Below, piece after piece: positions 1 through 64,000 of a stretch of DNA of 64,000 bases (within the stretch, counting starts at the first letter, position 1; each line of letters opens with the position of its first letter). The notes under the pieces are model-generated. The model saw only the letters and a program-made list of their open reading frames with translations, made no database searches and had not been told where the DNA came from. A program made the translations under genes and the position numbers. The stretch lies in NCBI GenBank assembly GCA_027491735.1, contig JAOZGP010000023.1, forward strand, positions 1-64,000, read 5' to 3'. This stretch comes from Thermoproteota archaeon. Its GTDB lineage: Archaea; Korarchaeota; Korarchaeia; Korarchaeales; Korarchaeaceae.

Positions 1-204
1 AGCGGGAGGATGAATCAGGGAGTGGGTTGGAGACTGTTCGTCAGATCAAGTACCCTGCATCGAGCTTCAGGATGGTGAGGTCCTGACTGTACGCTACGAT
101 CGGGCCTTGGCGGTCAAACCAGAGGGAAGGAGTTCTGCTGTGCACCTTCCAACCTCCATGAGGTCTCGTGGCGGAGGTCCTTTTCAGGAGGACAAACTTT
201 TATA

Positions 205-540
205 GTGGCCGAGGAACAGATTCTCCAGATGAACGACATAGTTTCGACTCTTCTGATGGAGGTTGGCTTTCCAGCGGGCCTAGGATTCGTGATAGGGTAC
301 ACACTAAAGAAAATAGCTAAGATAGCCCTTGCGATATTCGGAATATTTCTTCTAGCATTGTACTACCTTCAGATGAGGGGGATTGTGGCCGTAAACACGG
401 AAAAATTGACTGGAGGTCTGAGGAACATAACCGCTTCCGGTCTACAACAGTTCAGCAGCCTCATAAATTTTGTGGTCTCTGGAATACTTCCAGCGGGATC
501 CTTTGTGGCTGGTTTTGCGTTAGGACTCAAGAAGGGATGA
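205..540 (+). CDS. FUN14-family small membrane protein (real start possibly ATG at 229)
   Basis: Motif GLGFVIGYTLKKIAK, then a hydrophobic helix and LYYLQMRGIVAVN, ending GFALGLKKG; typical of prokaryotic FUN14 proteins. Confidence 0.75.
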   Translation: MAEEQILQMNDIVSTLLMEVGFPAGLGFVIGYTLKKIAKIALAIFGIFLLALYYLQMRGIVAVNTEKLTGGLRNITASGLQQFSSLINFVVSGILPAGSFVAGFALGLKKG

Positions 541-616
541 GTTCTGCTTTGTTACCCGCCTCAACTCTCAACAAATCACTTTAAAAGCGATCCTTGAACC
601 ATGCGGTGGTGATCTC

Positions 617-1561
617 ATGAGGGGAGGAAGACTTCTCCACGGCATTGTAGCCCTGACAATCATCGCTGTGATGTGCGCGATCTACCTGTCCTCATCGGGA
701 GGGGTAGAGAAAATAAGAGTCGGGACCCTTCAAGGAGGGGTCTCAACGCTTGACGTTGTTCCGATGGTGGATGATAGGAAGTTGGTCAGCGTTAAGTACT
801 TCGATAAGACTCTGAACTTGGCCCAGGCCTTGGAGAAGGGGGATATAGATGTTGCTGTAATACCTGCGGAGATAGTGGCCAAGCTCGACCAGATGGGGGG
901 AGAGGTCAGGATAGTGGCCGTGGATATGTTTCAAAATCAAGCAATAGTGGTCCACCAGGAGAGCGGGATCGAGGAGCTGAAGGACCTCGTTGGCAGGAAG
1001 GTTGGTGTCTTCACGCCAACGGGCACCTATGCCATGTTCAGAACCTACATGACCTTAAGGAGAATACCGCTGGATGGAATGGTCCTTGTTGATAAACCCC
1101 CAGCTCAGCTCGTCCAGGCATTTCAGAGCGGGGAAGTGGATGCAATCGTGATCTGGGAGCCCTTCGTCTCCAAGCTTCTCTGCTCCGGAGGAAGAGTTCT
1201 GGAGAGCTTTTCCTCTCTTGGACAGAACCTCACGGGAAGGAAGCCTGTGATGATAGTCTACGCGGCCTCCAACAAGGCTGTTAGGGAGAAGAGATCTGCT
1301 TTAAGAGAACTGATCAAGCTCAGGATCGAGGCTGCGAAATTCTGGGCCAACAACAGGAACAAAGTAGTTGAGATCCTAACGAAAAAGTACGATCTGACGG
1401 AGGAGGAGGCGAACAGTGTCTACAACCGGGTGGATATCTGGAGGGGAGGCCTGACAAAGGACCTCGAGGAGAACATAATGACGGTCTGGAAACTCGCTTG
1501 GAGGGGGGGCTACCTAAAGAAAGATCCCTCGAACCTTGAGTGGGCTTTCCTGAATCCGTAG
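617..1561 (+). CDS. NitT/TauT/SsuA-type ABC transporter substrate-binding protein
   Basis: N-terminal anchor, ALEKGDIDVAV, DLVGRKVGV, GEVDAIVIWEPF motifs; directly upstream of a permease and ATPase. Confidence 0.85.
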   Translation: MRGGRLLHGIVALTIIAVMCAIYLSSSGGVEKIRVGTLQGGVSTLDVVPMVDDRKLVSVKYFDKTLNLAQALEKGDIDVAVIPAEIVAKLDQMGGEVRIVAVDMFQNQAIVVHQESGIEELKDLVGRKVGVFTPTGTYAMFRTYMTLRRIPLDGMVLVDKPPAQLVQAFQSGEVDAIVIWEPFVSKLLCSGGRVLESFSSLGQNLTGRKPVMIVYAASNKAVREKRSALRELIKLRIEAAKFWANNRNKVVEILTKKYDLTEEEANSVYNRVDIWRGGLTKDLEENIMTVWKLAWRGGYLKKDPSNLEWAFLNP

Positions 1562-1565
1562 GAGG

Positions 1566-2312
1566 GTGTCTGCCATAGAGGATCTCAGAGGTTGGGCGGT
1601 GGTGATCTCCCTTTCCTTCATTGGATGGGAAGCGCTCAGCCTGTGGAATCCCAGATTCATACCGGACCCAGCAGGCGTTGTGATCTACCTCCTCAGCACA
1701 GATCCCAGAGAACTGCTCGGTAACATGGCCATAACGATATCCAACTCCACTCAGGGGTTCTTCCTGGGTTCTCTCCTTGGAATCGGACTGATCTGTTTGT
1801 CCTACTTCAGCGACCTTCTTAGGTCCTCGATAAGAGTTCTCAACACGGTCGTCCAGAGCATTTCGGTGTTGGTCTGGACGATAATATTCGTCATGGTGTT
1901 CGGGGTCCTGAGCTTCATACCATCGGTTCTGGTCACGGCCATGGTCGTCCTGCCCGTTGTGCTCTCAAACCTGATAACCTCTATGGAGGCTGTGGATGAG
2001 AAGCTTCTCGATCTGACCTTTTTGCTGGGAGCCAGCAGGAAGGACGAGCTTGTGGACGTGATACTTCCCTCCAGCCTCCCCTATTTGGCCTCAGCAGCTA
2101 GGGTGGGTTATGGTCTTGCTCTGAGAATAAGCGTTGTTGCTGAAGCCTTCGGGAGCAGCGGAGGGATAGGGTTCATGATAGTTCACTGCTACAACCTGAT
2201 GGACCCAAAGGGGGTTTTCGCCTGGTCCCTCTTCCTGGTGGTCCTGATGATATTCGTGGATAAGCTGGTCTTCAAACCTCTGGAGAGGTACGCCATGAGA
2301 TGGAAGCTGTGA
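1566..2312 (+). CDS. NitT/TauT-type ABC transporter permease
   Basis: About 6 TM segments, LGAS...VILPSSLPYL...RVG...VVAEAFG..GGIG signature. Confidence 0.85.
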   Translation: MSAIEDLRGWAVVISLSFIGWEALSLWNPRFIPDPAGVVIYLLSTDPRELLGNMAITISNSTQGFFLGSLLGIGLICLSYFSDLLRSSIRVLNTVVQSISVLVWTIIFVMVFGVLSFIPSVLVTAMVVLPVVLSNLITSMEAVDEKLLDLTFLLGASRKDELVDVILPSSLPYLASAARVGYGLALRISVVAEAFGSSGGIGFMIVHCYNLMDPKGVFAWSLFLVVLMIFVDKLVFKPLERYAMRWKL

Positions 2313-2965
2313 TAGTGGAGAAAGTCACGAAGAGCTTCGATGAAAAGCTTGTGCTGGACAGGATATCCTTTTCTGTGGAGAGAGGAGAGTTTCTGGCTAT
2401 TGTTGGGCCTAATGGGTCCGGGAAGACTACTCTCCTCAGAGTGATAGCCGGCGTGTTAAAACCTGACTTCGGTAGGGTGGAGGTCCGAGGAAGCATAGGA
2501 GTGGTTCCACAGGAGAACCTCCTCCTTCCCTGGAAGAAGATAGGCTCGAACATAGAGCTTGGACTGAAGTTCCGCAGGGTTCCTGAGGAGGAGAGGAGGG
2601 ACAAGGTCAGAAAGATGGCATCCTTCCTCGGAATAGAGGAATATCTGGATCTCTATCCATGGAAGGTGAGCGGAGGGATCGCCAGGAAGTCTGCTATAGC
2701 GCGGGCTCTGGTGCTCGACCCTGACATACTTCTACTGGACGAACCGCTTACAGGTCTGGACATCTCCTCCAGGGAAAACCTGACAGAATCCCTGACAAAG
2801 CTGAGGGGAAAGATAACCGTGATCCTGGTCACCCACAGCATGGAGGAGGTATTCACATTGGCCGACAGGGTTGTCATGCTCACTCCAAGACCGGCTAGAG
2901 TGGCTTCAGTGTTCAGAACCGGTGAGATAAGCGAGAGAGATCTCAAAGACTTCCTGATGGGATGA
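2300..2965 (+). CDS. NitT/TauT-type ABC transporter ATP-binding protein
   Basis: Walker A GPNGSGKTT, LLLPW, Walker B LLLDEP, VTH, DRVVMLTPRPA. Confidence 0.9.
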   Translation: MEAVIVEKVTKSFDEKLVLDRISFSVERGEFLAIVGPNGSGKTTLLRVIAGVLKPDFGRVEVRGSIGVVPQENLLLPWKKIGSNIELGLKFRRVPEEERRDKVRKMASFLGIEEYLDLYPWKVSGGIARKSAIARALVLDPDILLLDEPLTGLDISSRENLTESLTKLRGKITVILVTHSMEEVFTLADRVVMLTPRPARVASVFRTGEISERDLKDFLMG

Positions 2966-3064
2966 TCACACCAAATCAGAGGTTGAGATGTCCTTGAGGA
3001 TTATGGCTGCAGAGGATGGGCGAATCAACGGGCCTACAGGCGATCTCCACGTCTCAGGTGTTGC

Positions 3065-3970
3065 TCACAGATAGCTCAGTATGGGTCCTAACCCGGCCAG
3101 AATGCCGACGAGAAGGTTCATGTTGAACACGTCTGGTACCATCCTCAGGTTCCTCAGGACCATGAGATCTCCTCCGAGGGAGAGGATTGAAGCCAGCACA
3201 GCGGATGGGACGGCCACGAACTTAAGTGGACACCTGAAGGAACCTTCTATCAGGAGGATCGCGGACATGAGGTGCATGACCAGAGATGCCAGCACGGCCC
3301 TTCTCGATCCCAGTCTGCTGGGCAGGCTCCCCAGCCCGAACCTTCTGTCAAAGTCCTCATCCATTATGGAATATACAACATCGACCCCGGCTATCCACAG
3401 AGACACGGCCACAGCGTAGTCCCATGGGACCTTGGCGAGAGCATCCATCAGACTAAAGGCAGCCCCACCGTAGGCTCCTATCGCTCCCCCCATTACCGAG
3501 AGACCTAGAACAGCTCCCAGGTGTAGGTGAGGAAGGCAGTGCAATCTCTTAGCGTAGGGATAGCTCATTGCCACCAAGTAAACGACAGGACTCAAAGCAA
3601 AGGCATAGAAGTTGAGAAGATATGCAGATATGAAGAAAATCGAGCTTCCAAGCACTACAACAATCCAGGCTTCCTTCTTCGTCACAGATCCGGTTATCAA
3701 AGGACGATTTCTTGTTCTGGGGTTCATCCCGTCTATCTTCAGATCAGCTATGTTGTTGTAGGCCACGGAGGCGGTCCTCAATCCGAAGAGCGCTGTGAAT
3801 ATGAGAAGGCAGATCCAGAGATCAGGAACGCTTTTGATGGCCAGAAAAGCCCCCACATAGGCAAAAGGAAGACTGAACACCATATGCTCAATTCTTATAA
3901 GCCTGAGGTAAGCTTTGATCTTCCCTCTTCCATCTCTTCCAGGATCCCAGGCCGGGGCCTCAGAGTCCAT
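3065..3970 (-). CDS. UbiA-family prenyltransferase (4-hydroxybenzoate polyprenyltransferase-like / MqnP-like)
   Basis: IEHMVFSLPFAY, N..AD..ID..NPRT..RPL, YPYAKR and DVVYSIMD..FD Asp-rich motifs; overlaps the UbiD gene. Confidence 0.85.
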   Translation of the reverse strand: MDSEAPAWDPGRDGRGKIKAYLRLIRIEHMVFSLPFAYVGAFLAIKSVPDLWICLLIFTALFGLRTASVAYNNIADLKIDGMNPRTRNRPLITGSVTKKEAWIVVVLGSSIFFISAYLLNFYAFALSPVVYLVAMSYPYAKRLHCLPHLHLGAVLGLSVMGGAIGAYGGAAFSLMDALAKVPWDYAVAVSLWIAGVDVVYSIMDEDFDRRFGLGSLPSRLGSRRAVLASLVMHLMSAILLIEGSFRCPLKFVAVPSAVLASILSLGGDLMVLRNLRMVPDVFNMNLLVGILAGLGPILSYL

Positions 3971-5396
3971 ATTCGTTCCACCTCCGGTCGACGAGTCTTA
4001 CGGTCTCCTCATCTGGCTCAACCTCCTCGGGCCACTCAGCACCGTACTCCTCCTTAAACTTCCTGGTTGCGTCCACCCCCATCTTGCTTCCATACCCGGG
4101 GGTCGATGTCGTGTGATCTATCTGATCGTTGGCCGCCCCCTCCACTATAAGAACGTCCCTTCTGGGATCGACCGTTGAAGCTATGGCGTAGAGGACCTGA
4201 TTCATGTTATGGACGTTCACGTCTTCATCGACCACCACTATGATCCTCGTGAGGCTGAACTGTCCGAGACCCCAGAGTCCCATGATGACCTTCTTGGCGT
4301 GCCCAGGGAACATCTTCCTTATTGACACCACAGCGATGCCCTGAAACATCCCGTGAACAGGAAAATTCACGTCCACAACCTCTGGGAGCAGCATTCTTAT
4401 CAACGGCAGGAAGACTCTTTCCACAGCTTTTCCTATCCAAGCGTCCTCAAGGGGAGGCTTACCCACTACTGTTGCGTGAAGGATCGGACGTTCCCTGCAG
4501 GTTATCCTCTCTATATGCATCACGGAGAAGTAACTGGGAGGCGTGTAATATCCCCAGTGGTCTCCGAATGGACCCTCTAGTTCTACATTGTCCGGCCTCA
4601 CATAACCCTCTATGAGCAGCTCAGCCCTCGCTGGCACAAGGATCTCGTCCTCAGTTACCTTCATCATCTCTATTCCTCCTCCAGCCACAAGGCTGGCGAA
4701 CAGCAGCTTATCCATTGGATAGGGAACGGGGGCTACTCCTGTGAAAGCTGTAGCTGGATCAGCTCCAACAGCTATCACCACGTGTAGCTTGTCCTTCCCC
4801 GCACGCTTACAGTTCTCCAGAAATATGGGGGAGTTCTTGTGGACCTGCCAGTGAATAACAGCCCTTCTTCCACTTTTTATCTGAATCCTATAGACACCTA
4901 TGTCCTGAATGCCTGTTTCCGGATCCCTTGTGAAGACCAGAGGATATGTGAGATACCTCCCTCCATCCTTCGGCCAGGTCTTCAGGGCGGGCACCTCATC
5001 CATTGAGGAGAGCTCAACGTCCCTCACCGGACCTCGAGAGACGATCTTAGGAATGAACTTCCTCATAGACATAAGCTTGCTCAGGGCTCTAACCTTCTTT
5101 CCGAGCCCACCCATGGGTCTCATGGCCAGAATCTCCGTGAGCTTCTCCCCTATTGACTCGAGACTCTCCACACCAAAGGCCACCCTGAAAAACTCCATCC
5201 CACCGAATATGTTTCCGACTATCCTCCAGTCGGGAAAGCCCCTTATCCTCTCAAAGAGAACGGCGTTTCCTCCTCTATACATCTGCCTTCTCAGGATCTC
5301 AGCGACCTCCAGGTGAGGATCAACTTCGACCTTGACCCTGCTGAGCATCCCTCTGGAGTCGAGAGAGGAGAGGTACTCCCTCAGGTCAGCGTGCAT
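3960..5396 (-). CDS. UbiD-family prFMN-dependent decarboxylase (menaquinone biosynthesis, MqnL-like)
   Basis: WPKDGGRY, GVYRIQ, EGPFGDHWGYY, VGKPPLED, GSKMGVDATRK motifs. Confidence 0.9.
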   Translation of the reverse strand: MHADLREYLSSLDSRGMLSRVKVEVDPHLEVAEILRRQMYRGGNAVLFERIRGFPDWRIVGNIFGGMEFFRVAFGVESLESIGEKLTEILAMRPMGGLGKKVRALSKLMSMRKFIPKIVSRGPVRDVELSSMDEVPALKTWPKDGGRYLTYPLVFTRDPETGIQDIGVYRIQIKSGRRAVIHWQVHKNSPIFLENCKRAGKDKLHVVIAVGADPATAFTGVAPVPYPMDKLLFASLVAGGGIEMMKVTEDEILVPARAELLIEGYVRPDNVELEGPFGDHWGYYTPPSYFSVMHIERITCRERPILHATVVGKPPLEDAWIGKAVERVFLPLIRMLLPEVVDVNFPVHGMFQGIAVVSIRKMFPGHAKKVIMGLWGLGQFSLTRIIVVVDEDVNVHNMNQVLYAIASTVDPRRDVLIVEGAANDQIDHTTSTPGYGSKMGVDATRKFKEEYGAEWPEEVEPDEETVRLVDRRWNEYGL

Positions 5397-5478
5397 AAGA
5401 GAGAGTACCTCCTCTTCCTTAAGATGATTACCTGTTCGTCGGTCCGGGGATTTTTTATTCCGGTGAAGTGATGTCGTT

Positions 5479-7707
5479 GTGATGGATCCGACCGAGGTCC
5501 TCGTGAAGATAGCAAGGGAGGCCAGGAAGAGCTGGGAGAGAAGGGTTGTTGTGCTCAGGGGATATGAACCCTCACAGCTGGCTCCCTTCCTCAGGCTTCT
5601 CTCATCGGAGAGAAGGGTAAAAGTTCTTTATGCTGGAACCAGAGAGGACAGCAGACTTGAACACGAGAAAGCCCTATCCATGGAGAACGTTGATCTAGAG
5701 GCCATAGACATGGATGATTCGACCAAGATCTTGGGCAAGACCTATGACCTCCTCATAATGGACGTCTCCAAACAGTTCCGTCCCAACGACCTCGGGGCCC
5801 TTGTGGAGACTGTCGGAGGGGGAGGTCTGATCCTCATAACCCTACCCGAGGACTGGACCGAGAGGTTGACTCTATTTCAGAGAAACCTAATCTCCCCGCC
5901 ATACGCGTCTGGGGATGTGAGACAGACCTTCAAGAAGAGGTTCCTGTCCAGCTTGGGCGTTCCCGGGATATGGTTGATGACCAAGGACTCAGTCGTTGGC
6001 ATCAAGAGGATTGAGAAGCACGAACTTCCGAGCAGGATGGAATTGGATGATCCTGTTGAAAGTCTGGTTATGTCGGAGGACCAGCTTCGAGTTCTCAGGA
6101 CGATTCGAGCTGCTGCTTCCTCCAGGTCGAGGCAAGCGATCGTGATAACGGCAAACAGGGGGAGGGGCAAGTCAGCTGCTCTAGGTCTGGCGATATCTCA
6201 GCTCCTAGGGCAGAGATTGGTCAAGACGATTGGGGTCACCTCAGCCTCTATAGATGGAGTTCAGGTTCTGTTCGACTTCATAAAGAGGGGTCTTGAATCC
6301 CAAGGCATAAGATATAGCGAGGTCAGGCGAGATGACAACGTTGTCTCCATAATGGCCAGGGGGAGGGTCGTCTTCTATAGATCCCCTCTTTCAATGTCCG
6401 AACTGAAGATAAGAACCAAGGTCGTGGACGAAGCAGCCACGATACCCGTACACCTGCTTTTAAGGATTGTGAGAAGGAGTAAGTTGTCCCTTTCTGCTAC
6501 CACAGTCCACGGTTACGAGGGGTCGGGAAGGGGATTCACGATGAAGTTCCTCTCCTACCTGGAAAGGGCCAAGGACATCGACTTCAGGAGGCTTGAGATG
6601 ACGACTCCGATAAGGTATCCAGAGAATGACCCAGTGGAGAGGTGGCTCTATGACCTTCTCCTGCTCGATGCGGAACCAGCCGATATAGATGAAATAGGGG
6701 AACTGGAGTACGTGAAGATGGATCCCGAAAGCGTGGACGAGGAGATGCTGAGGGAGTTCTATGGAATATACGTCTTAGCCCACTACAGAAATAGACCGAA
6801 CGACTTGGCCACGATGCTGGAAGCCCCCCACCACCACATGAGAGCCCTTCTCACGGGAGGCAAGGTGGTGGCATCAGCACAGATATGTGAGGAGGGGAGG
6901 TTGACAAGGAACCTCGTTGAGAACATCCTCAGGAGGGAGGAAAGTCCTCCGGGCCACATGATACCATCGAGGATAGCGGTTCACTATGGATACAAGTCTT
7001 TCTCTAAGCTCTGGGGGTGGAGGATAGTCAGGATAGCGGTCCATCCAAGGTTCCAGAGGAAGGGTATCGGGTCCAGAATGCTGGAGTTCATCTTCCAGGA
7101 AGCTGAAAGAGAGGGAGTCGACTGGATTGGAGCTAGCTTCGGCGCCTCTCCAGACCTGATAAACTTCTGGATGAAGAACGGGTTTGTACCAGTGCATCTG
7201 AGTCCTCAGAGAAACAACTCATCTGGTGAGTACAGTCTGTTCGTGCTGAAGCCCCTGAGTGGGAGGGCCAGGGAGCTCATACATGAGCTCAACCTCGAGC
7301 TCAGGAATAGGATACTGGAGTCAGCCCACGACGTGTACTTCGACATGAACCCGGAGATCCTGAGGCAGCTTCTATCCTTCCCCAAAACTAGGGGGGAGCT
7401 GAAGCTCAGACAATCCCAGAAGATCAGACTGAAGGACTACCTCCGGGACCTGAGCACCTACGAGATGGCGTCCGATGCCATAAGAAGGCTCCTCATAACC
7501 TACCTTCTCACATCAGACGGAGTGGACCCCAAGCTCGTCAGGGTGCTCCTGGCCAAGAACCTGCAGGGAAAACCCTGGTCCTCGGTGATGAGGCTCGCCA
7601 GGGTGAAAAACCTAAATGACGCCCTGGCATTCATAAAGGACTGCGTCAGGCAGATGTACTCGACTGTGTCTGGTGGGGATGATAGACGGAATGCTAATGA
7701 ACCCTAG
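5479..7707 (+). CDS. tmcA: tRNA(Met)/RNA cytidine acetyltransferase TmcA (Nat10 homologue)
   Basis: TANRGRGKSAALG, VDEAATIP, TTVHGYEGSGRGF, PIRYP.NDPVE.WL, AHYRNRPNDL, GNAT RIVRIAVHP..QRKGIGS. Confidence 0.93.
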   Translation: MMDPTEVLVKIAREARKSWERRVVVLRGYEPSQLAPFLRLLSSERRVKVLYAGTREDSRLEHEKALSMENVDLEAIDMDDSTKILGKTYDLLIMDVSKQFRPNDLGALVETVGGGGLILITLPEDWTERLTLFQRNLISPPYASGDVRQTFKKRFLSSLGVPGIWLMTKDSVVGIKRIEKHELPSRMELDDPVESLVMSEDQLRVLRTIRAAASSRSRQAIVITANRGRGKSAALGLAISQLLGQRLVKTIGVTSASIDGVQVLFDFIKRGLESQGIRYSEVRRDDNVVSIMARGRVVFYRSPLSMSELKIRTKVVDEAATIPVHLLLRIVRRSKLSLSATTVHGYEGSGRGFTMKFLSYLERAKDIDFRRLEMTTPIRYPENDPVERWLYDLLLLDAEPADIDEIGELEYVKMDPESVDEEMLREFYGIYVLAHYRNRPNDLATMLEAPHHHMRALLTGGKVVASAQICEEGRLTRNLVENILRREESPPGHMIPSRIAVHYGYKSFSKLWGWRIVRIAVHPRFQRKGIGSRMLEFIFQEAEREGVDWIGASFGASPDLINFWMKNGFVPVHLSPQRNNSSGEYSLFVLKPLSGRARELIHELNLELRNRILESAHDVYFDMNPEILRQLLSFPKTRGELKLRQSQKIRLKDYLRDLSTYEMASDAIRRLLITYLLTSDGVDPKLVRVLLAKNLQGKPWSSVMRLARVKNLNDALAFIKDCVRQMYSTVSGGDDRRNANEP

Positions 7708-7760
7708 GCCCATCGTCGATCATCCTTTTATATCCATCCTGAACAAGCTTCACAGAGAAC

Positions 7761-9152
7761 ATGAAGAAACTGTCCTCTTTGATGTTTCTCATGCTTCTGA
7801 TCGCGCCCATGCACCTCAGCGCAGGTAGATGCCCTCTGGGAGGGAACAACCCTCCTGTAGCATCAATAACCAGCTATACAGTTTCTCCGGATGGCCGCAG
7901 GGTCACCTTCAACCTGAAGTTCAGCGATCCGGACGGGGACTCCATAGTAAGCTGGTACTTCGATTTTGGGGACGGGAAGATCGAGAACAAAACGACAGCT
8001 CCTCCACACACCTTAGCTCATACCTACAAACACTTCGGCTCGTACGACGTGGTTTTCAGGGTTAAGGACAAGTTCGGAGCTTGGTCGAGGCCCTACAAGG
8101 AGACAATATGGGTCTCTCCATCTAACATGCCTCCAAAAGCCGTCATAGAGTACATAGGACCTAACCCGGCAATCGTGGGACAGGCGGTAACCTTCAAAGG
8201 ATACGGTGTTGACCCGAACGGCTACTCCATAAAGTCCTGGATGTGGGACTTCGACGATGGTGGAAAGGCAGAGGGGAGGGGATCAGAATCTCAGGTGACC
8301 CACTCCTTCTCCAAGCCTGGCGTCTACATAGTCAGGTTTGCTGTCAAAAACTCCAAGGACAAGTGGTCCACGTGGGACGTCGTGGCCGTGAGGGTTGTCA
8401 CCGTGGAACAACAGAAAAACGTACCCCCGACTATCCAGGGACTTGTCTTCTCTCCTCAGAATCCGAAGGTCAACGATGAGGTGAAGTTCACGGTCTCTGC
8501 TATGGATCAGGACGGCGAGATCAAATATGCTCTCTGGAGCTTCGGTGACGGAACCACCCAGAGGGACGGTGTGAGGGTTACCCACAGATATATCCAGTCG
8601 GGAACGTACATGGTCTCCGTGAGGGTGGTCGACGACGGAGGAGCCACCTCAGAAACCTTCACGATCAAGGTGACTGTGACGGGGAACAAACCTCCAGCAG
8701 CAACAATTCTTGATCTGAGGATCAACGGACTGAACGTATCTCTGAACGGGATAGGCTCCGATCCAGATGGCCAGGCGGTCAAGTTCAGGGTGGACTGGGG
8801 TGATGGTCGGGTGACTGAGGGAGAGCTCAAGGGCAATGGCGTGCCCACGGGATTGCTGAAGCACACGTACGAGGTCTCAGGAAACTACACCCTGAAGTTC
8901 GCTGTGATGGACGATCAGGGAGCATGGTCCCAACCAGTCATCAGGAGCGTCTTGATCAAGAATGTGAAGAATCTCAACCAGACAAGCCTGCTGGGCATAC
9001 TGGCCGCCGCCTTGGCGGGAACTGTGGCTGTGGCCCTGGCGTTTGTTGTCAGAAGGGGAAGTTCTGGGTTGAAAAGAGCCAAAAAGGCGAAATTCTGGGC
9101 GAAGAAGAGGAAGTTTGGGAAGTTCAGAGTGAGAGGATCATATTCACGGTGA
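7761..9152 (+). CDS. Surface protein with about 4 PKD/Ig-like domains, signal peptide and C-terminal membrane anchor
   Basis: Repeated N.PP...DPDG...W.FGDG...H.Y..G.Y.V motifs; C-terminal hydrophobic helix followed by a basic tail. Confidence 0.85.
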   Translation: MKKLSSLMFLMLLIAPMHLSAGRCPLGGNNPPVASITSYTVSPDGRRVTFNLKFSDPDGDSIVSWYFDFGDGKIENKTTAPPHTLAHTYKHFGSYDVVFRVKDKFGAWSRPYKETIWVSPSNMPPKAVIEYIGPNPAIVGQAVTFKGYGVDPNGYSIKSWMWDFDDGGKAEGRGSESQVTHSFSKPGVYIVRFAVKNSKDKWSTWDVVAVRVVTVEQQKNVPPTIQGLVFSPQNPKVNDEVKFTVSAMDQDGEIKYALWSFGDGTTQRDGVRVTHRYIQSGTYMVSVRVVDDGGATSETFTIKVTVTGNKPPAATILDLRINGLNVSLNGIGSDPDGQAVKFRVDWGDGRVTEGELKGNGVPTGLLKHTYEVSGNYTLKFAVMDDQGAWSQPVIRSVLIKNVKNLNQTSLLGILAAALAGTVAVALAFVVRRGSSGLKRAKKAKFWAKKRKFGKFRVRGSYSR

Positions 9153-9804
9153 TCAGACCGTCCTTCTCCTTAGCTATCCTGAGCTCGGGCAGATCTCTGT
9201 CCCTGAGCAGCTTTATGGCCCACTTCCTGACTTTCTCCACTTGAGACGGATCCTCCACCTCTACGTCGAAGGATATAATCTCATATCTGAGCGCAGAGAA
9301 GGAATCCATCAGCTCCTTTATCGCTCCATCCAGATCCTTCAGCTGCTCCTCAACATCCGCTCCCATCAGATGACGTAGAGGCTTTAGCCCAACGACGTAG
9401 AGAAAACCCTCCTTGACCTTTATGTCAGCACCTCTCTCGGTCCTGTATCTCTGTATAAGGAGCTTTCTCTTAAGAGATTTCTTGGAGTACTCCTCCATAC
9501 TTTTTTTGAGAACGTTTTCAGCCCACTTTCGTCCTATTGGATAGGAAAGCGCTATGCTTGCAACTGCTGCCACTATCCAGATTCCCAAAAGGAACTTAAC
9601 CTGGTTCATTATGAGCTCGGAGCTCAGGAGAACAGCCGGCTTAAAGGCTATCTGAAAAACCCAATACATAAGATAGCCCATTACCACCATTGTGACTGCT
9701 AAGAAGGATATCTCCATGGTCTGCTCTACGTACTTCTTTCTGGTGCTCCGCACGAGGTCATCTTTTATCTTGCTGACGAGATAGTCCTCCTCCCAGTCAG
9801 ACAT
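9124..9804 (-). CDS. Hypothetical membrane protein (2 TM segments plus soluble C-terminal domain)
   Basis: Long ORF with normal codon usage; start placed at MSDWEE (9804) so it does not overlap the divergent gene. Confidence 0.6.
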   Translation of the reverse strand: MSDWEEDYLVSKIKDDLVRSTRKKYVEQTMEISFLAVTMVVMGYLMYWVFQIAFKPAVLLSSELIMNQVKFLLGIWIVAAVASIALSYPIGRKWAENVLKKSMEEYSKKSLKRKLLIQRYRTERGADIKVKEGFLYVVGLKPLRHLMGADVEEQLKDLDGAIKELMDSFSALRYEIISFDVEVEDPSQVEKVRKWAIKLLRDRDLPELRIAKEKDGLITVNMILSL

Positions 9805-9931
9805 CGTTCTATTATTACCTGTGCGACCTTTTAATGTTATCCATCCGGCACTCCAGCTGACATCAGCGATGCACAAGCCCAGTCATCAACAAATTTTTAA
9901 GGTGATCCTTCGGGGAAGCTTAGGTGTGCCG

Positions 9932-10729
9932 ATGACCTACGACTGGGTGAAGAGGCTCTTTGTGGACAACGCTGACATTTACCTTAAGATAATGGACTCA
10001 CTCTGGTCCGATGGAGATATGCTGTCTGAGGGGATAACTCGAGTCCTGAGGAGCTATGGTCTAGGACCTGGGGCCAGGGTGCTCGATCTACTCTGTGGTA
10101 ACGGAAGAGTTTCAGTCAACCTGGCCAAGAGGGGGTTCGAGGTCACGGGAGTGGATATCTCCTTTCCCTTTGTGATGAACGCCAGGGAGAAGGCCAAGAA
10201 GGTCGGCGTCGATGACAGAACCAACTTCGTAGCAGGGGATGTGAGGGAGCTGAGGAGGATCCTGAAGCCCGAGGACAGGTACGACGTGGTGCTTATTGTG
10301 TGGAGCAGCCTAGGCTATTACGATGAGATGACTGATCTTGAGGTCCTAAAGCAGGCGAGGGAGTTCTCGGAGGGCAATGCTGTTCTGGTCATAGCGGACA
10401 CGATTCACAGGGATTTGGTGACAGGTAGCTGCTATAACAGCAGGAGAACATTCACAATGCATGGGGATGTCCTCCTCCTCGAGAAGAACTTCTTCAACCC
10501 ATTGAATTCCAAGATGATCTCGGACTGGATCATCTACGAGGATGAGGGTGCCATACTAAGGAAGAAGCTCTCAATAACGATAGAGGTTCGAATATACACT
10601 GTGACCGAGCTTGTGAACCTCCTCAGGCAGGCGGGGTGGGGAGTCGACTCGATATATGGGGATCTCAGGAGGCTTCAACCCTTCAATCCATCCACATCAA
10701 AGCTCAACCTGGTAGCAAGGGCTCTTTGA
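9932..10729 (+). CDS. Class I SAM-dependent methyltransferase
   Basis: VLDLLCGNGR motif I, VTGVDIS, FVAGDVREL, YDVVL..WSSLGY; start set at ATG 9932 after GGTG RBS. Confidence 0.85.
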   Translation: MTYDWVKRLFVDNADIYLKIMDSLWSDGDMLSEGITRVLRSYGLGPGARVLDLLCGNGRVSVNLAKRGFEVTGVDISFPFVMNAREKAKKVGVDDRTNFVAGDVRELRRILKPEDRYDVVLIVWSSLGYYDEMTDLEVLKQAREFSEGNAVLVIADTIHRDLVTGSCYNSRRTFTMHGDVLLLEKNFFNPLNSKMISDWIIYEDEGAILRKKLSITIEVRIYTVTELVNLLRQAGWGVDSIYGDLRRLQPFNPSTSKLNLVARAL

Positions 10730-10730
10730 G

Positions 10731-13343
10731 ATGAGGGAGTACAGCAAGGAGGAGGTACTCAGGAGGCTGAACCCCCTTGTAGCCCGCTGGTTTGACACAG
10801 GTTTCGAGGACCTGACCCCTCCCCAGAGGTACGCTATAGTACCCATAATGGAGGGAAGGAACGTACTGGTCTCCAGTCCAACGGGTTCAGGAAAGACCCT
10901 CACAGCTTTTCTCACCGTGATAAACGAGCTCTTCAACCTGGCCCTGAGAGGAGAGCTAAAGGACCGGATCTATGCTGTCTACATATCCCCATTGAGGGCC
11001 CTGGGGAACGACATATACAGGAATCTACAGGTCCCCCTGGAGGGTATAGCAGATATGGCACGATCGAAGGGAGTCGAGTTACCGGAGATAAGGCATGCTG
11101 TCCGCACAGGAGACACATCTCAATCCGAGAGGCAGAAACAGCTCAGGAGACCTCCTCACATACTGATAACCACACCGGAGACCTTTGCCATAGTGCTCAC
11201 AGCTCCCAAGTTCAGAGAAAAGCTCAGATCGGTCAAATGGGTCATAATTGACGAGATACACAGCCTTGTGGAGAACAAGAGAGGATCACATCTCTCACTT
11301 TCTCTAGAGAGGTTCTCCCACTTCTTAGGAAGGGACTTTGTTAGGATAGGTCTTTCAGCCACCATAAATCCGCTGGAGGAGGTGGCCAGCTTCCTGGTGG
11401 GTGTGGGAAGGAGGTGTCTGATAGTGGACACTAGGTTCGCCAAGAGGAAAGACTTAAGGGTTCTAGCGCCCGTGAGCGATATGATACATAAGGATGTAGA
11501 GGAGCAGCAGAGAAAGTTCTACGATCTGGTGGCCAGACTTGTCTCCAAGCACAAGACCTCCCTGATATTCACGAACACGAGGAGTGGAGCGGAGAGGGTT
11601 ACCTTCCATCTGAAACAGAGGTTCAAGGATGTGGAGGAGATAAGGGAGGAGATAGCCGCTCACCACAGCAGCTTGAGCAGGGACGTCCGGTTGAGAGTGG
11701 AGGACCTGATGAAGAGGGGTAAGCTCAGAGCGATAGTGAGCTCCACAAGTCTGGAGCTGGGAATAGACGTCGGATCCATAGACCTGGTGATACAGATAGG
11801 AAGCCCTAAGTCCGTTACCAGGGCTGTTCAGAGGGCCGGAAGATCTGGGCACGGTTATAAGGGGACGATAAAGGCTAGATTCATATCTATGGACAGAGAT
11901 GATGCTATCGAACTGGCCGTAATGGTGAACAAAGCTCTAGAGGGATTTCTGGATAGGGTGCACATACCAGAGAAGCCTTTGGACGTTCTCGCCCAGCAAT
12001 TGGTCGGTATGGCGATTGAGAAGAGGTGGACCATCGACGAAGCGCTCAACGTGATCAGGAAGGCGTATCCGTACAGAAACCTCTCCAAAGAGGAGTTGAT
12101 ATCCGTTCTGAAGTATCTATCTGGAGAGAACGAAAAGCTCAGGGGGAGAAAGGTCTACGGAAAGATCTGGTTCGATGAGGAGGACATGACCTTTGGGAGA
12201 AGAGGAAGGACCGTCAGAGCCATATACATGACCAACGTTGGCACTATACCAGAGCAGACCGGGATCAGAGTGCACACAATTGATGGAAGGTTTGTGGGCA
12301 AGCTGGAGGAGGAGTTCCACGAGAGGCTCTGCCCCGGGGACAGGTTCGTCTTGTCGGGTAAGGTCTTTGAGTACGTCGGGATGAAGAGGGGGAAGGCCAT
12401 CGTAAAGCCGGCCTTCGATCAGAGACCAACTGTTCCCTCTTGGTACTCTGAAATGCTACCTCTGAGCTTTGATCTAGCTCTGGAGATAGGCAAGTTCAGG
12501 AGGATGTCCATGAGGCTTCTAGCAGATGGAAGAGATGAGATGCTCAGAAAGCTTCTCAGAAAGAAGTGCAGAGCAAACGACAAGGCTGTGGAAGTGATTT
12601 ACAAATATCTGAAGATGGAACTGGAGTACCTCAGGTCTTTGGGCCTTGGTCCGGAGGATGTGCCCTCGGACAGGGTTATAGGGGTCGAGTGCTTCCTGGA
12701 CGAGGAGGGGAGGTACAGACAGATATTTCTCTCACTCTTCGGGAGGAGGGTCAACGATGCCCTGAGCAGGGCCTTGGGCTATCTGGCCTTCTCAAAGATA
12801 GGAGAACCCGTGGGGATCTCGATCACAGATAATGGATTCTCTCTAACATATCCTCTGGGACACGAACCATGTGTGGGTTTCAGGGACCTCTTGGAGATGG
12901 ATCTCAGGAATGTCCTGGAGAGGGCTGTTGGGATGACCGACCTCATGAGGTCTCGCTTCAGACATGTGGCCACCAGGGGACTCATGATACTCAGAAGCTA
13001 TAAAGGATACGAGATAAGCGTGGCTAAGCAAAGAATAACGGCTGAGTCGCTTATGAGAATAGTCATGAGGATGAAGAACTTCCCTCTTCTCAGGGAAACG
13101 TATAGGGAGATCCTGGAGGACTACATGGACATCAAAAACGCCATCAGGGTGCTCGACTGGGTCAGGTCAGGTCGGATGAGGATCGCCGACCTGGGCCTTC
13201 TGGAGGTACCCACCCCATTTGCTCAGTCCGTAGCCCTCGAGAGCTTGAGCGATGTGATATTCATGGAGGATCGTATAGCCGTGCTGAGGGAGTTTGAGGA
13301 AAGGCTGAGAAAGATAATGGCGGGGGAGGCAAGGCAGAGATGA
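10731..13343 (+). CDS. lhr: Lhr-family ATP-dependent SF2 helicase (archaeal Lhr-core type)
   Basis: SPTGSGKT, YISPLRAL.NDI, RTGDT, ITTPE, DEIH, KRG.HL.LSLER, GLSAT, HHSSL, SLELGID, QRAGRSGH, P.W.SE. Confidence 0.93.
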   Translation: MREYSKEEVLRRLNPLVARWFDTGFEDLTPPQRYAIVPIMEGRNVLVSSPTGSGKTLTAFLTVINELFNLALRGELKDRIYAVYISPLRALGNDIYRNLQVPLEGIADMARSKGVELPEIRHAVRTGDTSQSERQKQLRRPPHILITTPETFAIVLTAPKFREKLRSVKWVIIDEIHSLVENKRGSHLSLSLERFSHFLGRDFVRIGLSATINPLEEVASFLVGVGRRCLIVDTRFAKRKDLRVLAPVSDMIHKDVEEQQRKFYDLVARLVSKHKTSLIFTNTRSGAERVTFHLKQRFKDVEEIREEIAAHHSSLSRDVRLRVEDLMKRGKLRAIVSSTSLELGIDVGSIDLVIQIGSPKSVTRAVQRAGRSGHGYKGTIKARFISMDRDDAIELAVMVNKALEGFLDRVHIPEKPLDVLAQQLVGMAIEKRWTIDEALNVIRKAYPYRNLSKEELISVLKYLSGENEKLRGRKVYGKIWFDEEDMTFGRRGRTVRAIYMTNVGTIPEQTGIRVHTIDGRFVGKLEEEFHERLCPGDRFVLSGKVFEYVGMKRGKAIVKPAFDQRPTVPSWYSEMLPLSFDLALEIGKFRRMSMRLLADGRDEMLRKLLRKKCRANDKAVEVIYKYLKMELEYLRSLGLGPEDVPSDRVIGVECFLDEEGRYRQIFLSLFGRRVNDALSRALGYLAFSKIGEPVGISITDNGFSLTYPLGHEPCVGFRDLLEMDLRNVLERAVGMTDLMRSRFRHVATRGLMILRSYKGYEISVAKQRITAESLMRIVMRMKNFPLLRETYREILEDYMDIKNAIRVLDWVRSGRMRIADLGLLEVPTPFAQSVALESLSDVIFMEDRIAVLREFEERLRKIMAGEARQR

Positions 13344-14059
13344 AGGTGGAGCTCTTTCCCTATGGGGCATTCCTCAAAGATCTGGGAGTTCTCGTGGTGG
13401 CGGACCTTCATCTAGGGATCGAGGAATACCTGGACTCGCAGGGACTGCACCTCCCCTACAGCCAGCTCCCCGACATGGAGGATATGATCATCAAGGCGTT
13501 GGATAGGTATGATCCCGACGGACTGATCTTGTTGGGTGACGTGAAGCACGAGTTCGCTAGAGCGAGCGACCAGGAATGGAGGGATGTCAGGGATCTGATC
13601 TCTACCCTGAAGAGGAGGGTCAGAGTGGAGGTAGTGAGGGGCAATCACGACAATTATCTGATACCCATCCTGAGGAAAATGGATGTTCCGCTCCACGATC
13701 CAATGTTGGATTTAGGTGATGTGAAGTTGGTCCATGGTCATCGAGAGGTGGAGCTTGAGGGAACTGTTGTGATGGGACATGAGCATCCTGGTATATCTTT
13801 GAGAAAGGATTTCGGAGCGAAGGTCACCTTCAAGTGCATGCTGCACGGAGCCTTCGAGGATTTCGAAGTTTTCGTCCTCCCAGCGGCTACAACCATAGGA
13901 GGGGCGAAGGACGTGTTGTCGTCTGAGCCTCTCTCGCCAATCCTCAAGAAGTTAGATCTCTCAACCATGGAGGTTCATGTAGTCGACGAGGTTGCTGGAG
14001 TGAGAAAGCTGGGAACCTTGAGAGACTTATTGAGGGTTCTCCAATCTCAGAGATGGTGA
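13340..14059 (+). CDS. Calcineurin-like metallophosphoesterase (Lhr-associated MPE type)
   Basis: ADLHLG, LGDVKH, RGNHD, HGH, MGHEHP motifs; ATGA overlap with lhr. Confidence 0.9.
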   Translation: MKVELFPYGAFLKDLGVLVVADLHLGIEEYLDSQGLHLPYSQLPDMEDMIIKALDRYDPDGLILLGDVKHEFARASDQEWRDVRDLISTLKRRVRVEVVRGNHDNYLIPILRKMDVPLHDPMLDLGDVKLVHGHREVELEGTVVMGHEHPGISLRKDFGAKVTFKCMLHGAFEDFEVFVLPAATTIGGAKDVLSSEPLSPILKKLDLSTMEVHVVDEVAGVRKLGTLRDLLRVLQSQRW

Positions 14060-14531
14060 TCAGGGGAATAGGGGTCCTCAGGCTTGACGTGGTGAACCTC
14101 TGAGGTCCTCCATTCCTCCTTATCCTGATGGCCTCCGGGATCACCCTGTCCACCAGCCTCCTGCTGGGTCTCCCCAGCACGATGTTCGGACATCTGAGGT
14201 CCACGTAGATATAGTACATCTCGTCCAGCTGGAACGCTGCCTCCTCCCCCCTCCCATAGACCGGTTTCTTCATGACGAGAATGGGCCATGTCTTACAGAT
14301 GATTGGTTTATTATTTCCCAGGGAACATAGATTGTCCACCTGAAAGATGCACCCACCGTTCACTCTCTTGAGGACGGTTTTTCCATGGACAATTTCTAAC
14401 TTATCCCATCCATATTTGGCAGCTATCCCCACAGCTTCTTCCCTGCTCAAGGGCACATAAAACCTTCTGCAGCAGCTTCCACACGCAACGCACTCCCAGT
14501 CCTTTACCCTCCTCCATGGAATGGGAGGCAT
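13944..14531 (-). CDS. YkgJ/UPF0153 cysteine-cluster protein
   Basis: C..CG.CC ... C.F....C ... KP..C..WP pattern. Confidence 0.85.
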   Translation of the reverse strand: MPPIPWRRVKDWECVACGSCCRRFYVPLSREEAVGIAAKYGWDKLEIVHGKTVLKRVNGGCIFQVDNLCSLGNNKPIICKTWPILVMKKPVYGRGEEAAFQLDEMYYIYVDLRCPNIVLGRPSRRLVDRVIPEAIRIRRNGGPQRFTTSSLRTPIPLITISEIGEPSISLSRFPAFSLQQPRRLHEPPWLRDLTS

Positions 14532-14602
14532 CCATCTTTCTCAGAACCTCTAGCTCTAAAAAAGGTTACGTTTTAAGGTAAGCAAGTGCTCAACATATCT
14601 TT

Positions 14603-15442
14603 ATGTGGATAGATCCCATATCCCTGCTCTTCTTTCTGCTGATAGCTTATATGTTGCTTGCCCCTCAGCTCTCCTTCAGATCGATCGTCAATGCCAGGAG
14701 GACAATACTCGGAGCCCTGGCTAGAAAAAGAGGGAGCAATGTCATAACCCTGGTACACAGGCAGGAGTCCATAGGCCTTCTAGGGATTCCCCTATATAGA
14801 TATATAGATGTGGATGACTCGGAGGAGGTCCTCAGGGCCATAAGGAGAACTCCTCCTAACAAACCCATAGACCTAATAATCCACACACCAGGAGGTCTGG
14901 CTTTGGCTGCAGCCCAGATAGCCATGGCGCTGAAGGATCATCCCGCCAAGACAGCGGTGATAATTCCTCACTACGCCATGTCCGGAGGCACACTCATAGC
15001 TCTGGCTGCTGACGAGATAGTGATGGATAGACACGCAGTTCTAGGTCCAGTGGATCCGCAGCTCGGTCAGTATCCAGCTCCCTCGATAGTGAGAGCTGTG
15101 GAGGAGAAGGGCAAGGATAAGGTGAAGGACGAGACTCTCATAATGGCTGATATCGCTCAGAAGGCCATAAAGCAAGCTAGGGACCTCATAACATACTTGC
15201 TCGAGGACAAGATGGGAAAGGAAAAAGCAGCTGAGGTGGCCAGGTCGCTGACGGAGGGAAGATGGACCCATGACTATCCGATAACCATGGAGATGGCCAA
15301 ATCGCTGGGGCTCAATGTGTCCACAGATGTTCCCAAGGAGGTCTATGAGGTTATGGATCTGTACCCTCAGCCGCTCAGTCAGAGGGCGCAGAGCGTTGAG
15401 TTCGTTCCCTCCCCAGTGCCTCAGTCCAGAGGGAAGACCTGA
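14603..15442 (+). CDS. SDH-family ClpP-fold serine protease (DUF114)
   Basis: IHTPGG, HYAMSGGTLIALAADEI, LGPVDPQ, GRWTHDYPIT motifs; N-terminal TM. Confidence 0.9.
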   Translation: MWIDPISLLFFLLIAYMLLAPQLSFRSIVNARRTILGALARKRGSNVITLVHRQESIGLLGIPLYRYIDVDDSEEVLRAIRRTPPNKPIDLIIHTPGGLALAAAQIAMALKDHPAKTAVIIPHYAMSGGTLIALAADEIVMDRHAVLGPVDPQLGQYPAPSIVRAVEEKGKDKVKDETLIMADIAQKAIKQARDLITYLLEDKMGKEKAAEVARSLTEGRWTHDYPITMEMAKSLGLNVSTDVPKEVYEVMDLYPQPLSQRAQSVEFVPSPVPQSRGKT

Positions 15443-15497
15443 TCCAGTCTTCACGATCCTCCTCAAAGCTCAACAAAAGATCAGGAGATCTACACGA

Positions 15498-16157
15498 TCA
15501 ATTGCGAGGATCACTCTGGAGGAGAACTATCCTGTCCCTCTCCACGATCGCAACACCTTCTTCCTCCAACCTCCTCGTCAGCCTCACAACCCAGTACTCA
15601 TCGACTCGCAGGACATCCGAGAGCTCCTTAACAGTGTATTCCCTTTTCTCAAGTTTTTTGAACTCTTCACTTAGCTTGTCTAGGATCTTGTCCTCTGCTT
15701 GGTTGAAGAAGTCCAGATATATCACTGCCTCATCTTCCTTCACGTCAAGGAATCTCCTTACGTCCTCCACCGATGGGTTTGGAGGGAGTTTCTTCTCCTC
15801 CCTGATCCTGTCCATGAACTCCCTTAGTCTCTTGTCCAGCACGTTCATGGGAGGAACCTTAGAAAGAAGGGATATATCTATGTTCAGCGAAATCCTTCGA
15901 CTGGGTGCTCTGTAAAGCTTCACGAACCCCCTTTTTCCCTTGATCAAGGTCCACTTGACGAGTCCTGTGGAGGTAAGTATATCAAGATGTTGCACAGTTG
16001 TGGAGAGGGCCATATTCATCCTCTCCGATAGCTCCGTGGCGGTCATGCCTCTCCTGTTCTCCACCATGCTCGCTAACATCCTCACCCTGGACTCAGCGCT
16101 CAATGCGTTCAGTATTCTCTTGGCCTCCACAGGCCTGTTGAAAGGAACTCTTCTCAT
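15498..16157 (-). CDS. ArsR-family transcription regulator with an extra C-terminal winged-helix region
   Basis: ALS.ESRVRML...TATELSERM.MALSTTVQHLDIL..GLV; C-terminal TVKELSDVL...RLTRRLEEEG second HTH-like segment. Confidence 0.75.
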   Translation of the reverse strand: MRRVPFNRPVEAKRILNALSAESRVRMLASMVENRRGMTATELSERMNMALSTTVQHLDILTSTGLVKWTLIKGKRGFVKLYRAPSRRISLNIDISLLSKVPPMNVLDKRLREFMDRIREEKKLPPNPSVEDVRRFLDVKEDEAVIYLDFFNQAEDKILDKLSEEFKKLEKREYTVKELSDVLRVDEYWVVRLTRRLEEEGVAIVERDRIVLLQSDPRN

Positions 16158-16909
16158 GGTGACACCTTAAGGAGCTCCAAGCTTACCATGCTGTTTCTGC
16201 TAGTTACATCTAGGAGAAAGGCACCCGGAGATGCTGTTCCCAGGGATCTGCTCCCACCGCCCGTGAGGGTCAGCTCTCCTGACGGGGTCGTCACCTTGAC
16301 CATGCTGTTGGACGCGGAAGCATCCACAGCGACCGCTTCTGTCGGGACATATATCCTTCCGCTGATGAACGAGTTGTCGGCGTTCAGCTTCACAGTTGAG
16401 TTTCCTGATGAGTATTGGACGTGTAGGCTAACTGCTGAGCTATCTGCCGTGACCTCAAGGTCTGAGGAGAGATTGTTGAGCTTCACGACGAAGAAGGAGC
16501 TATCAGCAGTTATCTCAACTTTCCTCAGGTGATCAGGATTCACGCGTATCAGGACGCCACAGTTCTTTGCACTAATCGTAAGCACACCGTTCGAGAGAAA
16601 GGCGCGGGCCTCTCCTCCTAACTCCTTGCTCCTGGCTATCACGCTGGTGGTTCTCCCAATCCCTACCTCAACAGTCACGGGGGAGGATCTGGCTGATATG
16701 CGAAGTTCCCTGACCTCTCCAATTATGTTCTTGTGAAGTATCACCTTCCCCTCCATCATTCCCTTGAAATCCCCTCTGAAGGGAACGAACCTCTTTATCA
16801 ACCCAGTTAAGGGGCTAGGTCTGGGCTTTACCGCTGCGTTCACCAACACAGAAAGTACCATCAGCGTTATGATCACGATTCCAGCTAGAAACCTTTTGTC
16901 CTCTCTCAT
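16154..16909 (-). CDS. Membrane-anchored beta-repeat protein (DUF4097/Toastrack-like)
   Basis: N-terminal TM, then repeated I.A.SS/V.ADSS/L.ADNS/V.ASNS/V.SRNS beta-solenoid-like units; start MREDKRF after GAGGTGA. Confidence 0.5.
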   Translation of the reverse strand: MREDKRFLAGIVIITLMVLSVLVNAAVKPRPSPLTGLIKRFVPFRGDFKGMMEGKVILHKNIIGEVRELRISARSSPVTVEVGIGRTTSVIARSKELGGEARAFLSNGVLTISAKNCGVLIRVNPDHLRKVEITADSSFFVVKLNNLSSDLEVTADSSAVSLHVQYSSGNSTVKLNADNSFISGRIYVPTEAVAVDASASNSMVKVTTPSGELTLTGGGSRSLGTASPGAFLLDVTSRNSMVSLELLKVSP

Positions 16910-16913
16910 CCTC

Positions 16914-17534
16914 TCACCTCCAGTGGATAAGAGCCGGCCATCCGATGGTGAACAGGAACAACCCAAGCGAGGACAGCAGTATTGGTATTATCACACAGAT
17001 GAACGCTTGGCCTGTTGAGAAACCGTTCACCTCGCTTACTCCAACTATGAGCAGGTAGAGCGACCATATCAGGCCGACAAAGCTCATGGCCACAGATGTC
17101 ATCAGCCCCGCTATCGGGTACAGCGGGACTAGTATCAGCGGAGCGGCGGTGAAAACCTTGACTACGTAGGTGTATCCCACCACTGAGAGAGTGTCCTCAA
17201 AGCTTCCGGGACCGTCCATGACCTTGGCCACGACATATATCAGAAGTCCGTTCAGGAGCCACCCACCGAGATCGGAGATCAGGAACAGCGGGAGCATGAG
17301 GGATCCAATCACGAAGTCCATTACTCCTCCTGCTAAAAACGAAAACACTGTCCCACTGAGCACAGACGACACCACGTTTCTCACAGCAAGGTAAGATGAC
17401 ACTGTTGACAGTACAGAGAAGAGAACCACAGTAAACAGGGGCTCAAAGAAGCTCCTCTTCTCATGAACTATTGTCACCATGGTGGGCTTTGGGTTAACGA
17501 ATAGACCTCCTACCCTAGCCAGATATCCTCTCAT
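16914..17534 (-). CDS. Yip1-family membrane protein
   Basis: LFVNP start, about 5 TM segments, AK..DG.GSF.DTLSVVGY, WS.YL...GV.EVN.FS. Confidence 0.8.
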   Translation of the reverse strand: MRGYLARVGGLFVNPKPTMVTIVHEKRSFFEPLFTVVLFSVLSTVSSYLAVRNVVSSVLSGTVFSFLAGGVMDFVIGSLMLPLFLISDLGGWLLNGLLIYVVAKVMDGPGSFEDTLSVVGYTYVVKVFTAAPLILVPLYPIAGLMTSVAMSFVGLIWSLYLLIVGVSEVNGFSTGQAFICVIIPILLSSLGLFLFTIGWPALIHWR

Positions 17535-17643
17535 ATTCTCACCTAAATACTTCGATTTTAACCGAAGTTATATTATATAAACCTAACTCGTTGAGGGTGA
17601 GGTTAAAGTTAAGCTGTGGGTGTGAATATCCTTAGGTGCTGAC

Positions 17644-18882
17644 GTGCGAATTGACATAAAGAAGCTCACCATAGTGACGTACATATCTGCCGCCATCCTG
17701 GCAGGTCTGATAATATACTCCATGATGACCAGACCGATTCCTCCAAGCAATTTCACGTTGAAAACCGTGCCAACGGTGTGTAACTGTTACTCCAAGCCCT
17801 ACATTGAGAAGGAGGTCAAGATAACTAATGAGATGTTCTCCAAAGTTAACGAGATAATAGAGAAGTCCCGACCGGTCGAGGAACTAACACCGTTCATCTA
17901 TCAGATGAACTACACATACTGGGAGGCCTATAGATATCTCAAGGAGGGAGATCTGCCGAAGGCCCAGTACTACCTGCTGAGCACGATGCAATCTGCCGAC
18001 TACGTGATATCGTATAGCGAGATCGACAACTGGGGAGCTGACAAATCCCTGAGCATTGCAGAGATGAGCTACAAAGATTTTAAGGACAAGTTCAATCAGC
18101 TGCTGAGCAGGATAAAGGAGGAAGAAGGAAACATAAGCCTGGAAGATTCTCTCGGATGGCTTGGAGTCGTTGAGGAGAAGGCAGCAAGAATATGGTTCTC
18201 TCTGAACCAAACCGAGGAGTTCCTCTCGGAGGCGAGCAGGCAGAAGGACATCCAAGCCATTCCAGCCTGGAGGTACAGGATGATACAGGCTCTCAGCTCC
18301 ATGCCAGCTATTTACTACTATGAGGCCTGCGACGTGCTGAAGAACGCCAGGAAGAAGGGTGGTACCTTCGAACCTGATGAGCTGCTGAAGAAGCTCTCCG
18401 AGCAGATCTTGGATGAGATAGAGGAACTGAAGAAGGTCCCTGAAAATTCGTTAGTACATGATGAGATCACTGAGAAGAAGCTCAAAGGCTGGAGAGAAGA
18501 GGTCAGAACCCTTAAAGCACTGAGCAAGATGGGCTTGAGGTCCTACGCTCTTAGGAAGATGATACAGAACCTTGCCCTCCTCAAAACCTATGAGATCCTC
18601 TCCAAAGTGTCATCGAGGTCCCCCAAGGTCGATGAGATCATTAAGTTCAGGGATCAGATCTACAAGGAGCTCATCGGTAAGGAGAGCTTGAGCAGATCAT
18701 GGGCCTACGAGATGGCAGCGGAGCACCTGAACCTGGCCCAGTATATGCTCCTCTTCTACTTCAAGGGAGCGATTCACGAGAGCTGGGACAGGCTCTCGAA
18801 GGCGGTGTACTTCTGTCTGTACATAGCGAAGGTCTATCCGGATGAGATGGATGAGGTTCTCTCTGAGGTGCTTTCATCCTGA
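17644..18882 (+). CDS. Hypothetical protein, N-terminal membrane anchor and largely alpha-helical body
   Basis: 412-aa ORF with normal codon usage and no recognisable motif. Confidence 0.6.
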   Translation: MRIDIKKLTIVTYISAAILAGLIIYSMMTRPIPPSNFTLKTVPTVCNCYSKPYIEKEVKITNEMFSKVNEIIEKSRPVEELTPFIYQMNYTYWEAYRYLKEGDLPKAQYYLLSTMQSADYVISYSEIDNWGADKSLSIAEMSYKDFKDKFNQLLSRIKEEEGNISLEDSLGWLGVVEEKAARIWFSLNQTEEFLSEASRQKDIQAIPAWRYRMIQALSSMPAIYYYEACDVLKNARKKGGTFEPDELLKKLSEQILDEIEELKKVPENSLVHDEITEKKLKGWREEVRTLKALSKMGLRSYALRKMIQNLALLKTYEILSKVSSRSPKVDEIIKFRDQIYKELIGKESLSRSWAYEMAAEHLNLAQYMLLFYFKGAIHESWDRLSKAVYFCLYIAKVYPDEMDEVLSEVLSS

Positions 18883-19523
18883 CCTTTCCCTTCCCACGGC
18901 TCCAGCTTTGTAACCGTCACCCCGACCCTGGTTCCATCCGTGAACAGGACCTTTGATCTGACCACTACACTGTAGCCCTCAACTTCGCTCATCCAATACT
19001 CTCCTTCAGCTATCGGCATGAGGAACCTTCTGGAAAGCTCTGAGGTGACCACCCTATATCCATAGGCCTCAAAGATCACGCCTCCAGCATGTATTCTCTT
19101 GGTTCCAAGTTCCTCAACCTTGCCAAGGGTGTCCTGAGCCGCAACAAGCTCGATTATGTTGTAATCCTGCTGCTGCAGGAATATCCTTATCGGGGTGGTG
19201 ACGTACATGTAGAACTCCTCAAGTTCGAGCCCCTGATCATACTCAAATATGGTGAACCTTCCTCTGAGCGGAGTTCCGTCTTCCTTGGAGATGTAGAATA
19301 TGGCCTTGGCTGAGAGCTCTGGAGTCCATATTTGAAAGACCCAACACGGAACTCCCTTGAACATGGTCTCCTTGGCAACCTTGAGGTTGCACAGCTTCCT
19401 GGAATCGTTTATTGACACTGAGACCTGGATCTCCTTCGCCATGCGGATCAGATCCACGATGTTGGTCGGCCTCCTCAGATCCCTCACACTCACACTCCCA
19501 CACCTCCTGTGCTCTCCTCCCAC
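18834..19523 (-). CDS. Hypothetical protein (start uncertain)
   Basis: 229-aa ORF overlapping the upstream 476-aa ORF on the same strand. Confidence 0.5.
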   Translation of the reverse strand: MGGEHRRCGSVSVRDLRRPTNIVDLIRMAKEIQVSVSINDSRKLCNLKVAKETMFKGVPCWVFQIWTPELSAKAIFYISKEDGTPLRGRFTIFEYDQGLELEEFYMYVTTPIRIFLQQQDYNIIELVAAQDTLGKVEELGTKRIHAGGVIFEAYGYRVVTSELSRRFLMPIAEGEYWMSEVEGYSVVVRSKVLFTDGTRVGVTVTKLEPWEGKGQDESTSERTSSISSG

Positions 19524-20920
19524 AAGATGAAGGAATGACCTGGCTTGCTCACAGGCCAGCTCGAGGCGGTGAACTCCAACGATCCTTCGATATCAAAGCC
19601 CCTCTCCTCAACTGAAGAGAAGAGGCTGGAGAAGTTCTTGAGCATCTTCGGAACCCACTTTATCTCACCATCACGTGCGTGAGCTCCGAAAACCAAGAGA
19701 TGTCCCCTCGAGTAGGGCACGACCTTACCCAGAAGGGCTCTTCTGGAGATGACCCTCTCCCCTCTGAAGAAATCCTTTATATCATCGTTTCTGATATTCA
19801 CGATCTCCTTCACCTCTTGAGCCACTTTCACGGCCAGATCTATCTTGGCTTCGTCAGAGAGCCTGTCAAACTCAGCTAACTTCCTGTGAAGCTCCTTGTC
19901 CTCATGTTCCCTGAGGTACTTCAGGACGTCGTGAGGATTTCTTGGGAACAGGGCCTCCATCCTTCCAATGACGAAGGAGAAGGAGGCCGGTGATGAAGAC
20001 GTGACCTCTGGGACCTCTGGGCATCTCACTCTGACGAGTGACATCCTGGCCAGGTCCTCGACACCGTAACTCCTGTAGCCCAAGAGAGCATTCATACAGG
20101 GCACTGTGAGATACTCGTGGTAGGTGACCAGACTTACAGCTCCCAGCACGTACTTCCTCCTCATGAGGTCCAAACTCACCCTTCCATGCCTGAAGAACCC
20201 GAAGGAGTTTAGATAGAACAGCAAGGAAGCCAAATCACTGATCTTTCTCATCGGTGGAAGGAGGTACTCTCTGAAATAGTTTACGTCCTGTTCCTCTGTC
20301 CTCATCTCCTCACCGCAAGCTGAGGCACCTCTCAGGAGGATCTCACATCCGTCCTCTGATAGCTCAGGAAACCTCTGCACAATCTCCTCAAGCCCCATCC
20401 CCTCGCTCATCTTCTCGGAGAACCTCAGAAGCTGCATGAACCTTGATATCCTCCCTGTCACCATGGGTGGGAAGTAACCAGCGTTCTGACAGGCCTCTAT
20501 TATCTCCCAGCACGTTCTAGAGGTGTACTTAGATGGAGGGTGAACCAGAACGACTTTGATCCTGCCCTCAGACACGAGCTCAAGCAGATCGTCCAGATTC
20601 ACTCCGCAGAGGTTTTTTCCTAGAGCATAGCCATACACGAGATCCTCCATCGACATGTAAGGCACTAATGGGAGTACTATGTGGTGACAGAAGTCCTGCA
20701 GGAGGATCGTGCCCAGGTTGAAGCCCGGCGACCTGGTGGACCTTCCGTAGGGCATAGGAGGATCGAAGAACATATAGCTCTTTCCCTCGAGCTTGAGCTC
20801 TGGAGCGAAGTGCAGGATGTCCACAGTATCTCCTCTCTCCAGATTTTTCATGGCCTCAACGGAGAGGTTGTTAGCGATCTCCTTTTCCCTAAGATCTAAC
20901 TCATTCATCTCCTCTCTCAT
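19490..20920 (-). CDS. Hypothetical protein
   Basis: 476-aa ORF with normal codon usage and no recognisable family motif. Confidence 0.6.
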   Translation of the reverse strand: MREEMNELDLREKEIANNLSVEAMKNLERGDTVDILHFAPELKLEGKSYMFFDPPMPYGRSTRSPGFNLGTILLQDFCHHIVLPLVPYMSMEDLVYGYALGKNLCGVNLDDLLELVSEGRIKVVLVHPPSKYTSRTCWEIIEACQNAGYFPPMVTGRISRFMQLLRFSEKMSEGMGLEEIVQRFPELSEDGCEILLRGASACGEEMRTEEQDVNYFREYLLPPMRKISDLASLLFYLNSFGFFRHGRVSLDLMRRKYVLGAVSLVTYHEYLTVPCMNALLGYRSYGVEDLARMSLVRVRCPEVPEVTSSSPASFSFVIGRMEALFPRNPHDVLKYLREHEDKELHRKLAEFDRLSDEAKIDLAVKVAQEVKEIVNIRNDDIKDFFRGERVISRRALLGKVVPYSRGHLLVFGAHARDGEIKWVPKMLKNFSSLFSSVEERGFDIEGSLEFTASSWPVSKPGHSFILWEESTGGVGV

Positions 20921-21228
20921 TCTGAAGAGGAGACCAGCTCATCCTTAAAAGTCCTCCGGATGGCGTCGATCCTTCCATGGACGACCTTTTAATTTGGGAA
21001 TGAACATGGTTCGCGAGGTGACCTGGCTGTCGTGTCATCGATCGACTACTGGAGATCTCGAGGAGTTTATGTGGATCAGTTCTGCCTGTGAGATCCTAAA
21101 AACTCCAACCAGGACCTCAAGCGGAACAAGAACCTTTCCGATGAGCGAGCCTTCAAATTCTCGTCGCAGATGACCTACAGGCAGTGGACTCCATCCACAC
21201 CCGGTTGTAGGTAAGGAGGGATGAGCTG

Positions 21229-22342
21229 GTGGAGATCTTTGCCACCATCTTCCTCGGACTTGAGAGATTCTCGGCTGATGAGGGAGTAGAACTCCTGGGA
21301 TCACGGAGCCAGAGGTTGGAAAGATCTTCTCTAGAGGATCAGCGGAGGAGTTGGCGAAGTTCTGCATGAGAGCGAAGACCGTGAACAGAGTATACCTCCT
21401 TCTCGCTAGAGAAGAGATCTCCTCGCTGGAGGAGATCCACAAGATGGCGCGGGAAGTGGACTATTCGTTCATAGAGAAGGATCAGACCTTCGCTGTCAGG
21501 GCAGAGAGGAGCAACAAGAAGTTCCCATCAACTAGTCCAGAGATAGCTGCCGCCGTGGGGTCTGCTGTCGTGGACTCCTACATGGGATCCAATGGATCCA
21601 GGTTGAGGGTGGACCTGAGGAACCCTGACGTGGAGATATATGTCTTGGTCAGGAAGTGGGAGGCTCTCCTGAGCATCAACCTAGTTGGGAGATCCCTGCA
21701 CTGCAGGTACTACAGGGTCAGAGCCCACAGAGCAGCACTTCCTCCATCTCTCGGAGCCATAATGATCAGAGCTAGTGGGTGGAGAGGTGAGCCTCTCCTG
21801 GACCCCATGTGTGGCTGTGAAACCATACCAATAGAATCGGCCCTGCTCATAAGGAACATCGCTCCCGGGGCCAGAAGAGAGCTGGCCATGAACAAGCTCT
21901 CCATGTTCCGCGATTTCTTAGATGGTGTCAGATTTGAAGTAATTGGGGAAGAGAACAGGAGAAAAGCTGAGATAGCTGGAATGGATCTCTCTCCAAAATC
22001 CTTGGAGATGTTCAGGAAAAACCTAAGAGCCTCAGGCATGGAGGACACTGTGAGGGTTTTCCTCGGTGATGCACTTCGGCTTCACAGGATATCCATTGAG
22101 GGCAGAGCTCGTCGTGACCAATCCCCCTTCGGGATAAGGATGGGCGTCTCCAAGATAGACCAATTCTATAGGACACTTGCTGAGAGCCTCTCAATGTCTG
22201 GCGTTCGCAAGATCACTCTGATAACTCCCAGAAAAAATCTAATTGTGGAAACGCTCTCTCGAGCTGGTTATCCCGTGGACTCTGTGCTGCAGTTCATGTA
22301 TGGGGGTTGACCACCCATCTGATATCCGCCTCCTCGCCATAA
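21229..22342 (+). pseudogene. trm14: THUMP-domain tRNA m2G6 methyltransferase (Trm14/RlmL-like), multiply frameshifted
   Basis: THUMP TFAVRAER...VDLRNPD, SLH.R.YRV..H.A.L, LDPMCG. N-terminus VEIFAT..GLE (GTG 21229) lies in another frame, the VVTNPP motif is out of frame at the C5 run 22123-22127, and the YGG-LTTHLI tail is shifted at the G5 run 22302-22306. Confidence 0.75.
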
Positions 22343-22374
22343 AGTGTTAAAAATTTTCAGGCTCAAGGTGGCTC

Positions 22375-22956
22375 ATGTCCGTCGAGGAGTTCAACCTCTT
22401 GGTCTGTAGAGAACTCTCCATCTCCCTCAGGGAGAGGGGCTGGAGGACTGTGATTGCCCGGGAAGGGGACGAGATACTTGATCTCATATCGAAGGAGGTT
22501 CCTCAGTCTTTGAGCATTGGGGTTCCCGGTTCCCTTACGATCAGACAGCTTGGTCTCATAGAGAAGCTGGAGAGAAATGGTTATCACGTGATAGAACACT
22601 GGAGAGATCCGGAGAAGGCTGATGTGCTCAGAAGGAAGGAGGTGTATGCGGACGTCTTCCTGACAAGCGTTAATGCGGCATCCCTCACGGGCGAGCTTGT
22701 GATCCTCGACTACTGCGGCAACAGATCGGGAGGCAGTCTCATAGCGAGAAAAGTGTACTACCTAGTGAGTGCTAACAAGATAGAGAAGGACCTCGACTCG
22801 GCTCTTCGAAGGGCTTGGTGGAAGGCCACTGGAATAAACGCGCTGAGGTTCAAGATATCACCGGAAAAACTGACGAGAGTCACGGTCATACTCCACGGTC
22901 CTCCTAAGCTTGTTGATGGAACTGTAATCCTGATACCGAAGGAGTTCGGCTTTTAA
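22375..22956 (+). CDS. LUD-domain (LutC/YkgG-like) protein
   Basis: GVPGSLTIRQLGL, ADVFLTSVNA....GELV.LD..GNR, NKI..DLD.A..R, ends EFGF. Confidence 0.8.
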   Translation: MSVEEFNLLVCRELSISLRERGWRTVIAREGDEILDLISKEVPQSLSIGVPGSLTIRQLGLIEKLERNGYHVIEHWRDPEKADVLRRKEVYADVFLTSVNAASLTGELVILDYCGNRSGGSLIARKVYYLVSANKIEKDLDSALRRAWWKATGINALRFKISPEKLTRVTVILHGPPKLVDGTVILIPKEFGF

Positions 22957-22978
22957 CTCTGAAAAAGGGGCTTTCACT

Positions 22979-24157
22979 TTGGAAGAGGGTCGGAGGAATG
23001 TGGCCATACTTGGGGCCTCCTGGACTATGATGAGGCCCTTCTCAGCAGCAGTGATGACTTATTCCTCTCTGTACTTCATGGAACTTGGAGCTTCACCTGC
23101 GGATGTAGGTTTTCTTGTCATGCTGAGCTGGGTGGTCCTCGCCTTCTCCCGACTCGTAGGGGGTCATCTGGCAGATACTGTCGGGAGGAAGAGGATCATC
23201 GTCCCCATGACAATTCTGTACGGCGTGTCCAACCTAGTATACTCCATGGCTCCCTCCTGGATCTGGCTGGTTCCAGCTCAGATTCTCACCTCAATAGCCC
23301 TCATGTACCAGCCAGCCATCGAAAGCATACTAGCTGACTCACTTCCTCCTGAGAGAAGAGGAAAGGGTATGTCAGCGGTGAACGCAGCCTCCAGCGCCGC
23401 TGGTCTCGCGGGCCCACCGATGGCCACACTCATGGTGTCGATGTGTGGAGTGGACATGGCGATGAGGTATCTGTACGTTATGAGCGCCCTCTCGATGATA
23501 GCTGGGGGTTTTCTCAGAATGCTACTCAAGGAGACGCTGAAGGAGAGGGAGAGAAAGAGCTTCCGGGAGTATTTAAGAGCAGCTAGGCTGCTGAGAGGAA
23601 GCGTGGGAAGACTCATCCTCATACAGTCAGCTGCATCAGCGGTCTATCAGGGGATATGGCCTTTCCTTCAAGTGTACTCCGTCAAGTTCCTGGGGATAAG
23701 TGCTGAGTCCTGGGGATGGATAAGCTCGATAACAGGAATCGTCGGCATGGGAGGAATGCTTCTCTCCGGTTATCTGACGGACAGGATGGGACGAAATAAG
23801 GTAATGTTCCTTGGATATCTCAGTGGAGCACTTATGCTCCTGATTTTTGCAATCTCTCCCGAAAAGAGCGAGCTGTTCGTCTTCTTAGCTATGCTGGCTG
23901 GAAACCTTGTGATGTCTCGTCCTGCCTCCTTTGCACTTCTGGCCGACCTGACGCCCCTAGAGCTCAGAGGCAGGGTGATAGCCCTGAGAGGCCTCATAAC
24001 CGGCAATGCAATGGGGATAGCGTCTCAGGTCAGCGGCACGATGTACGAGGAGAGCCCTAGAGGGTTGATGGCTGGAGGAGCTGCTGTCGTGGCCGTGGCC
24101 TCTATGGCAGCCCTCTTCCTGCTGCCTGTAGACGTCTTAGAAGGAGATAACATCTAG
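22979..24157 (+). CDS. MFS transporter
   Basis: About 12 TM segments; GHLADTVGRKR and GYLTDRMGR motif A copies; ADSLPPERRG. Confidence 0.9.
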   Translation: MEEGRRNVAILGASWTMMRPFSAAVMTYSSLYFMELGASPADVGFLVMLSWVVLAFSRLVGGHLADTVGRKRIIVPMTILYGVSNLVYSMAPSWIWLVPAQILTSIALMYQPAIESILADSLPPERRGKGMSAVNAASSAAGLAGPPMATLMVSMCGVDMAMRYLYVMSALSMIAGGFLRMLLKETLKERERKSFREYLRAARLLRGSVGRLILIQSAASAVYQGIWPFLQVYSVKFLGISAESWGWISSITGIVGMGGMLLSGYLTDRMGRNKVMFLGYLSGALMLLIFAISPEKSELFVFLAMLAGNLVMSRPASFALLADLTPLELRGRVIALRGLITGNAMGIASQVSGTMYEESPRGLMAGGAAVVAVASMAALFLLPVDVLEGDNI

Positions 24158-24656
24158 GACAGAAGTCCGAGCCCTTGAGGTCCACCTCAACTATGGAGTT
24201 GCTGAAGGACATGACGCACTTCCTGTCGGGGCAGTGACCGAGGCCGATGAGGTGTCCCAGCTCGTGCATCGACTCCTTCTCCACCCTCATGAGGAAAAGA
24301 TCCTCGTCCTCAGGACGACCGTAGAACTCAGGTCTTAACCTCTTCAGGAAAACAACAGCGGATCTTCCCCCAAGCTGAGCTTGCCCGAAGACGAAATTCA
24401 ACCCTGGAGCATAAGCATCAGCATCCACAATCCCAAGCACCAGCCCGCTGAACTTCTTGGAGATCCAGGACAGCAGGATGTTTGAGATGTACTGACCCCT
24501 CGACTCATCAAACGACTCCTGGGGTATTGAGGGCTCAAAGCTGACAATCGTCCTGAAACCCAGCTTGGATCTCACACCCCTGGAGACCACTTCAAGGAGA
24601 TCTCTGTCCTCAAAACCCACTTCAACGATCCTCAGAACAGCTAGATTCCTAACCAA
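24102..24656 (-). CDS. amzA: Archaemetzincin Zn-metalloprotease
   Basis: RGQY, D.YAPGLNFVFGQA, HELGHLIGLGHC....CVMSFSNS..EVD.K...FC..C. Confidence 0.9.
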   Translation of the reverse strand: MVRNLAVLRIVEVGFEDRDLLEVVSRGVRSKLGFRTIVSFEPSIPQESFDESRGQYISNILLSWISKKFSGLVLGIVDADAYAPGLNFVFGQAQLGGRSAVVFLKRLRPEFYGRPEDEDLFLMRVEKESMHELGHLIGLGHCPDRKCVMSFSNSIVEVDLKGSDFCPRCYLLLRRLQAAGRGLP

Positions 24657-25369
24657 CCCCTGCCCCTCCTCCTTCTCATCCTTCTTCTGGCCATCCCTCC
24701 TCCTCTTATACCTGAAACCGGCTGAAATAATGGAACCTGAGTTGGTTGATCTTGTTGGGCTTTAGGGACGAAATTGGCACAGACCTGACCATTGGGATCC
24801 ACGGTTGTTCCGTAGAGACTACAGAACCCATTGGAGAAATGGACACAGTCCTTGTGTGTGGGCAGGAGGACCTCACCTCCAATGAAGGGTTGGGCTGGAC
24901 CTTTTAAAGATTTCGGTTAGCCTAATAGTTTTCTCTGCCGCCTGGTGGATACTGCTCTCCCTCATATCCCTTATGAAAAACGCTTGCAGAAACACCCTTC
25001 AAGGCGAGGATATTCCTTCGGTAGTTAAGGGAGTTATACACGGTCGTAAGTCTGTTTTCTTGGTTATGAAAGCCGTTACTATAAAACCATCGTTCTCAAG
25101 TTCCCTGTAAGCTGCAACCGAATATACATATATGCTTCTGAAGGAGAGAGAAAAGAAATAACCGAAAGAGTAAAAGAGATCTTCAAGGTGCTGAACCCTT
25201 TCCGGCTTCTATGAAGTCAGTTGTCATCTCGTTCCGAAAGGTAAAAGTTTTGTTGAATGCCCTCGATGAAACCTGAGGAGGGAAGGTCATCCGCCCAATC
25301 CTTTAGCTGGTGGCTGAAGCGATAGCTCACGAGCTGATCTTGGGAGGGTTCCTCCGGGAGGGAGATTGC

Positions 25370-26368
25370 TTGATAGTGTTCATAAAGCAGGTCCTCAGGA
25401 TAATCTGTAAGGCAAAGAAGGCAATATCTGGAGCTTCTTTTGTGATGATAAGCACATTCGTGCTTGGAGTTGTTGGATTTCACTATCTAGAGGGGCTATC
25501 GTGGTTTGACTCAATCTACTTCACCTTCGTGACTATGGCGACGATAGGGTACGGAGACATAACTCCACATACCCTCTGGGGCAAGATTCTGGTGATCGCA
25601 ACGTCCGTCCTCGGGATCTCCTCCTTCGCCGTGGTGGTGACCTCCCTCCTTCAGTCCTTGGTGACCGAGAAGCTGGGGGTGATGCTCGGTTTGGTGACCT
25701 CCTACTTCACAGATCATGTGATCGTCTGTGGATGGTCTGACACATCCAAAGCAGCTGTAGAGGAGCTCCTCGCCTCAACCGATAAGAAGATTGTTTTGGT
25801 TGACGACAAACTGGATAAGAACCCCTTTGAGGATCCTAGAGTCCACTTCGTCAAGGGAGATTACAGAGATCCATCGATCCTCAAGAAGGCGGGGATCGAG
25901 AGGGCCACGGATGCCGTGGTGACCACAGGCAATGATTCGGATACGATACTAACGGTGCTCAGGATAAAGAGCCTGAAGAAGGACATACATGTGGCAGCTG
26001 AGGTCATGAGCGGGAGCGTTAGGGATATACTCAAGGAGGCAGGAGCCGATCACGTGATAACGAGCTCGGAATTCGGTGGAAGGTTGCTTGCCGTCTCAAT
26101 CAACCAGCCTGGAACTGCTATGTTGTTCGACGACCTCACCTCGACAGGAGCTGGCAACGATGTCTACGAGATAAAGGCTCCGATGGAGGTGGTGGGTCTT
26201 GGCTTCGGAGAGGTTCTGGCGAAGGTTAAGGAGGAGTACAACATGATAGTGATGGCGATCAGGAGGGGAGACATGACGATAATAAATCCAGATCCATCCT
26301 TCAAAGTGGAGAAAGGGGATCACCTGATAGTAATCTCAACTCCAGAGGACATCCTCAAGGTGAGATGA
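25370..26368 (+). CDS. MthK/Kch-type potassium channel with RCK (TrkA-N/C) domains
   Basis: Selectivity filter TMATIGYGD, HVIVCGW, AGIERA, AGADHVI, INPDP; start set at TTG 25370 after GGAG. Confidence 0.9.
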   Translation: MIVFIKQVLRIICKAKKAISGASFVMISTFVLGVVGFHYLEGLSWFDSIYFTFVTMATIGYGDITPHTLWGKILVIATSVLGISSFAVVVTSLLQSLVTEKLGVMLGLVTSYFTDHVIVCGWSDTSKAAVEELLASTDKKIVLVDDKLDKNPFEDPRVHFVKGDYRDPSILKKAGIERATDAVVTTGNDSDTILTVLRIKSLKKDIHVAAEVMSGSVRDILKEAGADHVITSSEFGGRLLAVSINQPGTAMLFDDLTSTGAGNDVYEIKAPMEVVGLGFGEVLAKVKEEYNMIVMAIRRGDMTIINPDPSFKVEKGDHLIVISTPEDILKVR

Positions 26369-26486
26369 TTTCGTTAACAATGCTCCTGAGGAATGAGCTG
26401 ATATCCGAGAGGAGACCAAATCGTCCACGGATAAGAGCCTCTTCACAGTGTGATGAACCCGAGGAACCTCCTCCAAGGGTTGGGGG

Positions 26487-27698
26487 CTAAATCTGGTTCT
26501 CTATGCAGAACTCTCTAAGCGCGTTTAGGCAGGAGAAGAACTCCCTCATGGCCACGCTCATGGGGTACATGCCCCTTTCCGTGACCCTGAGCTTTTCCCC
26601 CTTTCTCTCTATTATTCCGAAAAGTCTGAGGAAGGTAAGCTCCTTCCTCAGAACATTGTACTCCTCCCTGTAATCGGCTTCTAGACCGAATATCCTGGTG
26701 AGGAAGTGATAACCAGCTAGCTTTCTCGGCTCGAGCTCCTTCTCAAAGACCACCGGGAACAGGCCTCTCTCCACAAACCTCGAATACCTCTCCAAAGAGA
26801 AGCTGTTGACGTAGTATCTGCCACCCACAAGGCTCATGCTCCCCGAGCCCATGCCGATGTAGTCGTCGCATCTGACTATGTACTCATCTATCATGTGGTC
26901 CCCCCTGGAGAAGCACCATACCGTGGACGGCCTGTACCTCTCTCTCATATTTCTCAGGATCTCTAGGTAGTACTCCTTCTCCCTCTCTATCCTAACCCTG
27001 TTGAATTTTCTCTCGAGAGCGTTTCTCTTATGGGGAGAAGGCATCAAAGGGTAGAAGGTGACTTGATCCACTCCGAGTTCCTTCACAATTCCCAGATCCC
27101 TCCTCAGATCCATCATCGACTGATTCGGTAGTCCAAAGATCAGATCCACGTTAAGAGTCTTGAACCTTCCCTCCGCCAGGGAGATGCTCCTCATGGCCTC
27201 TTCCCCTGTGTGAGAAAGCCTGCCCATCTCCCTCAATATCCTATCGCTGAAACTCTGCACCCCAACGGAGAGCCTGTCTACACCGCAACTCCTTAGGATC
27301 TCAATGCTTTCCTCATCTATATCGTCGGGATTGGCCTCCACCGAGATCTCCTCGAGGCTGAAGGTCGAGCGAAGCTTATCCAGAACCTCAGCCAAGAGCT
27401 CGATATCAACTGTTGGAGTTCCGCCTCCAACGTATAACACGGAGAAATCAAAGTCAGCACTTGCATACATTTCAATCTCATTCTTGAGGGCTTTTATGTA
27501 AGAAACAGCTTTTTCCCTGACGTATGGATATCTATTGAAGGAGCAGAAGGGGCATGGCCTCCTGCAGAAGGGCATGTGGACATAGAGGTGTGCGCCCTCC
27601 CTGGGCTCAGGTGGTCGCCTCCAGCCATTCGTTCTGTCAAGCTCCGTGAAGCTCCTCCCTTCCCTCCTTACAATCCACTCCACGATCTTGGCGAGCAC
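26487..27698 (-). CDS. Class C (HemN-like) radical SAM enzyme, probably menaquinone C8-methyltransferase MenK/MqnK
   Basis: YVHMPFC...CPFC, YVGGGTPT, RLSVGVQSF, QVTFYPLM, MIDEY. Confidence 0.75.
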   Translation of the reverse strand: MLAKIVEWIVRREGRSFTELDRTNGWRRPPEPREGAHLYVHMPFCRRPCPFCSFNRYPYVREKAVSYIKALKNEIEMYASADFDFSVLYVGGGTPTVDIELLAEVLDKLRSTFSLEEISVEANPDDIDEESIEILRSCGVDRLSVGVQSFSDRILREMGRLSHTGEEAMRSISLAEGRFKTLNVDLIFGLPNQSMMDLRRDLGIVKELGVDQVTFYPLMPSPHKRNALERKFNRVRIEREKEYYLEILRNMRERYRPSTVWCFSRGDHMIDEYIVRCDDYIGMGSGSMSLVGGRYYVNSFSLERYSRFVERGLFPVVFEKELEPRKLAGYHFLTRIFGLEADYREEYNVLRKELTFLRLFGIIERKGEKLRVTERGMYPMSVAMREFFSCLNALREFCIENQI

Positions 27699-27826
27699 AG
27701 TGAGATCGCTCCTCAGGTGCTCATAAATGTTCTCCCACTACACTAGGTGCTCAAGGATGGATGCGAAACAGAAGTGCTGCCTGAGGTAAACTTTTTTGGT
27801 GTTCCTTGACCGTTCCTCCGATCCAG

Positions 27827-28627
27827 ATGAATGTTGAACAGGCCGCCATTCTTGGGATCCTACAGGGAGTGACTGAGTGGCTCCCAGTAAGCAGCTCAGG
27901 ACACTTGGCCCTCATGCAGAGGATTATGGTCTCCCAGAATTCCGTTCTCTTCGATGTAATGGTTCATAGTGGAACTCTTCTCGCCGTTCTGTTTTTCTTT
28001 TGGAGGGACGTCCTCGTGGTCCTCAGAAATCTCCTTGAAACTTTTCCAGACATCCTCAAGGGCGGATTCAGGGCCTTTTCCTCCTCCTATGAGAGGCTTT
28101 TCTCCTGGTATCTGGTGCTCGCCACAGCACCGATAGTGGTGATCGGCCTCCTGCTTCAGGACTACGTGAATGAGATCTTCAACAGTGTCAGGCTGGTGGG
28201 CATTTGCTTCATGATAACGGGGGTTTGGCTCCTCCTGACGAAGTTCTCTGGGGGTGAGGGGAGGGTGAACCTCAGGTCTTCCCTACTGATAGGTCTGGCC
28301 CAGGCAGCAGCCATACTACCCGGGATCTCGAGATCTGGATCCACAATAGCAACAGGAATGCTCTCTGGACTGAACAGAGAGGAAGCAGCGAGATTCTCCT
28401 TTCTCCTATCAATCCCAGCCATAACTGGGGCCCTCATGCTCGAGGTGTTCAAATGGGGTCTTAACTCTGCTATCACAACGTCGAACTTGGTCGGGTTCCT
28501 GACCTCCTTTCTCGTGGGGATGCTGTCGATAAGGTTGCTGTTTGAGGTGATAAGGAGTGGTAGGTTTCATCTATTCTCCATCTACTGTTTTGGAGTTGGC
28601 CTCCTGGCCCTCACAGTTTTAAGCTGA
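27827..28627 (+). CDS. uppP: Undecaprenyl-diphosphate phosphatase (UppP/BacA family)
   Basis: GILQGVTEWLPVSSSGHL and PGISRSGSTI motifs, AARFSFLLSIP. Confidence 0.92.
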   Translation: MNVEQAAILGILQGVTEWLPVSSSGHLALMQRIMVSQNSVLFDVMVHSGTLLAVLFFFWRDVLVVLRNLLETFPDILKGGFRAFSSSYERLFSWYLVLATAPIVVIGLLLQDYVNEIFNSVRLVGICFMITGVWLLLTKFSGGEGRVNLRSSLLIGLAQAAAILPGISRSGSTIATGMLSGLNREEAARFSFLLSIPAITGALMLEVFKWGLNSAITTSNLVGFLTSFLVGMLSIRLLFEVIRSGRFHLFSIYCFGVGLLALTVLS

Positions 28628-28646
28628 ACGCTCCAGGTGTTGTCCT

Positions 28647-28880
28647 ATGGCAGCGAAGGATGAGATGTTCAGGCTCCTCGGGAAGTTATGCTCCTTAATC
28701 TCCGTGTCAGGTTTTGAGGACGAGATCAGGGATGTTGTTGTGGAGGAGCTCAAGACCTCGGCAGACGATGTCAGGATCAATGCGATGGGCAATGTGATAG
28801 CTCTTAAGAGGGGCAGCAGCGAACGTCCAGTTAGTCCGAAAAGCAGTTCCTCGGCTCATGATGAGAAGCTCCTGATCTAG
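28647..28880 (+). pseudogene. Truncated N-terminal fragment of an M42 (TET) aminopeptidase
   Basis: L.KL....VSG.E.EIR.VV..EL....D.V....MGNVIA.K.G is the M42 N-terminus; a degenerate AHDE replaces AHMDE and the ORF stops at the his operon end. Confidence 0.7.
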
Positions 28881-29578
28881 TCATCTGATGAGAAGATCTC
28901 CAGAACCTCGTTCACGTCCTCAACGTCCCTTCCCACCATCAGAAACCCAAATGGCCTCCCCATCCTCCTGACATAGTTCAGAACGAGGAGCTCATCGTTC
29001 ACAGTATCTCCGACGTAGAAGCCGATGTCCTGGTCCTCTCCGAGAAGAATCTCGAGAGCTTTGGGATCGGGTTTTCTGGCCATCTCCCTACAGACGAACC
29101 TCTCGAACCTGATCCCCAGTATCTCCTCAGCCAGCCTCACTTCCTCCCTGCACCTTCCAGTTATCACCCCTGTCTTGAACCTTCTCATAACCTTCCTGAG
29201 AAGATCTGTGTCGACCAAGGGCTTCTCTCTCCTCCAAAGCTCTCTGAGGTACAGGGAGTTGAAATGACGCTCGACCTCCTCGGGATCCGCGTGAGCACCG
29301 AACCTCTTCCTCACCCAAGCTATTCCCTCCCCCAAGGGAAAGCTCTCCACGAACTCCTCAAGATCGCCTGAGATCGCCCCGGCGATGAGGGCCTCACTGA
29401 CCTTGAAGTCGTCCCCGAAGGAACCCTTTCTCCTAAGCTCCCTCACAAGCTTCAAGTTCACCTCAACAGGAATCCCCTTCCTTCTGAGGAAATGTTCAGC
29501 TGTCAGCTTGGTGGCCAAGTCATAGCTCTCACTGACGTCTATTAGCACTCCATCAACATCGAAGACCAACCACATCAC
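28877..29578 (-). CDS. HAD-superfamily hydrolase, putative histidinol-phosphate phosphatase
   Basis: FDVDGVLID, VITGR, KPDP, YVGDTVND; last gene of a his operon whose HisB is dehydratase-only. Confidence 0.75.
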   Translation of the reverse strand: MMWLVFDVDGVLIDVSESYDLATKLTAEHFLRRKGIPVEVNLKLVRELRRKGSFGDDFKVSEALIAGAISGDLEEFVESFPLGEGIAWVRKRFGAHADPEEVERHFNSLYLRELWRREKPLVDTDLLRKVMRRFKTGVITGRCREEVRLAEEILGIRFERFVCREMARKPDPKALEILLGEDQDIGFYVGDTVNDELLVLNYVRRMGRPFGFLMVGRDVEDVNEVLEIFSSDD

Positions 29579-30582
29579 CGCTCGCCTCTGAACTCTCTCA
29601 GAGCCTTCAGTAAAGCGTCGTTCTCCTCTCTCCTTCCAACAGTTACCCTTATGTGACCCTTGAGCCTTCCCTCCAACCTTCTCACAGCTATTCCCCTCTC
29701 AAGGAGGAAGTCATAGGCGTCAAGTCTAACCAACAGAAAGTTTGCTTCACTTGGGTAGGCGCAATCCCTGAGCTGCTCATAAATTCTCTCCCTCTCCTCT
29801 ACGATGTAGCTTACGATCCTCTCGACGTATCTCCGATTATCGAGAGCAGTCTCAGCTATCTTCATCGAGAAGAAGTTGACGTTGAAGGGGGACTTTATCG
29901 AGAGCAGTCTCTCGGCTATCCTCTCGCTGGTGAGTACGTATCCCACCCTGGCGGCCGCCAGGCCGAAGGCCTTGGAGAACGTTCTCAAGACTATCAAGTT
30001 TTCATGTTCGCTCAACAAGTCCAAAAAACTCTTTTGCGAGAACTCGGCATATGCCTCGTCCAGCAGGACTGGAACTCCTGTCTCCAAAACTCTCTCTACA
30101 TGCTCCCTGTCCTGAAGATTTCCGGTCGGGTTGTTGGGGGAGCATATCACGACAAGCCTGGCTCCATCAACGTGATTTTCCACATCTCTCAGGCTGAAGT
30201 CCTCTCTCAGAGGAACGTCCACCACGCCGAGACCCTCCAGTCTGGAGTAGAAGGAATACATCCCGAATGTTGGTGAGCTTATCACAACCTTGTCCCCCTC
30301 AAATAGCTTAAGGGAGAGAGCTATCAGCTCATCTCCTCCGTTCCCCACAACCACGTTCCTCATGTCCAGTCCGTGGAGATCAGCGATCTTCTCTCTAAGC
30401 GAATCGGAGTTGACGTTGGGATATCTGTTCCACTCAGCTCCTTTTATCCTTCTCAGAGCTTCCTCCTTCACCTCATCTGGGATGTCGAACGGGCACTCGT
30501 TCTTATCCAGCCTTATCCTGACCTCGCCCTTCACGTAGGGGTTATAGGATCCGAACTCCTCAATACTCCTCCTGAACCTCAT
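29575..30582 (-). CDS. hisC: Histidinol-phosphate aminotransferase
   Basis: [39 protein letters not shown]. Confidence 0.95.
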
Positions 30583-31214
30583 TTCCTACGCCTCCTGAGC
30601 TCCTCCATGATCTCGCTCAGCTCGATGTCGTTGTAGGCAAGAAGGACGAGCAGATGGTAGAGGAGGTCAGCTGTCTCACATATCACTCTGCTCCTCTCCT
30701 CAGCCACTAGAACCTCCACAGCCTCCTCACCAAACTTCTTGTATATCCTCTCCTTCCCCTCACTGAACAATCTGGAGGTATATGACTCCTCCCTGGGGTT
30801 TCTTCTCCTGTCCCTTATCACGTCTTCAAGCTCTCTGAGGATGGAAAGGGAGTAGTCTGGGGCATTGCTATATCTCTTAGGCTCCCCTAAACGTCTATGG
30901 AAACAACTTTTGTTCCCGGTGTGGCAAACTGGCCCAGTTGCCTCCACCACGACGAGGAGCGAATCCGAATCACAGTCTATCCTTATCTCCTTCACCCTCA
31001 TGACGTTGCCGCTGACCTCTCCCTTCATCCAGAGCTTTCCCCTGCTTCTCGAATAGAAGTGAGCGTATCCCGTCTCCAAGGTTCTTCTAAGAGCTTCCCT
31101 GTTCATATAAGCCAACATGAGAACCTCACCATCAACGCTCTGCACCACGGCTGGAACCAGGCCCCCGCATCTCCCCCAGTCAACCTGGTCCATCGGATCA
31201 GTCAAGTCTGACAT
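30579..31214 (-). CDS. hisIE: Bifunctional PR-AMP cyclohydrolase / PR-ATP pyrophosphatase
   Basis: YSRSR..LW.KGE.SGN, DCD.D, CHTG..SCF, then SYT..L...KK.GEEA.E...E.ADLLYH. Confidence 0.95.
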
Positions 31215-31953
31215 CGATCCCCCTCCTCAACAGGTGCTCCTTCAGCTCCCTTACGGTGTACTTTCCGTAGTGGAATATTGAGGCCGCTAGCGCAGCACTA
31301 GCTCCTATCCTGAATACCTCGTAGAAGTGATCTGGACAGCCAGCCCCTCCTGATGCCACGACAGGTATGTTCACAGCATCTACCACAGCTCTGGTGAGAG
31401 GTATGTCGAAGCCTGCCTGAGTTCCGTCGGTGTCCATTGAGGTGAGGAGTATTTCCCCAGCACCAAGCCTCTCCACCTCCCTCGCCCATCTGACGGCATC
31501 CAGACCTCTCGCCCTCCTCCCCCCATGCGTGTAGACCTCCCAGAATCTACCGTTCCACTTGGCATCTATGGCTACAACCAGATTGGCGCTCCCCACAACC
31601 TCAACAGCCTCTCTCACAAGTTCAGGCCTGTCGACCGCTGCTGTATTAATGAACACCTTATCGGCACCGCTCTTGATGATATTTCTGATCTCCTCAACGC
31701 TTCTTATCCCACCACCGACGGTGAAGGGCACGTATATCTCAGAAGCGACTCTCTCGGCTAGGCTCATCAGAGTTCTCCTTCCTTCATGTGAAGCCGTTAT
31801 GTCCAGGAAAACTATCTCGTCAGTCCCATCCTCCTCATATCTCCTGGCAAACTCCACCGGATCCCCCACATCCTGCACGTTCTCGAACCTCACCCCCTTG
31901 ACCACCTTTCCGTCTCTCACATCCAGAGCGACAACTATCCTCTTGGCCAGCAT
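31198..31953 (-). CDS. hisF: Imidazole glycerol phosphate synthase cyclase subunit
   Basis: [53 protein letters not shown]. Confidence 0.96.
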
Positions 31954-31954
31954 A

Positions 31955-32635
31955 TCAAAGCACCGCCAGTACATCCTCAAGTTTGAGGAGGCCCTCATAC
32001 AGGGCCTTACCTATTATCACGCCGGAGAAACCGAGATCTCTGAGCCGAACGACATCCTCCAGGGATGAAACACCTCCGGCGTAGAGGACCTCTCCCTCAC
32101 ATGGAGGCCTCAGGACCTCGACCCCAGACAGGGTCCCATCCCTCTCCACACAAGTGTAAACAAACCTGTTCACGTACCTGCTCAGCACCCTGCAGGCCTC
32201 CTCGACCCCCAGATCGAGGCTCTCGGTCCATCCCCTTATCGAGATCCTACCTTCCCTCGAGTCAAGACTCACGGCTATCCCTCGAAACATCTCGGCGACC
32301 CTCGACAGGAACTTGAGGTCAAAGGCTCTGGTCCCGATGACTACATTCTCCACTCCAATCTCATAGGCCCTGGTGATGCTCTCTAGATCCCTGAACCCTC
32401 CTCCGACCTGAACTCTGACCCCCGCCTCCTTGATGATCCTCTTCACCTGGTCCAGATTCCTTGGCCTCCCAGCGAATGCACCCTCAAGGTCGATCACGTG
32501 GACCTTGTCCACACATCTGGAGAACCTCCTGGCAAACTCCACCGGATCCCCGTAGACCTTGAGATCCTCTCTTCTCCCCTTCCTGAGCCTCACAGCTTTC
32601 CCCTTCATTATGTCTATCGCCGGCAGGACCTCCAA
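31955..32635 (-). CDS. hisA: ProFAR isomerase
   Basis: PAID...GKAVRL..G, HVIDL.GA, QVGGG.R, DGTL.G, AGGV, GKALY. Confidence 0.94.
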
Positions 32636-32637
32636 AA

Positions 32638-33213
32638 TTACAACCTCCTGAAGTTCTCCATAATCCTCAACCCGTTCCTGCTGGACTTCTCCGGATGGAA
32701 CTGCACTGCAAACACGTTGTCCTTCCAAATGACCGAGGGAAAGAGGTAGCCCTCGTAGTCGGTCAACCCTACCACCACCTCATGGTCCTTGGGGTCTGCG
32801 TGATAGGAGTGGACGAAGTAGAAGTAGGATCCAGTCCTCACACCATTGAACAACGGACAGTTCCTGACGAGATGGACCTGGTTCCATCCTATGTGAGGCA
32901 CTCCACCCCTCCTCATCCTGATAACTCCTCCCCTCAGAACCCTCAGTCCCTCTCCCTCGCTCTCCTCACTCCACTCGAAGAGAAGCTGCATTCCCAGGCA
33001 TATACCAAGAAACGGTTTTCCAGACTCTATGGAATCCAATATGACATATCTAAGTGGTTCTAGTTTCCTCATGACCGCTCCGAAGTTGCCAACTCCTGGA
33101 AGCACTATCTTGTCTGCTTTTCTGAGTTCGGAAGGATCACTCGTCACAACCCCTCCCAAAGCCTTCCTCACGTTCGCCAAGTTTCCTATCCCCAAATCAA
33201 CTACAGCTATCAC
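32638..33213 (-). CDS. hisH: Imidazole glycerol phosphate synthase glutaminase subunit
   Basis: D.G.GNL, LPGVG.F, LGICLGMQ, PHIGWN, YFVHSY, QFHPEKS. Confidence 0.96.
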   Translation of the reverse strand: MIAVVDLGIGNLANVRKALGGVVTSDPSELRKADKIVLPGVGNFGAVMRKLEPLRYVILDSIESGKPFLGICLGMQLLFEWSEESEGEGLRVLRGGVIRMRRGGVPHIGWNQVHLVRNCPLFNGVRTGSYFYFVHSYHADPKDHEVVVGLTDYEGYLFPSVIWKDNVFAVQFHPEKSSRNGLRIMENFRRL

Positions 33214-33746
33214 CTTAGAACACCCTTTATGCTCTCCAACCTCCCTCCCTCAGTTAAAGCTTGTTTTAGAGCGATGCCCAGCCCCTTAAACGAGGCCTCG
33301 ATCAGGTGATGAGCATTCCTCCCGGAGAGCTGCTTCACATGTATCGTAGCTCCCAGGGTTCTGGCCAGAGCCCAGATGAACTCCCTGACCAAAGTCACAA
33401 GAAAACCGTTCTCTTCCTCCTCAGGTTCAAGCTCCAAGCTGAGGTAGGGCCTGGAGATGTCCACGGAGACCAGGACTAGAGCGTCGTCCATGGGCATCAC
33501 AGCATTTCCGAACCTGTGCATCCTCTCATCCACTTCCTCCCTGAGAGCCTCTCCCACGGCGATGCCCAGATCCTCCCAGAGGTGATGTCTCAGATCACCT
33601 GAGGCCTCCACAGAGACCTCTCTTCCCATGTAGAAGAAGAGGGTCTTCATCAGGTGATCGAGCACGGGGTCCCCTGTCCTCACCTCCCCCTCACCAGGAG
33701 ACACCCGGATGTCGACCTCCTTGGTCTTCCTCCTGACCTCCCTCAC
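33210..33746 (-). CDS. hisB: Imidazoleglycerol-phosphate dehydratase (monofunctional)
   Basis: R.TKE, DL.HH..ED.GI, PMDDAL, N.HH..EA.FK, S.KG.L. Confidence 0.93.
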
Positions 33747-34879
33747 TTTCTCACCTCCAAAGCGTGCTTGTGGGCTTTCATCCCCTCAAGCTCAGCCATT
33801 CTGATTCCGAGCTTCCTCTCCATCAGAAACTCATCCCTATCAACCATGGCCACGCTTATCCACTTGACGAAGTCCATCACGGTCAGCACCGAGGAGAACC
33901 TAGCGGCCTTTCCTGTGGGAAGAACGTGGTTAACCCCCAGGAAGTAATCTCCAGCCGATACGGGTGTGTAGGTCCCAAGATAAACTGCTCCAGCGTTTTT
34001 CACTCTCTCCAAGATCTTAAGAGGATTTTTCGCTATGATCTCCAAGTGCTCTGGAGCTATCTCGTTCACTCTCCAAACGCACTCATCCAGGCTATCACAG
34101 AGAACTACCTCGACGCCCTCTCTCCTACAGGCGTTCGCTAAGTCCTCCGATGTTGTGAGGAGCCATGCTCTGGCATCCTCTCCATGCTCCAGTTGGGATA
34201 GCAGATCTGCGAGAACATGGCTCGCGTCAGCACTCTCATCGGCGATGATCGCCACCTCAGTGGGACCAGCTAACCTATCTATCCCAACGACCCCGAAGAC
34301 CTGCCTTTTGGCCTCATTCACGAACCTGTTTCCCGGACCGAATATCTTGTCCACTCCTCTCATGCCCACCCCGTAGGCCATCGCAGCTATGGCGTGAACC
34401 CCTCCCAGCTTGTAGACCTCCCTTACTCCAAGGAGCTTGGCCACGTACAGCATGTGAGGGAGAACCTTCCCCCCGATCGGAGGGGTGCACACAACTATCT
34501 CCTCAACTCCAGCTATTCTGGCTGGTACCCCTATCATTATAAGTGTGGAGATGAGCCTACTTGGTACGTAGATTCCTATCCGCCCTATAGGCCTCGCTAT
34601 GAGACCGTAGAGCGATCCTCTTGAGATCTTGATCAGATTGTTCGGGGTCTGGTGCTCGTGATATCTCCAAACCCTGCTCACGACCCTCCTCAGGACCTCC
34701 TTGTCCTCCTCAGGTATGGACTCCGCTTCATCAAACTCCTCCTCACCGACCAGAAAATCGCCCTCGTAGGCGTCAAACCTTCTGGAGTAGTCCCGAAGGG
34801 CATCCTCTCCCCTACTGATCACGTCCGAGATTATGTTCCTGACGTAATCCTCGAGCTCACCTCTCCCACTCATCAACAA
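33743..34879 (-). CDS. hisD: Histidinol dehydrogenase
   Basis: [46 protein letters not shown]. Confidence 0.95.
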
Positions 34880-35489
34880 CCCTCCTTAAGCTTGCGATCA
34901 AGTTGTTCAGGACCTCGAACTTAGTCTTCTGGGATATCCTGTTCACCAGAAGGAGAACGGAGACATCCATCACCTTCTCGACCTCCACCAGATCGTTCAC
35001 CCTAAGGGTCCTTCCCGTCTCGACTATATCAACTATGGCATCAGCTATCCCGACCTTCGGTGCGAGCTCTACTGACCCGTGAAGCTTCATCACTTCCACA
35101 GGGATGTCCCTCTCCTCGAAGAACTTGGAGGTTACGTTGGGGTACTTGGTGGCGATCTTGAATCCCTCCATCTCCTCCACGCCAACAGCTCTCTCCCTGG
35201 GCATTGCCACGCTTAACTTACACCTGCCGAACGGGAGCTCCAGCGGGACAAGCACGTCGCAGGACCTCTCCTCGAAAACATCACTTCCGCAGATGCCCAC
35301 ATCTATCCCATGCTCCACGTAGACAGGAATGTCGAATGCCCTAGCGAGTAGAAGCTCATACTTCTTCCTTCTTGTGATGAGCTCCCTGCCCTTTGGGATA
35401 CTAAGCTCAATTCCAGCTCTTTTGAGGATCTTCAATGAGTCCTTCAGAAGCCTTCTCTTCGGTAGGACGAACCTCAACCTCTCCATCAC
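34857..35489 (-). CDS. hisG: ATP phosphoribosyltransferase, short form
   Basis: [44 protein letters not shown]. Confidence 0.95.
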
Positions 35490-36289
35490 ACTTCACCGGA
35501 CCTGAGCCTGAGCACTCTGTCCAGGTAAAGGGCGAACCCTGCGGCCCTGAGCCCCCTTGCCCTATAGTCTCCTCCCCCTCCTATGGGATATCCGAGCTTC
35601 GGCGAGTAGATGTCGAACACCACGTTGTCGTAGTAGGGCAGGGGCCTCATGGTCCCCAGGTCTATGAAGACCCTCTCGTCTTCCACCCTCTCCACTATCT
35701 CGTCCAGAAGCCTGAACCCACTTCTCCTCCCTCTAAAGTTGAACAGCCTCCAGAGCTCCCTCTTCTTCTCCTGATCTATCGGCAGGGATTCTATCCTCTG
35801 GAAGTTTCTCCTTCGGAGGGCCTCGAATATCCTCTCCCTGAACTCCTTGACGTCCTCAGTGGCTCTCCTCCAAACCTCTAGGCTTCCGACATCTACATAG
35901 AAGTCCTCCACTCCCACGGCAATCAGACAGCTCACGGCCACCTTGATCACCTCCACGTACATGTCCGAAGGTTCTCCTCCTATGAGCTCGGCTCCAGCCT
36001 GCCAGCTGCCTTTGATCCCTCCGTTCAGGACCTCGGAGATGTAGTATACCTTCATTCTCCTCGGCCTCCTCATGCGGAAGACTATCTGTGAGGTTATGTC
36101 GGGCTTTATCAGGTAGAACTGATTGTTATAGGAGAACTTCGTCCCTCTCCTAAGGGATCCATCGTACTCCTCTATGCAGGGAAGAAATATCTCCCTGTAG
36201 CCCCAGGACTCGAAGCTCCTCCTAAGCTTCCCAGCCACGTAAGCGAGCCTCTCCGACTCGGTTAGGAGGTCCCTCCTCATCGCGATCAC
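35486..36289 (-). CDS. hisZ: ATP phosphoribosyltransferase regulatory subunit
   Basis: HisRS-like [37 protein letters not shown]; precedes the short hisG. Confidence 0.9.
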
Positions 36290-36840
36290 TTGTCAGGGTT
36301 TTCTCCATATGGTCGAGAAACGCTTATCTTCTTTTCGCTGTTCTCATCGGAGGATCGACGAGACGATCTCACCTCAGGGATCCCTCAGCTCTGAAGGTCC
36401 TCACGAGATGGCTCCACAGCAGTCGCTCACTGGTCTACCTGGTGACGGTCGCCTGAGGATCTCATCTCGACCAATCTCAGGCCGGATCGACCTAGATCTC
36501 CCTAAGGTGGGTGGACGAGCTGGCAGGTCCTCCTCACAGTGATGGGATAACTCCGTCCTTCACAGATTCCCGATAGGGCAGCGCTGACGAGCGTCTGCCG
36601 ATATTTTAAACCTGGTCCCGCTGATCCAGGAGCTTCCTCAAGCAACCGAAGCTCCTGAGTCCAGATCGCTCGGTGATCTGGAGTGAACCCACCGCTCCGA
36701 GCTGTCCCTTCAGCGGACGCGTACAACGCGTCTTCAGGAGATCGCCGTGATGGAGTCGAGGATGAAGCTCCCTCAACGAGGCCGGCGTGAGGTCTTCGAA
36801 ACATCTTTCTTGGGGTGTGAGGCAGCTGACCGCATGAAGC

Positions 36841-37602
36841 TCATGAAACCTCTCCACGCAGGAACCTCTCTGTGAGCTTGTTCCTAGGGTTCACGAACAC
36901 CTGATCCGCCGGCCCGACCTCCACGAGCTGCCCCATGTAGATGAAGGCTATGTAGTCGGACACCCTCGAGGCCTGCGGTGGGGAGTGGGTCACCATCATT
37001 ATCGTTACCCCTCCCTCCCTCCTGAAGGAGATGAGCACATCCTCTATCTTCCTGGCGTTGATGGGATCGACGTTGGCTGTGGGCTCGTCCAAGAGCAGGA
37101 GCTCGGGTCTCATGGCTAGGGCCCTGGCTATGCAAAGCCTCTGCTGCTGACCTCCGCTGAGCCCGAGCGGAGGGACATCAAGCTTGTCCTTGACCTCCTC
37201 CCAAAGCATCGCCTTCTCCAAAGCCCATCTCACCAGATTATCGAGCTCCTTTTTGCTTTTCACTAAACCGTTTAGCTTTGGACCCAGAGCAACGTTCTCG
37301 TATATGGAGAGGTGAGGGAAGGGGTTGGGCGTCTGGAAGACCATTCCTATCCTGGTCCTGAGCCTGTAGGGATCCGCCTTGAAGACGTCCCTTCCCAGGA
37401 CCACGACCCTGCCGGAGACCTCCGCTTCGGGTATGAGGTCTATGAGCCTGTTTATCACACGTAGAAGCGTGCTCTTGCCGGACCCACTAGGTCCCATCAC
37501 GGTGAAGATCGTGTTCTCCGGGACCTTGAAGGTGAGGTCCCTCAAGACCTCGAAGCCCCCTATCCTGACCCTGAGGTTCTCCACCTCAACTGCGTAGCTC
37601 AC
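36841..37602 (-). CDS. pstB: Phosphate ABC transporter ATP-binding protein
   Basis: MGPSGSGKST, GMVFQ.PNPFP..SIYENV, A.LW.EVKD.L, LSGGQQQRLCIARALA. Confidence 0.95.
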   Translation of the reverse strand: MSYAVEVENLRVRIGGFEVLRDLTFKVPENTIFTVMGPSGSGKSTLLRVINRLIDLIPEAEVSGRVVVLGRDVFKADPYRLRTRIGMVFQTPNPFPHLSIYENVALGPKLNGLVKSKKELDNLVRWALEKAMLWEEVKDKLDVPPLGLSGGQQQRLCIARALAMRPELLLLDEPTANVDPINARKIEDVLISFRREGGVTIMMVTHSPPQASRVSDYIAFIYMGQLVEVGPADQVFVNPRNKLTERFLRGEVS

Positions 37603-38480
37603 ATCCTCACCTCCCTCACCGTTCTCCTGAGGACGACGAAGATCACCAGGTATATGGCTATCAGGACCAGGGCAGCTCCCCAGGCGACCTCCCTGTACAC
37701 CCGGTAGGGGGTGAGGGCGAACTCGTATATCAGCAGGGGGATCGCTCCCACAGGATGATCTGGCCCGTTGAAGTAGGCGTGCCTCAGCCCACCTATTGTG
37801 AACAGGAGAGGAGCTGTCTCACCTGCTGCCTTGGCGAGTCCTATGAGCACGCCCGTCAGGATCCCCCTCCTTGCTATCCGCGTGAACACGCTGAAGACCG
37901 CCCTCGGCCTCGTCAGCCCCAGGCTGTAGGCCGCCTCCCTGTAGGTCCGGGGTATCGACGCCAGGGACTCCTCCATGTAGGTGTAGGAGTAGGGCACCAT
38001 CACAATCGCCAGAGCTACAGCTCCAGCCAGTGCGGAGAACCTGCCCATGGGGATCACCACGAGGGTGTATGAGAGAACCCCTATGAGCACGGTTGGTATC
38101 TCCGTGAACGACCTGCAGACGAGCTTCGTCACCCTGGCAACCAGAGTGTTCGGATATTCCACAGTGAAGACAGCAGCCATGAAGGAGAGAGGGAGCCCTA
38201 AGATCACAGTTAGGAACACGAGAACGGCTGACCCCACCAAGGCCGGACCGATGCCCCCCAGATTGCTCGAGAGAGGCGAAGGGGGTGTGTCCACGAGGAA
38301 GCTCAGCCCTCCCCTGAGGAGGGTCCACCCCCCGTAGTAGAGGATCGAAGCCACTATGTGAAATAGGGGGAGAAAGGCCGCCATTGAGAGGACCACGAGG
38401 ATCACCAGGAAGAGCTTGTCCTTGATCCTCCTGACGAGGGATAGCCTCTCCGCTTCTCTCCTTGAGCTTACATCTCTCAA
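37599..38480 (-). CDS. pstA: Phosphate ABC transporter permease PstA
   Basis: GGIGPALVGS, P...REAAYSLG, GETAPLLFT, AWG.ALVL. Confidence 0.93.
   Translation of the reverse strand: MRDVSSRREAERLSLVRRIKDKLFLVILVVLSMAAFLPLFHIVASILYYGGWTLLRGGLSFLVDTPPSPLSSNLGGIGPALVGSAVLVFLTVILGLPLSFMAAVFTVEYPNTLVARVTKLVCRSFTEIPTVLIGVLSYTLVVIPMGRFSALAGAVALAIVMVPYSYTYMEESLASIPRTYREAAYSLGLTRPRAVFSVFTRIARRGILTGVLIGLAKAAGETAPLLFTIGGLRHAYFNGPDHPVGAIPLLIYEFALTPYRVYREVAWGAALVLIAIYLVIFVVLRRTVREVRM
37931..37971. repeat. 41-bp exact direct repeat, copy 1 (in pstA); copy 2 at 38829-38869 (in pstC)
   Basis: ccgcctccctgtaggtccggggtatcgacgccagggactcc is identical at both sites, with a further aggctgtag match after one mismatch. 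Confidence 0.9.
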
Positions 38481-38484
38481 GAAA

Positions 38485-39420
38485 TCACCTCCTATAGGTT
38501 CTCCTCCACTTCACCAACATGTACACGCCGGCTGAGTTCAGCAGAAGTCCTGTGGCCAGGAGGAAGAGGCCCGCCGCATAGAGGGCGCTCGTCATGTAGT
38601 GGTAAAATCCGGCATTGGCGAACTGGTTAGCTATCAGAGAGGATATAGTGTAGCTGGGCTCAAACATGCAGAGGGGGAGTCCGAAGCTGTTGCCTATCGT
38701 CATGGAGACAGCTATGGTCTCACCAGCAGCCCTTCCAAAACCCAGGAGAGTGGCGGCCATCACCGCTGGCTTGGTCATGGAGACCAGCATCCTTGAGGCC
38801 TCGTACCTGGTGGCCCCGAGGCTGTAGACCGCCTCCCTGTAGGTCCGGGGTATCGACGCCAGGGACTCCCTTATCATGCTGGTCATGAAGGGGAGTATCA
38901 TCACGGACAGGACAGTGCCGGCGGTGAACACGGTGAAGCCCGTTATGGGCCTGCACCCGAACACCGGCACGAAGCCCAGGTACAGACTCAGAGGGGTCAT
39001 GATGTAGGTCTTCAGAATGGGAGCCAAAACGAAGGCCCCCCAAAGGCCGTATAGAACCGTGGGGAGACCTGCCATGAGGTCCACCAGACCCGTGACGTGA
39101 TCCCTCAGCTGGGGAGGTGTGTAATCGTTTATGAAGATGGCCAGTGCTATGGATGTCGGCAGGGCGAGGATCAGAGCTATGAGAGAGGAGTAGAGGGTTC
39201 CGACGAGAGGGGATAGTATGCCGTAGAACTCCTGGTCTGGGCTGACCTCTGATGGTCTCCAAGCGCTCGATGTGAGGAACTTCAATCCCTCCCTGAGAAG
39301 CACGGGCACCGAGTTCTGGATCAACACCTCGAACAGAAGCACGAACACGATGAACACCACGCCGGCAAACGGCAGGAGCATGTAGAAGAACATTCTATCC
39401 TCTCTGGATGGAAACCTCAT
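38485..39420 (-). CDS. pstC: Phosphate ABC transporter permease PstC
   Basis: W.P....YG....GTL..S, AG.P.V.YGLWG, GRA.GET.AV, IANQF. Confidence 0.93.
   Translation of the reverse strand: MRFPSREDRMFFYMLLPFAGVVFIVFVLLFEVLIQNSVPVLLREGLKFLTSSAWRPSEVSPDQEFYGILSPLVGTLYSSLIALILALPTSIALAIFINDYTPPQLRDHVTGLVDLMAGLPTVLYGLWGAFVLAPILKTYIMTPLSLYLGFVPVFGCRPITGFTVFTAGTVLSVMILPFMTSMIRESLASIPRTYREAVYSLGATRYEASRMLVSMTKPAVMAATLLGFGRAAGETIAVSMTIGNSFGLPLCMFEPSYTISSLIANQFANAGFYHYMTSALYAAGLFLLATGLLLNSAGVYMLVKWRRTYRR
38829..38869. repeat. 41-bp exact direct repeat, copy 2 (in pstC)
   Basis: Identical to 37931-37971. Confidence 0.9.
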
Positions 39421-39424
39421 CGAA

Positions 39425-40507
39425 TCACCCTGACCTCACGAGATCCAGCGCTCTAAGATCGATGTTCCTTATCTCCTCGGGGACGGGCACGTACCCCTCC
39501 ACCACGTAGCCCGATCCCCTCTCGCAGATCCACCTTATGAACTCCCGCACAACCCAGGTCTTCTCCTTGGAATAGGTCGTCCTGATGAACACGTGGGAGA
39601 AGGCAGTTATGGAGTAAGAACCGTTGCCGGGCGCGTACACTATCGCTTGGAGCTCCGAGCTGAAGTCCTCAGATGGATCCTCGGGTAGGTCGGGCAGAGC
39701 ATTTTTAGCCGCCTCCTGTATAGCCTCAACGGATGGAAGCACGAAGTTCCCGTCCCTGTTCTTTATGGCAGCCACTGGGAGGGCTTCCCTATAGGCGTAC
39801 TCCAGCTCCACGTATCCTACGGAGTACTCCGTGCTCTTCAGGGCAGCGACCACTCCTGGGTTGCCCTTTCCTCCCACGCCCCTCCCCTTCCCGTCGACAG
39901 GCCAGTTCACCGTCTTGCCAACAAGATCTGATGGCCACAGATCCGGTGCCGCCTCGTGCAGGAAGGTGGTGAATATCTGCGTTGTTCCGCTGGCGTCGGA
40001 CCTGTGGACCGCCGTTATCCTCCTGTGGGGGAGGTCCAACCCCGGGTTGAGCTCCCTCATCATCGGGTCGTCCCAGTACTCTATCCTCCCCAGGTAGATC
40101 AGGGCCAAAACGCGTCCGTCCAGCTTGAGGCATCTGTCCTTCAGCTCCGGAACGTTGTACACAACCGCCACCGCCCCGAGGATTATGGGGAGCTGGAGGA
40201 CCTTTCCCCTGTACCTCTCCCAGGTCTGCCTGCTCAGCGGTGGATCGCTTCCGCAGAAGTCCGTCAGCCTCTTGAAGAACTGCTCCTGCCCAGCTCCGCT
40301 GCCAACTCCCTGGTACTCGATGGACACGTTCTTGAAGTCCTTGAGGAACCCCTGGATCCACGCCTCAAGCTGGGGTTGAAGAAAGGTGGATCCCGATCCC
40401 CTTATGATGACCTCAGCGGCTTTTTTTCCTTCGTTTCTGAAGGAGAAACTGAACAAGAACACCAAGATCGCCAAGGCAGCGATGACCATTGCGAGCAACT
40501 TTCTCAA
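39425..40507 (-). CDS. pstS: Phosphate ABC transporter substrate-binding protein
   Basis: GSGSTF, Y..VGSG.G..QF, GSD.P, HRSD.SGTT..FT, GKGN.GV, GYVE. Confidence 0.95.
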   Translation of the reverse strand: MRKLLAMVIAALAILVFLFSFSFRNEGKKAAEVIIRGSGSTFLQPQLEAWIQGFLKDFKNVSIEYQGVGSGAGQEQFFKRLTDFCGSDPPLSRQTWERYRGKVLQLPIILGAVAVVYNVPELKDRCLKLDGRVLALIYLGRIEYWDDPMMRELNPGLDLPHRRITAVHRSDASGTTQIFTTFLHEAAPDLWPSDLVGKTVNWPVDGKGRGVGGKGNPGVVAALKSTEYSVGYVELEYAYREALPVAAIKNRDGNFVLPSVEAIQEAAKNALPDLPEDPSEDFSSELQAIVYAPGNGSYSITAFSHVFIRTTYSKEKTWVVREFIRWICERGSGYVVEGYVPVPEEIRNIDLRALDLVRSG

Positions 40508-40578
40508 GGCTGTTCACCGAGGATCAGTGGGATTCCTCGATTAATAATGATTATCTATCTAACACATATTCACTCATG

Positions 40579-40600
40579 ACCTCTATATGCCTATATAGGT
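40579..40600. promoter_or_regulatory. Candidate operator upstream of pstS
   Basis: acctctatatgcctatataggt is an imperfect inverted repeat containing the perfect palindrome cctatatagg, about 70-90 nt upstream of the pstS start. Confidence 0.3.
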
Positions 40601-40626
40601 ACGATCGCTGAAGCGGACGACCCAGG

Positions 40627-41067
40627 TCACCTCGGTGAGTGACCTCTCCGGTTCCTCAGGAGGAGGGAATCCACCCTCGCTAGGTACCTCGAGACCTTCA
40701 CGGACTCCTCGGACACCTCGACTATGTTCCCCCTCCGCACGACCATGTGTCTTCTCCTCGGAGGATTGCTCAACAGCCTGCAAACCTCCTCGACCATGTG
40801 ATGAAGCTGGACACAGTGGAGGGAACCGTCCACTGTGAGGACGGCGATCTCCTCGTAGTCACCCCTGACGATCACCCCGGCGAGCTTGAATCCAACCATG
40901 TTCATGTGCTCCTCCTCAAGACACGCGCTCACCTTGACGTGCTCGTCGAAGCCTCCGAGAACCTCTGGATAATCCATCTCAAGACATCTTCCAAAGACCA
41001 GGATCTTCCTGCTGCCCCTGAGGTATCTGGATCCGGCGTTCATGTCGATGAGCCTCGGGAACATCAC
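40627..41067 (-). CDS. Conserved Cys/His-containing protein, possibly Fe-S associated
   Basis: C.......ACLE..H.NM.GFKL, VLTVDGS.HC.QLH pattern. Confidence 0.55.
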   Translation of the reverse strand: MMFPRLIDMNAGSRYLRGSRKILVFGRCLEMDYPEVLGGFDEHVKVSACLEEEHMNMVGFKLAGVIVRGDYEEIAVLTVDGSLHCVQLHHMVEEVCRLLSNPPRRRHMVVRRGNIVEVSEESVKVSRYLARVDSLLLRNRRGHSPR

Positions 41068-41837
41068 AGGTCCTCAGCTAGCCTGTATATAATTAACTTG
41101 ACCATCGGTCTGTTGGCCCTGTAGAAGCTGATGGCTCTTCTGTCTGAGGTAGTCCCTCTCAGGGATCTGAGAACTCTTATAACGCTTATAAATCTTCCTT
41201 CAAGCTTCCTCGCTATGTTCATTGACTCCTTGAGAATTCTGGTTCCGATCCTTCTTCTCCAGAGTTCCCTCACAACGTGAACTCCGTAGTCCAGGTTGAA
41301 GTTCCTCCTGTTGAGGTAGGCCAGGCCGACCGGTATCTCGTCCAGCAGGGCCAGCATCACCACGTGATCCCCGACCCTCGGTGGGATGAAGAAGCCCCAG
41401 CTTCTCCTCTGTATCTGCTGAAAGATCCTGAGCTCGGCCTGACCCCAGCTGTCGAGGGACCTGACCTCGACCTCATAGTTTGGCTCCAACGTCCTTCCCA
41501 CAGGATCCCAGAAGTAGAGGATCGAGCTCGATCTGACGCCAGGCGGGAGGGGAGGAGCCCTGTCCTCCGGAACGATCATCACCCTGTAGTCCGATCTGAC
41601 CTCCCTTAGGATTCCCATCGCCTCCATGAAGTCCTGAGAAATGCATAGGGCGGCGATCCTCCCCTCCCCCCTCAGGACCCACCTAATGAGGATCAGGGTC
41701 CTCCCCTCGGATGAGGAGAGGACCTTTACCTCCTTGAAAGGCCTCGCCCAGAAGATCTTGAGCTTCGCTAACTCTCTGTACCAGCTGAGGAACTCCTGGA
41801 GATCCATGGGGAGGAGGGGGAGGTGAGAGGAGGTCAT
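41064..41837 (-). CDS. GNAT-family acetyltransferase-like protein
   Basis: C-terminal YGVHV...WRRRIGT.IL and AISFY motifs resemble GNAT acetyl-CoA-binding motifs A/B. Confidence 0.6.
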   Translation of the reverse strand: MTSSHLPLLPMDLQEFLSWYRELAKLKIFWARPFKEVKVLSSSEGRTLILIRWVLRGEGRIAALCISQDFMEAMGILREVRSDYRVMIVPEDRAPPLPPGVRSSSILYFWDPVGRTLEPNYEVEVRSLDSWGQAELRIFQQIQRRSWGFFIPPRVGDHVVMLALLDEIPVGLAYLNRRNFNLDYGVHVVRELWRRRIGTRILKESMNIARKLEGRFISVIRVLRSLRGTTSDRRAISFYRANRPMVKLIIYRLAEDL

Positions 41838-44038
41838 CCCGGAGACCTAGACACAAAGCTGGACGTCCACTTGGGCAGAGGGAGTGGAGATTCAGAGTAC
41901 ATGGACTTCCAGGCCTCGTCTGTGAGCCTGGAGCTCATGGGGACCTTGAACTCGTAGTATGTCAGCACGGGACCGACGAACAGGTTGATCCTTCCGTTCA
42001 CCTTCACCGCCACGACCATGAGGGAGAACTTCCCCACTCCCTCCTCCAGAACCTGCTTCGAGTTGGACTCCGTGTGGACGTCGGCCACTAAGAGCGTCGA
42101 GGTGCTCCTATCATCGAGGCCGGAGAGCAGGTCCTCAAGGACCTCTCCCATCCTGATCTCGAGGTTTGGATCCTTTCCCGAAAGTTCCTCCAGCGAGACC
42201 TTATGGAGCTTGTCCAGGAGGAGGGCTAGGTTGCTCAGCTTCTCCCTCTGCGTCGAATTGAGGAGACCCATCTTGTCCAGCCCCTCAAGGGTCATCTCAG
42301 TGAGCTCCCTGAGTTTCAGGTAGACCTCTGGCATGGGCTCCACGTAGACCTTCCCGACGGAGGGCGGAAGTGCTGTGAACTTGACCGTGTAGCTCTGTTT
42401 AACGTAGAGTATGGTGTCGTGTCTGAGCTCGGTCCACGAGGCAAGAGCGGAGAGGAGCTGTCGATCCTGCCAAGCTTCCGTCCTCATGAAGGTGGGATAC
42501 CCCTCCTCCCTCTCTCCTATCACGCTCCTAAGGACATCCAGCCAGGCCCAGTAGAGGTTCCTGCAGGTCAGGTTGGAGAACTCCCTCCTGAGGGACATAA
42601 CCTTCTCCTCGTAACCCTTGTAGTCAGCATCCCCTGCCCTCTCGATTATGCTGAGGGCCCTGTCCGATCCCAGGACGGCCATGACATCCAATCCCCTCGG
42701 AAATCCTCTGGCCGGGCCAAGAGGGGTCATGACCAAGGTGAACGGCTTGTCATCCCCTGTGTACGCTCCAACAGACGGAGCAACCAGGCTGCCCATGATG
42801 TAGGAGTCCGGAACGTATCTCTGACCGAAGAACCTCATCCCCTTGGAGAGGTACAGGCACCTCTCCAGCTCCTCCGGACTGAGGCTGCTCGCCTGGCAGT
42901 TGCCCGTCCCGGAGTATATCCTCGGCATCCTCATGGAGTTGAGCTCCTTCCTGAGCTCGCTGATCCTGCCCACGATCTGGTCTGGGGAGATCTCACTGCC
43001 GAAGACCTTGTTCATTGCGTCCAGGTACTCGCATGGGGTCAGGTCATCGGAAATCCCGACGAAGAAGGAGGTCACGGCGTATATCCTCCTCCACCGCTCC
43101 GCGACTCCTGTCGAAGAGACTTGGGCAGATATCAGAGCTGCTTGGAGGGTCTCCCTGTCGGCCACATCCTTGGGCACGAGCCTTCCGTTCACTGAGTTGA
43201 GGAGGAAGGTCATCCTCCCGTACCACATCATGGCCTTGAAGTACCTCCTCAGGGTCTCCGAGCGAGTATAGTGTCCCCTAGGCAGGTACTGACTGTAGTC
43301 CTCCTCGTATTGAAATATCGGACTCTTAGCAAAGCCCCTATGTCCCTCTATGAGGGATAGCTCCTGGCCCACCTCTTGAGAGACGTAGTCCGGAGGATCG
43401 AAGCTTGGATCCAGCAGCTTCTTCGCCACACTGAAGAAAGCAACGTTCTCCCTGGCAGCCTCCCTAACAGCTCCGCTGGAGATCCCGTACAGCCTCTCGT
43501 TGGCCTTCAGGAGCTCCTTCGTTATCAATTCGAGGTCCTTGTGAAGGCTCTCCTCCTCCACGCTGGAGAGGAGGTTGTCGTAAAACACGTGGTAGACGTG
43601 GAGCATGGAGTCCACAGTGACATAGGTGGGCATTCCCTCGATGAGCTTGTAAGCGTCAACCGGCTGGTCCGTGTAGAAGCTCCAAGTTCCATCACCCAGA
43701 ACGACGAACCCGTTTCTCAGGAGCATGTCCTTATCGGAGTCACTTAAACGAAGTCTGTCCGTCAGATCCCAATTGGAGATCTCGTCGACGGACAGAGGGA
43801 GAGCGTACTGAGGTGTCTCGGCGCTGACCTGCTCAGAACTGAGCGTCCCTTCCATCAGAGCAGGTTTCCTCAGACTCTCAAGCGTGTAAGGGATCTCAGA
43901 GGAGGGACCTCCCCGGGAGGAGCTGCTCACCTCCTCAGAAGGAGCTTTGTTTGTAAGGAACAGAGCAGCGGCAATGCCTGCAGCCATCAGGAGAACGGCC
44001 ACCGCGGCGATCGCGCCTAAAGTCCTCACATACCTCAC
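41834..44038 (-). CDS. DUF3160 domain-containing membrane-anchored protein
   Basis: L.RNGFVV, T.DS.LH.YH, EDYSQY.PRGHYTR, YFKAMMWYGR, GQRY.PD, ASWTELRHDTILY.KQSY, ADVHT, YYEF. Confidence 0.88.
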   Translation of the reverse strand: MRYVRTLGAIAAVAVLLMAAGIAAALFLTNKAPSEEVSSSSRGGPSSEIPYTLESLRKPALMEGTLSSEQVSAETPQYALPLSVDEISNWDLTDRLRLSDSDKDMLLRNGFVVLGDGTWSFYTDQPVDAYKLIEGMPTYVTVDSMLHVYHVFYDNLLSSVEEESLHKDLELITKELLKANERLYGISSGAVREAARENVAFFSVAKKLLDPSFDPPDYVSQEVGQELSLIEGHRGFAKSPIFQYEEDYSQYLPRGHYTRSETLRRYFKAMMWYGRMTFLLNSVNGRLVPKDVADRETLQAALISAQVSSTGVAERWRRIYAVTSFFVGISDDLTPCEYLDAMNKVFGSEISPDQIVGRISELRKELNSMRMPRIYSGTGNCQASSLSPEELERCLYLSKGMRFFGQRYVPDSYIMGSLVAPSVGAYTGDDKPFTLVMTPLGPARGFPRGLDVMAVLGSDRALSIIERAGDADYKGYEEKVMSLRREFSNLTCRNLYWAWLDVLRSVIGEREEGYPTFMRTEAWQDRQLLSALASWTELRHDTILYVKQSYTVKFTALPPSVGKVYVEPMPEVYLKLRELTEMTLEGLDKMGLLNSTQREKLSNLALLLDKLHKVSLEELSGKDPNLEIRMGEVLEDLLSGLDDRSTSTLLVADVHTESNSKQVLEEGVGKFSLMVVAVKVNGRINLFVGPVLTYYEFKVPMSSRLTDEAWKSMYSESPLPLPKWTSSFVSRSPG

Positions 44039-44149
44039 CGATCTGAATCATGAGTGAGTCGATAAATAAGCTTTCCTGAAAGGTTCCATGTGGATTGAAC
44101 TTCTCTCTAAGGACCACCAAACTCGATAATTCTTTAAGACTGAATTCCT

Positions 44150-44918
44150 GTGGAGTGTCCGGTCCTCTTCCAGCTGATGTTCACCCGGAAGAACCTACAC
44201 GAGGTCCCGAGGTCGTGGAGGGCGCTACGCGCTCGGACAAAACCGCATGCTCCCGATCTCCACCTCCTCCCTGGGGTGAGGCTTCAAACCGCGAGGAATA
44301 TGTTCCTGTTCATCTGTAAGACGAGGGACCTCGAGGTCGATGCGGAGGGGCCGGTCGAATACCCGGACTACGGCTACTATCATCCGCTCCACGTCATAAC
44401 TGCAGGCCGTTAACGGAGCCGAACAAGCTGAACATAGGGATTGTGTTTTACGGTGGAATGCACTTAGAGTCCGTTGAGGTTCTGAAGGGCGAAAAACTGT
44501 GATGTTGATAGCTGATTCAACTGGAGAGATGGTGAAGGTCGAGACGGTCGAAGACAGCATAGAGAGGGGGAACCGTAACGAGGACGCTTAACCCGAAGTG
44601 GATCGAGGAGATGCTTAAACACGGATTTTTTGGGGGGTTCAGAAGATCACCGAGAGGGTGGGGTACCTTCTTGGTCTGTCAGCCACCACAGGAGCGGTTG
44701 AGAACTGGATTTGGGATAGGGTTGCTGGGAGGTTTGTACTCGACAGCGAGCTCTTCGAGAGGTTGAGGAAGGAAAATCCTTACGCGACCAAGGAGCTGCT
44801 CGAAAGGTTGCTCGAAGCCAATAGGAGGGGTTACTGGAAGGCGAGGGATGACGTATTGGAGGAGATAGAGGAGAGATATCTGGAGCTGGACGGAATGCTT
44901 GAGGATGAAATAGCTTGA
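44150..44918 (+). pseudogene. cobN: Internally deleted, frameshifted cobaltochelatase CobN / Mg-chelatase H remnant
   Basis: N-terminal-type PVEYPDYGYYHP (about 44352-44390) lies about 110 nt before C-terminal motifs IADST...TRTLNPKWIE.M..HG and G.SATTG.V..W...NPYA....RLLEA..RGYW; frameshifts at G5 (44566-44570) and T6G6 (44626-44637). Confidence 0.8.
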
Positions 44919-45160
44919 CACAGCACAAACTCTCAGATTCTGCCTTTAACGAATTGCCATAGGACCATCATCAGCTCCAAGGCCCTCCTCCACACTGTAA
45001 GCTTTCTTAAAGCCTTCAATTTTGGACCTCGGTGGTCACCGTCCTAGGTGCGGAAGAGGGGCTCCTTCGTGGGGAGGTTACAACATGTTCATGCGGATGT
45101 TCCGTAGAGACTCAAGAGCCTGAGGTCCACGTCGGACCTGCATCATCGCCTGGTCAGCAC

Positions 45161-46784
45161 TCAAGACCTCTGACGGCTGGGTTCTTTCATCCGGCTCTTG
45201 AAGATCTCTCTGATCCTCTCCAGGGTGTCCGCCTCATCCGGGGACTTGTCATTCCTTATCCTGACTATTCTGGCGAACCTGAGGGCGAAGCCGCTCCTGT
45301 ACTTCGGACTCCTCTGAATCTCGTTGAAGGCCACCTCGACCACGATCTCCGGCCTGACCCTGATGATCCCGTCGGCCCTCTCCACGGCTATCGACTTCAG
45401 CTTCTCGGTCATCCACTCGAACTCCTCGTCGCTCAGACCCTTGAACGTCTTTCCGACGACCTCAAATCCGTCATCTGCTCTGGCTGCAAGGTAATAGTCG
45501 CTGAACCACCTGTGTCTTCTCCCGTAACCCCTCTCCGCCGCCACCACAACGAGATCCAGCGTGTCCGTGTGCTTGAACTTCAACCAGTGCCTCCCCCTGG
45601 TGCCGGGGAGATAGGGGGATCTAAGGTCCTTGAGAATCACCCCCTCGTGTCCTTCCCTCACAGCTCGGCTGAAGAAATCCCTTGCCTCCTCAGAGCTCTC
45701 CGTCACGATGCAGGGGATCGACCTCACGCAGTCATCATCGAGCATCTCAATCAGGTCTTCCAGAACCCTCCTTCTCTCAACGTAAGCCCTATCCACAAGG
45801 ATCTTCTCACCCACGAGAAGGACGTCGAACAGGTAGAGCCTCAGGGGTATCTCCTCCATAAGGCCGTCATCCGGACGGGACCTCCTGAACCTCCTCATGA
45901 GGACTTGGAAGGGCAGGGGGGCTCTCCCTCTCCGCTATGAGCTCCCCCTCCAACACCGCCCTGCTGAACCTAAGCCCTGCGATCTCAGGCACCATCCTCG
46001 TAACGTCGGACATCCTTCTGCTGAACACCCTAACCCTCTCCCCGTTTGAATGGACCTGAACCCTCACACCATCCAGCTTGTACTCGAGGGCGCACCTCCC
46101 GAGCTCCCTCAGCGCCTCGTCCAGGCCACGAGCCGTCTGAGCCAGCATGGGTCTGACGAGCCTGAAGGGCACTAGCTTGACCCCAAGGATCTCCTCTCTG
46201 CTCATCTTCAGGATGGAGTAAGGCTCTCCAACGAGCATCGTGGCTCTGATCACGGCCTCCTTGGGGAGCCCTCTGGCCTCCGCCACAGCCTCCAGCAGGA
46301 GGCCCTCGTTCAGGCCTAGCCTCGTCTCCCCCACCAGGGCGTTTGTGAGGAGCCACACCTCATCCGAACCCAGCGAGGATAACAGCGATCTGAGGATCTC
46401 CTTCTTTCTTCTCCTGGATCCTCGACCGCTGATCTCAGAAATCCTCTCGAGCTGCCTGTACACCTCATTAACCGTCTGTTCCTCCTTGAACAGGGATGTC
46501 TGCCTCTTGGCCGATCTCATGAGGCGGCTCACGGCCTCGCCCAGGTCCACGCCCTCTGCCCTTCCCTTCCCGGAGAGCTCTTCAGCGACCTTGAGGATAG
46601 TGGACCAGGAGACGTCAAGCCTCCTCCCATCCTTGAAGACCTTGCCCGTCAGGATGAGGGCAGCCTTCTCGGCCTCTTCCGAGTCAAGCTCCCTCATCAA
46701 CGAGGCCAGGAGGAGGATCTTCTCCCTCCTGGATCTGGTGGACGCGATCTTTCTGGCAAGCCTCGAGAGCTCAGAGAACATCAT
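45161..46784 (-). pseudogene. lig: ATP-dependent DNA ligase split into two ORFs (45867-46784 and 45161-45898) by a single frameshift
   Basis: PMLA, EYKLDGVRVQVH, FSR, EGEL in the first ORF; FDVL, EGVILK, Y.PG.RG..WLK.K, DLVV, R.A.R.DK in the second. PLPFQVLMRR reads through if the G6 run at 45916-45921 is G5. Confidence 0.85.
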
Positions 46785-46874
46785 TCAGTCTATGACCCGG
46801 TGACACGATAAAAATGCTCCAGGCCCATCGATCAGATTAATATCTTTGACACGGGCGTACTCGGGGCACCGGTC

Positions 46875-48665
46875 ATGGAGAGGGTCATACCGAGTCTCGA
46901 CGAGATCACCCCGGAGAAGTTCAAGGAGACCTTCAAAAGAATTTTGGAGGTCAAGAGGAGGGCTGGGATAACTCCTCTCCTGGACAACCCGTCAGACCTG
47001 CTGGACAGGGCCAAGCTCTACGGGATGCAGTACAGGAACGGATCCTGGAACTGGGCCTCCAACATATGGAGCAGGTCCGCAGCAAACACCGTGGTGATAG
47101 AGGAGGACGACCAGCTTCGGAGGGAGCACAAGCTCCTCCTCATGAGGGTTCTGGAGCACATACTCGCTCAGGGACCTCTGATAAAGGTCGATGGATATGT
47201 GGGTAAGCCGGGCACGAGGGCTCAGATGCACGCAGCGGTCTATGTGGATCCTCAGTTTCCGGACATAGCCTACAGATGGAGCCAGCTCGTCTTCCCAGCC
47301 CCGCCGGAGGAGAATCCCGAGGTGGAGGTGTTCGTCATACCCCACTACCTGGGCAACCCGAGGATCCCCGGCACGGACAGGCTTCTCATGGTGATGAGGT
47401 TCCCCCACCACAACCTCACTGTGGTGACGATGTCCTCCTACCAGGGAGAGGTAAAGAAGGCTGTCCTAACTCACTGGATCTACCACGTCTACAGGAAGGG
47501 AGGAACAGGGGAGCACGCCTCACTGAGAGAGTTCACGGTCAGAAGGGTCGATGGAGCCTGGCGCAGGATCGTGATGTGCGTGTGGGGCCTCACGGGCACG
47601 GGTAAGTCCACCCACGGCCTCTACGTCTGGACCCCAAGGAACTCGAGGATCTACGTGGAGAAGTTCGGCGTGAATCCTCTGGACCACGTGAGGGATCAGG
47701 TGATAAGGAACGATGACATAGTGGCGATATTCGAGGACAGGGTCGTGGGATCTGAGAGGGGGTCATGGACAAAGACCGAGGATCTATCCCCAGATCAGGA
47801 GGTCATGTGGAGGGCGGCCATGAGTCCCAGAGCTCTTCACGAGAACACCGAGTTCGACGAGGACGGAATGCCGAGCTTCAGGGGGGGGCTCTTCCAGTAT
47901 TTCGGAGCTCCTAACAGGAACTCGAGGAGCGTCCTCTACCTGGACGACACAGGCTACTTCGACGGGGATGTGGAGTCGAGCGGTCCCCTGACCACAGCGG
48001 TCTTCCTCTCCCCAGGTTACTTCACCGACTACGCTTGGGTGAGGATAGACGACGTGGCCCTCGCAGCCAAGTTCCTGGCCGACGGTAGAACGATAGGTCA
48101 TCCCGCTCAGGCCAAGGAGGTTGTGGGGAGGATGAGGTTTGTCGCTAGGTACGCGAAGCCCTTCACGATCGGCGTCAGGAGCACGGATCACGTGGTGAGG
48201 TTCTACGAGTACTTGAGGAGGAGAAGGGAGCAGGGCAACCCTGTGGAGGTGTACGCCTGCAACACAACGGGGCGCATAGTGGCCGAGTACAGGTGGGTCA
48301 GGAAGAAGGTGGGGGACAGGGAGATGGAGGCGCCCGAGCCGATCTTGGTGGAGGTCAACGGGATACTCAGGGCGAGGGGAGGAACGAGGCCCTCTATAGA
48401 GGAGACAGAGCTTTTCCTGCTGCAGGCCAGCAGAGGAGCGGTGAAGTTCAAGCCCCATCCCGTCTGGAGGGAGAAGGTCATGGTCCCAGATGAGGTCCCG
48501 GGCATCAGCAAGGAGAGGCTTAGGGAGCTCGATCCCACAAGCTACATGGACATGGACGAGTTCAGAAGGCTTCTGAAGGCCCAGATCGAGGAGAGCAAAT
48601 ACTACCTGGACAGAGACTGTCCAGGTCTTCCCAGTGAGATATACACAGCCATGGACTTCGACTGA
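46875..48665 (+). CDS. pckA: Divergent ATP-type phosphoenolpyruvate carboxykinase
   Basis: SRSA, Y.GE.KK, H, P-loop GLTGTGKST, NDD, E.G...KT, HEN, N.R, NT.G motifs in PEPCK order. Confidence 0.7.
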   Translation: MERVIPSLDEITPEKFKETFKRILEVKRRAGITPLLDNPSDLLDRAKLYGMQYRNGSWNWASNIWSRSAANTVVIEEDDQLRREHKLLLMRVLEHILAQGPLIKVDGYVGKPGTRAQMHAAVYVDPQFPDIAYRWSQLVFPAPPEENPEVEVFVIPHYLGNPRIPGTDRLLMVMRFPHHNLTVVTMSSYQGEVKKAVLTHWIYHVYRKGGTGEHASLREFTVRRVDGAWRRIVMCVWGLTGTGKSTHGLYVWTPRNSRIYVEKFGVNPLDHVRDQVIRNDDIVAIFEDRVVGSERGSWTKTEDLSPDQEVMWRAAMSPRALHENTEFDEDGMPSFRGGLFQYFGAPNRNSRSVLYLDDTGYFDGDVESSGPLTTAVFLSPGYFTDYAWVRIDDVALAAKFLADGRTIGHPAQAKEVVGRMRFVARYAKPFTIGVRSTDHVVRFYEYLRRRREQGNPVEVYACNTTGRIVAEYRWVRKKVGDREMEAPEPILVEVNGILRARGGTRPSIEETELFLLQASRGAVKFKPHPVWREKVMVPDEVPGISKERLRELDPTSYMDMDEFRRLLKAQIEESKYYLDRDCPGLPSEIYTAMDFD

Positions 48666-49075
48666 CCGTTCTGGTTCTCCACCGCATTTGACCTTCAATA
48701 CATCCGTGGCGAAGGACCTCCCCCCTCAGGTCTCATCGGAGGGCTTTCAGGGAGAGGGCCCCATGCTCACCCTCCTAAGCTCGCCCTTTCGGGCTTATCC
48801 TCACCTCCTCACATCTTGAGCGGAGCTCATCCTCGCTGCATCTGCTCCGACTGCGAGATCAGTCCACTCCATCGACCAGATAGCGCACGAAGTCCGGGGA
48901 CTGACCCTCCCGATCCCACTGGGAGGATCGCTGGGAAGGCGTTCGGCGAGTTCAACGAGAGGACCTCATCCTCGTGGGGGTCCTCCTGGGGGATTATGCT
49001 GCGTGCCGAGGCCCAAGACACCCCGCAGGAGAGGTATGTGAAGGTGCTGCTTGACCTAATGATCAGATAGCTTAG

Positions 49076-50578
49076 CTATTCGAACTCTATTGTTGCTGGG
49101 GGCTTGTTTGTGACGTCGTAGAGAACCCTGTTGACACCCTCAACCTCGTTGACTATCCTGGAGGAGATCTTCTCCATGAGGCTCCACGGGAGCTTGGCAA
49201 AGCTTGCGGTCATGGCGTCAGCACTCTTCACAATCCTCAGGGCGATCATGTACTCATATGTCCTCCTATCTCCCTGCACACCGACGCTCCTCAACGACAG
49301 AAGAACGGGAAAGGCCTGCCAGACCTTTCTGTAGTATCCCGATCTCCTCATCTCCTCCTCAACTATCTTATCAGCCTTCCTGAGCATTCTGAGCTTGTCC
49401 TCCGTCACCTCGCCCACTATCCTTATCGCCAGCCCCGGACCTGGGAAGGGGTGCCTCTCCACGAGCTTCCTTGGAAGGCCAAGCATCCTGGCGAGCTCCC
49501 TCACCTCGTCCTTGTAGAGGCCTGAGAGGGGTTCTATGAGCTCCCTCCCGGTGTCAGGCATCACCACGTTGTGGTGGCTCTTTATCCTGTGGGCAGCTCT
49601 ACTGCTTGCGGCGCTCTCTATTCTGTCGGGGTAGATGGTCCCCTGACCTATGAACTCAAACCCCCTAGACTCCCTGCTGAAGATCTCAGCGAACTTCTCG
49701 GCTATGATCCTCCTCTTCTCCTCCGGATCCACAACCCCTCTGAGCGCCTTCAGGAACTCGTAGGATGCGTCTATGTACCTCACCCTGAAGCCCATCCTCT
49801 TCAGAATGTTCAGAACCTCCTTAGGCTCGTCCTCCCTCAGAAGCCCCGTGTTCACAAAGAGGACCTCCAGTCCGTCCCCGACAGCCCTCTTCATCAGCAG
49901 GGCGGCGGTCATTGAGTCCACTCCACCGCTCACGGCCACGAGAACCTTTCCCCTTCCAACCCTCCTCCTCACCTCCTCGATCTTCTCCTCCGCGTATCCC
50001 ATCATGTTCCAGTCCCTCCTGGCCCTGCAGATCGTCAGGAAGTTGTCCAGGACCTTCCTCCCCCTCGGGGTGTGCTTCACCTCCGGGTGGAACTGCACCC
50101 CATAAAATCCATTGGGCAACCTGAAGGCGGCGATCCTAGTGTTCCTGGTGTACGCCAGGACCTTGGATCCCCCAGGAGGCTCCACGACCTGATCCCTGTG
50201 GCTCATCCAAACCTTCTCCCTCCTCCTCAGCCCCTTGAAGATCTGGTCCCTCGCCCTGAGGTACAGGGTGGCCACGCCGAACTCCCCCGCCCCCCTCTCC
50301 ACCCTCCCCCCGTAGAGCTGAGCCAGGAGCTGATGTCCGTAGCAGATCCCCAGAACCGGAACCCCTCTGTCGGACAGCTCGTCGAGATAGCTTCTGTCGA
50401 TTGTTGGAGCATCCTCCTCGTAGACGCTTCTCGGTCCTCCTGAGAGGATAACCCCATCTACGTCTTCCCTCGGCTTGAAATCCCTCCAGGGAATTATCTC
50501 TCCTCTAACCCCCAGCTCCCGCACCCTCCTGTTTATTAGGTGGGTGTACTGGGACCCGAGATCCACGACGCAGAGCAT
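49076..50578 (-). CDS. guaA: GMP synthase (glutamine-hydrolysing), fused GATase + synthetase
   Basis: D.GSQY, SGGP.SV, GICYGHQ, QFHPEV.H, SGGVDS, QGTIYPD.IES, IKSHHN, PFPGPGL, KPPATIEFE. Confidence 0.96.
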   Translation of the reverse strand: MLCVVDLGSQYTHLINRRVRELGVRGEIIPWRDFKPREDVDGVILSGGPRSVYEEDAPTIDRSYLDELSDRGVPVLGICYGHQLLAQLYGGRVERGAGEFGVATLYLRARDQIFKGLRRREKVWMSHRDQVVEPPGGSKVLAYTRNTRIAAFRLPNGFYGVQFHPEVKHTPRGRKVLDNFLTICRARRDWNMMGYAEEKIEEVRRRVGRGKVLVAVSGGVDSMTAALLMKRAVGDGLEVLFVNTGLLREDEPKEVLNILKRMGFRVRYIDASYEFLKALRGVVDPEEKRRIIAEKFAEIFSRESRGFEFIGQGTIYPDRIESAASSRAAHRIKSHHNVVMPDTGRELIEPLSGLYKDEVRELARMLGLPRKLVERHPFPGPGLAIRIVGEVTEDKLRMLRKADKIVEEEMRRSGYYRKVWQAFPVLLSLRSVGVQGDRRTYEYMIALRIVKSADAMTASFAKLPWSLMEKISSRIVNEVEGVNRVLYDVTNKPPATIEFE

Positions 50579-51244
50579 TGAGGTATCGCCTTCCTCACAA
50601 AAATAACTTTTCTGCAGGACACGGTGGTCGATCGTTCCACTCGCTCCTCCAGACCTCCATCAATCTGCGGACGTCGACAAACCTTGGAGATTCATGAGAG
50701 CATCTACCCAGGCTCGAGTTGCGATCTAAGGAGATGTGGGGTGAGAAATTGGAAGAACGAGAGAAGAGCGAACACCACACCGGATGACCTTCCATCACCA
50801 TCCTGGGACGCTCTGTCCCAGGCTTAGAACAGGACGTGGGGCTTCGTTAACCTGTTGTCGGTGAGATAGAAGCACAGAAGTAATCGGTTCTCCTTCCCCA
50901 CAGCTGATACTCGAAGTGCCCTCATCACTTCGCTCTGGAGAGCATAAAGTCCTCGCTTTCCTTTTTATGAAGCTTTTCGAGAGGTTGTTTATTTCCATCC
51001 TTCCAGTAGGCGGCCCTATGATTTTCAATCCTTTCAACTGTTCTCAAGCCTCCCTTCGGCCTCCTTACCTCCACGACCTCATCTCACTCCGAGAGGATTT
51101 CGGCGATTCTCGTCCCTTGAGGGTGGACAGAAAGTTGTTTAATCAAGTCATGATTTAGATGCATGAGTTAGTACCTGAGCAAGGATTTAATCCCTCGTCG
51201 TGCTGGCGTCCACGTTAAGGGGCGGAAGTTCGCTATGAATCCGG

Positions 51245-53275
51245 GTGTGGGATATGGGAGGGGACGTCCTTCTGCATGGAGACGTTTATGCCTGCCTTGA
51301 TCATCTGGAGGATGATTCGATCGCCGTGGCTGTGACCTCCCCGCCCTACTGGAGACAGAGGAATTACAGATTTGAGGGACAGATCGGACAGGAGAAGACG
51401 CCTGAGGAGTACATCGGTCGGTTGGTGAAGGTATACAGCAAGCTTCGCCGGAAGCTCAGAAGGGATGGCGTCTTCTTCCTCAACATCGGAGATAAATACC
51501 TGAATCGATATGGTAAGTCTCATCTCCTGCAGATCCCGTACAGAGTGGCACATCACATGGTGAGGGATGGTTGGCGCCTAGAAGATATAATTATATGGTA
51601 TAAACCGAACCACATGCCCTCCCCGGTCAGGGACAGGTTCACGAACACGTACGAGCCCGTGCTGGTTCTGACGAGGGGCGAGAGTAACATATACAAGAAT
51701 GGATATCCGAGGGTGGTGGAGATACCTCTGCAGCGGACCCCGTGGAGACACACAGCGGTGTACCCCGAAGGTCTGGTGGTGGAGATGCTGAAACGTGTGA
51801 AGTTGGAGGACGGAGATATAGTACTGGATCCCTTCGCAGGAACTGGGACCACTGCTGTGGCTGTGAACAGGGTGAGGAACAGCCCTTACGCCAAGGAGAT
51901 CTACACGATAATGATCGAGAAGGGGGATGAGTTCGTGGACGTGATCAGGGAGAGGGCTAAAGTAAGGGCGGTCGTTCGGGTCGAGGACGTCGATTACGAA
52001 TGGCAGCCCGTTGAGGAGGAGAACCTTCCGGAATGCTTGAGGCCTACCCCGATGCTGAGGGACAGGTACGGAGAGACGTATATCGCTCGAGATCAGGAGG
52101 AGTTTCTATCCGCGTTGAAGGGGATCGCACTCAGAGAGTTCAAGGAGTTTCACAGGGAGGACGCGCTCTACTTCCTCGGGGTGAGGAGATGGGGTCTGGA
52201 CTCATTATATTACGTTCACGTCATATATAGATATGGATATGTTCTGAGGAACATGTTGGTGATATCCGATGGGAACAGCTGGTATCCTGTCTTCATGTTC
52301 GCACGGGATAGCACGAGGGTGGCGTACAGGTTCCACCTCGATAGGGTTAGGGTGAAGCCTAGGACGATGGAGAGGAGGGAATGGATGGAGGAGGAGTTCA
52401 TCGGCATGAGGGTGAGGGACACCTCAGGGAGGACATCTATTGAGGGTCGTGTGGTGAAGATCCTGGAGAAATATGCTGATGGTTTTCCAAAGCTGGTGGT
52501 GGTTCAATGGGGCAAAAAGGCGTCTGTGGAACTTGCCATTCATCCCGAGAAGGATGAGCTCCTGATGGAGGGCGTGAAGTTCCTTTGTCCGAGGTGTTAT
52601 TCCGAGTTGAAGGAGCCCTACGATCCGATAGGAGAAAACTCATGCCCTTCCTGCGGGCAGAGGTTGTGGACGAGCTTGGAGACGGTCCCCGTGGTGCAGG
52701 AACCTCGAGAGATATCCGAGGTTGTGAGGAAACTGGAGGATAACAAACACCACATGGGTCAGATTTTTAATATTAAGGAATTTGAAATAAAGAAAATTTC
52801 ATCATCAAGTAAGTTTTCCTCCTTGGAAAGGATCAACTGGGGGGCATCTCCCGGAGCGAGGAAGCTCATGCTCGGCGAATACTTCACAAAGATGCGCCTT
52901 TACAGAGTGAATCAACCTCTCGTCGCACAATATTTGATCTTACTGAGGAGGTCCAGGAACATGAGCATTCAGGACGTGGTAAGGAGGCTTCCGAGGAGGT
53001 ATCGTCACACAGTTGGTCATTGGTTCAGAAAGGACTTCGGCGGATCTATCCCAATACCCGAGGATATTGAAGTGATAGAGGAGATCCTCGGTGCTCGGGG
53101 CGGCCTGCTCAGGATTCTGAGGAGGACGGCCTTAAAACTTCAAACGGTCAGAGCATCGATCAAAGGTAAGAATCCGGGGGATTACATCAGGGGCAGAAGC
53201 GATGAGGAGCTGGTGAGGTTCCTCAGACTGTTGTATGCTCCATCACAGGGGAGCGCGTCGCGGTCGATGAGGTGA
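51245..53275 (+). CDS. Beta-class N4-C/N6-A DNA methyltransferase with long C-terminal extension (degenerate MTase fold, Zn ribbon, HTH)
   Basis: TSPPYW catalytic motif IV precedes LDPFAGTGTT motif I; IIW.KPN.MP.PV.DR...YE; CPRC...CPSC; XRE-like LR..RNMS..DV...HTVGHW. Confidence 0.85.
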   Translation: MWDMGGDVLLHGDVYACLDHLEDDSIAVAVTSPPYWRQRNYRFEGQIGQEKTPEEYIGRLVKVYSKLRRKLRRDGVFFLNIGDKYLNRYGKSHLLQIPYRVAHHMVRDGWRLEDIIIWYKPNHMPSPVRDRFTNTYEPVLVLTRGESNIYKNGYPRVVEIPLQRTPWRHTAVYPEGLVVEMLKRVKLEDGDIVLDPFAGTGTTAVAVNRVRNSPYAKEIYTIMIEKGDEFVDVIRERAKVRAVVRVEDVDYEWQPVEEENLPECLRPTPMLRDRYGETYIARDQEEFLSALKGIALREFKEFHREDALYFLGVRRWGLDSLYYVHVIYRYGYVLRNMLVISDGNSWYPVFMFARDSTRVAYRFHLDRVRVKPRTMERREWMEEEFIGMRVRDTSGRTSIEGRVVKILEKYADGFPKLVVVQWGKKASVELAIHPEKDELLMEGVKFLCPRCYSELKEPYDPIGENSCPSCGQRLWTSLETVPVVQEPREISEVVRKLEDNKHHMGQIFNIKEFEIKKISSSSKFSSLERINWGASPGARKLMLGEYFTKMRLYRVNQPLVAQYLILLRRSRNMSIQDVVRRLPRRYRHTVGHWFRKDFGGSIPIPEDIEVIEEILGARGGLLRILRRTALKLQTVRASIKGKNPGDYIRGRSDEELVRFLRLLYAPSQGSASRSMR

Positions 53276-53284
53276 GGGGATCGC

Positions 53285-53536
53285 GTGTGGAGGGAGGAGT
53301 GTGTAAACAGGGAAGCAGATGTAGGGCTGGGCATCAGGTGGGCAGCAGCACAGTACGGCCTGAACTTCATTCACGTGAGGTGGGAAAGCTTCGACTTCGT
53401 AATACCAAAGTATAGATATGGTGAAGAACCCGTAAGGAGGTTCCTGGAAACTCTTAGATCGAGTGAGTTCAAGGATCAGCTGAGCAGACTGCCGGGATAC
53501 AGGATCCCCGAGAACCTCGGAAGACGCATACTTTAG
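53285..53536 (+). pseudogene. C-terminal fragment of a PBP substrate-binding domain (MoeA-LysR/molybdate-regulator type)
   Basis: ADVGLGI..AA..YGL.FI....E.FD.VI.K...F.E.L.S.EF...L..LPGY; only about 80 aa, N-terminal part absent. Confidence 0.7.
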
Positions 53537-53834
53537 GATTCCTCGCTGCCTGTGCTGTGGAGTGGCGTTCTCATCGGAAGGCAGGGTATTCGAGGAAGGG
53601 CCTCTCAGAGGAAGTGAGAACAAGCGCACGCTGAGCAAGGCTTCATTCGATGTGCTCCCCAATCTTCAGCACGCGAGCTGAAGGTGGATAGCGTCTCTCT
53701 AGGTCCGTGACCAGCTAAGAACCTTTTTCTTGGACTGGGCAGAGCATGTTGTCGTGCGAGAGACATCAAACGCATATCTCATTGCTTCGATGACTTCCGC
53801 TGCTGGAGGGAAATGTTTTGTGGGGACAGCGACC

Positions 53835-54503
53835 TCAGCTGGCCTCAGCACTGACCTCTAATCCGGGGATCCTGACCCTACTGTAGACGTGATCGAGCGC
53901 CTTCAGGGATGCTGATATCCAGATCAGGTAGATGAGACCCGTGAGGAGGTAGACCTGAAGAGGCTTGAACGTCTGAGCTGCTATGCTCTTCGACACGGTG
54001 GTGAGCTCCCTCAGTCCTATCACTATGAGGGCCGAGGTGCTCAGCCCAAGGGAGACGTACTCGTTTGTCCACGAGGGTATCACTACCCTGAAGGCCTGAG
54101 GCAATACCACATGCCTCAAGGTCTGCCAGAAGGTCATCCCGAGGGATTTGGCGGCGAGAAGCTGGTCCTTGAACACCGCCTCGATGGCTCCCTTGAAGTA
54201 ACCCTTCTGATAGGCCCCGCTGTTCAGCATGAGAGTCACCGTCCCGGCCGTGAAGGCATCCCATCTCACACCAGTCACCGTCGGCACAGAGAAGTAGAAC
54301 AGGAGAAGCTGAACTATAAGGGGGCTTCCTCGGAAGAACTCCACGTAAGCTCCTATCAAAGCCCTGAGAGCTCTACCACCGTAGACATCGCCCAGAGCGG
54401 AGAGCACGCCGAGGACGAGGCCCCCGCCTAGCCCGAGGAAGGTCATGACAAGAGTCATCTCAAAGCCCTGAACTATCAGGTAGGAGTAGTCGAGCAGGAA
54501 CAA
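53835..54503 (-). CDS. Polar amino-acid ABC transporter permease
   Basis: YVEFFRGSPLIVQL, LNSGAY, Q..AA.SLGM....LRHVVLPQA. Confidence 0.9.
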   Translation of the reverse strand: MFLLDYSYLIVQGFEMTLVMTFLGLGGGLVLGVLSALGDVYGGRALRALIGAYVEFFRGSPLIVQLLLFYFSVPTVTGVRWDAFTAGTVTLMLNSGAYQKGYFKGAIEAVFKDQLLAAKSLGMTFWQTLRHVVLPQAFRVVIPSWTNEYVSLGLSTSALIVIGLRELTTVSKSIAAQTFKPLQVYLLTGLIYLIWISASLKALDHVYSRVRIPGLEVSAEAS

Positions 54504-55241
54504 CTAGATCCCTCCCAGAAGCCTTGTCAGGAACCTCCTCGCTCTGGGAGTCTTTGGACTTCTGAGAAGCTGGTCTGGAGGGCCACTTTCCAGGATTTTG
54601 CCACCGTCCATAAAAGATATCTCGTCAGCCACCTCCTTGGCGAAGGCTATCTCGTGGGTGACGACCAGCATTGTGATCCCTCTCTTGGCGAGATCCCTCA
54701 TGACGTCTATGACCTCCCACGTGAGCTCTATGTCCAGGGAGGCGGTCGGCTCGTCAAAGAGTATCACGTCCGGATCCATGGCCAGAGCCCTGGCTATTCC
54801 CACCCTCTGCTGCTGACCTCCTGAGAGCTGAGCTGGATAGTAGTTGGCCCACTCCTCCATCCTCACAGCCTTCAGGGCCTCCATAGCCCTCTCGGTCGCC
54901 TCGTCATTGTTCACCTTCAGGACACATTTGAGACCGATCTTGACATTGTCCAAAGCCGTTAAGTGTCTAAAAAGACTTGGTTCCTGGAAGACAAAACCTA
55001 TCTTAGCTCTGATGATGTTGAGATCAAGTCCTGAGGTGTAGACGTCCCTACCCTCGAAGAAAATCTTCCCCCCGGTCGGAGGCTCCAGGAGGCCCATAAG
55101 CCTTAGGAAGGTGGACTTGCCCGAGCCGCTCGGTCCTATTATGACCTTGGTTTCCCCCTTTTCTATCTCAAAGTCTATCCCTCTGAGAACCTGAAGGTCG
55201 CCATAGCTCTTCCTGAGGTCCCTGCACTTGAGCACGCTCAA
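54504..55241 (-). CDS. Polar amino-acid ABC transporter ATP-binding protein (GlnQ-like)
   Basis: IGPSGSGKST, YPAQLSGGQQQRV.IARALAM.P..ILFDEPT, VTHE..FA..VAD. Confidence 0.92.
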   Translation of the reverse strand: MSVLKCRDLRKSYGDLQVLRGIDFEIEKGETKVIIGPSGSGKSTFLRLMGLLEPPTGGKIFFEGRDVYTSGLDLNIIRAKIGFVFQEPSLFRHLTALDNVKIGLKCVLKVNNDEATERAMEALKAVRMEEWANYYPAQLSGGQQQRVGIARALAMDPDVILFDEPTASLDIELTWEVIDVMRDLAKRGITMLVVTHEIAFAKEVADEISFMDGGKILESGPPDQLLRSPKTPRARRFLTRLLGGI

Positions 55242-55245
55242 GATC

Positions 55246-55902
55246 TCACCTCAGCCCATACTTGGTCTTCAGCTTGGAGCCCCACCTGTCGAGGTAGTTC
55301 GCTACGGGGAACGTCATAGCCACGTAGATCAGGGCTGCAAGCAGATATGGGTAGATGAAGGACCTAGTGGCTGCCCTCAATATGTCCGAGTACTTGGCGA
55401 GGTCTAGCACCCCCAGCACGAAGGAGTAGGAGGAGTCCTTTATCAGGAGGGCTATCTCGCTCCCCAGACCTGGGAGGGCCACAATGAACGCCTGCGGAAC
55501 TATTATGTGTCTGAACGCCTGGGCCCTCGTCATGCCGAGGGAGATGGCTGCCATCATCTGATCCCTCCCAACGCTGTTCATGGCACTCCTAAATATCTGA
55601 GATTGAAAAGCTCCGCTCCTCAGTCCGAGAGCCACGACAGCGCTGATGAATGGGTCTCTGAAGAGGGGAACTAAGCCTGCAAGTCCGAAGTGCAGGAAGA
55701 GCATTATCACAAGTACGGGAACTCCCCTCATGACCTTATCATATCCCTCGAGAACGGTCGACAGCTCGAAGGACCGCGAGAGCTGTCTGATCATGGCGAT
55801 CGGCATCCCCACAATGAAACCCATGGCGAAGGAGATGAGCGATATGGAGAGAGTTGTGGGAACTCCTTGAAGCAAAAAAATGAGATCTTGAGCGGAGATC
55901 AA
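55246..55902 (-). CDS. Polar amino-acid ABC transporter permease
   Basis: RG.P.LV, RS.A..S.IFR, Q..AA.SLGM...AFRHII.PQA, LIKDSS. Confidence 0.9.
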   Translation of the reverse strand: MISAQDLIFLLQGVPTTLSISLISFAMGFIVGMPIAMIRQLSRSFELSTVLEGYDKVMRGVPVLVIMLFLHFGLAGLVPLFRDPFISAVVALGLRSGAFQSQIFRSAMNSVGRDQMMAAISLGMTRAQAFRHIIVPQAFIVALPGLGSEIALLIKDSSYSFVLGVLDLAKYSDILRAATRSFIYPYLLAALIYVAMTFPVANYLDRWGSKLKTKYGLR

Positions 55903-55964
55903 AGTCTTTCCCTCTCATGACAGCGTTTCCTTCTCTCCCGAGATGGTGACAAGCGGACGGGTGA

Positions 55965-56810
55965 TCACCCACTTGTGACGTTCCACTTGGCCCTTATCTG
56001 GTCCACCTTGCCCTCAGCGAAGAGCTCAGCTAGAGCAGCGTCTATCTTCTGCACGAGGATCGGGGAGTCCTTGTTCGCTATGAAAGCCACAGGCCAGTAG
56101 GACCTGGCGTATATCACGGTCAGAGGGATCTTCTCCGTGGAGATCCACCAGGTGGTTATGGGGGTCTCGGCGTACACGGCATCTATCACACCCTTCTCCA
56201 GATCCTTGAGGGCCATTCCAAAGTCCTTGTACGACTTCACCTGGCTCGACTCGAGCGCTCCCTTCTTGACCAAGTTCAACAGTTCAGCTTCCTCGGTGGT
56301 CCCGCTTCCCGTCCCAACCACCATACCGTACTTGGCCACGTCCGATAGAGAGCTCAGCTTTGTTATCCCGAGCTGTTCCGCCTTAGCCTTCGTGGTGATC
56401 AGCTGAACCTGGGTCACGGTGTGCGGCATGGTGTAGAGTATGACTTTCATCCTCTCGGGGGTCACGGAGAACCCGCTCACGCCGAGGTCGACCTCCCCGT
56501 TCTTGACTGCTGATATTATGGCGTCGAAGTCCATTTGCTTCCACTTGACTTCGATCCCCAGCTTCTGAGCAACAGCATTCATGAGGTCGACCTCGTATCC
56601 GACTACCTCGTTGGTCTTAGGGTCTATGAACTCGAAAGGCGGCCAGTCGGGTGACGTGGCCACCACGATGTACCCCCTCTTCTGGACTGATTCCCAAGTC
56701 TGGCCTACAGCCTGAGTCTTTGGATTTGCGGCCGGATATATCAGGTATCCAACAGCGAAAGCGATGATAGCCACAATTACAAGACCTACAACAGACGATT
56801 TGGAGGTCAA
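55965..56810 (-). CDS. Polar amino-acid ABC transporter substrate-binding protein
   Basis: ATSPDWPPFE, G.EVDL, FD.II.A...G.VD, TPER, GTT. Confidence 0.9.
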   Translation of the reverse strand: MTSKSSVVGLVIVAIIAFAVGYLIYPAANPKTQAVGQTWESVQKRGYIVVATSPDWPPFEFIDPKTNEVVGYEVDLMNAVAQKLGIEVKWKQMDFDAIISAVKNGEVDLGVSGFSVTPERMKVILYTMPHTVTQVQLITTKAKAEQLGITKLSSLSDVAKYGMVVGTGSGTTEEAELLNLVKKGALESSQVKSYKDFGMALKDLEKGVIDAVYAETPITTWWISTEKIPLTVIYARSYWPVAFIANKDSPILVQKIDAALAELFAEGKVDQIRAKWNVTSG

Positions 56811-56899
56811 ACGATCACCTGCCGAGAGGGCTCGGGGGGAGTATTTATAATTTATGTAATATATGGATCGGATCGAGTCGCTGAAGTTACAAATGCAAC

Positions 56900-57577
56900 T
56901 TAATGTCCACTGGGCCTGAGACTTCTCCTGGTAGTCAGTATGAGGTCCTCCAGCAACTTGTAGGCTGTAGAGGCATCACTCCTGTCGAATATGAGCACCG
57001 TGTCCTTGTAGCAAGAGATGACCTGCGTGACGTTTATTCCATTAGACGAGAGGGTGTAGAGCACCAGCTCGAGAACTCCAGGGGTGACTACTATGTCCTC
57101 CGGGCTCACCATGACTAAGGCCGTCTGATCGCTCAGCGTACTCACGATGAGCCTCTTGGGAAAGATAGACAGGATCCTGGGAAGCAGTTCGCTCGCCACC
57201 ACTATGGAGAAGGTGTCCAATCCTTGGGTCATCTGAAAGAACCTGGCTCTCTCCATCAGACCGATGAGGTCGTCGATCCTCTGCTCCACAGCTGATCTCC
57301 TAACTGTGATCACTCCCAGATCTGTTTGAAGCTCTAGGACGCTCTCGGCTATGACTCTCCTGATCCTCTCCTCGATCTTACCTTTTCTCCTGATATCCGA
57401 GCTGAACCTTATCAGAGCCATCTTTATGGCTCCTACTGAGGCTCTAATCCCCATGTTGTTCAGATCCTCCTGTATGAGCCTGGACAGGGCACTGTAGTTT
57501 ATAACCCCATGCGCCAAGCAGTCCCTGATGGCGGGCCTGGTGAGCACGACTTCTCGGACGTGTTTCGAGACGCTCAT
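56900..57577 (-). CDS. Conserved archaeal ACT-domain-containing protein
   Basis: P.IRDCL..GVINYSALSR..., AIKMAL.R, TPGV, GIN....ISCY.DT. Confidence 0.75.
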   Translation of the reverse strand: MSVSKHVREVVLTRPAIRDCLAHGVINYSALSRLIQEDLNNMGIRASVGAIKMALIRFSSDIRRKGKIEERIRRVIAESVLELQTDLGVITVRRSAVEQRIDDLIGLMERARFFQMTQGLDTFSIVVASELLPRILSIFPKRLIVSTLSDQTALVMVSPEDIVVTPGVLELVLYTLSSNGINVTQVISCYKDTVLIFDRSDASTAYKLLEDLILTTRRSLRPSGH

Positions 57578-58112
57578 TGCAATCCAAACAGAACAATGTA
57601 GTGTTGAATATAAACATCGGTCATTAGGCGGCTACAGCGATCAATCAACCACAGCCAGCAGAGGGGGAAGAACTCGAGGATCTCGGCGGTCTGATATGGA
57701 ACATCTCATTCTGAACTCCTCAAACGGTGCTTCCTGTTCCTGACCTTCCGACAGCAGGCCAGTGAGCCGGAGCTATATTCATCTATCCCCTATAACTATA
57801 TACAATGTGTACGAAAATTCATCTAGGTATTCTATATAAGATAACTATAAATAAATCGCATCTCTAGAACTTCTCGGGGATCACCATGAAGAAGGCTGTG
57901 GTTCTCGAGCTCATGTGGACCGGTGTTCTCTCGCTTTGTCCCCGTTGTCAACCCCGTCCTCTCCCTAGTGTGAGGCATGAGACGATCCCGTCACCGTGAG
58001 CAAGCACCTCTGAGGACCCCGAATCCGGGCAGTGCCGATCGCTCAACCCGAGGTTTCTCGTGGATCCCAGACCTTGTCTCGGATCTTCAACGGCGGAGCG
58101 ATGACGTTCCAT

Positions 58113-59174
58113 TCAAAAAGGTCTGGAGTCACTGTTCCCGATGTACGACAGGAGCTCCGCTATCAGGACAGCATTTCCTGCAGCCCCTCTCACGAGGTTG
58201 TGCCCCAGAGCCACATATCTGTACCAGCGGCCGTGCCACCCGAGTCTCGATATCCTTCCGACGGACACGGACATCCCCCCTCCCTCCGTCCTATCGAGCA
58301 GTGGCTGGGGTCTGTCCACCTTCCTTCTGACCACGATCGGATTAGCAGGAGCCGTCGGCAGGGAGAGGTCTTGGGGAGGGCCTTTAAATCTCGAGAAGCA
58401 CTCTGCGAGCTCTTCCTCGCTGAGCTCCTCGCTGAGCTCCACCAGAACTGACTCCAGATGACCGTGCCTCGTTGGAACTCTCGTAGTCGTAGCGGCTATC
58501 GAGATGTCCGCCTCCCTAACTCCCGAATTTGTCAAGGTTCCTAGGATCTTACGAGGCTCCTTGGAGAGCTTGTCCTCCTCTCTGGGTATATGGGGAATCA
58601 CGTTGTCCGTTATGGCGAGGCTCGGAACCCCAGCGAAGCCAGCCCCGCTGACAGCCTGAAGCGTGGTCACGAAGGCCCTCCTGAGCCCGTGCTCCATGAG
58701 AGGCTTGAGGGTCATCGTCAAGATTGCTGTGGAGCAGTTCGGGTTCTTCACGATTCTTCCCCTCCACCTCCTCTGAATCTTAATGAGAGCTAGATGCTCG
58801 GGGTTGACCTCGGGTACTATCAGGGGTATGTCCGGATCGAGTCTAAGGTTGCTTGAATTGGAGATCACGGTAAATCCCTCCTCGGCGAACTTGGGCTCGA
58901 TATGAGAGGCTATATCACTTGGAAGGGCTGAGAATATGATATCCACTCCTGAGAACTCATTTGGGTCTAGATTCAGAAGCCTGAGCTCAGCCACATCTTC
59001 TGGGAGGCATCTCTCGACGATCCAACTGACCACCTCACCGTAGCTTCTTCCCGATTTCTGGTGAGATGCCGAGAGAGCTACTAAGTCGAACCAAGGATGC
59101 CGTGAGAGAAGAGAGACGAAAACTTGACCTACAAGACCTGTCGCACCCAGGAGTCCTACTTTAAGCCGGTCCAT
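58113..59174 (-). CDS. asd: Aspartate-semialdehyde dehydrogenase (archaeal/fungal type)
   Basis: GATGLVGQ, HPWF, PL..PEVN.EH, NPNCST, QAVSGAG, EE.K, RVP..HGH, HNLVRGAAG. Confidence 0.95.
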   Translation of the reverse strand: MDRLKVGLLGATGLVGQVFVSLLSRHPWFDLVALSASHQKSGRSYGEVVSWIVERCLPEDVAELRLLNLDPNEFSGVDIIFSALPSDIASHIEPKFAEEGFTVISNSSNLRLDPDIPLIVPEVNPEHLALIKIQRRWRGRIVKNPNCSTAILTMTLKPLMEHGLRRAFVTTLQAVSGAGFAGVPSLAITDNVIPHIPREEDKLSKEPRKILGTLTNSGVREADISIAATTTRVPTRHGHLESVLVELSEELSEEELAECFSRFKGPPQDLSLPTAPANPIVVRRKVDRPQPLLDRTEGGGMSVSVGRISRLGWHGRWYRYVALGHNLVRGAAGNAVLIAELLSYIGNSDSRPF

Positions 59175-60546
59175 CGACCACCACCTCATCATGTATTCTC
59201 CTCACAAGCTCGACAGCCCTATCTGAGTCAACAAGAAGCGTAAGGCTCACTCTTTCACCTCCTCTCGAGATGAGGTAGACGTTCATGTGTTTCAAAAGCC
59301 TTAGAACTTTTTGGAAGTTGTGAGGGCTCCTGAGCCCGCATCCCACAACAACTACGGCGGAGAGATCCTCCTTGACCTTCACGGAGCTGACCACCTTCTT
59401 GGACTTCAGTCTTCTCTCGACGAGGTTCGAGAACCTTTTGGAGCAATCCTTTCTGACAACCACATCTATGACCGTTTCGGAGACTGGTTGTGATATGGCA
59501 CATATGTTGACTCCGGAGTCCCTGGCAAGGGACGCTATCTCAGCGGCAGTCCCTATCCTCCCGACCATCGTAGTCCCCCTGACCTCCACGAGTGCCAGGT
59601 CGCTAACCGCCAAGACGGCCTTCACCTTGTCCTGACAATCGCAGGTCCCCTTAACTAGAGTTGAGCTGCCCTTCGGATTATGAAAACTGATTATCCTGGC
59701 TGGGACACCGCTCCTGATCAGAGGCTCAAACGTGCTCGGATGAAACCTTTTAGCTCCCAGATAGGAGAGCTCCATAGCCTCCTCCAGAGAAAGTCTATTT
59801 ATCGTCCTGGCATTCGGTACGATCTCGGGATTTGCAGTGAGAACACCCTCTACGTCCGTGTAGAACCTGACTTCTGAGGCGTTGAGGGCTGATGCTATGA
59901 GTGTGGCCGAGAGATCGCTTCCTCCACGCCCTAACGTGGTTATGTCCCCTTCGGGAGTCATTCCCAGGAACCCTGTGATCACAGGCACCACCCCTTCCAA
60001 CAGCAGAGGTCTTATCTTCCTCCTGATCCTTGGGTACGTCCTCCTCGTGATGGGTCTGGCCTCTCCGAAGTCCCTGGTGGTGATCACTCCAGCGTCCCCG
60101 CCAGTCATCCAGGTGGATCTCACTCCCCTGGACGTTAAAACATGGCTCATCAGAAGGGCCGATAGTCTCTCCCCAAATGAGAGAACGTAGTCCCTCACCC
60201 GTGGAGTAGCTTCCTTCAGCATCCTCACAGCCCAGACCGTTCTCGAGAGCTCGTTTAATAGATCAGATATTTCCCTCATAGCTTCCTTTGGAAGGTTTAG
60301 ATCTGAGGCGACCTCCCTGTGAAGGTCGAACACTTGCCGGAGATGGCCTTCTGTCCCCTCCATAACCGATCTGAGCTTGTCAGTGATCCCCTTCATCGCT
60401 GAAATCACGACGATGGGAGCACATTCTTGCTCCATCAGGTCCAGAACTATGTCAGCGGCCCCTAGAAAGCTGTACCCTCCCTCGAGGATTGACCCTCCGA
60501 ACTTGACGACCAGAGCTCTCAACGGAGACCACCGCCCAAGGGTCAC
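59161..60546 (-). CDS. lysC: Aspartate kinase with ACT domains
   Basis: VVKFGGS, V.SAM.G.TD.L, S.GERLS, TTLGRGGSD.SA, TDVEG..TA.P, EA.EL.Y.GAK. Confidence 0.93.
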   Translation of the reverse strand: MTLGRWSPLRALVVKFGGSILEGGYSFLGAADIVLDLMEQECAPIVVISAMKGITDKLRSVMEGTEGHLRQVFDLHREVASDLNLPKEAMREISDLLNELSRTVWAVRMLKEATPRVRDYVLSFGERLSALLMSHVLTSRGVRSTWMTGGDAGVITTRDFGEARPITRRTYPRIRRKIRPLLLEGVVPVITGFLGMTPEGDITTLGRGGSDLSATLIASALNASEVRFYTDVEGVLTANPEIVPNARTINRLSLEEAMELSYLGAKRFHPSTFEPLIRSGVPARIISFHNPKGSSTLVKGTCDCQDKVKAVLAVSDLALVEVRGTTMVGRIGTAAEIASLARDSGVNICAISQPVSETVIDVVVRKDCSKRFSNLVERRLKSKKVVSSVKVKEDLSAVVVVGCGLRSPHNFQKVLRLLKHMNVYLISRGGERVSLTLLVDSDRAVELVRRIHDEVVVDGPA

Positions 60547-60632
60547 AGGATGAGATGAGAGGATGCCCCTGGGCGGTGATCCTCATCCGTTTAAAAACAA
60601 TGCCCGATCCTGCTCGGCAATATAACGATACA

Positions 60633-60974
60633 TCAGTAGTTGTGGGTGCCCAGGACCACTTTTACCCCTATCTTCTCCTCTATCAGCCTGGCCCACTCCT
60701 CTGGCCTCATGTAGGGGCATCCGGGCTTGGGATCTACCATGCAGTTGCTCAGGTAGATCTCCTCTGGTTTGACTCCAGAGAGCTTCATGGTCATCTTTAT
60801 GGTGGATATCAAGGTGCTTCCGGGACATTCACACCTCACGAACCCGATAACCTGTACCGGCTCGTCGAAATTGCCCTCTCCGAGAGCCGCGGCCTTGAGG
60901 CACCTCCACTCCCCAGGACATCCGTACGTCTCATCCATATAGCGCCCACATCCCACTATAAACACCTTCTTCAT
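60633..60974 (-). CDS. CGGC-domain putative Fe-S/metal-binding protein
   Basis: C.......CPG...CL.A...G.F, GF..C.CPG, L.NC.....CP, VV.GTH. Confidence 0.75.
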   Translation of the reverse strand: MKKVFIVGCGRYMDETYGCPGEWRCLKAAALGEGNFDEPVQVIGFVRCECPGSTLISTIKMTMKLSGVKPEEIYLSNCMVDPKPGCPYMRPEEWARLIEEKIGVKVVLGTHNY

Positions 60975-61109
60975 GACACCACCCTGGAGTGGTCCCACCG
61001 AACCTTAAACGCATTTCGCTCATCACTAAAAAATCCATCAAGAGCTCAGCAAGTTCTCTCTCCAACCCTCCTTTGATTTTTCATGAGAAGATCCTAGCTC
61101 ACAGGAGAT

Positions 61110-61613
61110 CTAGCTTGAGGTTGAGGCTTTAGTCTCTGGGGTGACGGGAAATCGCATCCTGAAATCGATCCTGATGGAAAGCAGGGACTCCAGAAGTTCC
61201 TTCTCCGACTTAAAATCCCCCTCCTCCTCACACAAAACGAGGATCGGTTTGGAGAACCTGAGCTTCAGAGATCTCACCTCCTTAGCACTGCTGGCCTTCC
61301 CCACCTTTATCACATCCTCCCTTCGAGAGATCCAGTCATCTAGACCCACTAGCACGATGTAATCAGGTGGGATCTGAGAACTTCTGCTCACGAGGTTCAC
61401 GAGCTCCTCAACATTGAATACCTCACACCTCTGAGTTATCTGAGCGTGTCTCCTTCCTAGAAGGCAGAGGATCCCCGCTCCCTCGAGGTTATGGGACGGC
61501 TCTCTTGACACTCTATTCACGACAGCACTCCTGTATCCTCTGCTGGAGAGCTTTCTCATGATCGGCTGAAGAAGCTCCTTTCCTCTGCTCCCCACCAAGC
61601 AGACGACCTTCAT
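61110..61613 (-). CDS. Divergent MobB-like protein
   Basis: MKVVCLVG...L...L..RGY...V, AG, D.IVL.G layout resembles MobB, but the P-loop GKTT is missing. Confidence 0.4.
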
Positions 61614-61665
61614 AAGATCTTCAACTCCTGGAAAGAATAAAAAAGGTGGAGTGTCAAGTTACCCC

Positions 61666-62202
61666 ATGATCGTCGTGGTTGGATCGACAAACCCCGTGAA
61701 AGTGGAGGCCACGGAGAATGCCTTCTCCAGAGCGTTCAATGAGGATGTTGAGGTTAGAAGTGTGAAGGTCGATAGTGGAGTGAGAAGCCAGCCTGTAGAC
61801 GAGGAGGTCATGATTGGAGCGATGAACAGGGCTAAAATGGCGATGAAGCTTGTTGAAGCAGACTTCTCAGTGGGCATAGAGGGAGGTCTCTTCAGGTTGT
61901 TTGGAAGGTATTTCTGCGCCGGCTTCGTGGTGGTGATGGATAGGTCTGGCAGGGTGGGAACCGGGACCAGTGGATGGTTTGAGTGCCCAGAGCCTTTCAT
62001 CCCCAAGATGCTCGCTGGAGAGGAGCTGGGAGAGATAATGGCTGAGATCTCAGGAGATCATGAGATAAAGAGGAAGATCGGGGCGATAGGATTCTTCACA
62101 AGAGGAGCTGTCTCCAGAAGCAGGCTCTATGAGCACGGAGTGCTCATGGCCTTAGCCAAGTTCATAGCGGGAGATAGATGGCCGCAGGTGATAAGGGATT
62201 AG
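61666..62202 (+). CDS. yjjX: Inosine/xanthosine triphosphatase (YjjX/DUF84)
   Basis: [33 protein letters not shown]...R. Confidence 0.9.
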
Positions 62203-62734
62203 ATCCTCGTGCAGCTCCCGATCTCCGATAGATCATAGAGGCTATCGACGAACGAGTGACGGATCTGAGAGTTATCTACCTCTGCTGGTTCTTGTAAAGC
62301 TCTGTTCTCTCCGAACATCGCAGACCCGACGTGAAATGAGACTCCTGGGACCAGAGCTTCATCATCCTCGATAGCGATCCAACCCGGGAGGCCCATGTCA
62401 GTGCATCAGTCAAGTGTGCCGTTCAACACTCCAGTTCTGAGGTTGGACTTCTTCTCAAGAAGCTTCAACTGCTGAGAAATGCCTTCTCACTCATCAGATT
62501 CCATCCAGCTCGATGGCTCAGGGGTATAATTGATATTAAGTATAAGTCCTTAGCTGGATCTCTTATTAACCTCGCTAAGCAGGTGACCGTGTTTCTCCAG
62601 CTTTTCCGAGATCTCCTTGTTTAGTAAGCTGGCTACCACAGCCCTGAACTTCTCATTCTTTCGAGCTCCTTCACCAGAAACCTTGACAGGAGCATGATTG
62701 CGGTTTCCCTCAAGAGCTTCTTTTCTAGGGACAA

Positions 62735-64000
62735 TTAAGGAGGATCTACGTGCCTCATTCTCCTCCAAGCTGCATGGGGAGGAGCTGCGGCCTTCGACGG
62801 GTAGACCTCCAGGCTCATCTCCACGTTCACGGGGAAGGGTATCGGACTCGCCATCCCCCAGATTATGGCCTCGTTGTCGTCCAGGCTCGGGAGGAAGCTT
62901 CTCATCGACTCGTCGCACTCAGTGTACCTCATTATAGCCTCCTGGTCGTTACCGTTCCTCAGTCTGAAGGAGGCTATGGTGTTGCACTGGCTTATGACGC
63001 TCTTGCTCAGATAGGCAGGCCTCTGACTCACCACAACGAATCCCAGATTGTATCCACCGCTCTGGCTTATGGCCTCCACGAAGGCCTGAGCAACCCCCGA
63101 GGAGTGGGGATCTCCGACTACGGGAGCACCTTTCTCAGGTATGAAATACTGTGCTTCCTCCACGAGCACTATCAGGGCGAAGTTCCCCTCTCTTCTCGAC
63201 TCCACCGCTCTTCTCAGGAGGTCCCTTATCATGTTTCTGGTGGCCAGGAACTGGTCCTCGTAGTTAGTGTCCAAACTGTAGTCCAATATCACCACATCGC
63301 TTGAGGAGAGGGCATCCAAGATGTCCCTCCCCTCCCCTCTCTCCCTCTCGATCCTGTGACCAAACCTCCGGAGTCTAGCCTTGATCTCTCTTATCTTCTG
63401 AATCCTGTCCTTAGATCCAAGCTCGTTCAGAAGGGTTGAGACCTCCGACAGAAGGTTATCCCTGTTCACTGGGAAACCCTTGGAGACTATGTCCTCCGCT
63501 GCCAAGACCACGATCCTCCACAGGGAGGTTCCAGGAGATATCTTCAACATCCTGGCGACGTCCTCCGGCTTGAGGAATCCAGACACTGGCACAAACCTCC
63601 TGTAGTCGTACATTACAGCAGCTTTGTTTTTTGTAAGTCCCTCGTACTCTCCTCTCCTATCCAGAACAAGAAACTTCGGCCTGACGTTCAGTCTCAGGGA
63701 CTTGAGTATCAGGTTCATGGAGAACGTGCTGTTGTGCACGAAGATTCCATTTGCCAAGAAGTTCTCACAGGAAAAGACTGAGAGGTCATACACGTAGTCG
63801 TTGTATTTCACCTTTCTGACCTCAACAACTTCGTCCACGTCGAGTTCTGAGGTCAGTATCCCTATGTACTCCCTTAGAGTAATTCCTTCTCCCTTGATAG
63901 GGTCGATGTAGGCATCCTTCACCTGTCTGAGAATCTCCTGCAGAACCCTCTTTCTCTGTACCAACCTGCCAAAGTACGGTTTCAGCTTTCGACATTTGTT
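62735..64000 (-). CDS. HerA/FtsK-like (DUF87) ATPase, 5'-partial, intein-containing
   Basis: Frame is open to the window edge; C-extein STFS..., LDRRGEY, Walker B VEEAQYF, SQRPA, SV.SQCNT...RL.N..DQ, LP.L...EA. Confidence 0.85.
   Translation of the reverse strand, partial: NKCRKLKPYFGRLVQRKRVLQEILRQVKDAYIDPIKGEGITLREYIGILTSELDVDEVVEVRKVKYNDYVYDLSVFSCENFLANGIFVHNSTFSMNLILKSLRLNVRPKFLVLDRRGEYEGLTKNKAAVMYDYRRFVPVSGFLKPEDVARMLKISPGTSLWRIVVLAAEDIVSKGFPVNRDNLLSEVSTLLNELGSKDRIQKIREIKARLRRFGHRIERERGEGRDILDALSSSDVVILDYSLDTNYEDQFLATRNMIRDLLRRAVESRREGNFALIVLVEEAQYFIPEKGAPVVGDPHSSGVAQAFVEAISQSGGYNLGFVVVSQRPAYLSKSVISQCNTIASFRLRNGNDQEAIMRYTECDESMRSFLPSLDDNEAIIWGMASPIPFPVNVEMSLEVYPSKAAAPPHAAWRRMRHVDPP
63731..64000 (-). 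mobile_element. C-terminal part of an intein inserted at the P-loop of the HerA-like ATPase
   Basis: Block F YVYDLSV...ENFLANG and block G VHN, followed by Ser+1 (AGC at 63728-63730). Confidence 0.9.

Follow-up and report, generated by a model that had tools for sequence, protein, structure and literature searches.

For the class-beta amino-methyltransferases of DNA and RNA, from CcrM to METTL3-METTL14, a need for two subunits is assumed, since in each subunit the target-recognition domain (TRD) points away from the active site of that same subunit; a few structures underlie this view. A duplication route has been proposed for the circular permutation of methyltransferases, and a regulatory HTH is present in some Type II methyltransferases. 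In class-beta dimers the labour is divided between a catalytic and a recognising unit (PMC7544214), and Tyr122 of M1.HpyAVI is the inserted "tenon" of the dimer joint (PMC10406627). An active unit paired with a dead paralogous unit that aids substrate binding is known from METTL3-METTL14 and MTA1-MTA9, whose dead units, METTL14 and MTA9, have complete folds and are chains of their own. The same pseudo-dimer logic within one chain is described for PRMT7 (PMC10908127); unlike the enzyme considered here, PRMT7 belongs to another methyltransferase class, acts on protein arginine and carries its dead copy as a whole domain. A literature search, mostly of titles and abstracts, returned no description of a single-chain or pseudo-dimeric DNA methyltransferase of the architecture reported below.

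The gene under study lies in the window, i.e. the whole analysed stretch of 64,000 nucleotides. Taking all evidence together, its product is likely to be a solitary methylase from a widespread family of two-gene Type II restriction-modification (R-M) systems that imitates the obligate class-beta dimer in a single chain. In contrast to the class-beta homodimers, both units would reside in one polypeptide, each without what the other supplies; in contrast to METTL14 and MTA9, half of a dead fold is present, and the setting is that of a prokaryotic R-M system.

Open reading frame and N-terminal catalytic core

The open reading frame reported by the initial annotation at 51245-53275 is real and intact. 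Its true start is probably the in-frame ATG at 51254; the resulting 673-aa form fits the N-termini of the relatives better and is identical to a database entry of 673 aa. The features of the N-terminal part are as follows.

51245..53275, plus strand: methyltransferase open reading frame, 676 aa from GTG 51245
51266..51673, plus strand: active catalytic lobe, motifs IV-VIII (residues 8-143; Pfam, motif search, Foldseek)
51338-51349, plus strand: SPPY, inside the active catalytic lobe
51638-51640, plus strand: codon of Phe132 (the "tenon"), aligning with M1.HpyAVI Tyr122
51674..51748, plus strand: linker of 25 residues (144-168) at the usual class-beta TRD place (sequence, model)
51749..51979, plus strand: AdoMet-binding lobe, motifs X and I-III (residues 169-245; Pfam, motif search)
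51833-51847, plus strand: FAGTG, inside the AdoMet-binding lobe
51980..52069, plus strand: ordered linker joining the pseudo-subunits (residues 246-275; pLDDT 89-95 in blocks 241-270)

That the first ~250 aa form a complete class-beta amino-methyltransferase, as previously claimed, is borne out by the Pfam family N6_N4_Mtase (PF01555; residues 28-235, E 3.4e-34, 119.2 bits versus a cut-off of 26.7) and by motif IV (SPPY, residue 32) and motif I (FAGTG, residue 197), each of which was found once in the whole chain by pattern search. Motif IV is located N-terminal to motif I, which is the class-beta order; both this order and the fold of the active core are shared with the homodimers CcrM, M.PvuII, M.RsrI and M1.MboII as well as with M1.HpyAVI, TTHA0409, N4CMT and M.EcoP15I Mod. 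Foldseek matched the active lobe to CcrM, N4CMT and M.PvuII at E 1e-11 to 1e-13, and the N-terminal core to CcrM at E 8.5e-14. The TRD had been described as nearly absent between YEPVLVLTR and HTAVYP, and indeed only 25 residues are present there; this region is colinear with the TRD-less M1.HpyAVI, and the class-beta feature of a TRD between motif VIII and motif X/I of the same core is missing from the N-terminal core. Residues 8-245 would bind AdoMet and catalyse the methyl transfer while lacking a TRD of their own. In the N4-cytosine enzyme N4CMT the motif reads SPPY, and in CcrM it reads DPPY (PMC10406627); because motif IV of the window enzyme is SPPY, the methylated base is, judging from sequence, probably N4 of cytosine.

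Degenerate lobe and target-recognition module of the C-terminal half

Residues 276-676 comprise the following features.

52070..52309, plus strand: N', degenerate catalytic lobe (residues 276-355) without motif IV (AF2 models, Foldseek, VIA-align, hhalign)
52310..53164, plus strand: target-recognition module (residues 356-640), occupying the TRD position of the ordinary-order family
52409-52537, plus strand: beta-barrel within the target-recognition module
52577-52669, plus strand: Zn ribbon with two CxxC, at residues 448 and 467
52808-52906, plus strand: invariant low-confidence loop (NWGASPGAR region; pLDDT 29-44 in blocks 511-550)
52907-53119, plus strand: XRE-type HTH (VIA-align to C.AhdI)
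53165..53272, plus strand: region of GKNPGD and the motif-X helix relic (hhalign of C-half 387-414 versus ordinary-order positions 442-480)
53165-53182, plus strand: GKNPGD
53195-53272, plus strand: motif-X helix relic (hhalign to the ordinary-order family)

The term ordinary-order refers to a family of 470-570 aa (1291 matches) with the motif order IV-VIII/TRD/X/I. One example, encoded at positions 1441-3042 of the related locus L010, is 99% identical to a protein ascribed by one source to Candidatus Korarchaeum sp.; in a 720-aa member, P0223, the methyltransferase and a restriction domain of the Pfam family MwoI form one chain. The ordinary-order relatives have the target-recognition module (beta-barrel, Zn ribbon, ASPxGR loop, HTH, GxNPGD) in common with the window enzyme at 29-35% identity, and their catalytic lobe is 44-49% identical to that of the window enzyme; they differ in that the TRD is situated between motifs VIII and X of one complete core and that no second lobe is present. 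Accordingly ordered matches were obtained in three relatives (query residues 9-147, then 348-660, then 159-242). With hhalign, the C-half gave a single colinear match to the ordinary-order 533-aa family (probability 100, E 1.9e-53; C-half 21-414 on family positions 57-480), which was perhaps carried into N', because the run used -mact 0.1 alongside a strong TRD match. YRFHLDRVRV and GKNPGD had been named by the initial annotation as flanks of the TRD and are so placed in the ordinary-order relatives; the TRD itself is not peculiar to the pseudo-dimer architecture and occupies the normal TRD position of this large family.

The lobe preceding the module had been interpreted as part of a second, decayed methyltransferase core. 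In plain sequence this claim gained no significant support: BLASTP of one half against the other recovered the proposed alignment at E 0.6 and 18% identity, and hhalign of residues 262-362 against the N-half profile gave E 0.053. Other comparisons lent it support. The same residues were aligned by hhalign to the ordinary-order 533-aa family at E 0.002 in identical register, and the AF2 models of N' show the succession strand-helix-strand-helix-strand-strand, as in the catalytic lobe. For the C-half model, METTL14 chains headed the Foldseek matches (E about 0.008, prob 0.97-0.99; all matches above E 0.001), and VIA-align returned six methyltransferases, all of them class-beta DNA enzymes, with Z 6.7-7.1 over 119-127 aligned residues, values around 7 being within the range that the tool states as common, including for unrelated models. 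The proposed likeness of the C-half to a methyltransferase fold is supported to this extent; a whole dead fold spanning residues ~275-676 is not, since only the catalytic lobe (V-VIII), four-stranded and with the accompanying helices, and a remnant of the motif-X helix are left, which do not make up a complete seven-stranded fold. The chain terminates where motif I would begin, and the AdoMet lobe is absent from the dead copy. The reported absence of SPPY and FxGxG from this copy was reproduced by motif search, both motifs occurring in the N-half only. Unlike the recognising unit of class-beta homodimers, that of the window enzyme is devoid of motif IV, AdoMet lobe and tenon loop. N' has a mean identity of 60.7% to 34 close relatives, comparable to the 57.5% of the AdoMet lobe.

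According to another interpretation, the likeness of residues 276-355 to a methyltransferase lobe is superficial, the segment being a small alpha/beta scaffold of unrelated origin; the protein would then be no more than a TRD-less methyltransferase core joined to a C-terminal DNA-binding region, and neither duplication nor dimer mimicry took place. The sequence similarity of N' to methyltransferase lobes is marginal, and the Z of ~7 and the Foldseek E of ~0.01 are in the grey zone. However, N' is positioned where the ordinary-order homologues carry their motif V-VIII lobe, in the same register, and immediately precedes the shared YxFxLD...TRD...GKNPGD module; moreover, the six fold matches were confined to class-beta DNA methyltransferases, and the predicted interface (see below) consists of equivalent elements of both lobes and the tenon homologue. 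An unrelated scaffold is therefore considered rather improbable. Under the preferred reading, residues 276-676 would go back to a second enzyme of ordinary order (IV-VIII / TRD / X / I-III), from which motif IV and the entire AdoMet lobe disappeared; the remaining dead lobe would serve as docking platform and as carrier of the TRD with its beta-barrel, Zn ribbon, loop and XRE HTH. A search for shorter forms gave 67 matches, mostly on contigs no longer than a few kb and with five labelled partial by the source; they yield no evidence of a separate C-half gene, which may nevertheless exist.

Within the module, the CPRC...CPSC pair noted initially corresponds to the two CxxC of the Zn ribbon; Zn-ribbon families were matched in the Pfam and NCBIfam searches at E 0.05-1 only. 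The invariant loop probably becomes ordered on DNA. The XRE-like HTH was confirmed by VIA-align, its best structural match being C.AhdI (Z 8.6, rmsd 2.1, 64 residues aligned). As C.BclI, C.Esp1396I and C.Csp231I were also matched, the HTH might be regarded as a built-in, C-protein-like controller of the R-M operon, with target recognition residing elsewhere. Yet in the ordinary-order enzymes the module containing the HTH occupies the TRD position and is their sole TRD. The HTH is followed by the stretch of highest invariance in the family (Y586 to S601) and is retained in solitary copies, where there is no operon for it to regulate; a controller in place of a recognition element thus appears very unlikely, the two roles not being mutually exclusive. 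A nuclease in the C-half, as in a fused R-M enzyme of Type IIC/IIG, is probably absent: searches of the whole C-half revealed no nuclease domain in Pfam or NCBIfam nor among the fold matches listed, the C-half is homologous over its entire length to ordinary-order methyltransferases, and in relatives a separate gene encodes the nuclease.

Predicted docking of the two halves

The full-length model reached a pTM of 0.82. When the N-half and the C-half were predicted as a complex, the ipSAE was 0.85 versus 0.01 for the best control; 58 of 80 solved complexes attain this mark, as do 2 of 110 mismatched pairs, a calibration that holds only roughly for the custom alignment used in the run. Contacts agreed by at least 93% between the docking runs, and the partner pLDDT was at least 78. 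Phe132, which is conserved and aligned with the tenon Tyr122 of M1.HpyAVI, is predicted to contact residues 336, 338, 351, 645 and 646, i.e. in the same region of the fold as in the class-beta homodimers; the predicted interface further includes residues 256-258 and 642-647. As N' is devoid of the loop for a reciprocal tenon (a gap of ~13 residues in hhalign), the predicted interface is asymmetric. According to these models, the two halves are predicted to dock through the elements that build class-beta homodimers: helix E and the beta6-beta7 hairpin of each lobe would pack against each other, Phe132 of the live lobe would insert into the dead lobe and, in consequence of this N/N' docking, the TRD would face the active site like the TRD of the second subunit in a homodimer. 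The initial proposal that one polypeptide hard-wires the division of labour thereby gains support in its structural idea, namely the predicted packing and the dead, TRD-bearing lobe; the regulatory role and the whole second fold that went with it do not stand.

All solved class-beta methyltransferases named in section 6 of PMC7544214 are dimeric, and the window enzyme might still be a homodimer or higher oligomer in which the N/N' contact is merely an intramolecular brace; palindromic sites, as suggested by the MwoI/BglI/SfiI-like partners of the relatives, need methylation of both strands. However, the predicted intramolecular contact takes up the tenon residue and its surrounding surface, and one chain already has one complete catalytic-plus-recognition surface, because the active core is without TRD and the dead lobe without active site. 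Such further oligomerization is regarded as unlikely. On balance, we lean towards a natural single-chain class-beta dimer that arose by tandem duplication of an ordinary-order gene, each copy losing exactly what the other supplies; the enzyme would act as a monomer, and the reciprocal losses would have followed the duplication.

A widespread one-chain family with one active site and one TRD on different pseudo-subunits would amount to an independent test of the two-subunit view. If the reading is true, catalysis would occur only with a TRD given "in trans" by a pseudo-subunit, and the family would prove the division of labour on evolutionary grounds; a surviving intermediate of the duplication route would then be seen in the order IV-VIII, X, I-III, dead V-VIII, TRD, X relic. 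The family would also offer a compact monomeric scaffold for specificity engineering and show that class-beta enzymes can be rebuilt through duplication and reciprocal loss.

Restriction-modification context and locus

The initial annotation had suggested an orphan, possibly regulatory enzyme of undescribed architecture. As judged by profile search, the family is known already as a full-length Type II methyltransferase model in PADLOC (MTase_II PDLC03303; residues 9-666 on profile positions 6-661 of 668, E 6.1e-238), and a PD-(D/E)XK restriction gene adjoins the methyltransferase in 45 of the 78 related loci, so that an orphan or regulatory family has to be dismissed. The partner gene displays an invariant P..G.D ... 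D.K signature and matches PADLOC REase_II (E 3.5e-81); its Atlas look-alikes are the MwoI, BglI and SfiI families (0.96), with weak Pfam matches to SfiI in 8 and to BglI in 3 of 36 members, none at the Pfam cut-off. Searches with the partner profile yielded nothing credible in NCBIfam and, among PDB sequences, a designed binder alone (E 0.052). The partner of the relatives thus resembles the PD-(D/E)XK enzymes of MwoI/BglI/SfiI-type R-M systems, whereas the window copy is without endonuclease. Indeed, the statement that no intact endonuclease lies beside the gene was confirmed, as no cognate restriction gene was detected in the 64-kb window or elsewhere in the genome (positive control of the genome search, 3 of 3); because the genome is 87.85% complete, its absence is not proven.

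The surroundings of the gene contain two further features.

50615..53843, no strand assigned: strain-specific 3.2-kb segment between guaA and an ABC-transporter permease gene, holding the methyltransferase and a PBP_like fragment
53276..53536, plus strand: PBP_like C-terminal fragment, 86 codons stop to stop, directly after the methyltransferase stop codon

In a genome of the same genus (G001) the two flanks of the segment are 559 bp apart, the intervening stretch is unrelated and no methyltransferase is present at the syntenic site. The GC content of the segment is 0.51-0.53 versus 0.56-0.60 in most flanking windows. In the tree, the window copy groups (support 98) with seven restriction-linked, mostly bacterial copies and one other solitary copy, apart from the copies of the host's own family; solitary copies otherwise form a large, mostly Thermoproteota clade and are intact. 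Because it has no partner, resides in a strain-specific segment and groups with restriction-linked bacterial copies, this R-M methylase gene is a solitary copy acquired by horizontal transfer rather than an ancestral regulator. With respect to lineage-conserved orphans of the CcrM type, no endonuclease was found, as stated above, and vertical inheritance at a conserved locus is contradicted.

A gene without function, left over from a decayed R-M system and drifting towards a pseudogene, would be in line with the missing restriction gene, the gene fragment alongside, the variable segment, the end branch of 0.37 versus 0.04-0.23 in the nearest tree rows, a rank of 100th among 116 copies by departures from conserved columns, and the decayed fragments of both genes in two relatives (G022 and G025). 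The reading frame is nevertheless open across all 676 codons, all invariant family columns are retained, the departures from consensus at 13 of 285 columns (at least 90% conserved) are all conservative, and intact solitary copies persist across the mostly Thermoproteota clade; loss of function is accordingly judged highly improbable. For the solitary, intact methylase preferred here, the long end branch may reflect some relaxed constraint after the loss of the restriction gene.

The PBP_like fragment (PF12727, E 1.3e-13, profile positions 142-193 of 193) has 44% and 42% identity to PBP_like genes in two genomes of the same genus. Insertion of the methyltransferase into a PBP_like gene was rejected in view of this identity of only 42-44% and of the lack of any other piece upstream; the fragment is taken to be a remnant, or DNA that arrived with the methyltransferase, rather than one part of a split host gene. 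None of the related loci matched the non-coding flanks on the 5' or the 3' side, and neither RNA families nor tRNAs were detected beside the gene. An imperfect direct repeat of 18 nt, at 51175 and 53631, is within the estimated chance expectation.

Catalytic core and composition of the C-terminal half

The methyltransferase (MTase) is encoded by the following reading frame:

51245-53275, + strand: MTase ORF, 676 codons counted from GTG; one long ORF

The in-frame ATG at 51254 appears to fit better as start than the GTG at 51245, since the family consensus opens with MxxDIILHGDV and an identical database entry comprises 673 residues. As claimed in the initial annotation, the N-half is a complete beta-class MTase core: Pfam N6_N4_Mtase matched residues 28-235 (E 3.4e-34, 119.2 bits versus a cut-off of 26.7), and the closest solved sequences were the class-beta enzymes TTHA0409, M.PvuII, N4CMT, CcrM and M1.HpyAVI. 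The near-absence of a target-recognition domain (TRD) from this core was likewise borne out, as only 25 residues separate motif VIII (YEPVLVLTR) from motif X (HTAVYPEGL). By pattern search, the whole protein contains a single SPPY (residue 32) and a single FxGxG (FAGTG at 197), both in the N-half and missing from the second half as described, and two CxxC motifs (448 and 467), located between the flanking motifs noted before. For the C-terminal 421 residues (C-half, 256-676), neither Pfam nor NCBIfam gave a match that passed its threshold, including for a nuclease, the alternative content considered for this half.

The suggestion that the C-half contains a decayed MTase core was not demonstrably supported by plain sequence comparison: BLASTP of residues 1-255 against 256-676 recovered the proposed internal repeat with E 0.6 and 18% identity, and the profile of residues 262-362 matched that of the N-half with E 0.053. 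In contrast, support was obtained via class-beta enzymes with all motifs in one core (order IV-VIII, TRD, X, I-III; "ordinary-order" enzymes). Proteins of 533-566 residues from three genomes of the same taxonomic family matched the query in the order 9-147, 348-660 and 159-242, and the related locus L010 (1441-3042) reads ITSPPYW...YEPVLLFVR, HYFNLEEV, a beta-rich stretch, CPLC...CPEC, ASPAGR, HTH, GRNPGDVW, HFSVFP...DPFAGSGT. Because relatives of the L010 type have that order, the module at residues 356-646 corresponds to the TRD position of class-beta enzymes; HYFNLEEV and GRNPGDVW bracket the TRD in L010, in agreement with the flanking role proposed earlier for YRFHLDRVRV- and GKNPGD-type motifs. 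The ordinary-order family (1291 matches in archaea and bacteria, those listed mostly of 470-570 residues) shares the beta-barrel/Zn-ribbon/HTH make-up of the TRD with the MTase of the window. Comparison of the C-half profile with that of 113 ordinary-order proteins gave one colinear match (probability 100, E 1.9e-53; C-half residues 21-414 on positions 57-480 of 533) that takes in the degenerate catalytic-lobe copy (N', residues 276-355), the TRD and the last helix, the latter aligned to the motif-X helix. N' alone matched weakly (E 0.002) in unchanged register, and the strong TRD match may have dragged the long alignment into N'.

AlphaFold2, run on the full-length chain with a 116-row alignment (mean pLDDT 80.4, pTM 0.82), arranges residues 276-355 as strand, helices, strand, helix, strand, strand, matching the element order in the motif IV-VIII lobe (residues 26-143). 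When the C-half was modelled by itself (pLDDT 79.1, pTM 0.75), Foldseek against the PDB ranked METTL14 chains top (E about 0.008, probability 0.97-0.99; no match at E 0.001). The Foldseek-independent VIA search retrieved MboIIA, CcrM, N4CMT, M.BceJIV, M1.HpyAVI and M.PvuII (rmsd 3.2-3.7, 119-127 aligned residues, each covering the start and the extreme end of the model) with Z of 6.7-7.1, which is within the range VIA calls common and is taken as support for a decayed lobe, no proof. The postulated XRE-like HTH was confirmed at residues 555-625 (VIA: Z 8.6, rmsd 2.1, 64 residues aligned to C.AhdI). With domain make-up and homology to ordinary-order enzymes established by computation, we read the C-half as an ordinary-order class-beta enzyme minus motif IV that ends just ahead of motif I, i.e. 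as half a dead fold plus TRD and not as a whole dead fold: the earlier view of a dead MTase would hold for the catalytic-lobe part, whereas the chain stops before motif I.

Predicted docking, proposed mechanism and origin

In complex predictions with residues 1-255 and 256-676 as two chains (our own alignment A1), ipSAE was 0.85 in three of three runs versus 0.01 for the best of three controls; 58 of 80 solved complexes and 2 of 110 mismatched pairs attain this level, counts that are rough as the alignment was our own. Contact agreement between runs was at least 93% and partner pLDDT at least 78; the model supports binding of the two halves, but does not show it. Confident predicted contacts link residues 54-61, 89-106, 112-119 and 126-136 of the live lobe with 318-328, 333-346, 351-365 and 642-647 of the dead half, involving helix E and the beta6-beta7 hairpin of both lobes plus GKNPGD. 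Class-beta dimers have a common "mortise and tenon" joint, the inserted residue being Tyr122 in HpyAVI, Phe130 in CcrM and Phe206 in N4CMT (PMC10406627); in CcrM, the partner monomer encloses Phe130 in an aromatic cage (PMC6787082). In the profile alignment, Phe132 coincides with M1.HpyAVI Tyr122 and with the Phe of RRF in M.MboIIA, and in the predicted complex it touches residues 336, 338, 351, 645 and 646. The joint between N-half and N' would be one-sided, since at the place of the tenon loop about 13 residues are missing from N'. Hence the proposed packing as in a class-beta dimer is favored by the predicted contacts including the tenon equivalent, but in a one-sided form, and the dimer-like geometry is a prediction. 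The protein contains exactly one active site and one TRD, on separate pseudo-subunits.

In the proposed mechanism, the dead lobe is predicted to dock onto the live lobe by the class-beta dimer surface, and the single chain would act as a monomer in which site recognition falls to the TRD, and flipping and methylation of the target base to the TRD-less core. This base would be cytosine methylated at N4, because SPPY is the motif of N4CMT and DPPY that of CcrM (PMC10406627); one source names an ordinary-order relative cytosine-N4-specific. Tandem duplication of an ordinary-order gene may have given rise to the architecture; two separate genes that became fused would yield the same end product. 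Under duplication, the TRD would have disappeared from the first copy, whereas the second would have been stripped of motif IV and of the AdoMet lobe (motifs X, I-III). In its logic, this design is most closely paralleled by PRMT7 (PMC10908127).

The initial annotation suggested that the architecture may be undescribed. The family itself is already catalogued by PADLOC, and sources name it DNA methyltransferase; however, full-text literature searches turned up no account of a DNA methyltransferase with a single-chain or pseudo-dimeric build, and the parts consulted of a class-beta review (PMC7544214) and of a topology classification preprint (10.1101/2023.12.13.571470) do not mention tandem or half-domain forms.

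Family conservation and restriction partner

The family comprised 399 matches at E <=0.001; among the 120 listed (mostly 650-700 residues), C-half identity was 55-73%. The alignment of the window protein with 115 of these (fragments P0006, P0027, P0060, P0123 and the identical P0004 omitted) has 110 invariant columns across both halves.

Region-wise mean identity to 34 close relatives
Live catalytic lobe: 74.9%
AdoMet lobe: 57.5%
N': 60.7%
HTH: 59.3%

The architecture is also preserved in 23 sequences of a distant sub-family (about 33-39% identical; for example loci L054, L058, L066-L068 and L071-L077), each with a single SPPY and a single motif I FxGxG, apart from an extra, non-homologous FxGxG match in one member. 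The CxxC pairs are kept in four of the 23 and both absent in 19; therefore, the zinc site is dispensable, and the Zn ribbon of the TRD was lost while the overall architecture stayed. The most invariant stretch outside the core is the NWGASPGAR region, with pLDDT of 29-44 over blocks 511-550; we read it as a loop that would become ordered upon DNA contact, and postulated TRDs of this class are described as disordered without DNA (PMC7544214).

PADLOC PDLC03303 (Type II methyltransferase) is a full-length model of the family (E 6.1e-238, residues 9-666 on 6-661 of 668). A scan of one genome per species yielded 187 pattern matches, of which 106 were confirmed and 80 kept, giving 78 distinct loci spread over many archaeal and bacterial phyla. 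Clustering of flanking ORFs revealed a conserved neighbor at 45 of the 78; in 44 it immediately precedes the MTase gene in the same orientation, often overlapping the MTase start, and in L023 it directly follows. It is split into two ORFs in L034 and L059, short in L064 (112 residues) and L068 (152 residues), and cut by contig ends in several others. Among the remaining 33 loci, the neighbor gene is absent from 22 in which the upstream sequence extends for 800 nt or more (remnants in two, L061 and L076), and 11 have too little upstream sequence to judge. Across 36 aligned neighbors, E, P..G.D and D.K.T are invariant, which is the PD-(D/E)XK signature, and PADLOC PDLC03522 (Type II restriction enzyme) matched with E 3.5e-81 (full-length) for L015 and 7.8e-14 for L058. 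With this computationally established partner and the Type II label, the designation of the MTase as an orphan does not hold for the family.

Below the Pfam cut-offs, RestrictionSfiI was weakly matched by eight of the 36 neighbors (best E 0.0015) and BglI by three (best E 0.011); the closest ESM Atlas clusters were the MwoI, BglI and SfiI families (scores 0.96-0.91), a likeness treated as a lead only. Enzymes of these types recognize interrupted palindromes (PMC3458533, PMC548270), and the recognition site of the MTase might be of that kind. Within the ordinary-order family, the MTase of P0223 (720 aa) is fused to a MwoI restriction domain recognized by Pfam, which suggests that MwoI-like endonucleases are served by both architectures. 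In the related genome G022, an 89-aa C-terminal MTase fragment (query 600-668) adjoins an 85-aa restriction fragment with internal TAA (G022:C15:1411-2145), a decayed remnant of the same pair; an intact solitary MTase is present on a different contig.

The solitary copy and its genomic context

In the window, the absence of an intact adjacent endonuclease was confirmed: a profile search (positive in three of three control genomes) detected no homologue in the window or the rest of the 87.85%-complete genome, and in 41 related genomes two fragments only (G025 and G022). The context, by computation, is insertion-like. In the same-genus genome G001, guaA and the ABC permease gene end (83% DNA identity each) are separated by 559 bp; in the window the gap is 3230 bp (50614 to 53844), its content is unrelated to the intervening stretch of G001, and GC of the variable segment is 0.51-0.53 versus 0.56-0.60 in most flanking windows. 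Besides the MTase, it contains:

beginning right after the MTase stop codon: PBP_like C-terminal fragment, 86 codons (PF12727, E 1.3e-13)

This fragment shares only 44% and 42% identity with the PBP_like genes present in two genomes of the same genus. An imperfect 18-nt direct repeat (51175-51192 and 53631-53648; 15 of 18 identical, common 10-mer) brackets MTase and fragment; it was given no weight, as chance alone should produce several 10-mer repeats within 3.7 kb.

A FastTree tree was calculated from 65 rows, 59 of them different (57 of the 78 loci, seven relatives and the window; six of the relatives are identical to rows of the other collection and hence present twice), omitting ORFs below 600 residues and L007 (stop codon) and rooted on the 23-row distant sub-family. 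The window MTase fell into a set of nine rows (support 98), seven with restriction gene (labelled Hippea, Parcubacteria, Aquificales, Deltaproteobacteria, WOR-3, Minisyncoccia and uncultured bacterium) and two solitary, the window and an Archaeoglobus record; its best identity was 71%, to the Hippea record. Copies from its own taxonomic family form a separate, almost wholly solitary clade, mostly Thermoproteota-labelled, which includes the G001 copy from a different locus. Solitary, intact copies make up a diverse clade with L030, L031, L033, L035, L036, L045-L049 and L083 (the WOR-3 records L042 and L044 being nested in it), labelled mostly Thermoproteota and in two cases Nitrososphaerota. 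No restriction gene was found for it nearby or in the related genomes searched, and its intact copies may be domesticated true orphan methylases. The linked/solitary label changes at least nine times on the tree, seven of them forced by well-supported branches; since kin share labels, this shows repeated change, not a rate.

Of 285 columns conserved at 90% or more, the window MTase deviates from consensus at 13, compared with a family median of 7, and ranks 100th of 116. It looks intact, since all 13 departures are conservative changes, and constraint on it is perhaps slightly relaxed.

Downstream of the variable segment, translations point to an amino-acid ABC transporter operon (53835-56810, - strand; two permeases, ATPase, binding protein), whose permease end is conserved in G001, followed by a 225-aa ORF (56900-57577, - strand). 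Upstream, an ATP-dependent DNA ligase gene (45161-46784, - strand) seems to be divided between two ORFs that overlap but differ in frame: ORF 45867-46784 stops shortly past the KxDG adenylation motif and ORF 45161-45898 carries the protein on, owing either to a frameshift around 45870-45898 or to misassembly of the MAG.
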